Shown here: positions 1 to 64,000 of the stretch, one piece after another
How the letters are laid out: each line of letters starts with the position of its first letter
Numbering within the stretch: the first letter of the stretch is position 1
Assembly (NCBI GenBank): GCA_963663765.2
Contig: CAXXUA010000006.1
Coordinates: 32,001 to 96,000, forward strand
DNA length: 64,000 nucleotides
Reading direction: 5' to 3'
Source: Candidatus Poribacteria bacterium
GTDB taxonomy: Bacteria > Poribacteria > WGA-4E > WGA-3G
Made by a program: the position numbers and the translations under genes
Notes under the pieces: model-generated
What the model saw: the letters and a program-made list of their open reading frames with translations, nothing else
Databases searched by the model: none
Told to the model about the DNA's origin: nothing

Positions 1-1833
1 TTGGGCAATCTGATTACTGATCAAACACCACTTGAGACGCTTAAAAACCAGAATCCGGAACTGCAAATTACAATAGATGAAGCCCCTGTTGTTACGAACA
101 ACCCGCCTGTATTCAGTGATGGTATCAGCACGGCACGATTAGTTCCAGAGAACACAGAGGTGGGGACGAACATTGGTGCCCCTGTGACCGCCACGGATCC
201 GGACACTAGAGACACTTTGACTTACACCCTCGAGGGCACAGATAAAGATGCTTTTGATATTGATAGGGCAACGGGACAATTGAAAACCAAAGCAGACGTT
301 GAACTTGACTTTGAAACAAAACCCTCTTATACCATAACGGTGACTGCGACTGATACTGGAGGTCTTACCACTACAATCACGGTAAACATAAACTTACAAA
401 ACATAGATGAAGCGGTTGACAATAACCCGCCTGTATTCAGTGATAGTAGCGTTACACGATTGGTCCCTGAGGGTGTAGACGCGGGTACGAACATTGGTGA
501 CCCTGTGACCGCCATCGACCCGGACACTGGAGACACTTTGACTTACAGCCTCGGTGGCACGGATAAAGATGCTTTTGTTATTGATAACGAAACTGGACAA
601 TTGAAAACCAAAGCAGGCGTTGAACTTGACTTTGAAACAAAACCCTCTTACACCATAACGGTGACTGCCACTGATTCTGAAGGTCTTACCGCTACAATCA
701 CGGTTAACATAAACTTACAAGACGTAAATGAAACTGCAGACAACAACCCGCCTGTATTCAGTGATAGTAGCATTACACGATTGGTCCCTGAGGATGTAAG
801 CGCGGGTACGAACATTGGTGACCCTGTGACCGCCATCGACCCGGACACTGGAGACACTTTGACTTACAGCCTCGGTGGCACGGATAAAGATGCTTTTGTT
901 ATTGATAACGAAACTGGACAATTGAAAACCAAAGCAGGCGTTGAACTTGACTTTGAAACAAAACCCTCTTACACCATAACGGTGACTGCCACTGATTCTG
1001 AAGGTCTTACCGCTACAATCACGGTTAACATAAACTTACAAGACATAGATGAAGCGGTTGAAGTTGAAATAATTACAATACCAGATGAGAATTTGGCATC
1101 GGCAATCCGTGAAACGCTCAGTTTAGAGGTAGATGCAGACATCACCCAATCTGATATGGAACAACTTGAAAGTCTTTCCGCTACTAATCAAGAGATCACC
1201 GACCTCACCGGTCTTGAATATGCAATCAATCTACAGAATTTAGTTCTCACGGATAATCAAATAAGTGACATTCGTCCTCTCAGTGGGTTGATCACATTGG
1301 TTGAGTTATCATTACAGGACAATCACATTAGCGATGTCACGCCACTTGCGGGACTGATAAACCTTGATAGGTTAGACCTCGTGGGTAACCCGATTACGAA
1401 CCGAGAACCGCTTCTCACCCTTTTGCGAAATAATCGTAATGTCAAAATATACCTAAAAAATGAAAGCGAACCGTTACCTGTCACCCTATCCTATTTCCGT
1501 GCCGAACATACCGATGCGGGTGTCAAGCTGAAATGGATTACGGAGTCAGAGGTAGACAACGCTGGTTTCTACATCTACCGCAGTGAAACAAGACATGGTG
1601 AATTCAAGGTTGTGAATCCCACTATGATACAAGGCGCAGGTACAACAGGTGAACGTCATAAATACACTTGGACAGATACCACTGCTAAACTGAATACTAT
1701 CTACTATTATCGTATTAAAGATGTGTCGCATGCGGGGGAACGCGAGCAGTTAGCCACTGTTCGTCTGAGAGGATTAGTGTCTGCAAGTGGTAAACTGATA
1801 ACTCGATGGGCTGTTTTAAAAGGTAAAAGATGA
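1..1833 (+). CDS. Surface protein with 3 cadherin domains, internalin-like LRRs and a C-terminal beta-sandwich (5' end outside the window)
   Basis: Three NNPPVF..VPE..IGxPVTAxDPD..LDFETK cadherin repeats; LxxLxLxxNxIxDxxPL LRRs; PLPVTLSYF...NAGFYIYRS domain; ends GKLITRWAVLKGKR. Confidence 0.85.
   Translation: MGNLITDQTPLETLKNQNPELQITIDEAPVVTNNPPVFSDGISTARLVPENTEVGTNIGAPVTATDPDTRDTLTYTLEGTDKDAFDIDRATGQLKTKADVELDFETKPSYTITVTATDTGGLTTTITVNINLQNIDEAVDNNPPVFSDSSVTRLVPEGVDAGTNIGDPVTAIDPDTGDTLTYSLGGTDKDAFVIDNETGQLKTKAGVELDFETKPSYTITVTATDSEGLTATITVNINLQDVNETADNNPPVFSDSSITRLVPEDVSAGTNIGDPVTAIDPDTGDTLTYSLGGTDKDAFVIDNETGQLKTKAGVELDFETKPSYTITVTATDSEGLTATITVNINLQDIDEAVEVEIITIPDENLASAIRETLSLEVDADITQSDMEQLESLSATNQEITDLTGLEYAINLQNLVLTDNQISDIRPLSGLITLVELSLQDNHISDVTPLAGLINLDRLDLVGNPITNREPLLTLLRNNRNVKIYLKNESEPLPVTLSYFRAEHTDAGVKLKWITESEVDNAGFYIYRSETRHGEFKVVNPTMIQGAGTTGERHKYTWTDTTAKLNTIYYYRIKDVSHAGEREQLATVRLRGLVSASGKLITRWAVLKGKR
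97..1060 (+). repeat. Three tandem ~321-bp intragenic cadherin-coding repeats
   Basis: Units start at 97, 421 and 742; units 2 and 3 are nearly identical at DNA level. Confidence 0.9.
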
Positions 1834-2212
1834 TAGCTGTGCGATCCGTGTAAGTTGTCTGAACCAGGATTAGCGGATTTGTCTGAACCAGGATTCACAG
1901 GATTAGTAGATTTCCAGGATTAGCATCTGGTGCATCTTGCCTCCATTCAAAAGAAAACATCAATGTGTATCATAAAGATTGGATAGGGTAATCCCGTGGA
2001 ATGCCCTAAAGCATTCATACCCGGGGAATGCTTTAGGGCATTCATACCGTTGATTTCTTGATTTGTGAATCCTGGTTCAGACAGAAGCGCGCAGACTGTC
2101 GGGTGGTGTGGCGTGCTTACAAAGCACGCCACACCAAGAGGTTTTCTCCGCGATTCCGCACACCAATCCGCGTCATCCGTTGTTACTGAAAACTAAAAAC
2201 TACTAACTAACA

Positions 2213-3298
2213 TCACTCAGCCACGGTACGCGTGATGACAGAATGGTCAGCACTACCAGTCACAAGGACACTCCCATCCGGACTGAATGCAACGCTGTTC
2301 ACTTGAGCCACATGATCCGTGAATGTTTCCAGTTCCGACCCGCTGTTTGCATCCCACAGACGCGCGGTCATGTCCCAACTGGCAGTCGCGACCTTGCTAC
2401 TATCCGAACTGAACGCAACGCCGATGACTTGAGCCGTATGTCCCGTGAGCGTACGCAGGTGCATGCCATCGGATGCGTCCCACAAACGAGCGGTGTTGTC
2501 AGAACAGCCACTGGCGATCATACTCCCATCCGGACTGAACACGACGCTGTTTATATCATGCGTATGTCCTGTCATCGTGCGGATCTCCGTGCCATCGCTG
2601 ACGTTCCACATACGGACGGTATCGTCATAACTGCCACTGACGAGCGTGTCCCCATCCGGACTGAACGCAACCGTTCTGGCAGCATCCGTGTGTCCTTCAA
2701 GCTTGCGAATTTCCGTGCCGTTGCTTGGGTTCCAAAAACGGATGGTGCGGTCGAAACCAGCAGTCGCAAGAATATCACCATCCGGATTGAACGCAACATA
2801 AGTGACACTATCCGTATGTCCTGTGATGGTGAGGATTTCAGAACCGTCGCTCGTGTCCCACAGACGCGCAGTGTTGTCAAAAGCAGCAGTCGCGAGCATA
2901 GTGCCATCCGGACTGAACGTTATGTTTCTGACAATATCCGTATGTCCTGTGAGCGTGTGTAGTTCAGTGCCATCGCTTGCGTCCCACAACTTGGCGGTGT
3001 TGTCATAAGCACCACTTGCGATCATGTCGCCTTCCGGACTGAACGCCACGCTGTAGATGGTATTCGTATGTCCTGTGAGAGAACCGACAAAATAGACTTC
3101 TTCCGGTTCTTCGGGTTCTTCCGGTTCCTCAGGTTCTTCCGGTTCCTCAGGTTCTTCCGGTTCGGTTCCATTCGTTTGGTTATCCATGTTGTTAGCCATC
3201 ATTTGGTCGTCTTTATCTGTTGTGTCATCATCATCGCCGCCACATGCGACCATCATAATGCAGACAAGAATGCTGAGTATCACTAAACTTTTTTTCAT
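2213..3298 (-). CDS. WD40-repeat lipoprotein with a (PEE)n linker
   Basis: ATG at 3298 after AAGGAG; signal MKKSLVILSILVCIMMVAC-GG; 7 GH..V.SVAFSPDG..WD repeats; 9-bp PEE repeat ~3099-3165. Confidence 0.9.
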   Translation of the reverse strand: MKKSLVILSILVCIMMVACGGDDDDTTDKDDQMMANNMDNQTNGTEPEEPEEPEEPEEPEEPEEPEEVYFVGSLTGHTNTIYSVAFSPEGDMIASGAYDNTAKLWDASDGTELHTLTGHTDIVRNITFSPDGTMLATAAFDNTARLWDTSDGSEILTITGHTDSVTYVAFNPDGDILATAGFDRTIRFWNPSNGTEIRKLEGHTDAARTVAFSPDGDTLVSGSYDDTVRMWNVSDGTEIRTMTGHTHDINSVVFSPDGSMIASGCSDNTARLWDASDGMHLRTLTGHTAQVIGVAFSSDSSKVATASWDMTARLWDANSGSELETFTDHVAQVNSVAFSPDGSVLVTGSADHSVITRTVAE

Positions 3299-3330
3299 CT
3301 TATACTCCTTTTTAATTGAATTTTGCTGCA

Positions 3331-3359
3331 ATTATAATTCATAAACAAAATTATGTCAA
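3331..3359 (-). promoter_or_regulatory. Sigma70-type promoter TTGACA-N17-TATAAT
   Basis: Perfect consensus about 30 nt upstream of the ATG at 3298. Confidence 0.75.
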
Positions 3360-3523
3360 GATGTGGTAAATCCTGAAAATCCGTGATTCTGTCTGAAACA
3401 GGATTTTCAGGATTAGTATATTTTCAGGATTACGCTATCAAGTTGCAGGCGGGGAATGCCTTTTGGCATTCCCCGGATATGAATACCTTATGGTATTCGC
3501 CGCCTGCAAGTGAGGCAAAACAA

Positions 3524-3552
3524 TTGACAATGTTATCGTTTTATGATGTAAT
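3524..3552 (+). promoter_or_regulatory. Sigma70-type promoter TTGACA-N17-TGTAAT (extended -10)
   Basis: Upstream of the AAGGAG RBS and ATG 3587; related sequence precedes the paralogs near 15410-15440, 16725-16755 and 21320-21350. Confidence 0.6.
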
Positions 3553-3586
3553 ATGTCCAAATATTACATCACAAAAGGAGTTATGT

Positions 3587-4627
3587 ATGAAAAGATGCTT
3601 ATTGATGATACTCAGTCTTTTCCTCGCTATGATGATCGTTGCGTGTGGAGGTGATGATGATGAGACAACTACACCTATAGAAGACGATAATATGGTGATG
3701 GATAACGGCACACAAACGCCTATAGAACTGCTACCAGAACCTGTCAGGACCTATTATTCAGGCACACTCATAGGACATACGGGTGATGTTGATTCCGTCG
3801 CGTTTAGTCCGGATGGGAGCATTCTCGCCAGTGGAAGTAGAGACAACACCGTTCGTTTGTGGAACACAAGTGACGGCACGCCTCTTCGCACACTCACAGG
3901 ACATACGGGTGATGTTGTTTCCGTGGCTTTCAGTCCGGATGGGAGCATACTCGCCAGTGGGAGTTATGACTACACCGTGCGTTTGTGGAACACAAGTGAC
4001 GGCACACCTCTCCACACACTTACAGGGCATACGTTTGCTGTCCTCAGCATATCATTCAGTCCGGATGGTAAGACAATTGTGAGTTGCAGTAGTGACAACA
4101 CCATCCGTTTGTGGAATGTAGACGACGGCACACACCTCCGCACGTTCACAGAACATACGCATTTTGTCTTGGATGTCGCTTTCAGTCCGGATGGTAAAAC
4201 TCTCGCCAGTTGCAGTGGGGACAACACTATCCGTTTGTGGAATGTAAGTGATGGTCAACAGCTCCAAATCTTTACAGAACTAACAGGAATCGTCGCTTTC
4301 AGTCCGGATGGAGACACCCTCGCCACTGTCAGTAGAGATGACATCCGTTTGTTGAACGTAAGTGACGGCTCGCATATCCGTACACTCAGAGGGCATTTGA
4401 ATAGTGTTTGGGACGTCGCGTTCAGTCCGGATGGTAAAACTCTCGCCAGTTGCAGTATTGACAGGACCGTCCGTTTGTGGAATGTAGACGACGGCTTGCT
4501 TCTTCGCACGTTCACATCCACATCGATTTTTGATGTTTTGTGGAGCGTAGCGTTCAGTTCTGACGGTAATGCCCTCGCCAGTGGTAGTCAGGAAAATACC
4601 ATCCGTCTGTGGGATGTACGTGAGTGA
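3587..4627 (+). CDS. WD40-repeat lipoprotein
   Basis: ATG 3587 after AAAAGGAG; MKRCLLMILSLFLAMMIVAC-GG lipobox; 7 WD40 repeats. The ORF-track start at 3383 lies in repeat DNA. Confidence 0.9.
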   Translation: MKRCLLMILSLFLAMMIVACGGDDDETTTPIEDDNMVMDNGTQTPIELLPEPVRTYYSGTLIGHTGDVDSVAFSPDGSILASGSRDNTVRLWNTSDGTPLRTLTGHTGDVVSVAFSPDGSILASGSYDYTVRLWNTSDGTPLHTLTGHTFAVLSISFSPDGKTIVSCSSDNTIRLWNVDDGTHLRTFTEHTHFVLDVAFSPDGKTLASCSGDNTIRLWNVSDGQQLQIFTELTGIVAFSPDGDTLATVSRDDIRLLNVSDGSHIRTLRGHLNSVWDVAFSPDGKTLASCSIDRTVRLWNVDDGLLLRTFTSTSIFDVLWSVAFSSDGNALASGSQENTIRLWDVRE

Positions 4628-4774
4628 TGCGGGTTATCTGAACCAGGATTTTCAGGATTAGTAGATTTCCAGGATTACGCTATCCAGTTGCAGGCGGGGA
4701 ATGCATAAATGCGAATGCGCGTATGGCATTCGCCATGATTCATACCGTTGATTTGGTGCTTTGTAAGCGCCCCC

Positions 4775-4917
4775 CATAGGCGTCAATTTAAGAAAATATT
4801 GTTGTCATTTTTCTTGTGGGAGGGGTTTTCAACCCCGATTTGAGCGGAAATGCACTAAAAAATCGGGGTTGAAAACCCCTCCCACAAAAGGTGAAAATCC
4901 TTAAATTGACGCCTATG
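4775..4917. mobile_element. MITE with CATAGGCGTCAATTTAAG terminal inverted repeats, carrying a REP doublet
   Basis: Perfect 18-bp TIRs; flanked by a 19-bp direct repeat GTGCTTTGTAAGCGC(C/G)CCC at 4756-4774 and 4918-4936. Confidence 0.8.
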
Positions 4918-5233
4918 GTGCTTTGTAAGCGCGCCCTCTTGTCTGACCCAGGATTTTCAGGATTACCAGATTTTCAGGATTAGAGTCTGGTGCATCTTGC
5001 CTCCATTCACCAGATAACATCAATGTGTATCAAAAATCCTTGATAGCATAATCCTGATAATCCACTAATCCCGGGGAATGCTATATAGCATTCATACCGT
5101 TGATTTCTTGATTTGAAAATCCTGGTTCAGACACTCCGTGTAATCTGCGATTCAGAACACAAATCCGCCTCACCTGCTATTCCGAACACAAACCAGCGTC
5201 CTCCGTGTAATCCTTGTTTCCGTTCACACCATA

Positions 5234-7123
5234 CTACTGAACATCCCAGAGCATGACCGTGTCCTGACGAGTCAGGCTACCCAACGTCTTTCCATCTGAT
5301 GTGAACGCAACTTTGGTAACAGAAGCGTAATGCCACGAAAATGTGTGCTGCACAGTCCCTGTCGTTGCATCTAATACCTTCACTGCACCTAAATTATACC
5401 CCACGGCGAGCCGCTTACCATCCGGGCTATAAGCAAGACTCAAGACATGATCGTCTTGGTGCTTGAATGCCGTGTTCATCGTGTGCTTCTGCGTATCCCA
5501 CAGATATATGGTTTTGGTATGGTCCGCAATCGCAAACGTTTTGCCATCCGGACTATAGGCGAGACTTGCAATCCTGTCAAACTTTTCTCGGATGACATGT
5601 TTGACCGTGCCAGTGTCCACATGCCATAGACGCACAGTCTTATCACTACTGCCACTTACCAGGGTTTTGCCATCCGGACTATAAACAATATCCGTAACAC
5701 TCTGTTTATGCCCTTCAAGTGTGCGTTGATGTTCACCTGTTCCGACATCCCAGAGGCGAATCGTGTTATCCTTACGACCCGTTGCGAGTGTTTTGCCATC
5801 CGGACTATATGCGACACACAAGGGATACGACTTATGTCCGTTCAGCACCATTTTTATTTTACCTGTCCCTCGATCCCACACGTTGACACCGCTTCCGTAA
5901 TTCGCAATAGCGATCATCTTGCCATCCGGACTCAACGCAACGTCAGCGAAAGGCGAATATCCATCATTGATAAATGTTTTCTGTAGACCGCACGATGTCA
6001 CATCCCATAGATAGACATGAGTGGCAAAACCCTGTGAGACGATATTGTCATCATCCGGACAGAAAGCAAAGCAGGTGAAAATGCCTAAGTGTTCATTTTC
6101 CGTATATATGTTTTTCCCAGAAGCAACGTCCCAGAAACGGAGTGTATTGTCTATACCGGTACTCGCGATGGTGCGATAATCAGGATTGAATGCAACTGTC
6201 ATCACTTGGTCATTATGACCTTTAAGCGTTTGCGCCTTTTCGGCGGTGTCTGTCAGGTATAACTGGATCGTTCCATCTGAGTTGCAAGTGGCAAAAAGGG
6301 TGCTGTCCGGACTAAAGACGATGCTATTAAAAACGTCCTTCTGAATATTGATGGTGTGTAGTTGTTTGCCTGTTTCCGTGTTCCAGAGGCGAATGTTCTT
6401 TGCACCTCCCACGCTTGCCAAGATTGCACCGTCGTGACTGAACGTTAAAGACTTCGGATGTGTCTCGTGTCCTTTGAGTGTCCGTATATTTTTACCGGTA
6501 AAGAGATCCCACACATGTATGTTATTATTGTTATCATATCCGGTTGCTAACAGTAGCTTAGCATCACAGATGGCACTGCAAAAAATGTGTTCACCAATAT
6601 CTTGTATCTGTGCAAGCTCGTGTTTTTTCTCGCCTGTGTCAGCATCCCAAGTAATTGTTTCCCCGTTGTCATCAAAGGTCACAAAGGATTTTGAATCTGA
6701 TGCGAAAGCGACATATAGGACACGTGCCTCGTAGTTAAGTCTATATTTATGCGTGCCTGTTTTGCTATCCCACAGATGGACGACACCCTTTAGTCCATTA
6801 CTGGCAAGCAGCTGCCCATCCGGACTAAAAACGATATTCGTGACATACGTTTTATGTTTGCTCAGCAAACGGATTGGCTGAAAGGTGAGTGTGTCATAAA
6901 TCCAGACACCGAGAGATGTTGCTACCGCCAGCTGTCTGCCATCCGCGTTGTATTGTATATCGTTTATGCGACCTTTACCGATACGTGCTTTTGCCCCTTC
7001 CGGTAAGTCTATGAAAGCACTCGAGACCTGTGCACAAACCGTGGGATGATAGAGGATTGAAAGGGCAAAAAGCAGCAGCCATATTGTTGTGTGAAATCTG
7101 TTTTGGATATGCATGTGTATCAC
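5234..7123 (-). CDS. Secreted WD40 double beta-propeller protein
   Basis: Signal peptide, LPEGAKARIGKG lead-in, ~14 diverged WD40 repeats. Confidence 0.88.
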   Translation of the reverse strand: MIHMHIQNRFHTTIWLLLFALSILYHPTVCAQVSSAFIDLPEGAKARIGKGRINDIQYNADGRQLAVATSLGVWIYDTLTFQPIRLLSKHKTYVTNIVFSPDGQLLASNGLKGVVHLWDSKTGTHKYRLNYEARVLYVAFASDSKSFVTFDDNGETITWDADTGEKKHELAQIQDIGEHIFCSAICDAKLLLATGYDNNNNIHVWDLFTGKNIRTLKGHETHPKSLTFSHDGAILASVGGAKNIRLWNTETGKQLHTINIQKDVFNSIVFSPDSTLFATCNSDGTIQLYLTDTAEKAQTLKGHNDQVMTVAFNPDYRTIASTGIDNTLRFWDVASGKNIYTENEHLGIFTCFAFCPDDDNIVSQGFATHVYLWDVTSCGLQKTFINDGYSPFADVALSPDGKMIAIANYGSGVNVWDRGTGKIKMVLNGHKSYPLCVAYSPDGKTLATGRKDNTIRLWDVGTGEHQRTLEGHKQSVTDIVYSPDGKTLVSGSSDKTVRLWHVDTGTVKHVIREKFDRIASLAYSPDGKTFAIADHTKTIYLWDTQKHTMNTAFKHQDDHVLSLAYSPDGKRLAVGYNLGAVKVLDATTGTVQHTFSWHYASVTKVAFTSDGKTLGSLTRQDTVMLWDVQ

Positions 7124-7541
7124 CTGTATATATTATACCAAATTAATCTATACTGTGCCATGTTGTAGGCGGGGAATGCCTAAATGGCATTCATACCGTT
7201 GATTTGGTGCTTTGTAAGTGCGCCCTCTTATCTGAACCAGGATTTACAGGATTTACGGATTTACAGGATTTCCCCCATTAGATGTTTCTTCTTAGAGAAA
7301 GTCTATCTTTTCAATGGACTCAACGGCATAAAACTCACAATCCTGAAAATCTGGTAATCCTGTAAATCCTGGTTCAGACAGCATTAGATGTTTCTGCTTA
7401 GAGAAAGTCTATCTTTTCAATGGAACCCAACAGCATAAAACTCACAATCCTGTCCATCCGGTAATCCTGTCCATCCTGGTTCAGACAAATAACATCTGTG
7501 TCCTCCGCGATTCAGAACGCACACCCCGCGTTGGTAGGAAC

Positions 7542-9003
7542 GGGTGTGTAAAGTTTTTGTAGAAATACTGATGTGTAAAGAGATGTTGCGAAATTTAATA
7601 AAAAATGGTACCCTTTCCTAATAATCAAATTATAATCATATTTATAGGAGAGGATACCAATGCTCAATATTAATATAAGTATACCATCAGAGTGTCACGA
7701 AATCAAGGAGATTTTAGAAGAGATCGCTGAGGTTACTGGAACACTTTCGTCATCCCCTTGCGTCCCATTAGAAGAAGTTGAGACTTGTGTGCGAGACCTT
7801 ATGCTTAGAAATGCTCAAAAGTTAGTAGAAGCGTGTGTATCAGCACATGCTTCTCAGCAATCAGAAGAACCTGTTGAATGCCCAGAATGTGAACAAGTGT
7901 GTCGTCCGATACAGAAGCGCGGTGTGAATATCACGACACTTTGTGGCAAGATCCGTGTGAACCGTTGGGTGTATAAATGTAGTTCGGGACATTACCATAG
8001 ACCTTGGGATGTGCGGCAAAAGTTGATAGGTAAATGGACGCGTCGTGTTGTAGAACGGATATGTAATGTTGCTGCTCATTTTGACTATAGAGCCGCGGTA
8101 AAAGAGTTGTCTTTTCAAGGGATAGAAGTGAGCCATACGGCAGTGCGTGAAAAAGTGCTTGAATGTTCAGAAGATTTGAATGTGTGTGAACAAGTAGAAT
8201 GCCAAACCCTTGAAGACAATCAGCGTTGGTATGTGAGTTGTGATGGATGCCACACCAACTCACAAGAGGGGTGGAAAGAAACCAAAGTTGGTTGTATTTA
8301 TAGAGATTATCCACAACCTCCGAATAGTTCTGGTGCGACACCGAGTGCGAGAACACCAAGCATTCGTTATGTTGCTGAGCGTGAGAATGCGGCTCATTTC
8401 GGTAAAGAGTTGTATAAGTTAGCAACGCAGAGCGGCATCTATCAAGAAGATATAGGGACGCAAGAGGTCGTATTTATCGGAGATGGAGCGGCGTGGATAT
8501 GGAACTTAGCGGATGAATACTTCCCGAATGCTGTAGAGATTGTGGATTACATGCATGCCAAATCACATCTTTATGATGTGGCTAAAGTTGCCTTTGGTGA
8601 GACAGAAACAGAAGACGTAGAAACTTGGGTCACAGAGACAGAACCCTTTCTTTTTGATGGCAACATTCCAGAAGTTGTCTCACGTATCCGTGCTTTAGCC
8701 ACACAGCACCCAGACGTTTGTGAGATTTTAGTAAGAGAAACAGGTTATTTTGAAAAACACGCGAAACGGATGCAATATAAGACGTTTAGAGAAAAGGGGT
8801 ATCAGGTTGGGAGTGGTGTGATTGAGAGTGCGTGTAAACATGTTGTGGGACAAAGGTGTAAACAAGCAGCTATGAGATGGAAAAAAGAAGGTATCAACTC
8901 AGTGCTTGCTTTACGGTGTTTAGTCAAAAATAAGGCGTGGGACAGATATTGGATGCAACACCCACAAGCAGCATGAAACTTATAACCAAAACTTTACACA
9001 CCC
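7542..9003 (+). mobile_element. ISKra4-family insertion sequence
   Basis: TIR GGGTGTGTAAAGTTTT at both ends; 9-bp TSD GGTAGGAAC at 7533-7541 and 9004-9012. Confidence 0.9.
7660..8976 (+). CDS. ISKra4-family DDE transposase
   Basis: CPEC zinc knuckle, SCDG, IGDGAAWIW, DYMHA, VGSGVIESACK motifs. Confidence 0.88.
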   Translation: MLNINISIPSECHEIKEILEEIAEVTGTLSSSPCVPLEEVETCVRDLMLRNAQKLVEACVSAHASQQSEEPVECPECEQVCRPIQKRGVNITTLCGKIRVNRWVYKCSSGHYHRPWDVRQKLIGKWTRRVVERICNVAAHFDYRAAVKELSFQGIEVSHTAVREKVLECSEDLNVCEQVECQTLEDNQRWYVSCDGCHTNSQEGWKETKVGCIYRDYPQPPNSSGATPSARTPSIRYVAERENAAHFGKELYKLATQSGIYQEDIGTQEVVFIGDGAAWIWNLADEYFPNAVEIVDYMHAKSHLYDVAKVAFGETETEDVETWVTETEPFLFDGNIPEVVSRIRALATQHPDVCEILVRETGYFEKHAKRMQYKTFREKGYQVGSGVIESACKHVVGQRCKQAAMRWKKEGINSVLALRCLVKNKAWDRYWMQHPQAA

Positions 9004-9082
9004 GGTAGGAACGACCTCTTTGACTAAATAAGAAATCTATGCTAAACTACACACTAAATCAAATAATCAAAGAAGGTATATA

Positions 9083-10930
9083 ATGAAAAAACTATTAATA
9101 CCAATCCTAATGACAATGATCATCACCCTCATCACAGCATGCAGCAACAACTCAAAATCACAAAATACACAAATTGTTCTACCCGAAGGCGCAAAAACAC
9201 GACTCGGTAAAGGAACTATCGGACAGATTCAGTTCTCACCAGACAGCACCAAACTTGCCGTAGCGAGTCGTATCGGTATCTGGATTTACAACGCAAAAAC
9301 AGGTGAAGAAATTGACCTATATGCAGGACAAACGAGATATGTGTCTTCTATAGCATTTAGTCCTGATGGCAACACACTCGCAGGCGGAAGTTGGGACGAA
9401 ACTATCCGACTGTGGGATGTCAAGACAGGTGAGCATACCCGCACCCTTCAAGGACATACGGGGGCTGTTATTTCTGTAGGATTTAGTCCTGATGGTAAGA
9501 CACTTGCAAGTGCAAGTGTGGACAAAACTATCCGGCTGTGGGACGTCAAGACAGGTGAACATACCCACACACTTCAAGGACATACGAGATATGTGTCTTC
9601 TATAGCATTTAGTCTGGATGGCAACACACTCGCAAGTGGAAGTTGGGACGAAACGATCCGGCTGTGGGACGTCAAGACAGCTGAACATACCCGCACCCTT
9701 CAAGGACATACGAGGGCTGTCCTTTCTGTAGCATTTAGTCCTGATGGTAAGACACTAGCGAGCGGAAGTTCGGACGAAACGATCCGGCTGTGGGACGCCA
9801 AGACAGCTGAACATATCCACACCCTTCAAGGACATACAGAGATTGTCCTTTCTGTAGCATTTAGTCCTGATGGTAGCACTATCGCAAGTGGAAGTGAGGA
9901 CGATACAATTTGGCTGTGGGACGCCAAGACAGCTGAACATACTCACACACTTCAAGGACATAGGGGAGATGTTAGATCTGTAGCATTTAGTCCTGATGGT
10001 AAGACACTCGCAAGTGGAAGTTGGGCCGAAACTATCCGGCTGTGGGACGCCAAGACAGCTGAACATATCCACACCTTTCAAGGACATACAGGGATTGTCC
10101 TTTCTGTAGCATTTAGTCCTGATGGCAAGACACTCGTAAGTGGAAGTGAGGACGATACAATTCGGTTGTGGGACGCCAAGACAGCTGAACATATCCACAC
10201 CCTTCAAGGACATACTGAGTCTGTTATTTCTGTAGCATTTAGTCCTGATGGTAGCACTATCGCAAGTGGAAGTGAGGACGATACAATTTGGCTGTGGGAC
10301 GCCAAGACAGCTGAACATATCCACACCTTTCAAGGACATACTGAGTCTGTTATTTCTGTAGCATTTAGTCCGGATGGTAGCACTATCGCAAGTGGAAGTG
10401 GGGACGATACGATCCGGCTGTGGGATGCCAAGACAGCTGAACATATCCGCACCCTTCAAGGACATACTGAGTCTGTTATTTCTGTAGCATTTAGTCCTGA
10501 TGGTAGCACTATCGCAAGTGGAAGTTATGACGATACAATTCGGCTGTGGGTCGTCAAGACAGCTGAACATATCCACACCCTTCAAGGACATACTGTGTCT
10601 GTTAATTCTTTAGCGTTTAGTCCTGATGGTAAGACACTCGCAAGTGCAAGTAGGGACAAAACTATCCGGCTGTGGGACGCCAAGACAGCTGAACATCTCC
10701 GCACCTTTCAAGGACATACTGATTATGTTAATTCTGTAGCATTTAGTCCGGATGGTAACACACTCGCAAGTGGGAGTAGGGACAAAACTATCCGACTGTG
10801 GGATTCCAAGACAGCTGAACATACCCACACACTTCAAGGACATAGGGGAGATGTTAGATCTTTAGCATTTAGTCCGGATGGTAAGACACTCGCAAGTGCA
10901 AGTGTGGACGGCACCATACTGCTGTGGTAA
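9083..10930 (+). CDS. WD40 lipoprotein with ~13 highly conserved 126-bp internal repeats
   Basis: Lipobox ITAC; LPEGAKTRLGKG lead-in; near-identical TLQGH..V.SVAFSPDG.T.ASGS.D.TIRLWDAKTAEH units. Confidence 0.92.
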   Translation: MKKLLIPILMTMIITLITACSNNSKSQNTQIVLPEGAKTRLGKGTIGQIQFSPDSTKLAVASRIGIWIYNAKTGEEIDLYAGQTRYVSSIAFSPDGNTLAGGSWDETIRLWDVKTGEHTRTLQGHTGAVISVGFSPDGKTLASASVDKTIRLWDVKTGEHTHTLQGHTRYVSSIAFSLDGNTLASGSWDETIRLWDVKTAEHTRTLQGHTRAVLSVAFSPDGKTLASGSSDETIRLWDAKTAEHIHTLQGHTEIVLSVAFSPDGSTIASGSEDDTIWLWDAKTAEHTHTLQGHRGDVRSVAFSPDGKTLASGSWAETIRLWDAKTAEHIHTFQGHTGIVLSVAFSPDGKTLVSGSEDDTIRLWDAKTAEHIHTLQGHTESVISVAFSPDGSTIASGSEDDTIWLWDAKTAEHIHTFQGHTESVISVAFSPDGSTIASGSGDDTIRLWDAKTAEHIRTLQGHTESVISVAFSPDGSTIASGSYDDTIRLWVVKTAEHIHTLQGHTVSVNSLAFSPDGKTLASASRDKTIRLWDAKTAEHLRTFQGHTDYVNSVAFSPDGNTLASGSRDKTIRLWDSKTAEHTHTLQGHRGDVRSLAFSPDGKTLASASVDGTILLW

Positions 10931-10998
10931 CTGCATCCTATCTTTTGGAGGGTTCCCTCTTATGGGAGGGGTTTTCAACCCAGACGAACTCCAACGTT

Positions 10999-11147
10999 GT
11001 CTGAACCAGGATTTTCAGGATTATCGGATTACCAGGATTTTCCCCATCAAGTGTTTATGCTTAGAGAAGTCTATTTTTCAATGGAAATCAATGGCATAAA
11101 ACTCATAATCCTGTCCATCCGTTAATCCTGCAAATCCTGGTTCAGAC
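10999..11147. repeat. Representative of the GTCTGAACCAGGATT...AATCCTGGTTCAGAC inverted-repeat element family
   Basis: The same termini with 9-bp (CAGGATT) sub-repeats recur, e.g. ~1880-2082, 7230-7380, 13305-13454, 14123-14318, 20217-20370, 22248-22553, 26320-26457. Confidence 0.8.
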
Positions 11148-11580
11148 AAATAACACCCGCGTAATCCGCGTAATCCCTGATTCAGAACACCAAATCCGCG
11201 CAAACGGTCGGGGTTGAAAACCCCTCCCACAAGACTTACTTTTACCCATAAGTCAAATTGGAGGTACAAAGGCACGCCATGCTGCTGTAGGAGGGGTTTC
11301 TAACCCCGATAGATTACAGAAAACTGGTCATAAGAACTAAAAAATCTTGTGAAACTTGTCTAAAAGGCCTATAACGGTATTCTACATCTAAAATATTGGT
11401 CAGTTTTCAGGTGTTTTTGAGCAATAGGCACCCACAAAAGACTTAACGGACTATACCCAAAAACTTATGGGTAATTGTAAGCCCACAAGAAGGGTGTTGA
11501 TATGTGTTTATGATCATTTCGGAATAGGATGTGGTGGGATAATCCTGATAATCCTGGTTCAGACAATAAAACCCGCGTCA

Positions 11581-11991
11581 TCAACTCACAATGCGCTGTT
11601 GTTCCAGCACCTCTATTTTTCGGTAAAGTTCCTCAAGTTTTCTCTCAAACTCCCTTTGTTGTCTGCCTTGCAGCACAGAGATGAACTGCGGAATGCCGAT
11701 AGCAACAACAATCAACGCAATCAATCCATAAGTGATGTTGATGCCATACGTGACCCGTTTATCTACACTCTGAATCTCTTTTTCAACAGAATCAAATCTG
11801 ACATTCACATAATCCTTCATCCGTGCTTCGGACGCGGCTATCTCTTGCTTTAACTCTTTCTTGGCTACTGCTATCTCATCCTTGACAACTAACCTGATCT
11901 TATCCAGGTCTTCGGTAGATAGCGAGACTTGACTGAATGCTGGCACAGCGATAAGACTATATAAGATTGCGGTTATGCATAAAGTTTTCAT
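11581..11991 (-). CDS. Small signal-peptide / coiled-coil / single-TM protein, copy 1 (136 aa)
   Basis: MKTLCITAILYSLIAVPAFS signal, heptad region, TM ITYGLIALIVVAIGIPQFI; AAGGAG RBS. Confidence 0.8.
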   Translation of the reverse strand: MKTLCITAILYSLIAVPAFSQVSLSTEDLDKIRLVVKDEIAVAKKELKQEIAASEARMKDYVNVRFDSVEKEIQSVDKRVTYGINITYGLIALIVVAIGIPQFISVLQGRQQREFERKLEELYRKIEVLEQQRIVS

Positions 11992-12013
11992 TTGCGGGGC
12001 TCCTTGTATGCAT

Positions 12014-12042
12014 AGTGTAGTCTATTTATATTTGTTTGTCAA
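12014..12042 (-). promoter_or_regulatory. Promoter TTGACA-N17-TACACT shared by all five small-protein copies
   Basis: Nearly identical upstream block before each copy. Confidence 0.6.
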
Positions 12043-12449
12043 TAGGTTTCTTAAGGTAGGGCGTGTAAAGTTTTGGTTACTGTGCCGTAGGGGCGGGGTC
12101 TCCCCGCCCGAATAGAGGCTAATGCGGGCGAAGAAAACTCGCCCCTACGATGTCCACTATTCCCTTGTTACCCAACTTGTGGGAAGGGTATTCAACCCCG
12201 ATTTAACAAGTAGGCGGTGAATGCCTAAATGGCATTCATACCGTTGATTTCTTGATTACTTGATTTGGTGCTTTGTAAGCGCGCCCTCTTGTCCGAACAA
12301 GGATTTACAGGATTTTCGGATTACCAGGATTTACCATATCCAGGGTTTCTGCTGAAGGAAAGTCTATCTTCGGAATGGAAACCAACCGCTTCAGACACTA
12401 ATCCTGATAATCCAGTAAATCCTGGTTCAGACAAATAAAACCCGCGTCA

Positions 12450-12818
12450 TCAATTCACAATGCGTTGTTGTTCCAGCACCTCTATTTTTCGGTAAAGCTC
12501 CTCAAGTTTTCTCTCAAACTCCCTTTGTTGTCTGCCTTGCAGCACAGAGATGAACTGCGGAATGCCGATAGCAAAAACAATCAACGCAATCAATCCGTAA
12601 GTGATGTTGATGCCATACGTTACACGTTTATCAACAGAATCAAATCTGACATTCACATAATCCTTGATCCGTGCTTCGGACGCGGCTATCTCTTCCTTGA
12701 CGACATCGTTGACAATCAACCTGATCTTATCCAGGTCTTCGGTAGATAACGAGACTTGACTGAATGCTGGCACAGCGATAAGACTATATAAAATTGCGGT
12801 GATGCATAAAGTTTTCAT
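12450..12818 (-). CDS. Small coiled-coil membrane protein, copy 2 (122 aa)
   Basis: Paralog of 11581-11991, 14 aa shorter. Confidence 0.8.
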   Translation of the reverse strand: MKTLCITAILYSLIAVPAFSQVSLSTEDLDKIRLIVNDVVKEEIAASEARIKDYVNVRFDSVDKRVTYGINITYGLIALIVFAIGIPQFISVLQGRQQREFERKLEELYRKIEVLEQQRIVN

Positions 12819-13630
12819 TTACGGGGCTCCTTGTATGCATAGTGTAGTCTATTTATATTTGTTTGTCAATAGGTTTCTTAAGGTAGGGCGTGTAAAGAGG
12901 TAGGGCGTGTAAAGTTTTGGTTACTGTGCCGTAGGGGCGGGGTCTCCCCGCCCGAATAGAGGCTAATGCGGGTGAGGTAATCTCGCCCCTACGATGTCCA
13001 CTATTCCCTTGTTCCCCAACTTGTGGGAGGGGTTTTCAAACCCGACTTTAACCAGTAGGCGGGGAATGCCTAAAGAAGCATGCGCGTATGGCATGCTCCA
13101 TGATTCATACCCGGGGAATGCTTAAAAGGCATTCATACCGTTGATTACTTGATTTGGTGCTTTGTAAGCGCGCCCCTCTTGCAGGCGGGGAATGCCTAAA
13201 GAAGCATGCGCGTATGGCATGCTCCATGATTCATACCCGGGGAATGCCAAAAGGCATTCATACCGTTGATTACTTGATTTGGTGCTTTGTAAGCGCGCCC
13301 TCTTGTCTGAACCAGGATTCACAGGATTTTCGGATTACCAGGATTTACCATATCCAGGGTTTCTGCTCAAGGAAAGTCTATCTTCGGAATGGAAACCAAT
13401 CGCTTCAGACACTAATCCTGGAAATCTGCTAATCCTGTCCATCCTGGTTCAGACAGAACATGTTGTGGGAGGGGTTTTCAACCCCGATTTAGCAATTTGA
13501 AACCTATATACTCGGGGTTACAAACCCCTCCCACAAGAAGGGTGTTTGATATGTGTATATGATCATTTCGGAATAGGATGTGATGGGATAATCCTGAAAA
13601 TCCTGGGTCAGACAAATAAAACCCGTGTCA

Positions 13631-14020
13631 TCAGCTCACAATGCGCTGTTGTTCCAGCACCTCTATTTTTCGGTAAAGTTCCTCAAGTTTTCTCTCAAAG
13701 TCCCTTTGTTGTCTGCCTTGCAACACAGATATGAACTGCGGAATGCCGATAGCAAAAACAATCAACGCAATCAATCCATAAGTGATGTTGATGCCATACG
13801 TGACACGTTTATCTACACTCTGAATCTCTTTTTCAACAGAATCAAATCTGACATTCACATAATCCTTGATCCGTGCTTCGGACGCGGCTATCTCTTCCTT
13901 GACGACATCGTTGACAATCAACCTGATCTTATCCAGGTCTTTGGTAGATAACGAGACTTGACTGAATGCTGGCACAGCGATAAGACTATATAAGATTGCG
14001 GTTATGCATAAAGTTTTCAT
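13631..14020 (-). CDS. Small coiled-coil membrane protein, copy 3 (129 aa)
   Basis: Paralog carrying the extra EKEIQSV heptad. Confidence 0.8.
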   Translation of the reverse strand: MKTLCITAILYSLIAVPAFSQVSLSTKDLDKIRLIVNDVVKEEIAASEARIKDYVNVRFDSVEKEIQSVDKRVTYGINITYGLIALIVFAIGIPQFISVLQGRQQRDFERKLEELYRKIEVLEQQRIVS

Positions 14021-14327
14021 TTGCGTGGCTCCTTGTATGCATAGTGTAGTCTATTTATATTTGTTTGTCAATAGGTTTCAATGGGGTTTTCAACCCCGAC
14101 CGTCAAAACACATGTGACGTCCTCCGTGCTTTTGTCTGAACCAGGATTTTCAGGATTTACGGATTTACAGGATTATGAGTTTGGAGCGTTATGCTGCTAA
14201 CCACAAGTAAGCATAAACGCGCATCATATATACCTGGATGTGGGAAATCCTTGTAATCTGTAAATCCCGGGGAATGCTATATAGCATTCATACCGTTGAT
14301 TTGAAATCCTGGTTCAGATAACCAACA

Positions 14328-15380
14328 TCACTCACTAACATCCCACATGCGCACGGTGTTGTCCACACTCCCACTTGCGATTGTGCTACCATCCGGACTG
14401 AACGCGACGCTCAAGACATTACCCGAATGCCCTGTGAGTGTGCGGATATGCGTGCCACTGTTTGCGTTCCACAATCGGATGGTATCGTCAGGACTGCCAC
14501 TTGCGAGTGTGCTACCATCCGGACTGAACGCGACGCTTACGACATAATGCGTATGCCCTGTGAGTGTGCGGAGATGTGTGCCGTTGCTTGCATTCCACAA
14601 ACGGATGGTATCGTCCCCAATCCCACTTGCGAGTGTGCTACCATCTGGACTGAACGCTACGCTGTTGACCCAATCCGTCTGTCCTGTGAGCGTGCGGATA
14701 TGTGTGCCAAAGTTTGGGTTCCACAAACGGATGGTATCGTCCGCACTGCCACTTGCGATTGTGCTACCATCCGGACTGAACGCTACGCTGTTGACCCTAT
14801 CCGTATGCCCTGTGAGCCTGCGGAGATGTGTGCCGTTGCTTGCATTCCACAAACGGATAGTAGCGTCATTACTCCCACTTGCGATTGTGCTACCATCCGG
14901 ACTAAATGCTACGCTCCTGACACTACTCGTATGCCCTGTCAACGTGCCGATATTTGTGCCATTGTTTGTGTCCCACACACGAACGGTTCTGTCCCCACTG
15001 CCACTTGCGATTGTGCTACCATCCGGACTAAACGATACGGTGTAGACATTATCCGTATGCCCTGATAGTATACGTATCTGTCTGCCATCGCTCGTGTTCC
15101 ACAAACGGATGGTATCGTCATTACTCCCACTTGCGATTGTGCTCCCATCAGGACTAAAAGCTACGCTGTTGACATAACCCGTATGCCCAACAAGTGTGCC
15201 TTCATAATAGGTTCTTTCAGGTTCTGGTGGTGGGTCTACGGGTGTTTGTGTGCCGTTATCCATTTTATCGTCATCCATCACCATTTTGTCGTCTTCTATA
15301 GGTGTGGTGGTCTCATCACCGCCGCACGCAACGAGCATCATGGCGAGGAATATGCTGAGTATCACTAAACTTCTTTTCAT
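14328..15380 (-). CDS. WD40-repeat lipoprotein
   Basis: ATG 15380 after AAGGAG; MKRSLVILSIFLAMMLVAC-GG; 7 WD40 repeats. Confidence 0.9.
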   Translation of the reverse strand: MKRSLVILSIFLAMMLVACGGDETTTPIEDDKMVMDDDKMDNGTQTPVDPPPEPERTYYEGTLVGHTGYVNSVAFSPDGSTIASGSNDDTIRLWNTSDGRQIRILSGHTDNVYTVSFSPDGSTIASGSGDRTVRVWDTNNGTNIGTLTGHTSSVRSVAFSPDGSTIASGSNDATIRLWNASNGTHLRRLTGHTDRVNSVAFSPDGSTIASGSADDTIRLWNPNFGTHIRTLTGQTDWVNSVAFSPDGSTLASGIGDDTIRLWNASNGTHLRTLTGHTHYVVSVAFSPDGSTLASGSPDDTIRLWNANSGTHIRTLTGHSGNVLSVAFSPDGSTIASGSVDNTVRMWDVSE

Positions 15381-15672
15381 AATATTCTCCTTTTGTATGT
15401 AATATTTGGACATATTACATCATAAACAAAAACATGTCAATGTAGGCGTGCATTGTCCGCGCGCCCTCTTGTCTGAACCAGGATTTACAGGATTACCAGA
15501 TTATCAGGATTATGAGTTTGGCGCATTATGCTGCTAACCACAAGTAAGCATAAACGCGCATCATATATACCTGGATGTGGGAAATCCTTGTAATCTGTAA
15601 ATCCCGGGGAATGCTATATAGCATTCATACCGTTGATTTCTTGATTTGAAATCCTGGTTCAGAGAACCAACA

Positions 15673-16695
15673 TCACTCACGCACATCCCACATGCGCACG
15701 GTGCTGTCATAACTACCACTGGCGAGGGCATTACCATCTGGACTAAACGCGACGCTGGTGACAAAATCAGTATGTCCTGTTAGCGTGCGGATATGTGTGC
15801 CATCATTTGCGTTCCACAAACGGATGGTCTCGTCAGGACTGGCACTGGCGAGGGCATTACCATCCGGACTAAACGCGACGCTCCAGACATCCAACTCATG
15901 TCCTGTTAGCGTGCGGATATGCGTGCCATCATTTGAGTTCCATACGCGCACGGTTTTGTCCGCACTGGCACTGGCGAGGGCATTACCATCCGGACTAAAC
16001 ACTACGCTGTTGACAGTTCCCGTATGCCCTGTGAGTGTGCGCTTATGTGTGCCATCATTTGCGTTCCATACGCGCACGGTGTTGTCCCTACTTCCACTCG
16101 CAAGGGTGCTACCATCCGGACTGAACGCGACGCTCAAGACATTACGCGAATGCCCTGTGAGTGTGCGGATATGCGTGCCACTGTTTGCGTTCCACAAACG
16201 GATGGTATCGTCCTGACTTCCACTTGCGAGTGTGCTGCCATCCGGACTGAATGCTACGCTTACGGCACCATCCGTATGCCCTGATAATATACGTATCAGT
16301 CTACCATCGTTCGTGTCCCACAATCGGATGGTATCGTCCCAACTCCCACTTGCGAGTGTGCTCCCATCCGGACTGAACGCTACGCTTACGGCACCACCCG
16401 TATGCCCTGATAATATACGTATCAGTCTACCATCGTTCGTGTCCCATAATCGGATGGTATCGTCCCAACTCTCACTTGCGATTGTGCTCCCATCCGGACT
16501 GAACGCTACGCTTCCGACAGCATCCGTATGCCCTTCAAGTGTGCCTTCATAATAGGTTCTGTCAGGATCTACTACGGGTGTTTGTGTGCCGTTATCCATT
16601 TTGTCGTCTTCTACGGGCGTGGTGGTCTCATCACCACCGCACGCAACGAGCATCATGGCGAGGAAGATGCTGAGTATCAATAAACTTCTTTTCAT
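15673..16695 (-). CDS. WD40-repeat lipoprotein
   Basis: MKRSLLILSIFLAMMLVAC-GG; 7 WD40 repeats, the first ones recently duplicated. Confidence 0.9.
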   Translation of the reverse strand: MKRSLLILSIFLAMMLVACGGDETTTPVEDDKMDNGTQTPVVDPDRTYYEGTLEGHTDAVGSVAFSPDGSTIASESWDDTIRLWDTNDGRLIRILSGHTGGAVSVAFSPDGSTLASGSWDDTIRLWDTNDGRLIRILSGHTDGAVSVAFSPDGSTLASGSQDDTIRLWNANSGTHIRTLTGHSRNVLSVAFSPDGSTLASGSRDNTVRVWNANDGTHKRTLTGHTGTVNSVVFSPDGNALASASADKTVRVWNSNDGTHIRTLTGHELDVWSVAFSPDGNALASASPDETIRLWNANDGTHIRTLTGHTDFVTSVAFSPDGNALASGSYDSTVRMWDVRE

Positions 16696-17023
16696 AATAA
16701 ACTCCTTTTATGTGTAATATTTGGACATAATACATCACAAACGAATATATGTCAATTATTTTGTCTCACTTGGGGTGTGTATGATGCATCTTGTGGGAGT
16801 GGTTTTCAACATAATCCTGGTTCAGACAGAATCACGGATTACACAGATTACACGGAAGACGCGTAGAAGAGTTACTGCATCAAGGTGTTTTGCAGAGGAT
16901 AGGCGTATTCTAAGGGATAGGATTTGTGGGATCTTATCCGCGTCTTCTGTGTAATCCGCGTAATCTACGATTCTGAACGCCAATCTCCGTGTAATCCGTG
17001 ATTCCGCACACCAATCCGCGTCA

Positions 17024-17392
17024 TCAACTCACAATGCGCTGTTGTTCCAGCACCTCTATTTTTCGGTAAAGTTCCTCAAGTTTTCTCTCATATTCCCTTT
17101 ATTGTCTGCCTTGCAACACAGAGATGAACTGCGGAATGCCGATAGCAACAACAATCAAAGCAATCAATCCGTAAGTGATGTTGATGCCATACGTGACCCG
17201 TTTATCTACAGAATCAAATCTGACATTCACATAATCCTTCATCCGTGCTTCGGACGCGGTTATCTCTTCCTTGACGACATCGTTGACAATCAACCTGATC
17301 TTATCCAGGTCTTCGGTAGATAACGAGACTTGACTGAATGCTGGCACAGCGATAAGACTATATAAGATTGCGGTTATGCATAAAGTTTTCAT
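17024..17392 (-). pseudogene. Small coiled-coil membrane protein, copy 4 (premature TAA)
   Basis: CAA>TAA at 17099-17101; homology continues in frame to the normal stop at 17024. Confidence 0.75.
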
Positions 17393-18207
17393 TTGCGGGA
17401 CTCCTTGTATGCATAGTGTAGTTTATTTATATTTGTTTGTCAATAGGTTTCTTAAGGTAGGGCGTGTAAAGAGGTAGGGCGTGTAAAGTTTTGGTTACTG
17501 TGCCGTAGGGGCGGGGTCTCCCCGCCCGAATAGAGGCTAATGCGGGTGAGGTAATCTCGCCCCTACGATGTCCACTATTCCCTTGTTCCCCAACTTGTGC
17601 GAGGGGTTTTCAAACCCGACTTTAACCAGTAGGCTGGGAATGCCTAAAGAAGCATGCGCGTATGGCATGCTCCATGATTCATACCCGGGGAATGCTTAAA
17701 AGGCATTCATACCGTTGATTACTTGATTTGGTGCTTTGTAAGCGCGCCCCTCTTGCAGGCGGGGAATGCCTAAATGGCATGCGCGTATGGCATGCTCCAT
17801 GATTCATACCCGGGGAATGCCAAAAGGCATTCATACCGTTGATTACTTGATTTGGTGCTTTGTAAGCGCGCCCTCTTGTCTGAACCAGGATTCACAGGAT
17901 TTTCGGATTACCAGGATTTACCATATCCAGGGTTTCTGCTCAAGGAAAGTCTATCTTCGGAATGGAAACCAACCGCTTCAGACACTAATCCTGATAATCC
18001 AGTAAATCCTGGTTCAGACAGAACATGTTGTGGGAGGGGTTTTTAACCCCGATTTAGCAATTTGAAACCTATATACTCGGGGTTACAAACCCTCCCACAA
18101 GAAGGGTGTTTGATATGTGTTTATGATCATTTCGGAATAGGATGTGATGGGATAATCCTGAAAATCCTGGGTCAGACAAATAGGACCATTTCTGTTTGGT
18201 GAGTATG

Positions 18208-18468
18208 TCAACCGACAGCGATGGCGTAATCGGTTAAAGATGGACTCCGCATCTTTGCACGTTTAGCTGCCTCTACTAATTCCTTGACAGTGTCAATGAG
18301 TGCATCCACTGTTTCAGGTGTGAAGGAGGGTTCTCCATCTTCTGGACACACCCATGCCCAGACCTTCTCTACGCGAACCGATATGTCGTCTTCGGTATAC
18401 TCAAAGACCGTTTGCCGCCACACTTTTTCTGTCTTATGTTCTGTGCAGATGGGTTTCGGGTTTGTCAT
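18208..18468 (-). CDS. YgiT/MqsA-type zinc-finger protein (antitoxin-like)
   Basis: C..H near the N-terminus and VRVEKVWAWVCPEDGEPSFTPET motif; follows a DUF4258-like gene. Confidence 0.7.
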   Translation of the reverse strand: MTNPKPICTEHKTEKVWRQTVFEYTEDDISVRVEKVWAWVCPEDGEPSFTPETVDALIDTVKELVEAAKRAKMRSPSLTDYAIAVG

Positions 18469-18474
18469 GGTATG

Positions 18475-18738
18475 TTACCTCTTTCTGCTTTTCCTACGTT
18501 GAAAGGTCGGTGGTTCCCATTGGAGTACATCAGGAATATAGGCGGTTATGATGTCAAGAATCACTGGTTGTGCATGCTCACAGACAACATGCAGATAGAC
18601 ATGTGTGCCATCCTCAAGCATTGTCATACCACTGATTAAGACTCGTTTATCTTCTGGATATTCCTCTATGATCTCGCCATTGAGAATTGCCTCAAGAATA
18701 TGCTTACGTTCAAATCCTTCTTTCAACGCATGCTGCAC
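18475..18738 (-). CDS. DUF4258-like (RelE/BrnT-fold) toxin-like protein, 5' end apparently frameshifted
   Basis: HA..HA..EAILNGEIIEEYP..RVLISG..LHVVC..IITAYIPD..W pattern; the expected N-terminus (IQNRIHAGHY) lies in another frame near 18755-18797. Confidence 0.7.
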   Translation of the reverse strand: MQHALKEGFERKHILEAILNGEIIEEYPEDKRVLISGMTMLEDGTHVYLHVVCEHAQPVILDIITAYIPDVLQWEPPTFQRRKSRKR

Positions 18739-19713
18739 AGCATGTGGTTTGGTAATGACCTGCGTGGATTCTATTCTGTATCGTTTTTTATATTCAAGAT
18801 TACTTTTCCATTAGCAGGTAAGGACACATGCTACCAATATTCATTAAAGGATATACTATAAAGGATATACTATTTTTGGACATTTGTCAATTGCTTTTTC
18901 AAAATCTGGCGTGTAAAGTTTTGGTTACTGTGCCGTAGGGGCGGGGTCTCCCCGCCCGAATAGAGGCTAATGCGGGCGAGGAAATCACGCCCCTACGATG
19001 TCCACTGTTCCCTTGTTCCCCAACTTGTGGGAAGGGTTTTCAACCCCGGCTTTAACCAGTAGGCTGGGAATGCCTAAAGAAGCATGCGCGTATGGCATGC
19101 TCCATGATTCATACCCGGTGAATGCCAAAAGGCATTCATACCGTTGATTACTTGATTTGATGCTTGTAAGCGCGCCCCTTCCCCTCTTGCAGGCGTGCTT
19201 TGTAAGCGCGCCCCTCTTGCAGGCGGGGAATGCCTAAAGGAGCATGCGCGTATAGCATGCTCCATGATTCATACCCGGGGAATACCATAAGGTATTCATA
19301 CCGTTGATTACTTGATTTGGTGCTTTGTCCGCGCGCCCTCTTGTCTGAACCAGGATTCACAGGATTACCAGATTACCAGGATTTCCAACATCCAGGAATA
19401 TATGATCTGCATTTATGCTTACTTTTGGTTAGCAGCATAATGAGCCAAACTCATAATCTTGAAAATCTGGTAATCCCGGGGAATGCCATAAGGCATTCAT
19501 ACCGTTGATTTCTTGATTTGTAAATCCTGGTTCAGACAGAACATGTTGTGGGAGGGGTTTTCAACCCCGATTTAGCAATTTGAAACCTAAATACTCGGGG
19601 TTACAAACCCCTCCCACAAGATGGGTGTTTGATATGTGTATATGATCATTTCGGAATAGGATGTGATGGGATAATCCTGAAAATCCTGGTTCGGACAAAT
19701 AAAACCCGCGTCA

Positions 19714-20103
19714 TCAACTCACAATGCGTTGTTGTTCCAGCACCTCTATTTTTCGGTAAAGATCCTCAAGTTTTCTTTCAAAGTCCCTTTGTTGTCAGCC
19801 TTGCAGCACAGAGATGAACTGCGGAATGCCGATAGCAAAAACAATCAACGCAATAAATCCATAAGTGATGTTGATGCCATACGTGACCCGTTTATCTACA
19901 CTCTGGATCTCTTTTTCAACAGAATCAAATCTGACATTCACATAATCCTTGATCCGTGCTTCGGACGCGGCTATCTCTTCCTTGACGACATCGTTGACAA
20001 TCAACCTGATCTTATCCAGGTCTTCGGTAGATAGGGAGACTTGACTGAATGCTGGCACAGCGATAAGACTATATAAGATTGCGGTTATGCATAAAGTTTT
20101 CAT
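19714..20103 (-). pseudogene. Small coiled-coil membrane protein, copy 5 (premature TGA)
   Basis: AGA>TGA at 19795-19797; otherwise the same length as copy 3 (390 bp). Confidence 0.75.
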
Positions 20104-20377
20104 TTGCGGGGCTCCTTGCATGCATAGTGTAGTCTATTTATATTTGTTTGTCAATAGGTTTCTATGGGGTTTTCAACCCCGACCGTCAAAACACATGTGA
20201 CGTCCTCCGTGCTTTTGTCTGAACCAGGATTTTCAGGATTTACGGATTTACAGGATTATGAGTTTGGCGCGTTATGCTGCTAACCACAAGTAAGCATAAA
20301 CGCGCATCATATATACCTGGATGTGGGAAATCCTGTAAATCTGCTAATCCTGTCCATCCTGGTTCAGACAATCAACA

Positions 20378-21288
20378 TCACTCACGCACATCCCACATGC
20401 GCACGGTGTCGTCATAACTGCCACTTGCGAGTGTGCTACCATCAGGACTGAACGCTACGCTTACGACATCATTTGTATGCCCTGTGAGTGTGCGGATATG
20501 TGTGCCATCGTTCGCATTCCACAAACGGATGGTGTTGTCCCGACTGGCACTGGCGAGCGTACTCCCATCCGGACTAAACGCTACGCTGCGGACCCTACCC
20601 GGATGCCCTGTGAGTGTGCGGATATGGTTGCCGTCATTTGCGTTCCACAAACGGATGGTGTTGTCAAAACTACCACTTGCGAGTGTGCTACCATCCGGAC
20701 TAAACGTTACGCTGTTGACATAATCCGTATGCCCTGTGAGCGTGCGGATGTGCGTACCGTTATTTGCGTTCCACAAACGGATAGTGTGGTCTCTACTACC
20801 ACTTGCGATTGTGCTACCAACCGACCGAACGCTACGCTGGTGACTTGCGACGTATGCCCTGTGAGTGTGCGGATATGTGTGCCGTTGCTTGCATTCCACA
20901 AACGGATGGTTATGTCCATACTCCCACTGGCGACTGTGCTACCATCAGGACTAAACGCTACGCTTAAGACCCAACTCGTATGTCCTGTGAGTGTGCGGAT
21001 ATGGTTGCCGTCATTTGCGTTCCACAAACGGATGGTATTGTCCTCACTCCCACTTGCGATTGTGCTCCCATCAGGACTAAAAGCTACGCTTGTGACATAA
21101 CCCGTATGTCCTACGAGCGTGCCTTCATAATAGGTTCTTTCAGGTTCTGGTGGTGGGTCTACGGGTGTTTGTGTGTCGTTATCCATTTTATCGTCATCCA
21201 TCACCATTTTGTCGTCTTCTATAGGCGTGGTGGTCTCATCACCACCGCACGCAACGAGCATCATGGCGAGGAATATGCTGAATATCAC
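20378..21288 (-). pseudogene. WD40 lipoprotein pseudogene, duplicate of 14328-15380
   Basis: Frameshift near 20820 (SPDG codons damaged) and a short deletion removing the ATG/MKRS relative to its paralogs. Confidence 0.8.
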
Positions 21289-21428
21289 TAAACTCCTTTT
21301 GTATGTAATATTTGGACATATTATATCATAAACGAAAACATGTCAATTGTTTTGTCTCACTTGTAGGCGTGCTTGTAAGCGCGCCCCTCTTGTGTGAGGT
21401 TTTTCTCTTGTGGGAGGGGTTTCAACCC

Positions 21429-22170
21429 CATAGGTGTCAACTTAAGAAAAAGTCAAGTGCTAAATACCCCATCCCGGTAGGCGTGCTTGTAAGTGCGCCG
21501 ATAAACACAGGATTGGCAACGGCGCGCTTACAAAGCACGCCTGCAGGTGAGTGCAGTTGGGGGGCGCGCTTACAAAGCACGCCTGCAGGTGAGTGCAGTT
21601 GGGGGGCGCGCTTACAAAGCACTCCTGCGGATGAGTGCAGTTGGGGGGCGCGCTTACAAAGCGCGCCAGCAGGTGAGTGCGGGGCGCGCTTACAAAGCAC
21701 GCCTGCATTTTTTGGGAGTATGGAGCGCGCTTACAAAGCACGCCTGCAGGTGAGTGCAGTTGGGGGGCGCGCTTACAAAGCACGCCTGCGGATGAGTGCA
21801 GTTGGGGGGCGCGCTTACAAAGCACGCCTGCATTTTTTGGGAGTATGGAGCGCGCTTACAAAGCACGCCTGCAGGTGAGTGCAGTTGGGGGGCGCGCTTA
21901 CAAAGCACGCCTGCATTTTTTGGGAGTATGGAGCGCGCTTACAAAGCGCGCCTGCAGTGGGTATGCCAGCAGGTGAGTGCGGGGCGCGCTTACAAAGCAC
22001 GCCTGCATTTTTTGGGAGTATGGAGCGCGCTTACAAAGCGCACCTGCAGTGGGGTATGCCAGCAGGTAAGTGCGGGGCGCGCTTACAAAGCACGTCTACC
22101 TTGAGTGAGAAAATCGGGATTTCAAGGTTTCCCTCCTACAATAATATGAATCGCTAAGTTGACACCTATG
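21429..22170. mobile_element. MITE (TIR CATAGGTGTCAACTTA) containing a tandem REP array
   Basis: 16-bp TIRs; flanked by TGGGAGGGGTTT(T)CAACCC direct repeats at 21411-21428 and 22171-22189. Confidence 0.78.
21521..22099. repeat. Tandem array of ~14 GCGCGCTTACAAAGCACGCCTGC REP units with a few recurring linkers
   Basis: Mostly 36-52 bp period; linkers such as AGGTGAGTGCAGTTGGGGG and ATTTTTTGGGAGTATGGA recur. Confidence 0.9.
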
Positions 22171-22684
22171 TGGGAGGGGTTTTCAACCCCGACTGTGCCC
22201 CTCTTGCAGGCGTGCTTTGTAAGCGCGCCCCTTTTGTGGTGCGAATTGTCTGAACCAGGATTCACAGGATTTACGGATTTTCAGGATTTTTCTCATCAAG
22301 GTTTTTTGCTGTGCGTTTATGCTTACTTTTGGATAGGGTCAGACTGCACCAAACTCAAAATCCTGGAAATCTGCTAATCCCGGGGAATGCCATTGGGCGA
22401 ATGCGCGTATGGCATTCGCCATGATTCATACCCGGGGAATGCTTTTTAGCATTTATACCCGGGGAATGCCTAAAGAAGCATGCGCGTGTGGCATGCTCCA
22501 TGATTCATACCGTTGATTTCTTGATTTCTTGATTTGAAAATCCTGGTTCAGACAAAACAACCCCAATGTAAACCAAAAATTCATACCATCGTTAGACATA
22601 ATGTTTTACAAAGCATGCTGAGTAAATAAACATATCAAATAAAAAATTTTGAACACAAACAAAAGTCATAAGGAGACTAAACGA

Positions 22685-24586
22685 ATGAAACGCAATTTGA
22701 CGTTTTTCACTATAGCCTTACTTGCATTATATCAATTCGCATGTTCCTCACAAGATACTCAAAACCGCTTAGATAACCCAGTCGCAAAAGACTCACTCGG
22801 TGGCATCTCAGCAGCACCGATCGGCGACGATGTTGAACTCACAAGCATGTCCGAAGAAGAAGCAGAATTACTCGCAGACAAAACACGTCTACAGATCGTA
22901 ACCGTGCTGGAAGGTACAGGTCGCGTCGCAATAGAAGCACGATATAGAGGCGTGCGCGACTTCGGATTCGGGTTCCCCGTCTACGAATGCGAACTACTTG
23001 ACCAAAGTGTAGAGAATATGGGCGGCATCGCACAAGGTATGTCCGGCAGTCCAGTCGGACCACCAGGACAGGTGATGGGCGCACTCGCTTATGGGAATGC
23101 CTTTTCCGGCACACCCACACGGTTTTGGGTCACATCAATTGATGCAATGGAAGAAGCAAAAGACCGACTCACACTCGGCGACCGCTTAGCGAACGGGAAT
23201 GCACCCGGCGCACCCTCAGCCATCAGTTCAACGTTCGCACCCGTTAAAACACCCTTGATGATCACTGGTATCCAACCGCATCGCCTCTCACAAATAGAAC
23301 AACACCTTGAAGGTCACAACTTACAGTACCTTCAGATGTTCTCCAGTATGGGAGGTGAAGAGCAAGCACCCGCAGAAGTCAAACATAGCCTCAATGCTGG
23401 TGATATGATCGGCGTTGGAATTGCAACAGGCGATGTCGTCAACGCAATCGGATTCGGAACAGTCACACAGGTCTACGATGATGATACATTCCTCGCTTTC
23501 GGACATCCAATGACACAATCTGGCAAAACCGCAATGCCAGTCTACCGAGCAGTCGTCAACGGGCTCGTACCAAGCTTACAGATTTCATACAAATCCGTCT
23601 ACGCTTATGGTGACCCCATCGGCACTATCACAAAAGACCTGCTTCCCTGTATCGTCGGTGAATTGAACGATGTCCCGGACATGATACCTGTCACTTTCTC
23701 CTACCAGTTAGACTCGGATGAAACCATAACGAAAACCCACGAAGTCGCTTACGGACTAGAAGGGTTCATCCCTGTCATCGCAGCCTTGACATTCGATGCA
23801 CTTCGGCAGGAGGTCAACTTCGGTACGGTGCAAGGCTCAATCACACTCGAATTCGAAGAAACAGATAAAACCTACACGAATAAGTTCTACGGTGCCTCCA
23901 GAGATCCGTTCATAGATGTATTGCTCTATGTTTCCAACGCTGTCACATCCTTTACTGACATAACGTTGAATAGCGCGGGGAAAGCCACAATCAAGAACGT
24001 ATCCATCACCGTCCAAGACTCCCCGAAAATTCAGTTAGCTACTATCCACGAAATCGTCGCACCGGACACCATCACGGCTGGTGAAACGGCGACGTTTACG
24101 GTGAAGTTGCTACCCCATTGGACAGGTGTGGAAAACGGACGTAAAATTGAGAAAGAAATTACGTTGGACATCCCAGAGGGTTGGACGGAAGATCAGTATA
24201 AATTCACGGTGGTTTCTCCGTATCCGGATGGACCGCCCAGTGCATTTAGTGCGTTTTTTGGTGACGACATAGTTGATGAAATCATTTCTGTTCTTGATGG
24301 GGATGATAAAGAGGAAGAAGAAAATCTACCACCCGAAAACCTTGAAGAACTCATCAAAAGGAAAAGCATGGGGCTGGTGGACAATCCTGGGCTCCTGACT
24401 ATAATCCTGAAACCAACAAACGAGTTTGGTGATGACTTCTTTGATTTTGACTTCGGTTTTGATGATTTGGACAATGGTGGCATGGAAGCAGAAGATGAAA
24501 CACCATCATCCGTTGAAACAACCGTCACGATTGACGATTTCATCGTTGTCGGCACAAAGAGTGTCAGAGTCAACACCACCCAGTGA
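22685..24586 (+). CDS. SpoIVB-like peptidase S55 domain lipoprotein
   Basis: GGIAQGMSGSPV, GALAYG, FLAFGHPM motifs; lipobox FAC; AAGGAG RBS; acidic C-terminus. Confidence 0.8.
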   Translation: MKRNLTFFTIALLALYQFACSSQDTQNRLDNPVAKDSLGGISAAPIGDDVELTSMSEEEAELLADKTRLQIVTVLEGTGRVAIEARYRGVRDFGFGFPVYECELLDQSVENMGGIAQGMSGSPVGPPGQVMGALAYGNAFSGTPTRFWVTSIDAMEEAKDRLTLGDRLANGNAPGAPSAISSTFAPVKTPLMITGIQPHRLSQIEQHLEGHNLQYLQMFSSMGGEEQAPAEVKHSLNAGDMIGVGIATGDVVNAIGFGTVTQVYDDDTFLAFGHPMTQSGKTAMPVYRAVVNGLVPSLQISYKSVYAYGDPIGTITKDLLPCIVGELNDVPDMIPVTFSYQLDSDETITKTHEVAYGLEGFIPVIAALTFDALRQEVNFGTVQGSITLEFEETDKTYTNKFYGASRDPFIDVLLYVSNAVTSFTDITLNSAGKATIKNVSITVQDSPKIQLATIHEIVAPDTITAGETATFTVKLLPHWTGVENGRKIEKEITLDIPEGWTEDQYKFTVVSPYPDGPPSAFSAFFGDDIVDEIISVLDGDDKEEEENLPPENLEELIKRKSMGLVDNPGLLTIILKPTNEFGDDFFDFDFGFDDLDNGGMEAEDETPSSVETTVTIDDFIVVGTKSVRVNTTQ

Positions 24587-25011
24587 CGTTGATAACCGCA
24601 CACGATAGTAAGCGTGCTTTGTAAGCGCGCCCCTAACTGCAGGCGTGCTTTGTAAGCGCGCCCCTAACTGCCAGGCGTGCTTTGTAAGCGCGCCTCTCTT
24701 GTGGTCGTGGTTTTCAACCGCGATGACCGCACACGATAGTAGGCGGGGAATGCCAAAAGGCATTCATACCGTTGATTTGGTGCTTTGTAAGCGCGCCTCT
24801 TGTCTGAACCAGGATTCACAGGATTACCAGATTTCCAAGATTATGAGTTCGTCGCGTTATTCCCCTAACCACAAGTAAGCATAAACGCACATCATATATA
24901 CCTGGATGTGGGAAATCCTGATTCAGACACAAACGCGGATAGAACCTCTGCCCAAACCGAGATCCCCACAATCACCCAACAAATCACCACGCAAACCTAA
25001 TAGAAATCCCA

Positions 25012-26197
25012 ATGCGAACTGCAAACAGAGGCGTGACAACGAGGGTCGGTATCTGCAAAATAGGGATAGAATATGATGCAACAGGTAAACAGACGCTAAC
25101 ATTTGCGCCGTTTGCGAACCAACAGATCACAATCAGCACCGAATTCAGCTTGGACATCGCCATCACAGGCAACCCCGCACGCGTTTTCGTTGAGGAACTA
25201 TTAGAAGGATTCCACTACCACTGGACAGGGAACGTGGTGCAGATACGCGGCACCGCTACACGACTGATACCAACGCGCAAGTCACCGTGCATGCCGATGC
25301 CGAGTCCCGCAGCGCGTTATTCAGTGTTGTCCCTGTTGCGCCTGTCATCACAACGTTACCCCAGCAGACGTTGATACGCGGTATCAGCAACGAGTTCATC
25401 ATTCCTGTCAGCAACAATCCGACACATGTTGCTGTGCGGGGTGCGTGGATAGGCATGAAGTCCGAACCGCATCCGCAGGGTATCCGTGTCTACGGCACTG
25501 TGCCACGCACCGTAGATGCAGACTTCATCAAAACCGAAGGCAATTTAGACGTACAGGTCGCTACGGGTGTATTGACAGACACCGCGCAAATCCCGTTTAT
25601 CTTCGGCACCGGGGCAGCACCGAGATGGCGGAACATCCCCGATGGCACAACCTATTATCGCGAAATCGGGCAGTCGTTCAGTCTGAATCTATCAAGTTAT
25701 GCCCTGGGCACACCGACACCAACGGTCACACACCTCTCCGGGACGATCCCACCCGGTCTCGTGCTTACCACCAACAACATGCTCTCGGGCAGGTTCACCA
25801 CTGCTGGCGTGTATGCCCCCATCTTCCGTGCTACTAACGGATTGGGACATGCCGATAGCGAACCTGTGGACTTCACCGTCTACGCTGCGTTCGCTGCACC
25901 GGCATATATCAGCAACACTGCGGAAAAAGTTGGACTGCCGATGCATCTACCGACACGTTGGATGTCTCGTTGTGGTTCACGCAGGGCAAACCGCCCGGTC
26001 GCTATAGTGTGCAGCTATTTGAGTATGACCCCAGTGAGGGATATTATGATGTGAATATCTCCTCAACAGGCATCATCAGTCTCAGCACCAGCAATCCGCC
26101 GCAAGATGGCGATCGGATGTCTGCGCGGGTAAGTCTTGCGAATAGGGAAGGCACAGCGCAGTCTGATACGTTTGATATTGAAATAGATTACAGTTGA
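25012..26197 (+). pseudogene. Frameshifted Ig-like (He_PIG-type) domain protein
   Basis: Three overlapping ORFs; SGTIPPGLVL..LSGRFTTAGVY..RATNGLG Ig motif; visibly GC-richer than its flanks. Confidence 0.55.
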
Positions 26198-26461
26198 TTG
26201 GTCTGCGGATTACACGGAGGCACGCGGAGAAAACATCTCGCCGATATTTTTTGCAAAGGATAGGTGTTTTCTAAGCAACACCATTTGATGCTGGTATCTT
26301 CTCCGCGTCTTCTGCTAATTGTCTGAACCAAGATTTACTGGATTTGCGGATTACCAAGATTCACCATACACACGGTTTTTGATGCACATTGGACGTCTAC
26401 TTCTAAATATTGACACAATGCACCAAACTCATAATCCTGAAAATCTTGGTTCAGACAAATC

Positions 26462-26617
26462 ATACCAATTCAAATTAATCTTGTCTCATTAAGGAATTCT
26501 ACTGTTTACTGGCAGGGGGTTACTCTCTTCGGTAGGAGCGACCTCCCGGTCGCGACCGGGAGGTCGCTCCTACCAGATTTCCGCTGCTAATGAGACATTA
26601 TCACATGGAAATGGTAT
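26462..26617. mobile_element. MITE (ATACCAATTC...AAATGGTAT ends) carrying a GGTAGGAGCGACC REP palindrome
   Basis: Near-identical copies at ~31708-31863 and inverted at ~39624-39778. Confidence 0.75.
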
Positions 26618-26621
26618 CAGA

Positions 26622-27125
26622 TTAGAGATAACCTGCTTTTGATAGCAAAGTCGCAAGGTTCTTTTTTCTACCACAACGTCCAATCAGAACCGAGACATTT
26701 TTGACTTGGAAGTTCACGGTTATTTGTCGGTGTTTTGGATTCGTCCAGTTAATACCGCGTCCATGGAACAGCACTGGCACAAAGACGGTTTTACCGTATT
26801 GCATTGGGTCTGGTGCAAGGGTTGTGGCAAACCTCAAGCTAATTTCAATCTTTTCACGGACATCCGATTCATCGGCTATTCCGCTTTTGAGTTCAATTGG
26901 AACTGCAACAAAGGTCTTTTTAGTGGTGTTTCCGTAAAATAGCAGCCGGTCACACCTTTTTCGATTGTCTGGGTGTGCGTCAAACTCTTTCTCTACATCG
27001 ATCATGAGCTTCTGTCTGGGCATGTCGGTGAGGTAGACTCAACATCCCTCTCCGCCGCATGAGTTGGTAAGACTGTCTGGGGATACCTGCGCTTGAATTT
27101 CGGCAAGTCCTTTACTCAGATTCAA
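26622..27125 (-). pseudogene. Putative PD-(D/E)xK-like nuclease partner of the AAA ATPase, with an in-frame TGA
   Basis: TTG start overlapping the ATPase end; reads ...SCGGEGC-TGA(27039-27041)-VYLTDMP...; RCDRLLF...PIELKSG motif. Confidence 0.55.
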
Positions 27126-28554
27126 CCGCATTGCTCCCTTTCGTTTGCTCAATTCTGTTTTGGAGTCCAGCGGACTGGTTATAGAGGTCTTCCGCTATAT
27201 CCAAGTGATCTTCTGGTTCTATGCCTTCAACAAGTTTAAATGGGAGTTCTGTAACCGGCTTGTTCTTATGGAACCACCACGTCCCGACTTCTTCCGCGTT
27301 CAGATAGTCTGCGGATTCACTTGTGGATTCTCCCTGTTTACGTAATTCACCTTCGCGTATCAGGTTGCCGATCTGTTGGAGGAGATAGTTGCTATGCGTT
27401 GTAATCAAGACTTGGACACCCGCACGGATTAAACGGGCAAGTGTCTGGGCGATTTTGGTTTGCGCGCCCGGATGTAGGTGGGATTCAGGTTCTTCAATAA
27501 TAAGCAAGTCACCCTGATTGATGACACCTCGCAGAAAAAGGACTAAAGGCGCGAGTTCGGACACCATCGCTGCGGAGTGGCTCATCCGTAGTCCCTCTTT
27601 TGCATGTTCGGGAAGGTACAGAAATTCGGGGTGCGCTTCTGGTGCGGAACGTTTCACCTCAATTTTGCCCTCCAGTAGTTCGTCCTCAAGCCTCTTAGCG
27701 ATGTCCTCTATTTCCTCTGAAGATTTCTTGCGTTCCTTGTAGTTAATAATCTGCTCCAGAAAATCCCCTATCATTCCGGATAATGTAGACACTTCAAGGT
27801 GATCTAAACCAATACGCGTCGCTCTTCTGATAAGCGCAGTCGCGAGTATATCTCGACTTTGCATGATACCACTCCGAGCAGCAGGTAGGTAAAATGAATT
27901 ACCTGCTCGCCACTGACGGGCACCTAAAGTCCGAAAAAAACGTTCAACATCGGATTTTTCAAGGAACTCAGTATTACGTCTTACGTCAAAGAGAATCATG
28001 TCTGGATTGATATTCCCGGTTGTAGTGGGATCAGCGGATCCAGCGGTCCGCACATCAAAATCCCAACACGTTTGATCTTCCTCGCTAACCGACAGCACAA
28101 CGTTCATCTCGTTGCCTTGGCTACCAGTGAATCGAATTAACTTAGAAACTGCCTCAATGTCAAAACACCTTATAAGCTCATTTGCGAAGTCTTCCCGTTC
28201 CGTGAGTCTGCACTCGGACTGAGAGGTTATCTCCCGAGGTAAATCAGAGAATTTGAATGGACGCTTAGGTGTGTTTAACTTTTCGAGTATCTCTAATTTT
28301 TCTTGTTCTACCTTATCTTGTAGACTTGGGGAAAGGCGACTTCGCGGTCCGTAAATGAGACCGAGGAAAAAAGTAGCAGAGTCTGCCCAAGGAATATGTG
28401 AAAACCCCTGAAAATGTTGGTGTAACGCGTAGATGAGGGCGGCGAGATACGTCTTGCCGGTGTTGCTCTCACCGACGAAGACAGTCAACGGACGCAGGTC
28501 TACCGCTGCCTTTTTTATCGGACCGAAGTTTTTTGCGTTAATGTGGATGTCCAC
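27112..28554 (-). CDS. ABC-type AAA ATPase (AAA_15/AAA_21-like)
   Basis: KNFGPI, Walker A GESNTGKT, Walker B IIEEPESHLHP, H-loop ITTHS. Confidence 0.85.
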   Translation of the reverse strand: MDIHINAKNFGPIKKAAVDLRPLTVFVGESNTGKTYLAALIYALHQHFQGFSHIPWADSATFFLGLIYGPRSRLSPSLQDKVEQEKLEILEKLNTPKRPFKFSDLPREITSQSECRLTEREDFANELIRCFDIEAVSKLIRFTGSQGNEMNVVLSVSEEDQTCWDFDVRTAGSADPTTTGNINPDMILFDVRRNTEFLEKSDVERFFRTLGARQWRAGNSFYLPAARSGIMQSRDILATALIRRATRIGLDHLEVSTLSGMIGDFLEQIINYKERKKSSEEIEDIAKRLEDELLEGKIEVKRSAPEAHPEFLYLPEHAKEGLRMSHSAAMVSELAPLVLFLRGVINQGDLLIIEEPESHLHPGAQTKIAQTLARLIRAGVQVLITTHSNYLLQQIGNLIREGELRKQGESTSESADYLNAEEVGTWWFHKNKPVTELPFKLVEGIEPEDHLDIAEDLYNQSAGLQNRIEQTKGSNAVESE

Positions 28555-28938
28555 TGTTTCTTCTCCCAGTTGATGCTGGTTTAGAAACTATTATATGTGC
28601 ATCTGTGATGAATTTCAAGGAAAATGATGCCGTTATTGGCAACTGTCAGCATTGCGGAGGACGCGTGTTATTTGTCTGAACCAGGATTGACAGGATTGCC
28701 AGATTATCGGGATTACGCGGTTTTGTGTACGGAATCGCAGATTACACACCTGCCTTTTGGTAGGAGCGACCTACTGGTCTCGACCGTATTCATACACTGT
28801 CGGGACCGGTAAATCAAGAAATCAACGGTATGAATGCCTTGGGCGAATACGCGTGTGGTATTCGCCATGATTTCCCGGGTCGCTCCTACCAATGCGGGGA
28901 GTGTCATCTGTGTCCTCCGTGCTCTTGTCTGGTTCACA

Positions 28939-29454
28939 TCATTCGAACAAGCCGATGCAATTGGCATAGACCGTTGCGTCATCACGGTTCACGGTGAATT
29001 CAAGGAAATAGTAATATGTATCGTCTACATCGTGAATGCGGTTATCTGAGATGTGCCAATGTTCCAAGCGGTCGTGGAGGTAATCAATATAATCAGTGCG
29101 GGCGTTGCGGGTTGTGAATAGGATTTGCACCACCGGTGGCGTCCCTGTCTGAAACGACCTGTCACAATTGTCTTTCACCCATTGTATTGTATCGTCAATC
29201 TGCTGTTGAACGGCAGTATCAGTGATCGCTTCCCAGTTGTGCTCATACACGGTGTGTTCCAGTTCGGTTTTGGTCTCAATGATGTCGGGTTGGTTTGTCG
29301 TGATGACCTCGTTTGATGATTCATCGGGTGTTGTTGTTGTTGGGGGAGGGGTCGTCACGACATCCATCACGGGCGAAGTGGGACCAGTGCATCCGAACAT
29401 AACGATACACGCACCCAGCATGACACTGATACATAACATATTACACTTGTTCAT
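28939..29454 (-). CDS. Hypothetical lipoprotein
   Basis: Hydrophobic signal ending FGC, Pro/Thr linker, AAAGGA RBS. Confidence 0.6.
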   Translation of the reverse strand: MNKCNMLCISVMLGACIVMFGCTGPTSPVMDVVTTPPPTTTTPDESSNEVITTNQPDIIETKTELEHTVYEHNWEAITDTAVQQQIDDTIQWVKDNCDRSFQTGTPPVVQILFTTRNARTDYIDYLHDRLEHWHISDNRIHDVDDTYYYFLEFTVNRDDATVYANCIGLFE

Positions 29455-29655
29455 TTGGACACATCCTTTTTTTATTACAAGACTCTAATTTTTTATTACA
29501 AGACTCTAATTATAAAACGCTAACGGTGGGGGTTGTGTTACTGATATTTTGAGTATTGACTGAATAGCGGAGTATGCGGGTGTTATTTGTCTGAACAAGG
29601 ATTTACAGGATTAGCGGATTATCAGGATTATGCTATCCAGGCTTTTTGATACATA

Positions 29656-29837
29656 TAGGACTTACGCACCCAACGGTAGGCGAGCTTTGATGAAGATTAA
29701 GAAATAAATTAGGTAATTCTATCTAACCCACCCTGGTAGGCGTGCTTTGTAAGCGCGCTGGAAACCGAAAAAATGCTGAAAATTACACCATTTTCGTCAT
29801 AATTCTTCATCAAATCATGAAAACTGCGTAAGTCCGT
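29656..29837. mobile_element. MITE with AGGACTTACGCA termini
   Basis: Related to the copy at 53218-53339. Confidence 0.65.
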
Positions 29838-30129
29838 ACATATTTATGTTGTTTTTTGATTTGGATTTGATGTGGTAAATCCTGTAAATCTGGTAATCCT
29901 GTAAATCCTGGTTCAGATGGAAGCGCAGAGGACACGTTCATCCGCGTCATCCGAGATACAGACACACACCCAAAAAAAAAAGTTATGCACATAGGGGTGT
30001 GTAAAGTTTTTGGCAGATGTGTTGTCAGAATCACGGATTACTCGAATAAAACAGGAACCTTACGTATTATGTCTGAATCACAGAGAACACAGCAAACGCG
30101 GAATGTGTTTTTTTCATCATTACCCTCTT

Positions 30130-30552
30130 GGTAGGAGCAACCTCCTGGTCGCGACCGTAAGGATACAATGAATCAAAACGGTCGCGACCGGGAGGTCGCT
30201 CCTACCAACACAGGGGACGGTCGCGACCGGGAGGTCGCTCCTACCAACACAGGGGACGGTCGCGACCGGGAGGTCGCTCCTACCAACGCAGGGGACGGTC
30301 GCGACCCGGGAGGTCGCTCCTACCAACGCAGGGGACGGTCGCGACCGGGAGGTCGCTCCTACCAACCCAGAGGACGGTCGCGACCGGGAGGTCGCTCCTA
30401 CCAACCCAGGGGACGGTCGCGACCGGGAGGATACAATGAATCAAAACGGTCGCGACCGGGAGGTCGCTCCTACCAACGCCGGGGACGGTCGCGACCGGGA
30501 GGTCGCTCCTACCAACGCCGGGGACGGTCGCGACCAGGAGGTCGCTCCTACC
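30130..30552. repeat. Tandem array of ~10 GGTCGCGACCGGGAGGTCGCTCCTACC (GTAG-type REP) units, ~39-bp period
   Basis: One inverted unit followed by direct units with linker AAC(A/G/C)C(A/C)G(G/A)GGAC. Confidence 0.9.
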
Positions 30553-30698
30553 GCGGGGTTTCATTTTGGAAAATTTGATCATTAGGAAAACTGAATAATC
30601 CTATTGACCTATTGAATGGAATAATATTCAACATGAAAAATTACCTGAAATATGATATACTGCAACAATATACTTTTTGATTTGGAGAATAACTATAG

Positions 30699-31634
30699 AT
30701 GAGTAATGATTGGGTTGTTTACGAAGGAAAAGATGGACCCGGTAAGGGTAAACAGATCGTATTGGTAAGTGGTGACGAGGAATATCGCTCTGAAGAAGCG
30801 TTGCCAATGTTAGGTCAAGTGTTAGCAGAACATCATGGTTTTCGCTGTGTTGTGCTATTTGCAATTGACCCTGACACGGGAGAGATTGATCCGAATAATC
30901 AACATAATATTCCCGGTCTACATCAACTTGAAGATGCAGATATGATGGTATTGTTCACCCGTTTCCGTGAGTTACCAGACGAACAGATGAAGTACATTGT
31001 AGATTATACGAATGCTGGTAAACCTGTGATGGGGCTACGCACAGCAACACATGCTTTTAACTATAAACAAAACCTTGACAGTCCTTATGCGAAATACAGT
31101 TTCAACAGTAAAGATTTTGATGGAGGATATGGTCGACAAGTTCTCGGTGAAACGTGGATCAATCATCATGGACATCACGGTAAAGAAAGTGCTCGTGGTG
31201 TTATTGATGAAGAGATGAAGAATCATCCTATTTTAAAGGGTGTTTCAGATATTTGGGGTCCGTCGGATGTATATGGTATTAAAGAATTGACCGGAGATGC
31301 ACAAGTGTTAGTGCACGGACAGGTCTTAGTTGGAATGGAACCGACCGATGTTCCAAAACCGGATACAGTAACCAAGCCAATAGCGTGGATAAAAACGTAT
31401 ACAGGAGAAACCGGACATACATCACGAATCTTCAATACGACAATGGGGGCATCTGTTGATCTGGAAAGTGAAGGACTTAGACGTTTACTCGTTAACGGAT
31501 GTTATTGGTGTATGGGGATGGAAGATTCCATTCCTGATAAAAGTGTTGTTGACTATGTTGGTGATTATGATGCGACTTTCTTCGGTTTTGCTACGTTTAA
31601 GAAGGGACTAAAACCTGCGGATCATGCATTGTAG
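30699..31634 (+). CDS. ThuA-like (class I glutamine amidotransferase-like) domain protein
   Basis: SGDEEYRSEE, GLRTATHAF, RIFNTTMG motifs. Confidence 0.75.
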   Translation: MSNDWVVYEGKDGPGKGKQIVLVSGDEEYRSEEALPMLGQVLAEHHGFRCVVLFAIDPDTGEIDPNNQHNIPGLHQLEDADMMVLFTRFRELPDEQMKYIVDYTNAGKPVMGLRTATHAFNYKQNLDSPYAKYSFNSKDFDGGYGRQVLGETWINHHGHHGKESARGVIDEEMKNHPILKGVSDIWGPSDVYGIKELTGDAQVLVHGQVLVGMEPTDVPKPDTVTKPIAWIKTYTGETGHTSRIFNTTMGASVDLESEGLRRLLVNGCYWCMGMEDSIPDKSVVDYVGDYDATFFGFATFKKGLKPADHAL

Positions 31635-31876
31635 ATTCTATCTTTATTTAAACTGTTAGGTGGAGTATCAAATCTCCACCTTTCTTGATATAGACCAAAA
31701 GCATATTATACCAATTCAAATAAATCTTGTCTCATTAAGGAATTCTACTGTTTATTGGCAGGGGGTTACTCTCTTCGGTAGGAGCGACCTCCCGGTTGCG
31801 ACCGGGAGGTCGCTCCTACCAGATTTTCGCTGCTAATGAGACATTATCACATGAAAATGGTATTACTAAATTGATA

Positions 31877-32641
31877 CTATATTGACAAGATACCACCTTC
31901 AACAAGCATTGGAGCGCCTGTCATATACTTGGATTCATCAGAAGCCAAATAAACTGCAGCCCATGCGATGTCTTCAGGTTCACCGATACCCAAAGGGTGC
32001 ATATCTTCAATTTGTCTATTTACACCAGTTGGGTCTGCTTGTTGTGAGAGAAAATCTTGATATAGTTCAGTGTTAATTGTTCCAGGACATAGACTGTTGA
32101 CCCGTATGTTGTCCTCTGCATAGCGGACCGCCATGCTGCGAGTGAGATGTACCACAGCTGCCTTTGATGATGTATAGGCAGGGTGCATTGGAAAACCGAC
32201 AAAAGCGGATTCACTTCCCATGTTTATGATTGAACCGCCTTCTGCTTCCCGCATCAACGGTATTATTTCTCGTGATACGAGAAAAATGCTCTTCACATTG
32301 ACAGCGTATTGTCTATCCCAATCTGTATCAGAAATCTGTTCTAATTCACCTACGACAGCGATACCAGCATTGTTCACTAATACATTTGGGATCCCGATTT
32401 CAGAGGTAACCCGTTGTATTGCAGCTTGTATTTGCTTTGTATCTGTAACATCACACGAACAGAAGATCGCAGTACCCTCATTTTCCAGTATTTTCTGCGT
32501 AGTTTTCTGACCGCGTTCATCATTTATGTCCCAAACAGCAACGGATGCTCCTTCAGCAGCAAAATATTCAGCACATTTTGCACCAATTCCTCTCGCTGCA
32601 CCTGTTATAATTGCAATCTTACCATTTAAACGGTTTGCCAT
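31877..32641 (-). CDS. Short-chain dehydrogenase/reductase
   Basis: TGAARGIG, NNAG, YTSSK. Confidence 0.9.
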   Translation of the reverse strand: MANRLNGKIAIITGAARGIGAKCAEYFAAEGASVAVWDINDERGQKTTQKILENEGTAIFCSCDVTDTKQIQAAIQRVTSEIGIPNVLVNNAGIAVVGELEQISDTDWDRQYAVNVKSIFLVSREIIPLMREAEGGSIINMGSESAFVGFPMHPAYTSSKAAVVHLTRSMAVRYAEDNIRVNSLCPGTINTELYQDFLSQQADPTGVNRQIEDMHPLGIGEPEDIAWAAVYLASDESKYMTGAPMLVEGGILSI

Positions 32642-32680
32642 TTTTCAATCTTGATATCTTGAATAAAATCCAATGTAAGT

Positions 32681-33490
32681 TTAGAGTTCACCCAGAAGTT
32701 TTACCCACCGTTGCCATGCTGATTTGACAGCAGCTATCTGAGCATCGTTTGCATTTTCATCCATTCCGCGACGTAAAAATGCGTGTCCAACCCCTTTATA
32801 GATTACAGGTTCATAAGTGACTTTTGCATCCTCAGCTGCCTTTTTTGTGGTTTCAATAGTTGCGTTTATACGATTATCACTTTCACCATAAAAGCCGTAG
32901 ACTGGTGCAGTGATTTTAGCGACATCCTCAGTTCGTGGTGCAGACCCGTAAAACACAAAAGCACCAGCGATTTTGTCAGAGTGTACTGCATAACTAAAAG
33001 TTTTTGCACCACCCCAACAGAAACCTGAAACTGCGACTTTTTCGTTTGTTGAAGGTAATTCTTGTACGTATTTTCGTACAGCATCAAGGTCAGTGTTAAC
33101 ACCTTCTTGTGTGAGATTTCGTATGGCGCGGCGTGCATCATCACCGGAGTCAAAACTCTCGGTACCCCCACCCTCTGGTCCCATTCCCGATAGCAGGTCA
33201 GGACAAATCGCAACATAACCATCAGCAGCAAGTTTATCCGCTACAAGTCTAATCCAGTCGGTCAAACCAAATATTTCGTGTATGACGATGATTGCAGTTG
33301 CAGGTTCTTTCACCTCTGGAAATACAATGAAGGCATTGACTTCGCGTTTATCGGATACTGTTATTTTTACCCACTCTCCATGCCGTGGTGATTTTTCTAA
33401 TTGTTCTATTATGCTGTCAGCATTTGCATAGTTTGCCAAGAACAGTCCTAACGAAAAGATAGATAACAAAAAAATTACATAGTTTTTCAT
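32681..33490 (-). CDS. Secreted dienelactone hydrolase family protein
   Basis: HEIFGL, GFCWGG, GHAFLR; signal peptide. Confidence 0.88.
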   Translation of the reverse strand: MKNYVIFLLSIFSLGLFLANYANADSIIEQLEKSPRHGEWVKITVSDKREVNAFIVFPEVKEPATAIIVIHEIFGLTDWIRLVADKLAADGYVAICPDLLSGMGPEGGGTESFDSGDDARRAIRNLTQEGVNTDLDAVRKYVQELPSTNEKVAVSGFCWGGAKTFSYAVHSDKIAGAFVFYGSAPRTEDVAKITAPVYGFYGESDNRINATIETTKKAAEDAKVTYEPVIYKGVGHAFLRRGMDENANDAQIAAVKSAWQRWVKLLGEL

Positions 33491-33745
33491 AAATTCTCCT
33501 TTATTCTAATGTCTGTATAGGCTATAAATAGGTGTGCGTACTTCAGTACTAAGCATAATGTATTATACCCAATTAGCGTGATTCGTCTTGCTAAGTGTGC
33601 GGTTAGGAAACCGCACCTACCGTTGGAAAAAGATAAATTCCGTTTATTTGGTATTATACTGTATGACGGGTTGTTTTGGTTGTCTCCATGATGGATTCTA
33701 TAGACAAGTATACCAACCAAATGTTAATTAATAGTATTATATGGT

Positions 33746-34786
33746 CTACTTCTGATTTGCTACTTGAATAATGGATTCAACGACCTTCTGCATCTCAGGG
33801 GATGGTAGTGTACCAATTAACAGAAAGCGAATGTCAGAACTTGACCAACCGAATGCCGTGGTAGGTCCACGGTGAAATTTGTGAACGTCTGTATTGGCTA
33901 TTTTTATAACGGGAGCAGGTCTATCTCGGCGCGGTGTATCACCAGTAACTTCAATTATGTTGAACTCCAACATGCCATCTGTGTATTTGAACTGGATTGG
34001 ATGACTATCTCTATACTGATGTTTTTGTATATTCTGTAGTTGGAATCCTTGTGGGATAAATTTCGGTTGGATAGGTTTTTTCTTTAGGACTTTTTTTGCT
34101 TCAGCGAGTGTGATGGTTCTGTCTTTTCTGGGGTTTGAATTTATTTCTTCCTTGATAACATCCCATTTATTATTAACGACTTTTGGTTCAAAACTGATTC
34201 TTGTGTAAACAAACATTCTTCTAAAGATACCATCTGCATCAAAATCCTGTACTTTTAGGATGACTCCGTTTTTTCGTGCAAAATAGATGTGTTTAGAAGG
34301 TCTACCAGGGAATTTGGGTTTTATGATTAAGATATCTGTCTCATATCCTGCGATTTTTTCTCCCCAACGTGTATGTTTTAATTCATAATTCTGTGCAACG
34401 AGTTCAATTTCCTTTGTAGTGAATTGACTTCTTTGTCGTTCCCACCTAAATTCTCTTCCTCTTCTTCTACGATCATCTCTGTTTCTGTCGGTATCTTGGT
34501 TTTGGTTGTCTTGATCATTTTCTTTTTCAGCGGGTTTATGTTGTCCAAGTACTGATTCTACCTTATAGAATGAGTTCTTAGCAGTATTATGTACTACAAT
34601 TTCTTCCATCGTCCGTGAACCGTTGGAGGTAATATATGTTCTCAGACGGAGACCTATATATGCCACATCTTTTTCAGCGTCTGCGACCCGTTCTAACGTA
34701 GTTACATCAGCTGATATAGAGGTAGATGCAAAGAAAACAAGCGATAATGATATACATGTAGAAACATATACTGTTTTTATTTGCAT
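33746..34786 (-). CDS. MucB/RseB-like periplasmic regulator
   Basis: Signal peptide, EKIAGYET, PKFIPQGF, YTDG..F motifs; third gene of the ECF operon. Confidence 0.65.
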   Translation of the reverse strand: MQIKTVYVSTCISLSLVFFASTSISADVTTLERVADAEKDVAYIGLRLRTYITSNGSRTMEEIVVHNTAKNSFYKVESVLGQHKPAEKENDQDNQNQDTDRNRDDRRRRGREFRWERQRSQFTTKEIELVAQNYELKHTRWGEKIAGYETDILIIKPKFPGRPSKHIYFARKNGVILKVQDFDADGIFRRMFVYTRISFEPKVVNNKWDVIKEEINSNPRKDRTITLAEAKKVLKKKPIQPKFIPQGFQLQNIQKHQYRDSHPIQFKYTDGMLEFNIIEVTGDTPRRDRPAPVIKIANTDVHKFHRGPTTAFGWSSSDIRFLLIGTLPSPEMQKVVESIIQVANQK

Positions 34787-34843
34787 GAGTTCACCCCAGA
34801 AGTAGATTCATTTTGAAGGTTATTCACCTAAATATTTGAAGGT

Positions 34844-35356
34844 TTATTCACCTAAATACAAAATAAGAAATTCCTCAGTATTATCACCGTTTTCTTCAAT
34901 ATATGTAGTAGTATCACTTATTGGTATTGCTATATTTGATTTCAGCGGATTATTTGCAACCTCTTCTGTGTGAATTCCATAGTAGAAATCAAGGAGTTCA
35001 TCATATTGAGGAGCGGGTGAATACGTAAGAAAGTAGAACGCAACAATGATACAGATGGTTGAAAAGGCTGTAGTACCAACAGTAAATGGACGAAATACCC
35101 AGCGTTTGAAAACGTGAACAAACTTTTCCCACGAAGTAGTATTTGCATCCCGTATTCTTGCTAATACAACATGCTTTATTGATGGAGTAGGCTGTTGTAA
35201 CGCAGCAATCATCTGTCGGTTTTGTCGAAAAGATGACAACATCTCAGTACATTCTTGGCAAGAATGAAGATGGTTATCAATCTTACTACGTAATTCGGGT
35301 GTTAATTCATCATCTAAATATGCTGAAATATGCTTTTGTATTCGTTGATGTTTCAT
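34844..35356 (-). CDS. Zinc-finger (zf-HC2) membrane anti-sigma factor
   Basis: ISAYLDDEL..HLHSCQEC motif, one TM helix. Confidence 0.85.
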   Translation of the reverse strand: MKHQRIQKHISAYLDDELTPELRSKIDNHLHSCQECTEMLSSFRQNRQMIAALQQPTPSIKHVVLARIRDANTTSWEKFVHVFKRWVFRPFTVGTTAFSTICIIVAFYFLTYSPAPQYDELLDFYYGIHTEEVANNPLKSNIAIPISDTTTYIEENGDNTEEFLILYLGE

Positions 35357-35452
35357 ATTTCTAAACCACTTTATAGTTAACGACTACCAATGTAACGCAC
35401 ATTATAGTCTTTTGGGTTAATATTCTATCTACCTTTAATAAATCAGACAGTT

Positions 35453-36106
35453 CTACCAATCAATTCTCTCAAGCTCAGCTTTTAATGCTTTTCTCGCTTC
35501 ATGTAATCTGGATTTTACGCGTCCAAGTGTACAATTGAGTACTTCAGCGATTTCTTCATAAGAGAGTTCACGTAATTCACGTAGGATCAGGATTGTTCTA
35601 TAACTTTCTTTTAATTTACCTAAAGCAGTATGGAGTATTTCACTTTGTTCAGATCGGAGAACTTCCTGTTCTGGTGTAACGGTATCAAGTGGTACCCAAG
35701 GTTGGGAATCATCAATCTCCATAGGATCAGTTTTTCTACGTTTACGTTGATCAATTACATTCAGACATTTATTCCTGACGATTCGGTAAAGCCATGTAGA
35801 GAAACGTGATCTGAACTGAAATTTGTGTATGTTCTCCCACACTGATACGAAAGTGTCTTGTGCTGCGTCCTGTGCATCTTCATGGTGTCCAAGAATACCA
35901 TAAGCGATGTTGTAGACCCAATGTTGGTACTGCACAATTAAGGTACCCATTGCGTCCGTATCCCGTTCTTGACAGCGTAATATGAGTTCACGTTCCTGCT
36001 GAGTGTCAAAATCTTCCACTTGGATTATATCCGAAAATGTTTCCATATTTGTGGTAAGCGTCTTAACGGACATTAATTCCTCCAGAAGATAAATAGAGTT
36101 CCACAA
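35453..36106 (-). CDS. ECF RNA polymerase sigma factor
   Basis: DAQDAAQDTF, FSTWLYRI, LSYEEIA..GRVKSRL; true start may be 36073 or 36046. Confidence 0.9.
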   Translation of the reverse strand: MWNSIYLLEELMSVKTLTTNMETFSDIIQVEDFDTQQERELILRCQERDTDAMGTLIVQYQHWVYNIAYGILGHHEDAQDAAQDTFVSVWENIHKFQFRSRFSTWLYRIVRNKCLNVIDQRKRRKTDPMEIDDSQPWVPLDTVTPEQEVLRSEQSEILHTALGKLKESYRTILILRELRELSYEEIAEVLNCTLGRVKSRLHEARKALKAELERIDW

Positions 36107-36198
36107 AGATTTGTGACTACAAAGTTATTCTTTTAATCGTTTAGACAAAAGATAAATATAAAGGTTCATTTTTTCTGGAGTATTCCGTTAATTTGAAT

Positions 36199-38709
36199 TT
36201 ACTGTATCTTATTTTTTGCACCTGGTGTCATCTGAACGAGTTGGAAATTACCTGATGCATTAGGAAATCGTCCTATTGCACTATCATTTTCAGACTTTCC
36301 AAAAGTTATTGTATCAAGAATCAGATTTCCACGTGCATCACTATCCACGAGCATAACCGTTTCGCCGTTGCGAGACAATTTGAAGTTTGCATGTAATCCT
36401 TCAGTCGCTTTACCATCTTCATCCAACCAAATGATCAAGTATCCCATTGGGGGTATCGTTGTGTTTTCTGGGAACTTCCATTTCTTAAGATTGTCAGTTT
36501 TATCAGTAAGATACATGCCTGTGAGTATTACGGGTTTATTTGTCGTATTGTGAAGTTCCAACCAATCTTCGTATTCTCCCTGCGGATCAACAATACTTTT
36601 TGTATTTGCTGGCATGAGTTCGTTAATTATAACGTCTGAGTTCTTAGCATGTTGCACTGTAACATTGTAATGCATTGCTCCAAATTCTGCACGTGCAGGA
36701 GAAAAAGTTGTTGTCCCTTGTGTTTTCACTGTACTTGCTTCAACATAATAATAAACGCTTGTTCCCGCTGGAAACGCAGGAATGGTTCCTTTGTATTCAT
36801 ATCCATGCTTTTCCATCTCGATTTCATTAAACACGCCATAGCGATCAGTTGCATAGTACAGTAAAACCGAATCTGGTTCAACTGTTTTCTCTATTTCAGT
36901 TGAAATCTTGACAGGTTTATTGTGCAAAGGTTTGTCAGGTGTTGAAACCGATAGAATCTCTGGTACTGGTTTTGTCAATTCTGGGTGATTGAGTAGGAAC
37001 TCTCGTCTTTGTGTTACAAACTGCTTTAAACTTGATGAACGACCGGTACCTTGACCATCAGCACTTGTTGTGAAGTCTAGGTATCTATATAGTTTCTTGT
37101 CATCTTTTTGTACTTCATCATCTATAAGTGATTGATATTCCTCTACGGTTGGTTGAAGCACATCCCAATCAAGCCATTCATCAACAACTGTTCGAACGTG
37201 TGCAATATATCTTGCTTTCCATTCTGGGACACTGAGTAGTCTACTTATGACTGGTCTCATTTCGTTTTCACTATGTGTCGTGGGAGAGACCAATCCTGAA
37301 GTTAATTCTCCCCAAGACCATCCACCCGGTCCTCTACCACCAGGACCGCCACGTCCAGCCCGACCGAATCTGAAACTCTCATTGTTATCGTGCGAAATAA
37401 GATGAAATCTATCATTGACATCTTGATAGATTGAATAATCGCCGCCTTTGTGTATATACCCATCGTCATCCATAAAGACATTTGAGACTGCAAGCTGCCA
37501 AAGTGCTTGGTCAATGTTAAACTTTTCAGGTAAATTTGATACTAATTCTGCATCAGATGTCTTTGAATCAAGCAATTCTGTGAGTGCTATCAACTTTTCC
37601 CAGGGGTTTCCAACATTAGCAGTTTTTAGTTGATATGTACGTTCGTACTGTGCGATTTCCTGTCCAAGATATGTCAAGGCGCCACCACCTGGACCTATTT
37701 TCCAACGGATACCGTCTCGGGTTCCAAACCATTCAGCCAAAAAGTCTTTGTTGTATTGCTGTAGATTAATATAGATCCCCCAGTTTTCACCGTTGATTAC
37801 TAATTTTACAAAGTTCGTCTTCATTGCAGGCATGTAATCTCTTGCAATACGGTTGTAAAGCACTTCTCTCACAAAGGAAGTATCAACGTGTCCATTCAGC
37901 AAATTGAGTGTTTTATATCCATACAAACGTTGCTTATCATCCCCATAGTCAATCGCTAAATTGAAGGACTTTTTCTCAGATTCAACGGTGAAATAAGAGG
38001 ACGTACCTCGAACTCTGACGCCTATTTCTGAATAAACCTTACCATCCACGACCAGTTCAGCGGGTACTTCAACATCGGTGCGATAAAATGCATTTAGTTG
38101 TGCATACCAATCATCATCTGGGAATCGCAGATAAAGTGTTCGTAGTGTTCCAGAATCATAGAAATCAGGTGAGTTTTCTGGTTTTGCGTCCAGACTTGCT
38201 TTTACGTCATCTTGAATATTACCCGTGGGTGTTCCAGCACTTTGTTCAGGATTATATGCCCTACCTCGAGATGAAAGTGCTGCTTTCCGTTCATCTCCTG
38301 TTAGTTGTCCATCTTTATTCTTATCAAATAGTGTGACTATTTTCTCAGGAGCACGAGGTCCACCACGGCGACCTTGAGGTGGGCGACCACCCCTATCAGC
38401 ACCTTGTGGCGGACCACCTCTATCAAAGCTTGGTGGAGGTCCAGCTACTCCTCTGTTTGCCCCACTATTTGCAATTCTTTCAATTTCATCGCGTGTGAGT
38501 TTTTCATCAGTAAATGCTTCTAAACTTGTAACTTGAAACAAAAGTTGATCTTCATCAGGAGTGAGTATTCCGTTGTCATCAAGGTCAAAACGTTTTTGAT
38601 CATCTGTAAGTTTAGCAGACTCACTGTCTTGTGCATAGGTATAAGTTGTTAAACATAATAGTATTCCAATCAGTAGTATTAATTTCACTTGATTCATGAT
38701 TGTCTCCAT
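36199..38709 (-). CDS. Secreted CotH kinase family protein with EF-hand-like loops and a C-terminal lamin-tail domain
   Basis: GVRVRGTSS, KKSFNL, INGENWGIY, HDNNESF; FDLDDNG and FDKNKDG loops; VIINELM..DWLELHN..NFKLSRNGE. Confidence 0.82.
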   Translation of the reverse strand: METIMNQVKLILLIGILLCLTTYTYAQDSESAKLTDDQKRFDLDDNGILTPDEDQLLFQVTSLEAFTDEKLTRDEIERIANSGANRGVAGPPPSFDRGGPPQGADRGGRPPQGRRGGPRAPEKIVTLFDKNKDGQLTGDERKAALSSRGRAYNPEQSAGTPTGNIQDDVKASLDAKPENSPDFYDSGTLRTLYLRFPDDDWYAQLNAFYRTDVEVPAELVVDGKVYSEIGVRVRGTSSYFTVESEKKSFNLAIDYGDDKQRLYGYKTLNLLNGHVDTSFVREVLYNRIARDYMPAMKTNFVKLVINGENWGIYINLQQYNKDFLAEWFGTRDGIRWKIGPGGGALTYLGQEIAQYERTYQLKTANVGNPWEKLIALTELLDSKTSDAELVSNLPEKFNIDQALWQLAVSNVFMDDDGYIHKGGDYSIYQDVNDRFHLISHDNNESFRFGRAGRGGPGGRGPGGWSWGELTSGLVSPTTHSENEMRPVISRLLSVPEWKARYIAHVRTVVDEWLDWDVLQPTVEEYQSLIDDEVQKDDKKLYRYLDFTTSADGQGTGRSSSLKQFVTQRREFLLNHPELTKPVPEILSVSTPDKPLHNKPVKISTEIEKTVEPDSVLLYYATDRYGVFNEIEMEKHGYEYKGTIPAFPAGTSVYYYVEASTVKTQGTTTFSPARAEFGAMHYNVTVQHAKNSDVIINELMPANTKSIVDPQGEYEDWLELHNTTNKPVILTGMYLTDKTDNLKKWKFPENTTIPPMGYLIIWLDEDGKATEGLHANFKLSRNGETVMLVDSDARGNLILDTITFGKSENDSAIGRFPNASGNFQLVQMTPGAKNKIQ

Positions 38710-38757
38710 ATAAGTTTTTCAATATAAGACAGCAAGTAATGAGTATTGTTCGTGATT

Positions 38758-39408
38758 TTATTCTCTATCTAACTTTACTTCTGTAATATAATCATTCTTT
38801 GACAACTCATTAAAAAATGCAATCCAAGTTTCGGGCTTTGCCAATTTTATCCGAAAGTTCATTTCTATTAATTGTGATCTTTTTATACGTTTATCAGTTA
38901 GTCGTTCATGTATGACATACTTATCAAAGATTGGACGATATACTTGCTCAGATTGTTCATTCGGTGGTAGACAAAACTCAAGATGAAATTCGTTATCTTT
39001 AGCAAAATGTTGATGCCAATAATAGATGCAAAGAATAATGATACCTATTAGAAATGTTGCTAGAATTGCAACGGTAGGACTTCCCGCTCCTACAGCCATT
39101 CCTGCTGCTAATGCATAAAACACAAAACCAATGTCACGCGGGTCTTGAATTGCAGTACGAAAACGAATTATAGATAGTGCACCGACAAGACTAAATGCAC
39201 GTGCAATACTATCACCGATGATGACCATCACCACTGATATCAACATACACAATATTATAAGTGTATCAGTAAAAGATTTCTGAGGACCTTTTGCATGTGT
39301 CCATTGATAGATTAATACAATAAATACGCTCAGTGAAAAAGAAAGGAGGATTCTAAGTGCATTCTCACCAAGCGAGATAGCCGTCGGTAATGTAATAAAG
39401 TCTAACAA
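38758..39408 (-). CDS. DUF4956 family membrane protein
   Basis: IGDSIARAFSLVGALSIIRFRTAIQDPRD motif. Confidence 0.85.
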   Translation of the reverse strand: MLDFITLPTAISLGENALRILLSFSLSVFIVLIYQWTHAKGPQKSFTDTLIILCMLISVVMVIIGDSIARAFSLVGALSIIRFRTAIQDPRDIGFVFYALAAGMAVGAGSPTVAILATFLIGIIILCIYYWHQHFAKDNEFHLEFCLPPNEQSEQVYRPIFDKYVIHERLTDKRIKRSQLIEMNFRIKLAKPETWIAFFNELSKNDYITEVKLDRE

Positions 39409-39591
39409 AATATGTATTCCATTTTTTCTTCTTTTTTATACCAATAGATGTGTTACTTGACACTTTTTTTCGTGTTGTGTAACAGATCTGTGTGCGGATC
39501 ACCACATTTATATTTCTGTTAACAAAGCCAATTATTCAATGAATATTATATCAGATTTAGACAAAAATACGCAAGAATTGTTGTAATAAAT

Positions 39592-40107
39592 CAGGGTTTT
39601 TTAGTTTTAACAGTTTTCTGTTATACCATTTCATGTGATAATGTCTCATTTGCAGCGGAAATCTGGTAGGAGCGACCTCCCGGTCGCGACCGGGAGGTCG
39701 CTCCTACCGAAGAGAGTAACCCCCCTGCTAGTAAACAGTAGAATTCCTTAATGAGACAAGATTTATTTGAATGGATATTATTTAGATTTACTGAAAGTTA
39801 ATACACGGGTTCGGTTTCCTAACCGAATTTTACGCATCAATTTTAATTTATTGAAAACTGAATATCACTCTTTAGTCCCGTAGGGACGATATGTTTATAG
39901 ATAACGAATACCCTCCCCATGTCTTTAGTCCCGTAGGGACGATATGTTTATTCTTCTATGTCGTTCCTACGGAACTCAATTGGAGTGGAAAACATTTTCT
40001 ATAAACATATCGTCCCTACGGGGTTAAAGAACTGGACACGATGGTATCACATAAAATTAACGACATAGCAAAATATTATCAAAAATATTGAAAACTAAAT
40101 AACCCTG
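39592..40107. mobile_element. ISAs1-derived MITE with nested REP/MITE cargo
   Basis: CAGGGTT..TAGTTTT / AAAACTAAATAACCCTG ends; 9-bp TSD GTAATAAAT at 39583-39591 and 40108-40116. Confidence 0.85.
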
Positions 40108-40119
40108 GTAATAAATGTG

Positions 40120-41676
40120 TCAATTATTATTTACGCGGGTAAGGGGACCTATGAAGATTGCAGAAAATAGTAGGATAAGTAGAGCATAAGGTGCTGCTTG
40201 TGCAAACATCGCTTCACTCGTGTAATCCCAGACATTCGCAGCTAAGGTTTCATATTCAGCAGGTCGTAGGAGAACTGTCAGCGGCAATTCTTTCATTGTA
40301 GCAAGAAAAACGAGAACCGACGCGGTCAACACACTTGGGGTTAGAAGTGGTACTATCGACCTAAAAAATGCTTTTACATGTGAACAACCAAGTGAACGCG
40401 CTGCTTCTTCCAAATGAGGTGAGGCTTGATAGAGAGAACTACGAACCGGTCCAATTGCTTCAGCAAGGAAATGTAAAATACACGCTACAATAAGAACAAG
40501 AATTGTATCGTAACTTCCTAAAAAAAAGATAATTGATAATGCAAACGCAAGCGGTGGAATTGCATAGACAATGTATGGAATCCTACCTAAAATATCAGGC
40601 AAACGTGAAGTATAGCGTACACTTACATAGGCAAAAGGAACTGCTAAGACCGCACAGCACACAGCAGATGGAACTGCAACACCAATAGAACCGATTAGTG
40701 ATTCAAACAGATCTTTTAGTGCTAATACTTCAAACCCTCTGAATACCCATAAAAAAACAGTTAATGCCGGTATTCCTACAGTTACAAAAATCAATATACA
40801 AAGATATATATAACTGGATATTTTCCATTTTCGTAGCGGTATTAGTGTTCTATGACGGGTCGCACCTTGTCCTGTTCTATATAGTAATACTTTACCCAAT
40901 AATTTCGTTTCCATATAGAGTAGACAGCCAGTAAAACCAAGCAGTATTAACCCGAGCCATGCAGCATAGTTATAATCAAATGCAGCGTTATATTCAAGGT
41001 ACAGTGCATAACTAAATGTCTCAAAACGCATCAACGAAACAACACCGAAATCTCCCAGTACATGCAAACTAATGAGTAGTCCTGCAGAAAAAAAAGCAGG
41101 ACGTATTTGGGGAAGTATAACATGAACGAAAACACGCCACTGACTGTGTCCGAGACTTCTTGCTGATTCCTCAAGATTCGGGTCAAGTCCCATGAAAGCA
41201 GTCCGTAAATTTAGAAACAGATATGGACATGTGTAAAAGGAGAGTGCGATTAGAGATCCCCAATAACCGCTAAGACGTGGGATGCTTTTACCGAAGAGTA
41301 TTGCAATTATTCCATTGTTTCCACCGAGTGCAAGGAGGGCATAAGCCATAACATAACCAGGAATTGCTAAAGGTAACGCGCAAAGTACACTGAAAGTTCG
41401 TTTACCTTGAAGGTGTGCATGTGTAGTCAACCATGCTGCAGGTGTTGCTAATAGGATATCCAGTATGATCACACCCACCATCAATAAAAGCGTGTTCAAA
41501 AATAGTTTCACATTTCGCATGCGAAACAAATTTTCAACGAGTGCTGTTCCTTCAACATCAAACGCTTTAGCAACAAGATATCCTAAGGGTATCAATCCAC
41601 AGACTACAGCACAGATTGCTGGAATGAAGATGTACCATCTCTGTACAACGTTTAAAAAGTTTCGTTGTGTATTGAT
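40120..41676 (-). CDS. fbpB: Fe3+ ABC transporter permease (FbpB/FutB-like)
   Basis: Two EAA motifs (LEESARSLG, LEEAARSLG), GDFGVV, MKELPLT; frame is open to ~41679, start codon uncertain. Confidence 0.85.
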   Translation of the reverse strand: MNTQRNFLNVVQRWYIFIPAICAVVCGLIPLGYLVAKAFDVEGTALVENLFRMRNVKLFLNTLLLMVGVIILDILLATPAAWLTTHAHLQGKRTFSVLCALPLAIPGYVMAYALLALGGNNGIIAILFGKSIPRLSGYWGSLIALSFYTCPYLFLNLRTAFMGLDPNLEESARSLGHSQWRVFVHVILPQIRPAFFSAGLLISLHVLGDFGVVSLMRFETFSYALYLEYNAAFDYNYAAWLGLILLGFTGCLLYMETKLLGKVLLYRTGQGATRHRTLIPLRKWKISSYIYLCILIFVTVGIPALTVFLWVFRGFEVLALKDLFESLIGSIGVAVPSAVCCAVLAVPFAYVSVRYTSRLPDILGRIPYIVYAIPPLAFALSIIFFLGSYDTILVLIVACILHFLAEAIGPVRSSLYQASPHLEEAARSLGCSHVKAFFRSIVPLLTPSVLTASVLVFLATMKELPLTVLLRPAEYETLAANVWDYTSEAMFAQAAPYALLILLFSAIFIGPLTRVNNN

Positions 41677-41716
41677 GATTCACCTCAATATTGCTGCAAT
41701 TACATTCAATACTTGT

Positions 41717-42727
41717 CTACATAATACCAACGCGACGTAGTAGATTGATGGTACCTTCAAGATCATCCATCTCATTTAGATTGAATTTGGGAACTAATTT
41801 TAACAAATCTTTTAAGGGGACTAACTTCGGATTAGGTATTACACCTTGTATCATAGGATATTCAAAAACTTCACCAACGAAGTATTGCTGTGCTTTTGAA
41901 GAGAGGAGGAAATCAATGAATTTGAGAGCTGTTTCTTTATCTTCACTACTTTTAAGCAACCCAATTCCTGCTATGTTTACGAGATTTCCTGGGTCATTTG
42001 CTTTGAAAAAGGTCTGTTCAACAGGATAATTTGAATTGCCTTTCTTAAAACGGAATAGATAGTAATGGTTTGGCAGCCCGAGGTCAATTTCTCCTGCTGC
42101 GAGTGCCTCAATAATCGCTGTATTCTTAGGATATGCTTTTGCCCCGTTTGCTTTCATATCACGTACCCATTTTTCTGTGCGTTCTTCGCCAACCTGTGCT
42201 CGCAACGCTGTTACAAAAGCTTGGAAGGATGCGTTCAGTGGTGCCCAACCAACCTTTCCTTTCCACTTCGGATCTGTCAATTCAAAAACACTTTCCGGTA
42301 GTTTGTCTTCTTTAACACGTTCAGGGGAATAGGCTAAGACCCGCGCTCTTCCGCTCGTAGCGATCCAATATCCATCGGATTGTCTGAATGTTTTTGGTGC
42401 TTTCTTGAGGATAGATTTTGGTAGTTTTGTGAACAAATTGTTTTTACTGACAGAACCAAGTGCACCTGCATCCTGTGCCCAAAAAAGAGAAGCATGACTT
42501 TTATCACCTTCTGTTTGGAGTTTTGCAGCTAATTGAGTTGTATTGGCATAACTCACCTTTACTTCAATTCCAGTTTCTTTTTCAAACTGTTGTATAATCG
42601 GTTCAACAAGACTCTTACTTCTACCAGAATAGAGTGTGATTGTTTCGGCATACACTGTTCCAATGAGTGTAAGCAGTAGTAGAATAGGTAGTATGCTACT
42701 ATATAAAACGGGTTGCTTTCTAAACAT
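41717..42727 (-). CDS. fbpA: Fe3+ ABC transporter substrate-binding protein (FbpA/FutA-like)
   Basis: LYSGR, SGRARVLAY, NHYYL iron-binding tyrosines, FEYP. Confidence 0.88.
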   Translation of the reverse strand: MFRKQPVLYSSILPILLLLTLIGTVYAETITLYSGRSKSLVEPIIQQFEKETGIEVKVSYANTTQLAAKLQTEGDKSHASLFWAQDAGALGSVSKNNLFTKLPKSILKKAPKTFRQSDGYWIATSGRARVLAYSPERVKEDKLPESVFELTDPKWKGKVGWAPLNASFQAFVTALRAQVGEERTEKWVRDMKANGAKAYPKNTAIIEALAAGEIDLGLPNHYYLFRFKKGNSNYPVEQTFFKANDPGNLVNIAGIGLLKSSEDKETALKFIDFLLSSKAQQYFVGEVFEYPMIQGVIPNPKLVPLKDLLKLVPKFNLNEMDDLEGTINLLRRVGIM

Positions 42728-42867
42728 TTACATCTCCTTTTTGATCAATGATTATTCAATATATTGCGTGAGTTTTTCTTCTTCTAAAATCTTGTTTTCA
42801 TAGGTTGAAGTTTCAATAGATACAAAAACAGACTTACACTGAAGAATACTCTCAACCAATTTGTCAT

Positions 42868-42886
42868 GATATTGAGACTCATTTTC
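42868..42886. promoter_or_regulatory. Fur-box-like operator
   Basis: Minus-strand GAAAATGAGTCTCAATATC matches 14/19 of GATAATGATAATCATTATC, upstream of iron uptake genes. Confidence 0.6.
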
Positions 42887-42982
42887 ATATTATTTTACTA
42901 TGGTTACTTGACAATACAAACTAAATTTGACATATATTTTACACATAATATCAGTTTATGTCAAATATATTTTACATAATGC

Positions 42983-44295
42983 AGGGTTATTTAGTTTTAA
43001 AAACTCTCAGTTATCAAGTTAACTGCGAGTTTAGGTTTTGAAGCTAAGTATTTTATCTCATCTGCTATACGCGTTATCCCAGCAAATCGCAACACTGCTA
43101 ATGCTGTATTTCGCAAAGCAGCCATGATTTGTGGAATAGCACCGCATCGGACAGACGATGCGTCTTCTCCAAGTTGTGTATCACGCATCCAATGCGACTT
43201 GTTCTCTATTGACCAATGCCCACGGCGTAGCTCAAGTAAACGTTGGGCAGAAGTTTCTTCGGGTGTCAGACTTGTAATACCATAATGGATTTTGGTTTTT
43301 TCTTCTCCTGTTTCGTATTTTTGTAAGTATAACGATATTGGAACACTTGTGCTATACCTGGCCAATCCAGATATGCGTTGAGACTTGTGCTTGCTTTCAA
43401 ACACCTTGTCTCTATTCTACCATGTGATTTTTCAGAAGTCTCGTGAGTGTAAATAGGGGCTCCCAATTTAGGATGTGGTGTGTTATCAGAAAGCGTGTCT
43501 GGAACGTCTTGAAAGAGTTTTTGGATCTCATCGTAAAGGTCCGGTTGGTTCTTTTTGACAGGGAGCACATAGTCTCCATTACCCTCTATGATGGCGTGGC
43601 AGAATGGTCGCTGTGTCAAAAGTGCGTCTGTTGTGATGACTTTACCACTCACATCAAAGTTTTTGAGGATCTCTGTTGAGATCGGTATTTCGTTGGTTTT
43701 ATCACTGACACCTTTTTGTGTAAGTGTGACGCCTAACTCATGAGACACAACAGAGAGTAAATGGCTTATTGTCGCACCACTTTTCTTACTGGCACGCATC
43801 GTTTTACCGTCTATAGCGACTGCGTCAAGACAACCTTCTAAATCAGGTCGACTTTGACAAACGTCTTCTACCCAGTCTGTAAATGTCTTTTCAACAGCAT
43901 CAGCATCTAAATCTTTTAGAACATTATGTATTGTTGCGGGACAAGGTGTTTTCTTATGTGTAAAACCGAGTGTTCTTGCGAGGTCTGGTTGGGTTCGGGC
44001 CCAAGTTGCGATGGATGTATATCCTTTATGTCCAGTCATAAAACCAATAATGTTAAGTCCGATGATTGATTTCAATGGGTGTCGTTTTCCTTTATTGTTG
44101 CGCGGGTCTTGGATTTCTGCTAATCTATCTAACAAGTGTCGAGAGTTTTTCTCTGGCATTTTTCACCTCAAAGGTAAGATTTTTTAGGTGAAGTATAGCA
44201 GATATAGCGCGATAAATCACGCTATATCTGCATATCCAAAAATATTAACGATTGTGATAAAAAACAACCAAAACTCCTAAAACTAAATAACCCTG
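42983..44295 (-). mobile_element. ISAs1-family insertion sequence
   Basis: 18-bp TIR CAGGGTTATTTAGTTTTA; 9-bp TSD TACATAATG at 42974-42982 and 44296-44304. Confidence 0.9.
42997..44159 (-). pseudogene. ISAs1-family transposase, frameshifted near 43312
   Basis: DPR..GKRHPL, AIDGKT, DALLTQ, EKSHGRIETR in ORF1; YGITSL..RGHWSIEN in ORF2; one missing A restores KNTKTGEEK. Confidence 0.82.
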
Positions 44296-44303
44296 TACAT
44301 AAT

Positions 44304-45762
44304 GGGTGTGTAAAGTTTTTGGCATGGACATCATGCTGCTTTTGTGTTTGGATACCAATATCTGTCCCAAGCCTTATTCTTTGACAAACATCTCCACTTT
44401 AGCACAGCATTGATGCCCGGTTGCTCCCATCTCATAGCTGCTTGTTTACACCTTTCTCCGACAACATGTTTACATGCACTTTCAATCACACCACTTCCAA
44501 TCATATACCCTTTTTCTCTAAACGCTTTATACTGCATGCGGTTTGCATGTTTTTCAAAATATCTTGCTTCTCTTTCTAAACTCTCTGACACCTCTGCGTG
44601 CTGTGTGGCTAAGGCACGAATGCTTGAGGCAACTTCTGCGATGTTCCCATCATGCAGAAAACATTCTGTTTCTTTTATCCACGCTTCAAACAGCTCCGTT
44701 TCTGTCTCTTCAAACACAAGTTTCGCAACATCATACAGATGAGACACGGCGTGTGGATAATCCACAATCTGAACAGCATTCGGAAAGTATTCTTTACAAA
44801 GGTTCCAAATCCACGCAGCACCATCTCCGATAAATACAATCTCTTGTGTATTTATATCTTTTTGATAGATGCCACTTTGTAGTGCTAACGCATACAACTT
44901 TTTACCAAATGCGGCGGCATTTTGACGACCCGCAACATACCGAATACTTTCTGTTCTCACACTCGGGGTCCCACCCGAAACAGGTTGTGGATAATCTCTG
45001 TAAATACACCCCACTTTCACCTCTTTCCACCCATCCGGAGAGTTCGTGTGGCACCCATCGCAACTCACATACCAACGCTGATTTTCCGCAAGTTCTTGAG
45101 CCTCTACTTGTTCACATACATCCAAATCTTCTGCCAACTTACACACACTTTGATGAAGTGTCGTGTGACTCACTTCTATCCCTTGATGAGACAACTCCTC
45201 TGATGCTTCCCTATAGTCAAGCCACGCAGACAAACGACACATCGCTTCAACAACACGATGCGTGTATTGATCCGATAACTTCTGTTTGACTTCCCACGGG
45301 GCATGCCTATGTCCGTGTTCACAACAATACACCCAACGGCTTGGACTTATTTTGCCACAAAGAGTTGTTAGATGTTTCGCACGCTTGCGTAATGGACGAC
45401 AAGGTGCTTGACACTCTGGACATTCAACAGGTTCACTCTCTTTCTTACCTGCCTTTTTAGACACACACACTTCTAAAAACTTTTGTTCAAGAGAACGAAA
45501 TTCTTCGGAAACACGAACTTCAACATCATCTAAAGATAAACTCTCGTCAGCATCAATGTCTCCATAGAGATCGGTTACTTCTTTGACAATCTTTCTAAAA
45601 TCATCTTCACAATCATTGCTTTCATGAACACTTAATGATATACTTGACATTGGTATCCTCTCCTAAAATTGAAATTTATTTATTAGGTTAGGATACCATG
45701 TGTATACATTCTGAGCAAGAACTCCTTTCAAGGCATTTTCATGCCAAAAACTTTACACACCC
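44304..45762 (-). mobile_element. ISKra4-family insertion sequence (second, divergent)
   Basis: 23-bp TIR GGGTGTGTAAAGTTTTTGGCATG; TSD TTACATAAT at 45763-45771 and 42973-42981 (left copy split by the later ISAs1). Confidence 0.88.
44331..45650 (-). CDS. ISKra4-family DDE transposase
   Basis: Clear paralog of 7660-8976 (SCDG, IGDGAAWIW, IGSGVIESACK). Confidence 0.88.
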   Translation of the reverse strand: MSSISLSVHESNDCEDDFRKIVKEVTDLYGDIDADESLSLDDVEVRVSEEFRSLEQKFLEVCVSKKAGKKESEPVECPECQAPCRPLRKRAKHLTTLCGKISPSRWVYCCEHGHRHAPWEVKQKLSDQYTHRVVEAMCRLSAWLDYREASEELSHQGIEVSHTTLHQSVCKLAEDLDVCEQVEAQELAENQRWYVSCDGCHTNSPDGWKEVKVGCIYRDYPQPVSGGTPSVRTESIRYVAGRQNAAAFGKKLYALALQSGIYQKDINTQEIVFIGDGAAWIWNLCKEYFPNAVQIVDYPHAVSHLYDVAKLVFEETETELFEAWIKETECFLHDGNIAEVASSIRALATQHAEVSESLEREARYFEKHANRMQYKAFREKGYMIGSGVIESACKHVVGERCKQAAMRWEQPGINAVLKWRCLSKNKAWDRYWYPNTKAA

Positions 45763-45871
45763 TTACATAATGGATGTGTAAAGTTTTTGCACAAACATCC
45801 CACTCTCCATTGTAGGACAGTCTCTGTACCCCGCCGCAACTGATTAAATGAGAGATTGCGGACACAGAGTC

Positions 45872-46013
45872 CTAATGAGTTTTGACGTTCAAGTTGTGTA
45901 TTCGTAGGCGCGTGGTTTCCACACAAGATCTACGCAAACTCAAAAACCAAACGGGTTGGGGAACCCAACCCCTATGAATTCAACTACCGATTTTCATTGT
46001 CAAACTTCATTAG
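45872..46013. mobile_element. MITE with CTAATGA..TTTGAC termini carrying REP-like hairpins
   Basis: Inverted near-identical copy at 56846-56987. Confidence 0.7.
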
Positions 46014-47291
46014 GTGTCAATATAAAGAAATATTGCTAATATTAACCATATTCTTCAGTCCCGTAGGGACGATATGTTTATAGAAATACATATCCCCACG
46101 TCTTTTTAGTCCCGACAAATGCCATACGGGGAATGCCTTAATGGCATTCATACCCGGGGAATGCCAAAAGGCATTCATACCGTTGATTTCTTGATTTGGC
46201 GCATTTGGCGTTGATTTGGTAGGGACGATATGTTTATCCTTCTATGTCGTTCCTACGGAACTAAAGAGAGGGGATGTGATAACGTCTTTCTATAAACATA
46301 TCGTCCCTACGGGACTAAAGACCGATGTTCAGGTTTCAATAATCTAAAATTGATGTATAAGGTGCAGTTAGGAAACTGCATTTGGGTATTAACTTTCAGT
46401 AAATCAAAATAACAGAAAACTTTTAAAACTGAATAACCCTGACCAAAACGGAACTTTCTTTGCTCCAGCGGAGCAATATGTTTATAGTCACATTGTCAGC
46501 CCGCATCACCGCTCCAGCGGAGCGGTATGTTAGAGCCGCACATAACACTCCGCTGGAGCACATCATTTTCTCCAGTTTCACAAATGGACGAAACTCGGAG
46601 AAAAATAGACGTTCTGTTGAATAATCAACTTCTACAAGATGAAAATTGTCCAAACTACCTTGTTTTTGTCCAATGAATGTGGAAAACCATACCAACTATG
46701 AGCACACACAAACCCATACCCACATTGAGAAAATAATACCTCAAAAGGTAGCACAGAACTTGAACGAACCTTTCAAAGAAAAAGGAAACAAAAACTACGA
46801 TTTTTATCGCTTTTTCCGATACCAAAGATGCCTTGAAAATGTTGGTACCCAGTCATAATGTGGGTTTCAAAGGTAGGGTATCGTGATTTGAGACCTTTCG
46901 ATCCCTTTTGAAATCAGATAGGGACTGGGATTGATAACCTCTCATTGATCAACTGGATCCCGACATGTTTGGACGAAAACAAGGAAACTATAGTAGACGT
47001 TATGATAATTAAAAATACTTCAACGAAAACCTGAAGTTATTTTTATTTATGTAATTCTAACAATATCACAGAGCAATGGTAAATCAACACTATAGACTCA
47101 TTCAACTGAAGCACTCAAAAATGGCGAAGGTATTGTTATTTATTAATCTTCATACGAGACTAAAGACATGGACAAGATGGCATCACATAAAATTAACGGC
47201 AAAGCAATAAATCATCAAAAATACCAAAAACTAAATAACCCGTGTGGATGGTGCGTTAAGTTCTTTGGATTAATCGTTGCAATTCAAAATC

Positions 47292-47942
47292 TCAGATTAG
47301 TTCCCGGATTTTATCACGAAAATAACAGAAACTTGGTGACTTGTTATTATTGATGTCCATATATGGTGTAATATTTCTTGCCCACTCTGATTTTTCCTTA
47401 CCGATTATAAACCAAGGCTCATTTTCAAGCACATTTGACCCTCCAGGATATATTGCATCAGCCAGATTTTCCCACGTATTGCAAATGGAGTCATTTTGAT
47501 AACTATTCAGGATGTTGGTTTTCGCTTTTGGATAAGCTTTCTTGATTGCGGTGAGATCACCAAGAAACCATGCTTCACCTTCTTCAATAGCAATGCAAAA
47601 TCGAGTTTTTGGTTTATGATTACATGCATTTAGGACAGAATTAAGTTCTTGTCGAAATGTTTTTAAGCACTTTCTATCTAAATCACAAACTACTATTAAA
47701 ACAGCTGGAAAGTTGTGAGGGTAATTGGAAAATGTTTTACCGTATCCATTGAGCAAGTTTGGAAGGCGGTCAAGTAAGATGCGTTTACTCGCGTCAGTGT
47801 GCCCTTGTAGATCTTTAGGAATGTGACCGATTCCTCGGTAACTATGGATTTTGTATGTATGTTGGTTGCCAATAATCTTTCGCATCAGAACTTTAAGTGT
47901 CTTTTCACCAGATTGATCTTCAACCAATATTTCAAAATGCAC
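47292..47942 (-). CDS. DUF4276-like TOPRIM-fold protein
   Basis: ILVEDQSG, VVCDLD, IEEGEAWFLGD, N.SPSF motifs. Confidence 0.72.
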   Translation of the reverse strand: MHFEILVEDQSGEKTLKVLMRKIIGNQHTYKIHSYRGIGHIPKDLQGHTDASKRILLDRLPNLLNGYGKTFSNYPHNFPAVLIVVCDLDRKCLKTFRQELNSVLNACNHKPKTRFCIAIEEGEAWFLGDLTAIKKAYPKAKTNILNSYQNDSICNTWENLADAIYPGGSNVLENEPWFIIGKEKSEWARNITPYMDINNNKSPSFCYFRDKIRELI

Positions 47943-47945
47943 TTA

Positions 47946-49316
47946 TCACCTCGGGTCAAGATAATCGCTGTACCAGAGTCCACCCAAGGGTAATCCTTCT
48001 TCCACAAGATTGTTTACAAGCGGATCTTCGCTTGCTCGGTGGATTTTGGAAAAACCGTCTTCACCCTTTTCCAAAATCCAAACCTCTTTTGGGTCCAATG
48101 CATCAATGAAGTATGGTTGATGCGTCGTAACAAAAACTTGCGAGCCACCTTTGCGTCCCGTTGCATGTGCTCGGAATTCAGTGGCGAGAATCTCCAAAAG
48201 TTTGTGATATAGGTAGTTTTCCGGTTCTTCAATGCAGAGAAAAGGTGGTGACGTTGGTGCTTCCAGCATTAGGAGATAGGCAAACAATTTTAGTGTTCCA
48301 TCGGACATCTGCTGTGCGTAAAATGGGTCTTGAAAACCTTTTTCGTTGAATCTAAGTAACAACTTATTGTCTTCTGTCTTTTTAGTGTCAATTTTTTCTA
48401 TACCTGGAATTTTTTCTGCGATTTTTTTTAGAATTACTTGGAAACGTCGAGGGTGTTCGCCCTCCATAAATTGAGCAAAGTTTCTTAGGTTATTACCTTG
48501 TTTATTGAGATATTCTTGCGGACCAGCAAATTGTAAGTTACGTGCTGCATCTGGAGAGAAGTAACTAAGAAACCATCCTTCAATGAAACGGCGGAAGGCA
48601 GAAATTCTCGGATGCTGTTTTAAGGCACCGAGCGTAGCAATACCAAGTTTTCGAGGATTATCCAATTCAATAGTCTCTGTTTCACTTGACTCCTCTGCTT
48701 TTATAGATTCAAGAGCAGCTTGTAGATCTAGGTTGAATTGAATGGCTAAATCTTCATTGTCTTTTTCAATCTGGAATCCTTCTTGAACATCAGTTTCTTT
48801 GGACACTTCTGATCCAATGGATTTAATTAGTTCTTTCAGGTCGTTAAATTGGTACCCGTCTTGATTACCTTTCCATACCACGCCACTTCCATTAATAAGA
48901 TCTAAAAAAGAGAAAGGTTGGCCGTATTTCTGATTCTTTCGTCTCTGTCTGAGTCTTTCATAGCGAACATAAGGACGTCCTACACTGTCAGGTGCAATAG
49001 CAATTTTGTATGTAATAGGTCTTGCATTTCCATGTTCTCTATAATATACATCAAATTCAATAGGACCTATTGCACCTTGTGACCGAATTCTCTCAAACCC
49101 CCCGCGCTCATCACATGCTGCCTCAACATCAAATTTTAGGGCATCTGCTAGGAAACCAAACGCATCAAATAGTGTAGTCTTACCAACTCCATTTTTTCCA
49201 ATTATTGTTGTTATGGGAGTGAGTGCTTCTGTTTTTTTTTGGCCCTGTAGCCGCCCTAGTGTTACATCATTGAGGACTCCATAGTTTCTTACTCTAAAAC
49301 CTTCTAATATTGCCAT
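47946..49316 (-). CDS. ABC-type AAA ATPase (AAA_21-like)
   Basis: GKNGVGKT, MSDGTLK, IEEPENYL, VTTHQP. Confidence 0.85.
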   Translation of the reverse strand: MAILEGFRVRNYGVLNDVTLGRLQGQKKTEALTPITTIIGKNGVGKTTLFDAFGFLADALKFDVEAACDERGGFERIRSQGAIGPIEFDVYYREHGNARPITYKIAIAPDSVGRPYVRYERLRQRRKNQKYGQPFSFLDLINGSGVVWKGNQDGYQFNDLKELIKSIGSEVSKETDVQEGFQIEKDNEDLAIQFNLDLQAALESIKAEESSETETIELDNPRKLGIATLGALKQHPRISAFRRFIEGWFLSYFSPDAARNLQFAGPQEYLNKQGNNLRNFAQFMEGEHPRRFQVILKKIAEKIPGIEKIDTKKTEDNKLLLRFNEKGFQDPFYAQQMSDGTLKLFAYLLMLEAPTSPPFLCIEEPENYLYHKLLEILATEFRAHATGRKGGSQVFVTTHQPYFIDALDPKEVWILEKGEDGFSKIHRASEDPLVNNLVEEGLPLGGLWYSDYLDPR

Positions 49317-49357
49317 TTGATAATCTTCCTTGAGTGAGTTCCTAATGTAAGTATGAA

Positions 49358-49690
49358 CTATCTCGGATTACACGGGGTGTGGTTAGCAGCAAGAAGATCT
49401 ACCTCCTTCTTTAAACGGGAACTAGCATCATCGTCTTGATGAACACATATACAATTTACTCCATTCCTTAGTGCACAAGGCCACTTCTCGTGATATGGGA
49501 TTCTTTCCTCCAGTGAATTTGTTTGACCGATATATATAAACGTGTGTGTTCCCCTTCCATCGGATCCAACTACACGCTTTGAGAATATGTAAACTGCTCC
49601 AACATCGATGAAAACTGTGTCCGTGGTATAAACCCCAAAATTGTAAGTACCTGTCTTACCTTGAAAGGTTGCATCAGCTATTTTTCCCAT
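49358..49690 (-). CDS. Small GIY-YIG nuclease-like protein
   Basis: GAVYIF...IYIGQT..L.ER..H...E..L....P.CN pattern. Confidence 0.65.
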   Translation of the reverse strand: MGKIADATFQGKTGTYNFGVYTTDTVFIDVGAVYIFSKRVVGSDGRGTHTFIYIGQTNSLEERIPYHEKWPCALRNGVNCICVHQDDDASSRLKKEVDLLAANHTPCNPR

Positions 49691-49908
49691 ATTGTTGTCC
49701 TATATCAAAACTTTTTAGAAAATTAAATATTCAGATTATCGGTGATATAAAGGATTCTTGTGAACATTGTGACAATATTGGACATTATACCACTTCAAGT
49801 CACTTTTGAAAACTAAAATTGTTCATTTTGTAGCACATGCAGGTGAACGAATTTCTAATACGAAAAATAAAGGTTTTAAGTGTTTAATTCTCAACAATCG
49901 GTATCGGT

Positions 49909-52900
49909 CTAATCATCTGCGGGGACGGCAGCACCTAATAGTTCTTCATCAGAAACGGGGCGGAAACGTGCTTCTGGGTCTTTGAGGAAAAATGCCCGAA
50001 GGTCAGTGATGATTGCATATAATGCAGGCATGACAAACAACGTCATCAACGTTGCAAATGCAAGTCCGAAGATAATGGTATATGCCATCGGCATCCAGAT
50101 CGGAGATTTTCCACCTAATCCAAGTGCCATTGGGATAAGTCCGATAATTGTCGTCATTGATGTCAATATAATTGGACGCAAGCGGATACTCCCCCCTTTC
50201 AGAATAGCATACCATCGGTTGTGTCCTCGTTCTCTGAATTTGTTGATAAAGTCTATCATTACAATAGAATCATTAACGACGATTCCTGCGAGTGCGACTA
50301 TACCAAACATTGCAATCATGCTGAGCGTTGCATTAGAAATCAGCAATCCAACCATCGCCCCTATCATACCGAAGGGTACCGCAAAGAGAATGATTATGGG
50401 TTGCGTAAATGACTTGAATTGTGCACCTAATATCATATAGATAACCAGGATTCCGACAATGAAGAGTTTCTGTAGGTCTGCGAATGATTCCCGGATTTCA
50501 TCAAAAACACCTCTAAAATCCAACCGATATCCTGGGTATAACGATTCTATATTTGCAAACGACGTCATCAATGCTTCGGTCACTGCAAATGGAGTGGTTT
50601 TATCTCTATCAACGGTGGCATAAACAGAAATTGCACGTTCACCTTCAAACCGTCGGATATCCGAATAACCTTTTTCTTCAACGATATGCGCAACATCCTT
50701 AAGAGGCACTGTTGTCCCCATAGGAGTTGTAATCAGCATATCCTTTATTTGTTCAATTGTCTGTAAGCGATTTTCATCATATTTGACGATGACATCAATT
50801 GCGTCATCCGCTTCACGATATGTTGTAGCTTTTGCGCCTTCAATTGCTGTCCGAACAGTCTGTGCAACTTGTAGCGTTGACATACCGAAATATGCAGCTT
50901 TTTCAGATTTCAAATAGATGCGTAATTCTGATTTACCTATACGAAAATCGTCCCGAATGTCTTCGACACCATCAATCTCACCAAGTGTTCCCTTAAGTCT
51001 TTCAGCAATTTCTACCAATTGTTCAAATTTATCACCTTTGACTTTCACTTCAACATCCTGTCCTTGGGGTGGTCCTCCTTGCAGTTTGACAAAGTTTAGT
51101 TTTTCGATTCCACTGATGTTAGTAGTTTTTTCCCTTAAAGAAGCAATGACTTCATCAGTATTTCGTTTACGTTCACTCTTGGGTACAAGTTCTACGATAA
51201 GTTCTGCATAATTTGAGCCGTAAGTGATTCCCTCAAGAAGTCCAGAAGTAGGTGTATGCAGTCCGATATTTGTGACTATTGCATCGACCTCATCTTCAGG
51301 CAGTTGACCTGCTGCTTCCTCAACTTTGGCAATTGCCTCCGTTGTTTGTTGTATCCCATAAGATGGTGGCATTTCGGCTTTGACGTAGAATTGCGGAAAA
51401 TCTTCTCCCGGAAAGAGTTCTTTGTCAAGAAGTATGAACCCACTAGCACACACAATCAAACCGATAAAAAGCACACTACTTACAAAGATATATCGTTTTC
51501 GTATCGTAATTTTGAGAATTCTGACATATCGGTTCCGGATAAAATCAAAGATTGTCAGAAACCATGCAAAAAACCCAATGACGCGGATACTCGCAGTAAA
51601 AGCACCACGTGACCGAGTTCGCAGGTTTTCAAGTCTACTACGTCCAGTCCGTGTTCTGGCTTTACCCCATTCAGATACGTGTGCTGGCAAAATAACAAAG
51701 ACTTCAAAGAGAGAAGCGACCAAGACAATGATAGCCATTATCGGTACAATCCGCATAAACTGACCAGAAACACCGGACATAAACATCAAGGGACCAAAAG
51801 CACCAATAGTTGTCAAACTTGCAGCAACAACGGGCCAACCGACCTCTTCGGCACCACGAATAGCAGCAACTTTTGGAGATGCGCCTGCCTCAATATGACG
51901 ATATGTGTTCTCTATAACAACAATTGCATCGTCAACAACAATTCCAACAACCAAGATGAGACCAAACAGTGCCACGCCGCTTAGCGAGTAACCAGCAATT
52001 GACATGAACCAAAAAGTCGCCATAAATGCGACAGGAATACCAAGTGCTGCAAAGAGCGCATTTCGCCAGCCAATAAATAGGAACAGCATCAGTATAACAA
52101 GAATAAGTCCGAAAATAGCATTTGTTTCAAGAATACCCAACCTTTCTTTTAATATAACAGAATAATCATTGACTGGTGTTAGTACTGCACCCTCGGGTAA
52201 ATCGTTTTGCTTTTCTTTAACTAAATCACGTAGTTTTGCGACTAATGTGATTGTGTTCCCCTCACTTTTTTTCTGGACGCTCAGACTAATGGAGGGTTGT
52301 CCACTGATTCGAGAAAGCGTGCGTGCTTCCTCATAGGTAGAGGAAACTTTTGCAACATCGCGCAGACGAATCGGTGTTCCAGAAGGTTGTACTGCAATAA
52401 TCGTGTCCCCAATAATTTCCGTGTTTGAAAATTCGCCCATTGTGCGCACCATAAATTCGGAGTTGCCAATTTCCATGGTGCCTGCAGGTATATTTAAATT
52501 GCCAACTTGTAATGCTGTTGAGACTCTTTCAATCGGTAGGTTATATGCCTTTAAACGGTCTGGATCTACTTCAATCCATATCTCACGTTCACGTAATCCA
52601 GCAATTTGCACGGATGCAATATTCTTGATTTCTAATATCTCATCCCTAAGATCCTCAGCGATTTCTCGCATCTGTAACTCTGTAATGCTTCCTCCAACAA
52701 CGATAGTTAACATTGGAAAACCGGACGCTATGTCCAATTCAAGTACTGCTGGATCGTCTAAAATCTCCTCTGGTAAGTCATTAACTTGTTCAACAGCAGT
52801 TCTTAGATTCTCCATCTCCTTATCGAATTCACGATCACTCATCTCATCAAAATCAATAGTAATAATTGATCTTTCTTCTGAGGATGTAGAAAGCATTAAG

Positions 52901-53136
52901 TTTATTTTATTAACATTTTCTTCAATAGAATCCTCAATAGTTGCAGTAACGAGTTTTTCTACCTCTTCGGGAGATGCTCCCGGATACAAGGTTGTTACGG
53001 TCGCTGATTGGAGTGCAATTTCTGGTGTGAGTTCACGTGGTAGGTTTATCCATGCATACAACCCAAAAATGATGATAAGAATCATCAACATATTGGCAAA
53101 TACCGGGTTGTTCACAGACATTCTTGGAATGGACAT
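49909..53136 (-). CDS. RND efflux permease (AcrB/AcrD/AcrF family)
   Basis: YPGASPEEVE, GIVVDDAIVVIEN, RLRPIILT; two TM clusters; likely ATG at 53136. Confidence 0.92.
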   Translation of the reverse strand: MSIPRMSVNNPVFANMLMILIIIFGLYAWINLPRELTPEIALQSATVTTLYPGASPEEVEKLVTATIEDSIEENVNKINLMLSTSSEERSIITIDFDEMSDREFDKEMENLRTAVEQVNDLPEEILDDPAVLELDIASGFPMLTIVVGGSITELQMREIAEDLRDEILEIKNIASVQIAGLREREIWIEVDPDRLKAYNLPIERVSTALQVGNLNIPAGTMEIGNSEFMVRTMGEFSNTEIIGDTIIAVQPSGTPIRLRDVAKVSSTYEEARTLSRISGQPSISLSVQKKSEGNTITLVAKLRDLVKEKQNDLPEGAVLTPVNDYSVILKERLGILETNAIFGLILVILMLFLFIGWRNALFAALGIPVAFMATFWFMSIAGYSLSGVALFGLILVVGIVVDDAIVVIENTYRHIEAGASPKVAAIRGAEEVGWPVVAASLTTIGAFGPLMFMSGVSGQFMRIVPIMAIIVLVASLFEVFVILPAHVSEWGKARTRTGRSRLENLRTRSRGAFTASIRVIGFFAWFLTIFDFIRNRYVRILKITIRKRYIFVSSVLFIGLIVCASGFILLDKELFPGEDFPQFYVKAEMPPSYGIQQTTEAIAKVEEAAGQLPEDEVDAIVTNIGLHTPTSGLLEGITYGSNYAELIVELVPKSERKRNTDEVIASLREKTTNISGIEKLNFVKLQGGPPQGQDVEVKVKGDKFEQLVEIAERLKGTLGEIDGVEDIRDDFRIGKSELRIYLKSEKAAYFGMSTLQVAQTVRTAIEGAKATTYREADDAIDVIVKYDENRLQTIEQIKDMLITTPMGTTVPLKDVAHIVEEKGYSDIRRFEGERAISVYATVDRDKTTPFAVTEALMTSFANIESLYPGYRLDFRGVFDEIRESFADLQKLFIVGILVIYMILGAQFKSFTQPIIILFAVPFGMIGAMVGLLISNATLSMIAMFGIVALAGIVVNDSIVMIDFINKFRERGHNRWYAILKGGSIRLRPIILTSMTTIIGLIPMALGLGGKSPIWMPMAYTIIFGLAFATLMTLFVMPALYAIITDLRAFFLKDPEARFRPVSDEELLGAAVPADD

Positions 53137-53217
53137 GTTGGGAAATATTCTCCTTGATGTTATACTAGTGTTCAAGCATGTGTTTTCAAAATCATTTCAG
53201 TAATTGATTATCAATAC

Positions 53218-53339
53218 CAGGACTTACGCACCTAACGGTAGACGCGCTTTGTAAGCGCGCTGGAAACCGAAAAAATGCTGAAAATTACACCATTTTCGTC
53301 ATAATTCTTCATCAAATCATGAAAACTGCGTAAGTCCTG
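53218..53339. mobile_element. MITE, TIR CAGGACTTACGCA, 5-bp TSD AATAC
   Basis: TSD at 53213-53217 and 53340-53344; internal REP unit. Confidence 0.8.
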
Positions 53340-53413
53340 AATACGTAACTAAATATTGTATCATATTAAGTGAATAACTGACAAGAAACATTAATCATAA
53401 ATCATAGAGTGTG

Positions 53414-53809
53414 CAGGGTTATTTAGTTTTAAGAGTTTTCTGTTATTGAGATTTACTGAAAGTTAATATCCAGTTTCGGTTTCCTAACCGAACTTTATGC
53501 ATCAGTTTTAGATTATTGAAACATGAACATCGCTCTATAGTCCCGTAGGGACGATATGTTTATTCTTCTATGTCGTGCATTCGGAACTAAAGTGGGGTGG
53601 AAAACATTTTCTATAAACATATCGTCCCTAATGAAGATTAAAAAATACTTTGTGTAATTCTACTAATCCGCCTACAATCTGAAAAATATTTATTACCCGA
53701 TTAATAAATTAATCTTCATACGGGACTAAAGAACTAGACAAGATGGTATCCCATAAAATTAACGACATAGCAAAATAATACCAAAAATATTGAAAACTAA
53801 ATAACCCTG
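53414..53809. mobile_element. ISAs1-derived MITE with a nested TA-targeted mini-element (~53630-53720)
   Basis: TSD TAGAGTGTG at 53405-53413 and 53810-53818; inner ATGAAGATTAA..TTAATCTTCAT element splits CGTCCCTA^CGGGAC. Confidence 0.85.
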
Positions 53810-53893
53810 TAGAGTGTGTTTTCTTGTTGATGTAACTATCGTAAGTATGGTACAATTGCCATATCTTAAACACTTGGAGAGAAACCGATCCCT

Positions 53894-54682
53894 ATGCTAC
53901 CCTTTAAGCTTGTTGAAGTAGATGAACCAATTTTGCATCTTCACATAGGAGATGTTGAGGTAGAGACTGAATTCTTTGTCAGTGAATTTGTTGGCACAAA
54001 CTCCCATCAAGAGGTTCTTGATTATCCTGGTTTGGATCGGATGGTTTTGCGCCGTGTACGGGAAGCAGCGTATAGAGCATTTACAGTATTTTTGAAAGAA
54101 TTTTCCGAACCCGCGCCATTTCTTCCCGTAGAACAGCTATCACAATATCCGAACTATCGTTTTTCTTTATTGGTGTCTGTCCCACGTTGGTACGAACTGC
54201 ATGAGATATTTCTAAATGCTCCCGACTCGCATAGGTTAGAACATGGTAATATGGTTTTTGAATATAACGGTTATGAAATTGAATTAAGAGCAAAGCACTT
54301 TATTACTGATACCTCAGCATTCTTAGTCTCATCAGAGAAATATACACTTTTTATCCGAAGTATTCAAGATACTGAAATCACCCGCTATAAGCGGAGTCAA
54401 TTCACCGATCTATCCGAATATACCCCTCCATCCTTTCATATAAATGCACAAGAGTTAAGTGAAACTATACTACATAACTTAGTAAACCGAGATAGTGCTT
54501 TATCCATAGAGCAACTGTTGATGTTTCCATCGTTAGACGACACAGAATCAGAATCGGATGAAAACCTTACTTGCTGCCCAGAATGTAAAGGTGAAGTTAG
54601 ACGTATAGACAAAAACTATTTTTGTTTGGAATGTGATTGGGATGATCTTCCAATATTAAAACGTTTTGCAAAAAGTAAATAA
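53894..54682 (+). CDS. Hypothetical protein with a C-terminal zinc ribbon
   Basis: CPECKG..YFCLECDW; GGAG RBS. Confidence 0.65.
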   Translation: MLPFKLVEVDEPILHLHIGDVEVETEFFVSEFVGTNSHQEVLDYPGLDRMVLRRVREAAYRAFTVFLKEFSEPAPFLPVEQLSQYPNYRFSLLVSVPRWYELHEIFLNAPDSHRLEHGNMVFEYNGYEIELRAKHFITDTSAFLVSSEKYTLFIRSIQDTEITRYKRSQFTDLSEYTPPSFHINAQELSETILHNLVNRDSALSIEQLLMFPSLDDTESESDENLTCCPECKGEVRRIDKNYFCLECDWDDLPILKRFAKSK

Positions 54683-54711
54683 CTGCATTGGTTGCGTACC
54701 CAGTTTTATCA

Positions 54712-55323
54712 CTAATTTGCTGGTGGCAAAAAATGGTAATAGAGTAGTGTGTTTGCAAGTGCCACCAGTATTCCAAAGATTGCTTGAAGGACTGTATGTC
54801 GTTTGCGGTAAATCCGCGCCCAAGCAATTAGGGGTATCAACAAAAAAAGCAACAGTAAGTATTTGTTAACAATCAATGACAGGACAATTATACAACCCGT
54901 TGCAACGCTTGTGTGGAAACTAATCTTCCAGAACGGTGTTATGATAGTAAAAACAATAGCGTTTATGATGAATGCTTGACACACCCAAATTACTGTATCA
55001 TTTGCATCAATCCAATTTAGCATGATTATACCTACAAACATGCTTAAGAAAGTAAAGCATAGTGGTATTAGTCGTTCCTCTTTTGTATGTAAATGTATAT
55101 TGCTAACCCTTGAAAACCGATATAGCAGGACTATACCTAAGATGGGTAGGATGGATACGAAAATCGCAACGATTGTTAGCCAAAGGAATAATTCCTGACT
55201 CGTATTTGCAAGTTTGCCAATAACGAATATTGCAGTAATTATTGGAACAATTAACGGACTAAAAACAATAGAAGTAACCAGAGCTATCCGTGCGGGAAAT
55301 ACCGATAAAGAATTATGTTCCAT
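54712..55323 (-). CDS. PAP2-like multi-pass membrane protein
   Basis: KISFHT and WARIYRKRHT..Q motifs; TAATG overlap with the upstream peroxiredoxin. Confidence 0.65.
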   Translation of the reverse strand: MEHNSLSVFPARIALVTSIVFSPLIVPIITAIFVIGKLANTSQELFLWLTIVAIFVSILPILGIVLLYRFSRVSNIHLHTKEERLIPLCFTFLSMFVGIIMLNWIDANDTVIWVCQAFIINAIVFTIITPFWKISFHTSVATGCIIVLSLIVNKYLLLLFLLIPLIAWARIYRKRHTVLQAIFGILVALANTLLYYHFLPPAN

Positions 55324-56342
55324 TAATTGCTTTTTGGTTTTTCAAGGTTCTTGACGATTTCTACTAAATCTGCCCCATGTGTACTGGGATTAACCTCTTT
55401 CACAATCTTCACGATCTTACCTTCTTTATCAATGACAATCGCCATTCGTTTTAGACGTTCATCATCCAGTTTCTTTACTGCACCGAATAGCAATGCAAGG
55501 TTCCTGTTGGTATCTAACAATAGTGGAAAGTTCAACTTATTTGCTTCTGTAAACTTCTGGTGAGATTCAGCATCATTATGTGTTATTCCAAAGACTTGCA
55601 CGTTATGCTTTTCAAAACTACTCGACTCATCACGGAGCGAGCAAACTTGTGCAGTTCAGCGATTACCAAAATCCCTTGGATAGAACGATAATACGACATT
55701 CTTCTTATCTTTGAATTTGCTGAGTTGGTGCTGTTTTTCTTCACTATCCATAACGATAAAATCTGGTGCAAATTGTCCAACTTTTATTTTAGGTAGGGCT
55801 TTCTTTAGAAGTTTAACGACATCTTCCCCGTGTGTCTTTACCTTAACTTTCTTGTCAATAGCGCGTATATATCCCGCCTTATCAATAACGAAGGTTGTAC
55901 GCTTTGAGGCATTGAACCTTTCCATGACACCGCTATACTGCTTGCTGACTTCAAATTCGGTATCTGCAAGGAGCGAAAAACCGAATTGTTGTTCCGTTTT
56001 GAACCTTTTGTGTGAATCAACTGAGTCAACACTGACGCCGAACAAGACAGTTTCGTTTTTTTCTATTTCGCTCAATTTATCCCGGAGCGATTTTAGTTCG
56101 GTCGTTCAACCACCCGTAAAGTCTTTGGGGTAAAATGCAAGGACGACGTTTTTCTTACCCAAAAATTCGTTAAGATTTCGTGCTGTGTCAGTTTCGTCTT
56201 TTAGTGTGAAATTCGGTGCAATCATGCCAACTTTGAGTTCTTTTGGTTTTTCCACTTCTTTCTCCGCTAATACTAATGGAATAATCAATGTTGCAATTAA
56301 CAGTACTATTCCAAAATGAATAATTGATGGTTTTTTTAGCAT
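55323..56342 (-). CDS. Exported tandem BCP/PrxQ-type peroxiredoxin with two predicted selenocysteines (339 aa)
   Basis: Single frame across TGA 56106-56108 (FYPKDFTGG-U-TTELK) and TGA 55656-55658 (FYPRDFGNR-U-TAQVC); both at the peroxidatic Cys position. Confidence 0.85.
55619..55643 (-). promoter_or_regulatory. SECIS-like hairpin 2
   Basis: UGCUCG-CUC-CGUGAU-GAG-U-CGAGUA with a bulged U, 12 nt 3' of UGA 55656. Confidence 0.7.
56068..56090 (-). promoter_or_regulatory. SECIS-like hairpin 1
   Basis: UCGCUC-CGGGAUAAAUU-GAGCGA, 15 nt 3' of UGA 56106. Confidence 0.65.
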
Positions 56343-56480
56343 CTATGAATACCTCACATTTAGGATGAATTACATAATGAAAAATTCTATTCGTTTTTTC
56401 ATGACCAAAACCAATAATAAGCGTTCATTATGTAAAGTATAATCTATTCTCATCTTGGTGTCAAGAAAACTCACTGGGAG

Positions 56481-56820
56481 CAGGATTATTCAGTTTTGAG
56501 AGTTTTCTGTTCTTGAGATTTACTGAAAGTTAATACACGGGTTCGGTTTCCTAACCGAACACTATCCATCAATTTTAGATTATTGAACCATGAACATCGC
56601 TCTTTAGTCCCGTAGGGACGATATGTTTATTCTTCTATGTCGTTCCTATGGAACTCAATTGGAGTGGAAAACATTTTCTATAAACATATCGTCCCTACCA
56701 AATCAACGCCGAATGCGCCTATGGCATTCGTCGGGACTAAAGAACTGGACAAGATGGTATCACATAAAATTAACGGCATAGCAATATATTATCAAATATA
56801 TTGAAAATTAAATAACCCTA
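56481..56820. mobile_element. ISAs1-derived MITE
   Basis: Degenerate TIRs; 9-bp TSD CACTGGGAG at 56472-56480 and 56821-56829. Confidence 0.82.
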
Positions 56821-57010
56821 CACTGGGAGTGTAAAGTTTTTTCATCTAATGACGTTTGACAATCAAAATCGGTAGTTGAATTCGTAGGGGTTGGGTTCTC
56901 CAACCCGTTTGGTTTTTGAGTTTGCGTAGATCATGTGTGGAAACCACACCCCTACGAATACACAACTTGAACGTCAAAACTCATTAGGTTGCAAAATTAA
57001 GAATATAATG

Positions 57011-57553
57011 TTGTCATTTCTCTTGTGGGAGGGGTTTTCAACCCCGATTATGCACTATTCCAATTGTGAAATCGGGGTTGAAAACCCCTCCCACAATAGT
57101 ACATTTCGGACAATTAAATACCTTACCCGTTTTCATTTGGAAATAACGCCTTTTTCTTGAAGCCAAACCTTCAAAGGTACGTCCGCGTCTTTCGGTAAAA
57201 AATGACCGTTTGCATTCGTGCCACCGCCAAGGAGTTGTTGCCGAATGGGGTCGTTTTGTTGGAATAATTCTGTTGGTATTGTCATTTCTCTTGTGGGAGG
57301 GGTTTTCAACCCCGATTATACGGTATTCCAATTGTGAAATCGGGGTTGAAAACCCCTCCCACAATAGTACATTTCGGACAATTAAATACCTTACCCGTTT
57401 TCATTTGGAAATAACGCCTTTTTCTTGAAGCCAAACCTTCAAAGGTACGTCCGTGTCTTTCGGTGAAAAATGACCGTTTGCATTCGTGCCACCGCCAAGG
57501 AGTTGTTGCCGAATGGGGTCGTTTTGTTGGAATAATTCTGTTGGTATTGTCAT
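57011..57553. repeat. 268-bp tandem duplication (3' end of the PhyH gene plus a REP doublet)
   Basis: 57011-57278 matches 57279-57546; TTGTCAT at all three junctions. Confidence 0.9.
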
Positions 57554-58264
57554 GTCGTCTTTACTACGCAACCATCGATATCCATATCCATAAAACAGTC
57601 CTTTGCGTGTGATGTCAGAGTCATTTTGGCTGCGTGCATGCCATATCCGTCTGTCAAAAAAGACTGCATCTCCAGGTTTGCAGCAAACTGCCGTTGCTCC
57701 ATCAGGAAGCGACCCGTCTTCAGCTCGTTTTAGTGTATCCCATAGATGGCTTCCGGGAATTACATAGAAGTTCCCTCGTCCTTCCTGTGCACAGTCAGAA
57801 AGCCAGTAGACAACTTTGAGTGACAAACGCGGTCGCGGGGTACTTTCTATTTCTATGTTGACACGACCACTATCCTGATGCCAACCGAGTGATGAAGTTT
57901 TCCCACGCATTGATTCTGGACGTGGTGGTGTGATGATAAAATGACTATGATATGAGTATATATTCCATCCCAAAATACCCCATACCTTTGGAAAAGTCTT
58001 ATACCAATCCAAGACATTTATAAATAACTGGTCTTTACCCAGAAAATTTGGATAGAAAAAATTGTCGTGTCGTGTCATCCGTTGTTTTCTGTAGGGGTCA
58101 TATTCAGCATCCAGATGCATTTTATAGATAGCATCAATACGTTGCTCTAACTGAACAACAAGCTCTAATGGGAGTGCGTCTTCAACGAGTAAATAACCAT
58201 CTGTATTTAACGCAGATAGTTGTTCGTCAGTGATTTGATGTTGCAGATGACGTTCATCAAGCAT
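57401..58264 (-). CDS. Phytanoyl-CoA dioxygenase (PhyH) family protein
   Basis: DGYLLVEDAL, WHQD, VIPGSH, PGDAVFFDRRIWHARSQN. Confidence 0.88.
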   Translation of the reverse strand: MLDERHLQHQITDEQLSALNTDGYLLVEDALPLELVVQLEQRIDAIYKMHLDAEYDPYRKQRMTRHDNFFYPNFLGKDQLFINVLDWYKTFPKVWGILGWNIYSYHSHFIITPPRPESMRGKTSSLGWHQDSGRVNIEIESTPRPRLSLKVVYWLSDCAQEGRGNFYVIPGSHLWDTLKRAEDGSLPDGATAVCCKPGDAVFFDRRIWHARSQNDSDITRKGLFYGYGYRWLRSKDDMTIPTELFQQNDPIRQQLLGGGTNANGHFSPKDTDVPLKVWLQEKGVISK

Positions 58265-58287
58265 TTACAATTTCTCCCTACAATCAA

Positions 58288-59238
58288 CTAAGGTAGTTCA
58301 CCTTCTATTTTGTCGACAAGATGAATTGAATGGATGGCATCCCGAAGGTCAGAGTTAGGAATTTTATTGTTCTTTACGCAATCAATGAAATGCTGATGCA
58401 TTGTAAGGACACCCTCATAACTTGCAGTATCCCGTTGGTCTTCTCCATCAACTTCCCAACCTCCCATGACACTCCTATTGTTATCCTCGTAAATCTCAAT
58501 TTGTTCAGGAATCTTCATGTAACACCCGATTCCGACGCCGTGCAATTCAGAACGTAGCACACGTCCGCCTGATGCGCGATTTCCAAATACTACACCAGTG
58601 GCATTGTTGTCAAAACGGACAAATGCCGTATAAAAGTTGCGTACTTCTGAGCTAAAATTGTCACGATGAGCAGTAACTTCAGTCGGTTCACCACCCGCCA
58701 TATATCGAAGTAGGTCAACGACGTGACAGACATCATTCCAAAGCGTTGTCGTAAATTCTGATTTGCCGCCGAGTATCTGTTTGTTGAACGTTGTGACTGC
58801 TAATGAGACAGGACCTTTTTCAGTGACCCGTTGCATTGCTTCTCGTGTCACAGCTGCATATCTCCGCTGAAATCCGACCATACAGTAGACATCGTTGGCG
58901 ATTGCAGCATCCAGTAATTGTTGTGTTTCATCGCTATTTGCCCCGGGTGGTTTTTCAATGAAGAGGTGTTTTCCAGCGTTGAGACAGTCAAGTGCTGGTT
59001 GCAAAATCCACTTTTCATTCATGACACAATAGACAACATCTAAATCCACTGTATCCAACATTTTCCGGTGATCGGTGAAAGTATGTGGAAACTCATATTT
59101 CTGTGCAACCTGTGCAAGTCTACCTTCATCAAGTTCACATGCAGATAACATTTGGACATCATCTTCAAGACGGTTGACGTTTGGATAGTGTGCTCCCTGA
59201 CTGCGTCCGCCAGCACCGATAAATCCTGCTTTTAGCAT
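58288..59238 (-). CDS. Gfo/Idh/MocA family oxidoreductase
   Basis: GFIGAG, GKHLFIEKP, VGFQRRY, DVCHVVD. Confidence 0.88.
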   Translation of the reverse strand: MLKAGFIGAGGRSQGAHYPNVNRLEDDVQMLSACELDEGRLAQVAQKYEFPHTFTDHRKMLDTVDLDVVYCVMNEKWILQPALDCLNAGKHLFIEKPPGANSDETQQLLDAAIANDVYCMVGFQRRYAAVTREAMQRVTEKGPVSLAVTTFNKQILGGKSEFTTTLWNDVCHVVDLLRYMAGGEPTEVTAHRDNFSSEVRNFYTAFVRFDNNATGVVFGNRASGGRVLRSELHGVGIGCYMKIPEQIEIYEDNNRSVMGGWEVDGEDQRDTASYEGVLTMHQHFIDCVKNNKIPNSDLRDAIHSIHLVDKIEGELP

Positions 59239-59427
59239 TGTGGTGTTACTCCTGATATTTCAAAATACTATCGTGTATTTTATAATAGCATTCGATATAT
59301 TGCAAGTAGAATTGTCAAACATAACGAATTGACATAAAAACCTATTTGTGATAGAATCCCATCATAGCAAGGGGAGTGGGGATGTTTTATCTAATGAATT
59401 ATGTAACCTACAAATGCTTTTGGAAAG

Positions 59428-60597
59428 GTGGTGAAAATGAAAGACACAAATAACAATAAGAACAAGCAAAATGAAGAAGCACTTACAAATGCGGAAAACA
59501 GTGTCGCTGATACGAAACCCGATGCGACTACCTCTATAGAAACATCTATTCAAAACCAGTTCAATGAACTAAAAAGCGAGTATTTAAACACACGATCTAA
59601 TTTCGTTAATCGGTTGTTAGTCTTTATATGCATCGTTCTGGTGTTTTTTACAATTGCAATTCCAGCAATAACTGCTATAGCAGCGTATTTTGTTTATTTT
59701 AAATTTGAGGAAGCACAAACCCAAATGCAAAACAATCTGAATGAAGCGAAAAACTTTGCTATAACAGCTGAAACGAGTGCCAATGAAGCTGCACAGTCTC
59801 TCAAAGTCATTAAGGAACATCAAGTAAAAATAAAAGAAATCGTATCAAAACTAACAAGTAAAGACTTTAGTAATCCCAATAAAGCCACAATTCTTAACAC
59901 AACCCTTCAAGAAATTATACAGAATCCTGAATTAACTCTTGAAGACAAGGCTACTCTTGAAGCGTATAGTCTGCAGCATCAGGGTAAAAATACAGAGGCA
60001 ATTGAGAAATGGAAATCAATAGCTGACACTGCAAAAGGCAAGAATAATGACTTGGTGGCACGCGCGTTTTTCTCTATAGGTTATCTTCATAATGAACAGA
60101 ATGAAAAGGATCAGGCACTCTCCGCTTATGACCAAGCTATTGAACTCATGCCAACTTTTGCTGATGCATATATGAGTCGGGGTATATTGAATAGCGCAAT
60201 TGAAAAAAATGAGGAAGCAATTGCTGATCATAGCGAAGCGATTCGACTAAAACCTGATTACGCTGAGGCATTCCTCTATCGTGGAATTGCAAAACTCGCT
60301 CTGAAAAAACATGAGGACGCGATTTTTGATTTTGACGAAGCGATCCGACTCAATCCGAATTCTGCACTTGTTTATGTACAAAGGGGTGTTTCTAAAAGCG
60401 CGCTGGGTCAGCATAAGGATGCAGTCGGTGACTATGACGAAGCGATCCGACTCAGTCCAAAGTTCGCTGAGGCATATATGAATCGTAGTGCAGCGAACCG
60501 TGCATTAAATCAGATGGATGCTGCACAGATGGATTTGGACAAAGCATTGGAACTTGCGAAGGAACAGGAGGACGAGACAAAGGTTGATGGTGAGTGA
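59428..60597 (+). CDS. Membrane-anchored TPR protein
   Basis: N-terminal TM segment and coiled coil, then ~5 TPRs (AIRLxPxxAEAY..RG). Confidence 0.85.
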   Translation: MVKMKDTNNNKNKQNEEALTNAENSVADTKPDATTSIETSIQNQFNELKSEYLNTRSNFVNRLLVFICIVLVFFTIAIPAITAIAAYFVYFKFEEAQTQMQNNLNEAKNFAITAETSANEAAQSLKVIKEHQVKIKEIVSKLTSKDFSNPNKATILNTTLQEIIQNPELTLEDKATLEAYSLQHQGKNTEAIEKWKSIADTAKGKNNDLVARAFFSIGYLHNEQNEKDQALSAYDQAIELMPTFADAYMSRGILNSAIEKNEEAIADHSEAIRLKPDYAEAFLYRGIAKLALKKHEDAIFDFDEAIRLNPNSALVYVQRGVSKSALGQHKDAVGDYDEAIRLSPKFAEAYMNRSAANRALNQMDAAQMDLDKALELAKEQEDETKVDGE

Positions 60598-60646
60598 AAT
60601 CCTAATTAAGAAAATTATTTTGTGTAAGAAATTAGGTGGCGTATAA

Positions 60647-63265
60647 ATGGATACTAAACAATTGAATGAAGGCGATCAACAAACGTCTGAGATCGTACAG
60701 AAGGTGGAATCTGAACAAACAGAAGATTCTCCTGATAATACGACAGATGAAGATGTTTCCATTGATAAACGAAAAATTCTTGAACGCATTTGGAAATTTT
60801 GTCTTCAACATCCTTTAGCTGCTGCTACATGCGTTGGTGTAGTTCTTGGCGGTATTGGTACACTTCTTCTTGGTATTGCTGCAATTCGTCCTGACAGCTC
60901 AAATTTGAGCTTAAAAGGTGAAGATATCGTCAAGTTTATTCAAGCTGTAAAATCTGATGAAACGTCACAAATTGAAAAATCACTGCAGAAGGTTGAGGAA
61001 AGTACTAAGGCTTCTATTATGGACAAGGCGGTGGTAGAAGCCTTCAGGTTGCAACAAGATGGGAGAATTGATGAGTCCATTGAAAAATGGCTTTCTATTG
61101 TAAATGTTGTAGAAGGAACCAAAAAAGATTTAACCGCAGCTTCTTGGTTCTTTCTTGGTAATCTCTATTCAGAAAAGGATGAAAGAGAACAGGCTCTATC
61201 AGCTTACGATAAGGCTGTTGCCTTAAAGCCAGAATTTGCTAAAGTTTATGTGTTTCGAGGTAGTGTATATGATTCACTTGGCAATTATGAAGAAGCAATT
61301 GCTAACTTTAATACTGCAATTGAACTGAAACCTGATTATTTTATTACTTACTTGACTCGAGGAAATACTCTGAGTAACCTTGGTAAACATCAAGAAGGTG
61401 TAGTTGATTGCAACAAAGCAATTGAAATAAAACCTGATTTTGCTTTTGCTTATGTGGTTCGTGGAAACGTTATGAATAATTATGGTAAGTATGAAGAAGC
61501 CATTGTTGATTGCAACAAAGCAATTAAAATAAAACCTGACTCTTCGTCTGCTTATCTGATTCGTGGTAATGCCTTGAACGCTCTTAGTAAACATAAGGAA
61601 GCAATTGCTGATTACAATAAAGCAATTGAATTGAAGAGTGATTCTGTTAATGCTTATCTGTTTCGTGGAATAGTCCTGAAGAATCTTGGCAAATATGAAG
61701 AAGTGATAGCAGGTTGCAACAAAATTATAGAAATAAGACCAGATTTCGCTCCTGCCTACTTTATCAGAGGTAATGTGTTTAGTACTCTTAATAGGCACCA
61801 AGAGGCGATTGCTGACTATGATAAAGTTATTAATCTTGAACCTGAATTTGTTGAAGTGTATTTAAATCGAGGAAATGTCCTGAAGAATCTTGGTAAACAT
61901 AAAGAAGCAATTACTGACTACGACAAATTGATAAGTCTAAAACCTAATTATGCTGTGGCATATACAAATCGAGGAACGGTAAAAGATGATTTGGGTAAAC
62001 ATGTAGAGGCAATTGAAGATCATAATATAGCATTAAATCTAAAACCCGATTAAGCTGTAGCCTACACAAACCGTGGAAATTCCTATGAGAAACTTGGTGT
62101 ATTTGTGAATGCACTTGCTGATCATCATAAAGCAATTAGTCTTAATCCTGAGATAGCTGCGTTTTATTATAATCGAGCTATTGTATTGGGAAAACTAAAA
62201 AAGTATAAGGAATCAATTGTTAACTATGATCAGGCCATAAGACTCAATCCCGATTTTGCTTTTGCTTACCTAAACCGAGGTAATATAAAGAGTTTTCTTG
62301 GAGAACATAAAAATGCGATCACTGATTATGATAAGGCAATTAATCTAAAGCCCGATTTTGCTGATGCATACCTAAACCGAGGTAGTATTAAGAGTTTTCT
62401 TGGAAAACATGAGGAAGCAATTATTGACTTTGATAAAGCTATAGATTTGGATCCTGAATCAGCTGAAGCGTATGCAAATAGAGGCACTGTGCAGAGTAAG
62501 TTAGAGAAATATAAAGTAGCTATTAAGGATTTGGACAAAGCGATTAATCTAAAACCGGATTATGCCTTAGCCTATGCTAATAGGGGGATAACGAAGAATG
62601 CACTTGGAAAATATAAAGAGGCGATTATAGATTATGACAATGCAATTAGTTTAAAACAGGATTTTGATCAAGTTATCTTGAATCAGGGGATAACCCTAGC
62701 CGACGTATACTACAATCGTGGTTTTGCAAAGGATGCAATTAAAGAATATGAAGAAGCAATCCGAGATTTTGACGAAGCTCTCACACTAGATCCTAATTTA
62801 ATTGTAGCATTGGTAAAAAGGGGTCATACGAAAAAGGTTCTTGGGAGATATGAAGAAGCAATCAAAGATTACGATAAAGCCATAAATTTGAAATCAGATT
62901 TTGAAGGGTTTTACAAAGATCAAAACGTAACGCTTGCATGGGTTTACTACAGTCGGGGAATTTCCAAAGATGCAATTAAGCAACATGAAGCAGCGATCAA
63001 AGATTATGATGATGCTATTAGACTTAAACCGGATGATTTTCAAATCCACTTTAAACGAGGCAATGCAAAAAGCAAACTTGGTCAATATAGAAGTGCAATT
63101 GATGACTATAATGAAACGATAAAGTTAAAACCAGATGCTGCGATTGCTTATTTTAATCGTGGAATTACAAAGGAAGATATAGGTCAGTATGATCAGGCAA
63201 TTACCGATTATAGTGAGGCAATTCGTCTTAAACCAGACGCAATCAAATATTATACTAGTAGATAG
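60647..63265 (+). pseudogene. Large membrane-anchored TPR protein, broken by an in-frame TAA and truncated by IS630
   Basis: ORFs 60647-62053 and 62105-63265 share a frame; KPD-TAA(62051)-AVAYTNRG; ends mid-repeat at the IS. Confidence 0.8.
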
Positions 63266-64000
63266 TCCATTCTAATTGTTCGGGTATAGATGTTTTAATC
63301 GTACGCGTGCATCGTCCGTTGTAAATTGCCAGTTTACCTGCTTTTGCTCTGCATTTCGCCGTTTTTGCCAGGCTTGTGTCTCTCTATGGAGTGTCTCTAT
63401 ATCTGGGATACGCCGACACAAACATTGACGCGTAAGGACACTCAGTTCTATTTCCGCTATATTCAACCAACTTCCATGTACTGGCGTATGCACGATTTCT
63501 AAACGCTTACGCAACCTATTTGCTTCCTCATCTCCAAACACTTTATTGAGCGTCGAAAGTTTGTGTATATTCAGGTTGTCACAAACTAAAATCACACTTT
63601 TTGCTGATGAGTAGTCCTGATCCAATAGTATTTTTACTTCTTCTGCCCAATCCTCTGCCTTTCTGCGCGTCCGAACAGACACACGCCTCCATCCCGATAA
63701 TGCTTCTGTGAATAGGAAGATATTTGCCGTGCCTTTGCGTTTATACTCATTATCTACACGCTTGACTTGCCCCGGTTTCACAGGATGCGGATCCCGAACA
63801 TCATCCCTAAGCGTGACAGATTGTTCGTCCATGTTCACAACAGGTATTTCTGTATCTAAAGGTTTCTGGTAAAGATCAAGCACTTCTTCCATCGACTTTA
63901 CAAACTCAGCATCTTTTTCAGGGGGAATCACCCACTGTTGCTGAAGGTGCGGCTTCAAAGCGTTTTTTTTAGTGTCTGTCTTACCGTTTCTGGAGAAATG
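63255..64000 (-). mobile_element. IS630-family element (partial)
   Basis: Adjoins a TA inside the TPR gene; A8 run at 63963-63970 joins ORF A (ETVRQTLKK) to ORF B (NALKPH); boundary approximate. Confidence 0.8.
63272..63958 (-). CDS. IS630-family transposase, DDE part
   Basis: VNMDEQ, VCDNLNIH, HTPVHGSWLNIAEIE, VNWQFT..DAR.RL..LYP. Confidence 0.88.
   Translation of the reverse strand: MKPHLQQQWVIPPEKDAEFVKSMEEVLDLYQKPLDTEIPVVNMDEQSVTLRDDVRDPHPVKPGQVKRVDNEYKRKGTANIFLFTEALSGWRRVSVRTRRKAEDWAEEVKILLDQDYSSAKSVILVCDNLNIHKLSTLNKVFGDEEANRLRKRLEIVHTPVHGSWLNIAEIELSVLTRQCLCRRIPDIETLHRETQAWQKRRNAEQKQVNWQFTTDDARVRLKHLYPNN

Follow-up and report, generated by a model that had tools for sequence, protein, structure and literature searches.

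Gene organization and reading frame

The 64,000-nt window, that is, the whole stretch of DNA analysed, derives from Candidatus Poribacteria, a sponge-associated bacterium, and encodes on its minus strand a two-domain peroxiredoxin in one frame that opens with ATG (56342-56340), closes with TAA (55325-55323), and is interrupted solely by two in-frame TGA codons, at 56108-56106 (codon 79) and 55658-55656 (codon 229). The locus comprises the following features:

56436..56464, minus strand: sigma-70-like promoter match TTGACA-17-TATACT (11/12), ~94 nt upstream of the ATG, by consensus match only
56352..56355, minus strand: GAGG Shine-Dalgarno-like motif, 9 nt ahead of the start codon, from sequence reading
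55323..56342, minus strand: two-domain peroxiredoxin gene, 339 codons plus TAA, with two in-frame UGA (predicted Sec) codons, from the frame, Pfam and orthologues
54712..55323, minus strand: 203-aa membrane protein with a weak PAP2 match, its start overlapping the peroxiredoxin stop (TAATG)

The promoter match is to be read against the 9 promoter-consensus sites found in the region, where 8.3 are expected. Read with translation table 11, the frame falls apart into three ORFs (56106..56342, 55656..56075 and 55323..55601), which the first-pass annotation had joined as fragments of one frame split only by TGA; the 339 codons are confirmed on the minus strand. It had further anticipated that standard annotation would split the gene, and public protein sets do hold the tandem peroxiredoxin either fragmented or with Trp at the catalytic sites.

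The downstream gene begins at the last A of the peroxiredoxin TAA. The proposed overlap of a PAP2-like gene with the final stop is therefore borne out as regards the TAATG junction, whereas the PAP2 identity is weak (24.2 bits vs a cut-off of 27.2). This downstream gene lies next to the peroxiredoxin wherever a genus-level locus includes the downstream flank, and was not found beside the peroxiredoxin in 10 loci of other families and one paralogue; a functional link between the two products was discarded because the pairing is limited to the genus, and the arrangement is treated as local operon structure. Contigs from four RNA-library runs, which probably represent only two data sets deposited in duplicate, yielded short pieces only, none bridging a UGA, including (i) an exact 163-nt piece at 55446-55608, (ii) a 149-nt piece at 55978-56126, reaching only 18 nt past UGA 1, and (iii) remaining pieces that match only the conserved 55620-55660 stretch and derive from relatives. 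Short, bridging no UGA and possibly reflecting DNA carry-over, they were set aside as evidence of expression.

Domain architecture and active sites

Pfam assigns two AhpC-TSA/Redoxin domains to the translated frame, at residues 38-161 and 187-321 (E 5.7e-67), in agreement with the two AhpC/TSA stretches first proposed. The elements of the protein are:

56265..56342, minus strand: residues 1-26, MLKKPSIIHFGIVLLIATLIIPLVLA, opening with basic residues and containing a hydrophobic core and a V-L-A|E site, by sequence inspection
55860..56231, minus strand: domain 1, AhpC/TSA, residues 38-161, active site PKDFTGG-U79, from Pfam and the AhpE alignment
56106..56108, minus strand: UGA 1, predicted Sec79, TGA in 34/34 full-length orthologues read
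55899-55901, minus strand: Arg148, the conserved Arg of domain 1, invariant in alignment A4
55380..55784, minus strand: domain 2, AhpC/TSA-Redoxin, residues 187-321, active site PRDFGNR-U229-TAQV-C234, from Pfam and the 2ywn match
55656..55658, minus strand: UGA 2, predicted Sec229, TGA in 39/39 sequences read
55641..55643, minus strand: codon of Cys234, the one true Cys that the protein contains, lying five residues past predicted Sec229, kept in 39/39 sequences
55446-55448, minus strand: Arg299, the conserved Arg of domain 2, with Arg299 or its equivalent in the domain 2 alignment rows

The active-site and Arg motifs read as originally reported (FYPKDFTGG-U-TTELKS, FYPRDFGNR-U-TAQVC, KRTTFVID and KRMAIVID). 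Domain 1 contains the PxxxTxxC/U motif as PKDFTGGU, invariant in alignment A4, and carries Ser85 at the position of the resolving Cys, corresponding to an AhpE-like 1-Cys type (here 1-Sec); the resolving Cys is absent from domain 1 in 34/34 full-length orthologues read from genomes, and is present (U-TAEL-C) in the metagenome relatives P0004, P0005 and P0012. Domain 2 displays the BCP/PrxQ-type resolving Cys five residues on (U229-TAQV-C234), which domain 1 lacks, and in the genus departs from PxxxTxxC/U by replacement of Thr with Gly, giving PRDFG(R/N)(G/R)U. Among the 40 loci read this change is confined to the genus, the other three families keeping Thr in domain 2 (PKDFTGGU or PMDMTPGU). 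The asymmetry of the two active sites put forward by the first-pass annotation is thus partly local to the genus. Whether domain 2 of the genus, lacking the Thr of PxxxTxxC, would act as a peroxidase is uncertain from its sequence.

Residues 1-26 probably form a Sec-type signal peptide or an N-terminal anchor, making the protein a likely exported one; the AlphaFold2 (AF2) model places a helix at residues 8-24 with low pLDDT, and the N-termini of orthologues are of the same kind with differing sequence. The suggested periplasmic location rests only on this hydrophobic stretch with its AxA-like site.

Conservation of the two UGA codons

The distribution of the gene was followed in relatives at several distances. 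A near-full-length match with at least two TGA codons occurs in 37 of 41 relatives, and a draw of 151 Poribacteria genomes contains a tandem-peroxiredoxin match (E<=1e-35) in 137, distributed by family as 96/99 (f1), 10/10 (f2), 26/26 (f3) and 4/4 (f4); among the matches listed in this draw, none is devoid of an in-frame TGA. Both TGAs recur at identical codons in orthologues down to 49% identity, and U79 and U229 both lie inside invariant motifs of the ortholog alignment. Judged from the sequences, this recurrence of two TGAs at the same codons is far more than chance, with the qualification that the orthologues are related, so that tallies over them do not represent independent events. The UGA positions align with Cys in AhpE ('FTGIC') and in distant tandem proteins ('FTGGC'), site 1 being matched by Cys in P0026, P0027, P0030 and P0032.

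Coding constraint extends over the entire frame. Among 22 genus-level orthologues (dS ~1.3), dN/dS is 0.059 ahead of UGA 1, 0.078 in the middle segment and 0.111 past UGA 2, so that all three segments (0.06-0.11) are under purifying selection.

These observations bear directly on the view that the TGAs are true stops, which would make the locus either a pseudogene or a row of three small genes. Table 11 does give three ORFs, as would standard gene callers, and a few relatives (G039 and G036) carry extra TAA stops inside the matched range. Against this, (i) the match is found in 137/151 genomes with both TGAs at the same codons and none listed without a TGA, (ii) dN/dS stays at 0.06-0.11 across the three segments, (iii) the fragments would lack start codon context and each would lack half a thioredoxin fold, and (iv) the Sec machinery is complete, leaving a broken gene a negligible probability. 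The homologue alignment thereby shows both TGAs to be conserved positions of an intact gene and not strain-specific mutations.

Selenocysteine machinery and genetic code

The same assembly encodes tRNA-Sec, selA, selB and selD, all four above their family cut-offs, so the search for sel genes in the genome returns a complete Sec machinery. The tRNA-Sec scores 78.5 bits with anticodon tca and is called tRNA-SeC by ARAGORN, selB adjoins its gene, and selD itself carries one in-frame TGA. TGA ends 15/34 of the window ORFs of >=200 aa, being the commonest stop, and serves as terminal stop in 6/33 orthologues of the tandem peroxiredoxin; global TGA reassignment is ruled out by this stop-codon use.

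A related possibility is that UGA is read as Trp, Gly or Cys by a changed code or by near-cognate suppression, and full-length public proteins with W at both sites (P0002-P0019) would seem to favour it. The W versions, however, also read past terminal TGA-TGA stops (P0003 ends ...NWWDLNHY), and thus represent code-4 miscalls on short contigs. The predominance of TGA among the window stops (15/34) and the presence of tRNA-Sec, selA, selB and selD speak equally against another amino acid, as does the location of the sites at peroxidatic Cys positions, where a Trp or Gly residue would abolish activity; this decoding is very improbable. Recoding to Sec therefore remains the preferred reading of both codons.

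Candidate SECIS elements

A conserved candidate hairpin follows each UGA, in keeping with the bacterial SECIS elements that the two-Sec interpretation calls for:

56068..56090, minus strand: hairpin 1, SECIS candidate, UCGCUC[CGGGAUAAAUU]GAGCGA, 6 bp, beginning 15 nt past UGA 1
55620..55642, minus strand: hairpin 2, SECIS candidate, GCUCGCUC[CGUGAU]GAG(U)CGAGU, a stem of 8 bp containing a single bulged base, beginning 13 nt past UGA 2

Hairpin 1 is paired in 90.4% of alignment cells, compared with 22-48% when slid, and shows 2 pairs changed on both sides and 3 compensatory cells. At hairpin 2, 99.7% of cells are paired and 5 are compensatory; pair 18-38 changes from CG to UA in 2, and pair 21-34 occurs as GU/AU/UA. 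The compensatory changes are few at both hairpins. Between 6 and 16 codons past each UGA, synonymous diversity drops to 0.13-0.25 (gene mean 0.46), with troughs at codons 85-92 (hairpin 1) and 235-245 (hairpin 2); both hairpins overlie the conserved peptide SLRD(K/E), and part of the nucleotide conservation could represent protein constraint. RNAalifold returned no consensus structure at site 1, and neither downstream stretch folds exceptionally as a single sequence (z-scores -1.4 and -1.2). An alternative short-loop hairpin at site 1, GCUC[CGGGAU]GAGU, was paired in only 65.9% of cells, a value that exceeded no shuffle control, and was rejected in favour of the 11-nt-loop version.

Outside the tandem gene, the selD gene of the genome carries GCUC[CGGGU]GAGC 12 nt past its UGA, resembling the GCUCCGKGAU core of the tandem peroxiredoxin, and Sec-containing paralogues display 6-bp hairpins at a similar distance. 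When the whole genome was scanned for CTCCGKG lying 12-29 nt past a TGA, with frames open on both sides, 4 matches were obtained, 2 of them in the tandem peroxiredoxin, and CTCCGKG was dismissed as a general SECIS signature of the genome.

The two hairpins differ in loop size (11 nt in hairpin 1 vs 6 nt in hairpin 2) and in predicted energy, hairpin 1 being the weaker (-7.4 vs -14.9 kcal/mol). This difference is relevant to the proposal that Se-dependent read-through is partial, truncated products dominating and the two-Sec protein being minor, with the double UGA acting as a selenium-sensing gate. Release factor 2 is a competitor of Sec insertion in those bacteria where the process has been studied, and two sites in series multiply any inefficiency; the weaker hairpin 1 likewise favours this proposal. 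Nevertheless, the strong selection on the last segment (dN/dS 0.11) and the conservation of both SECIS-like elements show that the full-length product matters. Such predominance of truncated forms is unlikely; partial read-through is in any case compatible with the two-Sec reading and does not exclude it.

Fold, homologues and origin

The AF2 model of the tandem protein (pLDDT 88.5, pTM 0.84) retrieves BCP, AhpE, Bcp1 and PrxQ structures by Foldseek with target TM values of 0.84-0.91. Domain 1 aligns with M. tuberculosis AhpE, placing U79 on the peroxidatic Cys, whereas the best solved match of domain 2 is 2ywn (query 186-314). The closest solved relatives are M. tuberculosis AhpE, a 1-Cys peroxiredoxin, and archaeal Bcp. 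The best sequence and fold matches comprise the E. coli Bcp model (PRK09437), M. tuberculosis AhpE (1xvw/4x1u), Sulfolobus Bcp1 (3drn) and Xylella PrxQ (3ixr). The tandem protein shares with BCP/PrxQ the CP-x4-CR spacing in domain 2 and with AhpE the absence of a resolving Cys in domain 1; in contrast to these single-domain, Cys-containing and mostly cytoplasmic enzymes, it displays two predicted Sec sites and a signal-like N-terminus. The NCBIfam Bcp model PRK09437 scores 187.2 bits (cut-off 140), summed over the two domains, whereas the PrxU equivalog NF040737 scores 103.7 bits, below its cut-off of 270, so the tandem protein is not that equivalog. Of the BCP/PrxQ assignment made at first, the UxxxxC of domain 2 holds, and the closest relatives shift the remainder: the protein fits a BCP/PrxQ-AhpE-like type rather than strictly PrxQ.

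In a domain tree set against 10 outgroup peroxiredoxins, the domain 1 clade (100/97) is sister to a clade of domain 2 plus single-domain sequences (100/98), with 90/78 at the sister node, a topology by which the tandem gene arose by internal duplication. A Sec-peroxiredoxin unit would have been duplicated together with its SECIS element, and then fused, in the ancestor of one Candidatus Poribacteria order. Taken as a whole, the gene very probably encodes a 339-residue, two-domain, two-Sec peroxiredoxin of duplication-fusion origin in which both UGAs are recoded by means of their own hairpins.

Proposed mechanism

The scheme envisaged for this two-Sec peroxiredoxin involves three parts, (i) a predicted N-terminal export signal, (ii) domain 1, with PKDFTGG-U79 and Arg148, and (iii) domain 2, with PRDFGNR-U229-xxxx-C234 and Arg299. 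SelB and tRNA-Sec would recode both UGAs to Sec, each guided by its own in-ORF hairpin 13-15 nt downstream, and the product would be exported to the periplasm. Each selenolate may then reduce peroxide, becoming a selenenic acid. In domain 2, Cys234 would resolve the selenenic acid to a selenenylsulfide, which a thioredoxin-like reductant is expected to reduce; domain 1, because it has no resolving Cys, would depend either on a thiol from outside the protein or on the domain 2 redox centre.

This last option leads to a more speculative arrangement, in which the tandem constitutes a built-in pseudo-dimer with a Sec-to-Sec relay, domain 1 reducing peroxide and domain 2 serving mainly for intramolecular resolution and relay. 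A bond between the domains, Se-Se or Se-S, would carry the oxidising equivalent away from Sec79, and domain 2, which in the genus has lost the Thr and kept U-x4-C, would hand it to a periplasmic reductant. The predicted pTM of 0.84 fits a fixed inter-domain packing; even so, such a relay is put forward tentatively, as a rather doubtful option. To our knowledge, no peroxiredoxin has been described that passes oxidising equivalents from one Sec to another within a single exported chain.

Relation to known selenoproteins and significance

The table of PMC13188914 lists the Sec peroxiredoxin 'Prx' (PF00578, motif TxxU) with one Sec; PrxU of Eubacterium acidaminophilum is the prototype of this family, which is abundant in marine metagenomes (PMC13188914; PMC2398784). 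The tandem protein shares with this family the fold, PxxxTxxU (in domain 1), the conserved Arg, the UGA at the peroxidatic Cys position and the SECIS hairpin just downstream of the UGA, within the ORF, but comprises two fused domains, each with its own UGA and candidate hairpin, an added predicted N-terminal export signal, and Gly for Thr in domain 2 of the genus. The double and fusion selenoproteins of Haft and Tolstoy (2025), including MbdU, the methyltransferase/UXPK-star protein, and TsoB with UxxxxU, appear in the table of PMC13188914 and likewise decode two or three Sec per bacterial ORF; these entries belong to other families, and none of the entries considered is a Prx-Prx tandem. A literature search, covering Haft and Tolstoy (2025) through that table only, found no description of a tandem two-Sec peroxiredoxin. 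The enzyme type is known, and its doubled two-Sec form seems to be undescribed.

The full tandem protein would require two separate UGA recoding events, and offers what appears to be a clean natural case of a selenoprotein unit duplicated along with its own recoding signal, as well as a natural pair of candidate SECIS variants (11-nt and 6-nt loops) for a poorly known SelB. It suggests that this uncultivated bacterium, a dominant sponge symbiont, may counter peroxides at its cell envelope by selenium-dependent means. Since the protein is fragmented or Trp-translated in public sets, a systematic annotation error, it is missed by functional surveys of Poribacteria. The metagenome proteins P0026, P0027 and P0032 (29-33% identity) share two redoxin-type domains, a signal-like N-terminus and FYPKDFTGGC in domain 1, differing in the presence of Cys instead of Sec and in a second domain of another type, with a CPxC motif.

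Gene structure and domain organization

The minus-strand frame 56342..55323 is a real and conserved gene, wrongly annotated, that very probably encodes a tandem peroxiredoxin (Prx) with two selenocysteines, a new form of a known family; the two-selenocysteine (Sec), two-domain reading made in the first-pass annotation is borne out by conserved UGA codons, Sec machinery, hairpins and coding constraint. On reading of the minus strand, the single joined frame contains TGA at codons 79 and 229 as its sole breaks, and table 11 translation cuts it into three ORFs, the split that standard annotation had been expected to make.

Features of the two-UGA peroxiredoxin gene
56464-56436, minus strand: sigma-70-like match, 11 of 12 consensus positions
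9 nt upstream of the ATG, minus strand: GAGG motif, from sequence reading
56342..55323, minus strand: two-UGA peroxiredoxin gene, 339 codons from ATG 56342 to TAA 55325-55323
56108-56106, minus strand: UGA1, in-frame TGA, codon 79
55658-55656, minus strand: UGA2, in-frame TGA, codon 229
Residues 38-161: AhpC/TSA-Redoxin domain 1 (Pfam, two-domain match, E 5.7e-67)
Residues 187-321: AhpC/TSA-Redoxin domain 2 (same two-domain match)

The motifs quoted in the first-pass annotation are all found in the sequence, as is the TAATG overlap with a downstream gene that had been called PAP2-like; the PAP2 identity of that gene is weak (24.2 bits vs a cut-off of 27.2). The order GFO/IDH/MocA, PhyH, Prx, PAP2-like is kept within the genus, and no shared neighbour was found in 10 loci of other families and one paralog, so the gene stands on its own.

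The Pfam match agrees with the two AhpC/TSA domains read earlier in the joined protein, which passes the NCBIfam Bcp model (187.2 bits vs a cut-off of 140, summed over both domains) but falls below the PrxU equivalog cut-off (103.7 bits vs 270). The AlphaFold2 model (31-row alignment; mean pLDDT 88.5, pTM 0.84) is of low confidence at residues 1-5 and 21-32 only, and Foldseek matches it to BCP, AhpE, Bcp1 and PrxQ with target TM 0.84-0.91. By sequence, the best solved relatives are (i) M. tuberculosis AhpE (E 6.5e-22) and Sulfolobus Bcp1 for domain 1 and (ii) 2ywn for domain 2. AhpE, a 1-Cys Prx, resembles domain 1 in the lack of a resolving Cys and differs from it at the peroxidatic position, where U79 aligns on the AhpE Cys.

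Conservation of the two UGA codons

Alignment of homologs, proposed in the first-pass annotation as a check, discloses conservation of both TGA sites. Matches at E<=1e-35 occur in 137 of 151 genomes of the phylum, with counts in the four families of 96/99, 10/10, 26/26 and 4/4, and with none in 11 genomes of five other families; in 37 of 41 relatives the match is near-full-length, of 49-89% identity, and contains two or more TGA, and among the matches listed none is free of internal stops. Reading of 40 loci codon by codon places U in FYPKDFTGG-U-T.EL.S-LRD (domain 1) and in FYP.D[FM]...-U-T..V-C-SLRD (domain 2) in each of the 34 that are full-length.

Departures from this pattern comprise (i) paralog L053 of genome G014 (C108:3402-4307), with Ser at the domain 1 Sec site and loss of the P..T motif of that domain, and (ii) metagenome paralogs P0016, P0019, P0022 and P0023, in which Gly replaces Sec and Tyr replaces the resolving Cys of domain 2; every one of these decayed copies retains the UGA of its other domain. 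One genus, g3, carries only a single-domain, domain 2-like gene with one TGA, and three genomes (G074, G130, G071) contain domain 1-like single genes, also with one TGA. No close Cys-containing ortholog was found, the nearest Cys tandems being 29-33% identical and displaying a different type of second domain. The public proteins P0002-P0019, stored full-length with Trp at both catalytic sites and at least one of them running past a TGA-TGA stop, were rejected as genuine Trp or Cys forms; they are code-4 miscalls on short contigs.

An unrelated tandem, locus L057 (G031:C1:1503467-1504462), 28% identical to the query, contains two in-frame TGA in the UxxC-type motifs FYRGKFUPFC and FYRGQWUPFC; doubling of Sec-redoxin units in Poribacteria may have occurred more than once.

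Selection on the segments beyond each UGA was estimated as dN/dS (Nei-Gojobori; 22 genus-level orthologs, 187-207 pairs per segment), with dS near 1.3 throughout.

dN/dS along the gene
Residues 35-78, before UGA1: 0.059
Residues 80-228, between the UGAs: 0.078
Residues 230-330, after UGA2: 0.111

Such low values past the UGAs are unlike those of untranslated tails; translation therefore proceeds through both UGAs.

Genetic code and selenocysteine machinery

Genome-wide reassignment of TGA, which would also allow read-through, is excluded since TGA serves as an ordinary stop: in the window (G+C 42.8%) it is the commonest, closing 15 of 34 ORFs of at least 200 aa (TAG 11, TAA 8), and 6 of 33 orthologs of the gene terminate with TGA, several with TGA-TGA. 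The search for Sec machinery that had been suggested recovered all components in the 97.8% complete assembly, including (i) a tRNA-Sec of 78.5 bits, called SeC with anticodon tca by ARAGORN, with selB directly upstream, (ii) selA, and (iii) selD, with one in-frame TGA of its own.

This selD (L018, contig C2:220603-221529, minus strand) itself contains Sec in the motif CAG-U-ASK; its hairpin GCUC[CGGGU]GAGC, 12 nt after the UGA, resembles the core of both Prx hairpins. Three further Prx-like paralogs (C5:472277-472672, C5:473045-473422 and C8:52501-52938), two of them neighbours, carry one in-frame TGA each, of UxxC or UxxS type, with 6-bp hairpins about 18-20 nt 3' of the UGA, and the genome looks selenoprotein-rich.

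Candidate recoding hairpins

The codon alignment displays a near-invariant UCG CUC CGK GAU after both UGAs, with adjacent synonymous sites varying freely: pairwise synonymous difference, 0.46 on average over the gene, is only 0.14-0.25 across codons 85-92 and 0.13-0.29 across codons 235-245, a third low stretch at codons 23-35 reflecting a biased measure, as its residues are common only to close relatives. The bacterial SECIS envisaged at each UGA is upheld at site 2, downstream of UGA2, where RNAalifold gives the consensus GCUCGCUC[CGKGAU]GAG(U)CGAGY, with 99.7% of cells paired across 38 distinct sequences vs 26-40% in controls with a slid 3' partner. At site 1, downstream of UGA1, no RNAalifold consensus structure was found and a short-loop hairpin failed its test, whereas the hairpin UCGCUC[11 nt]GAGCGA is paired in 90.4% of cells vs 22-48% when slid. 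Compensatory cells number five at site 2 (CG to UA at pair 18-38; GU/AU/UA at pair 21-34) and three at site 1, few events among related sequences, and the two hairpins both lie over codons of the conserved peptide SLRD. Single-sequence folding energies of the two downstream stretches are unremarkable (z = -1.4 and -1.2).

Origin and relation to known selenoproteins

Maximum-likelihood analysis of 14 domain 1 sequences, 14 domain 2 sequences, three single-domain genes and 10 hand-picked outgroup peroxiredoxins recovers a domain 1 clade (100/97) and a clade of domain 2 with the g3 single genes (100/98) as sisters (90/78). Together with the SECIS core common to both units, this topology suggests that a Sec-Prx unit was duplicated along with its recoding signal and that the copies then fused, probably before the split of the four families, with moderate support given the small outgroup sample.

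Among bacterial selenoproteins, Sec-containing Prx (TxxU) is a classical member, for which a 2026 review table gives one Sec per protein (PMC13188914), compared with two in the tandem protein; the same table attributes double selenoproteins of other families to Haft and Tolstoy 2025. The GOS survey, which counts 253 Sec sequences, mentions fusions only with other domains (PMC2398784), the Olavius symbiont paper treats Prx as a single sequence (PMC1976440), and the sole paper found on Poribacteria and Sec concerns hydrogenases (PMC13582414). A full-text literature search returned no paper on a tandem peroxiredoxin with two Sec, although supplements and further papers may contain one.

Active sites and proposed mechanism

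Domain 1 is canonical and without a resolving Cys, as first read, with Ser at that position in 34 of 34 full-length genome orthologs and Cys in metagenome relatives P0004, P0005 and P0012. The protein has a single true Cys, Cys234, which lies five residues after Sec229, the spacing of the resolving Cys in BCP/PrxQ. The proposed asymmetry of the active sites is present here, the Thr to Gly replacement of domain 2 being confined to the source genus among the 40 loci read.

From one gene with two conserved UGAs at peroxidatic positions, Sec machinery, hairpins and a Prx fold, we infer a mechanism by established peroxiredoxin chemistry. Attack of each selenolate on peroxide would yield a selenenic acid, which Cys234 would resolve in domain 2 to a selenenylsulfide, to be reduced by a thioredoxin-like protein. 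Domain 1, with Ser in place of the resolving Cys, would behave like a 1-Cys Prx and depend on domain 2 or on a thiol from outside. The Thr to Gly change may be tolerated as Sec is already ionised, or may mark a shift of domain 2 toward a relay role. Export is probable from the N-terminus, in which MLKK precedes a hydrophobic core of 20 residues and a VLA|E site, without a lipobox Cys; orthologs have equivalent N-termini of different sequence.

Other features of the window

At 57011-57546 a stretch of 268 nt is duplicated in direct tandem with 98% identity; the duplication runs into the PhyH-like gene (57401..58264, minus strand) at its 3' end and accounts for the unusually long PhyH-Prx spacer of about 1 kb; in L060, the sole relative with its spacer worked out, this measures 143 nt. 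Within each copy lies a hairpin of 30 nt that looks perfect, formed by CTCTTGTGGGAGGGGTTTTCAACCCCGATT and its complement. At 47292-49316 (minus strand), adjacent genes for a DUF4276 protein (216 aa) and an AAA_21/AAA_15 ATPase (456 aa) look like a small defence-type module, adjoining an AcrB-family transporter (49909-53175). Three TPR-repeat proteins are encoded one after another (59428-63265, plus strand), and behind them the window ends with a DDE_3 transposase gene (63272-63958, minus strand).
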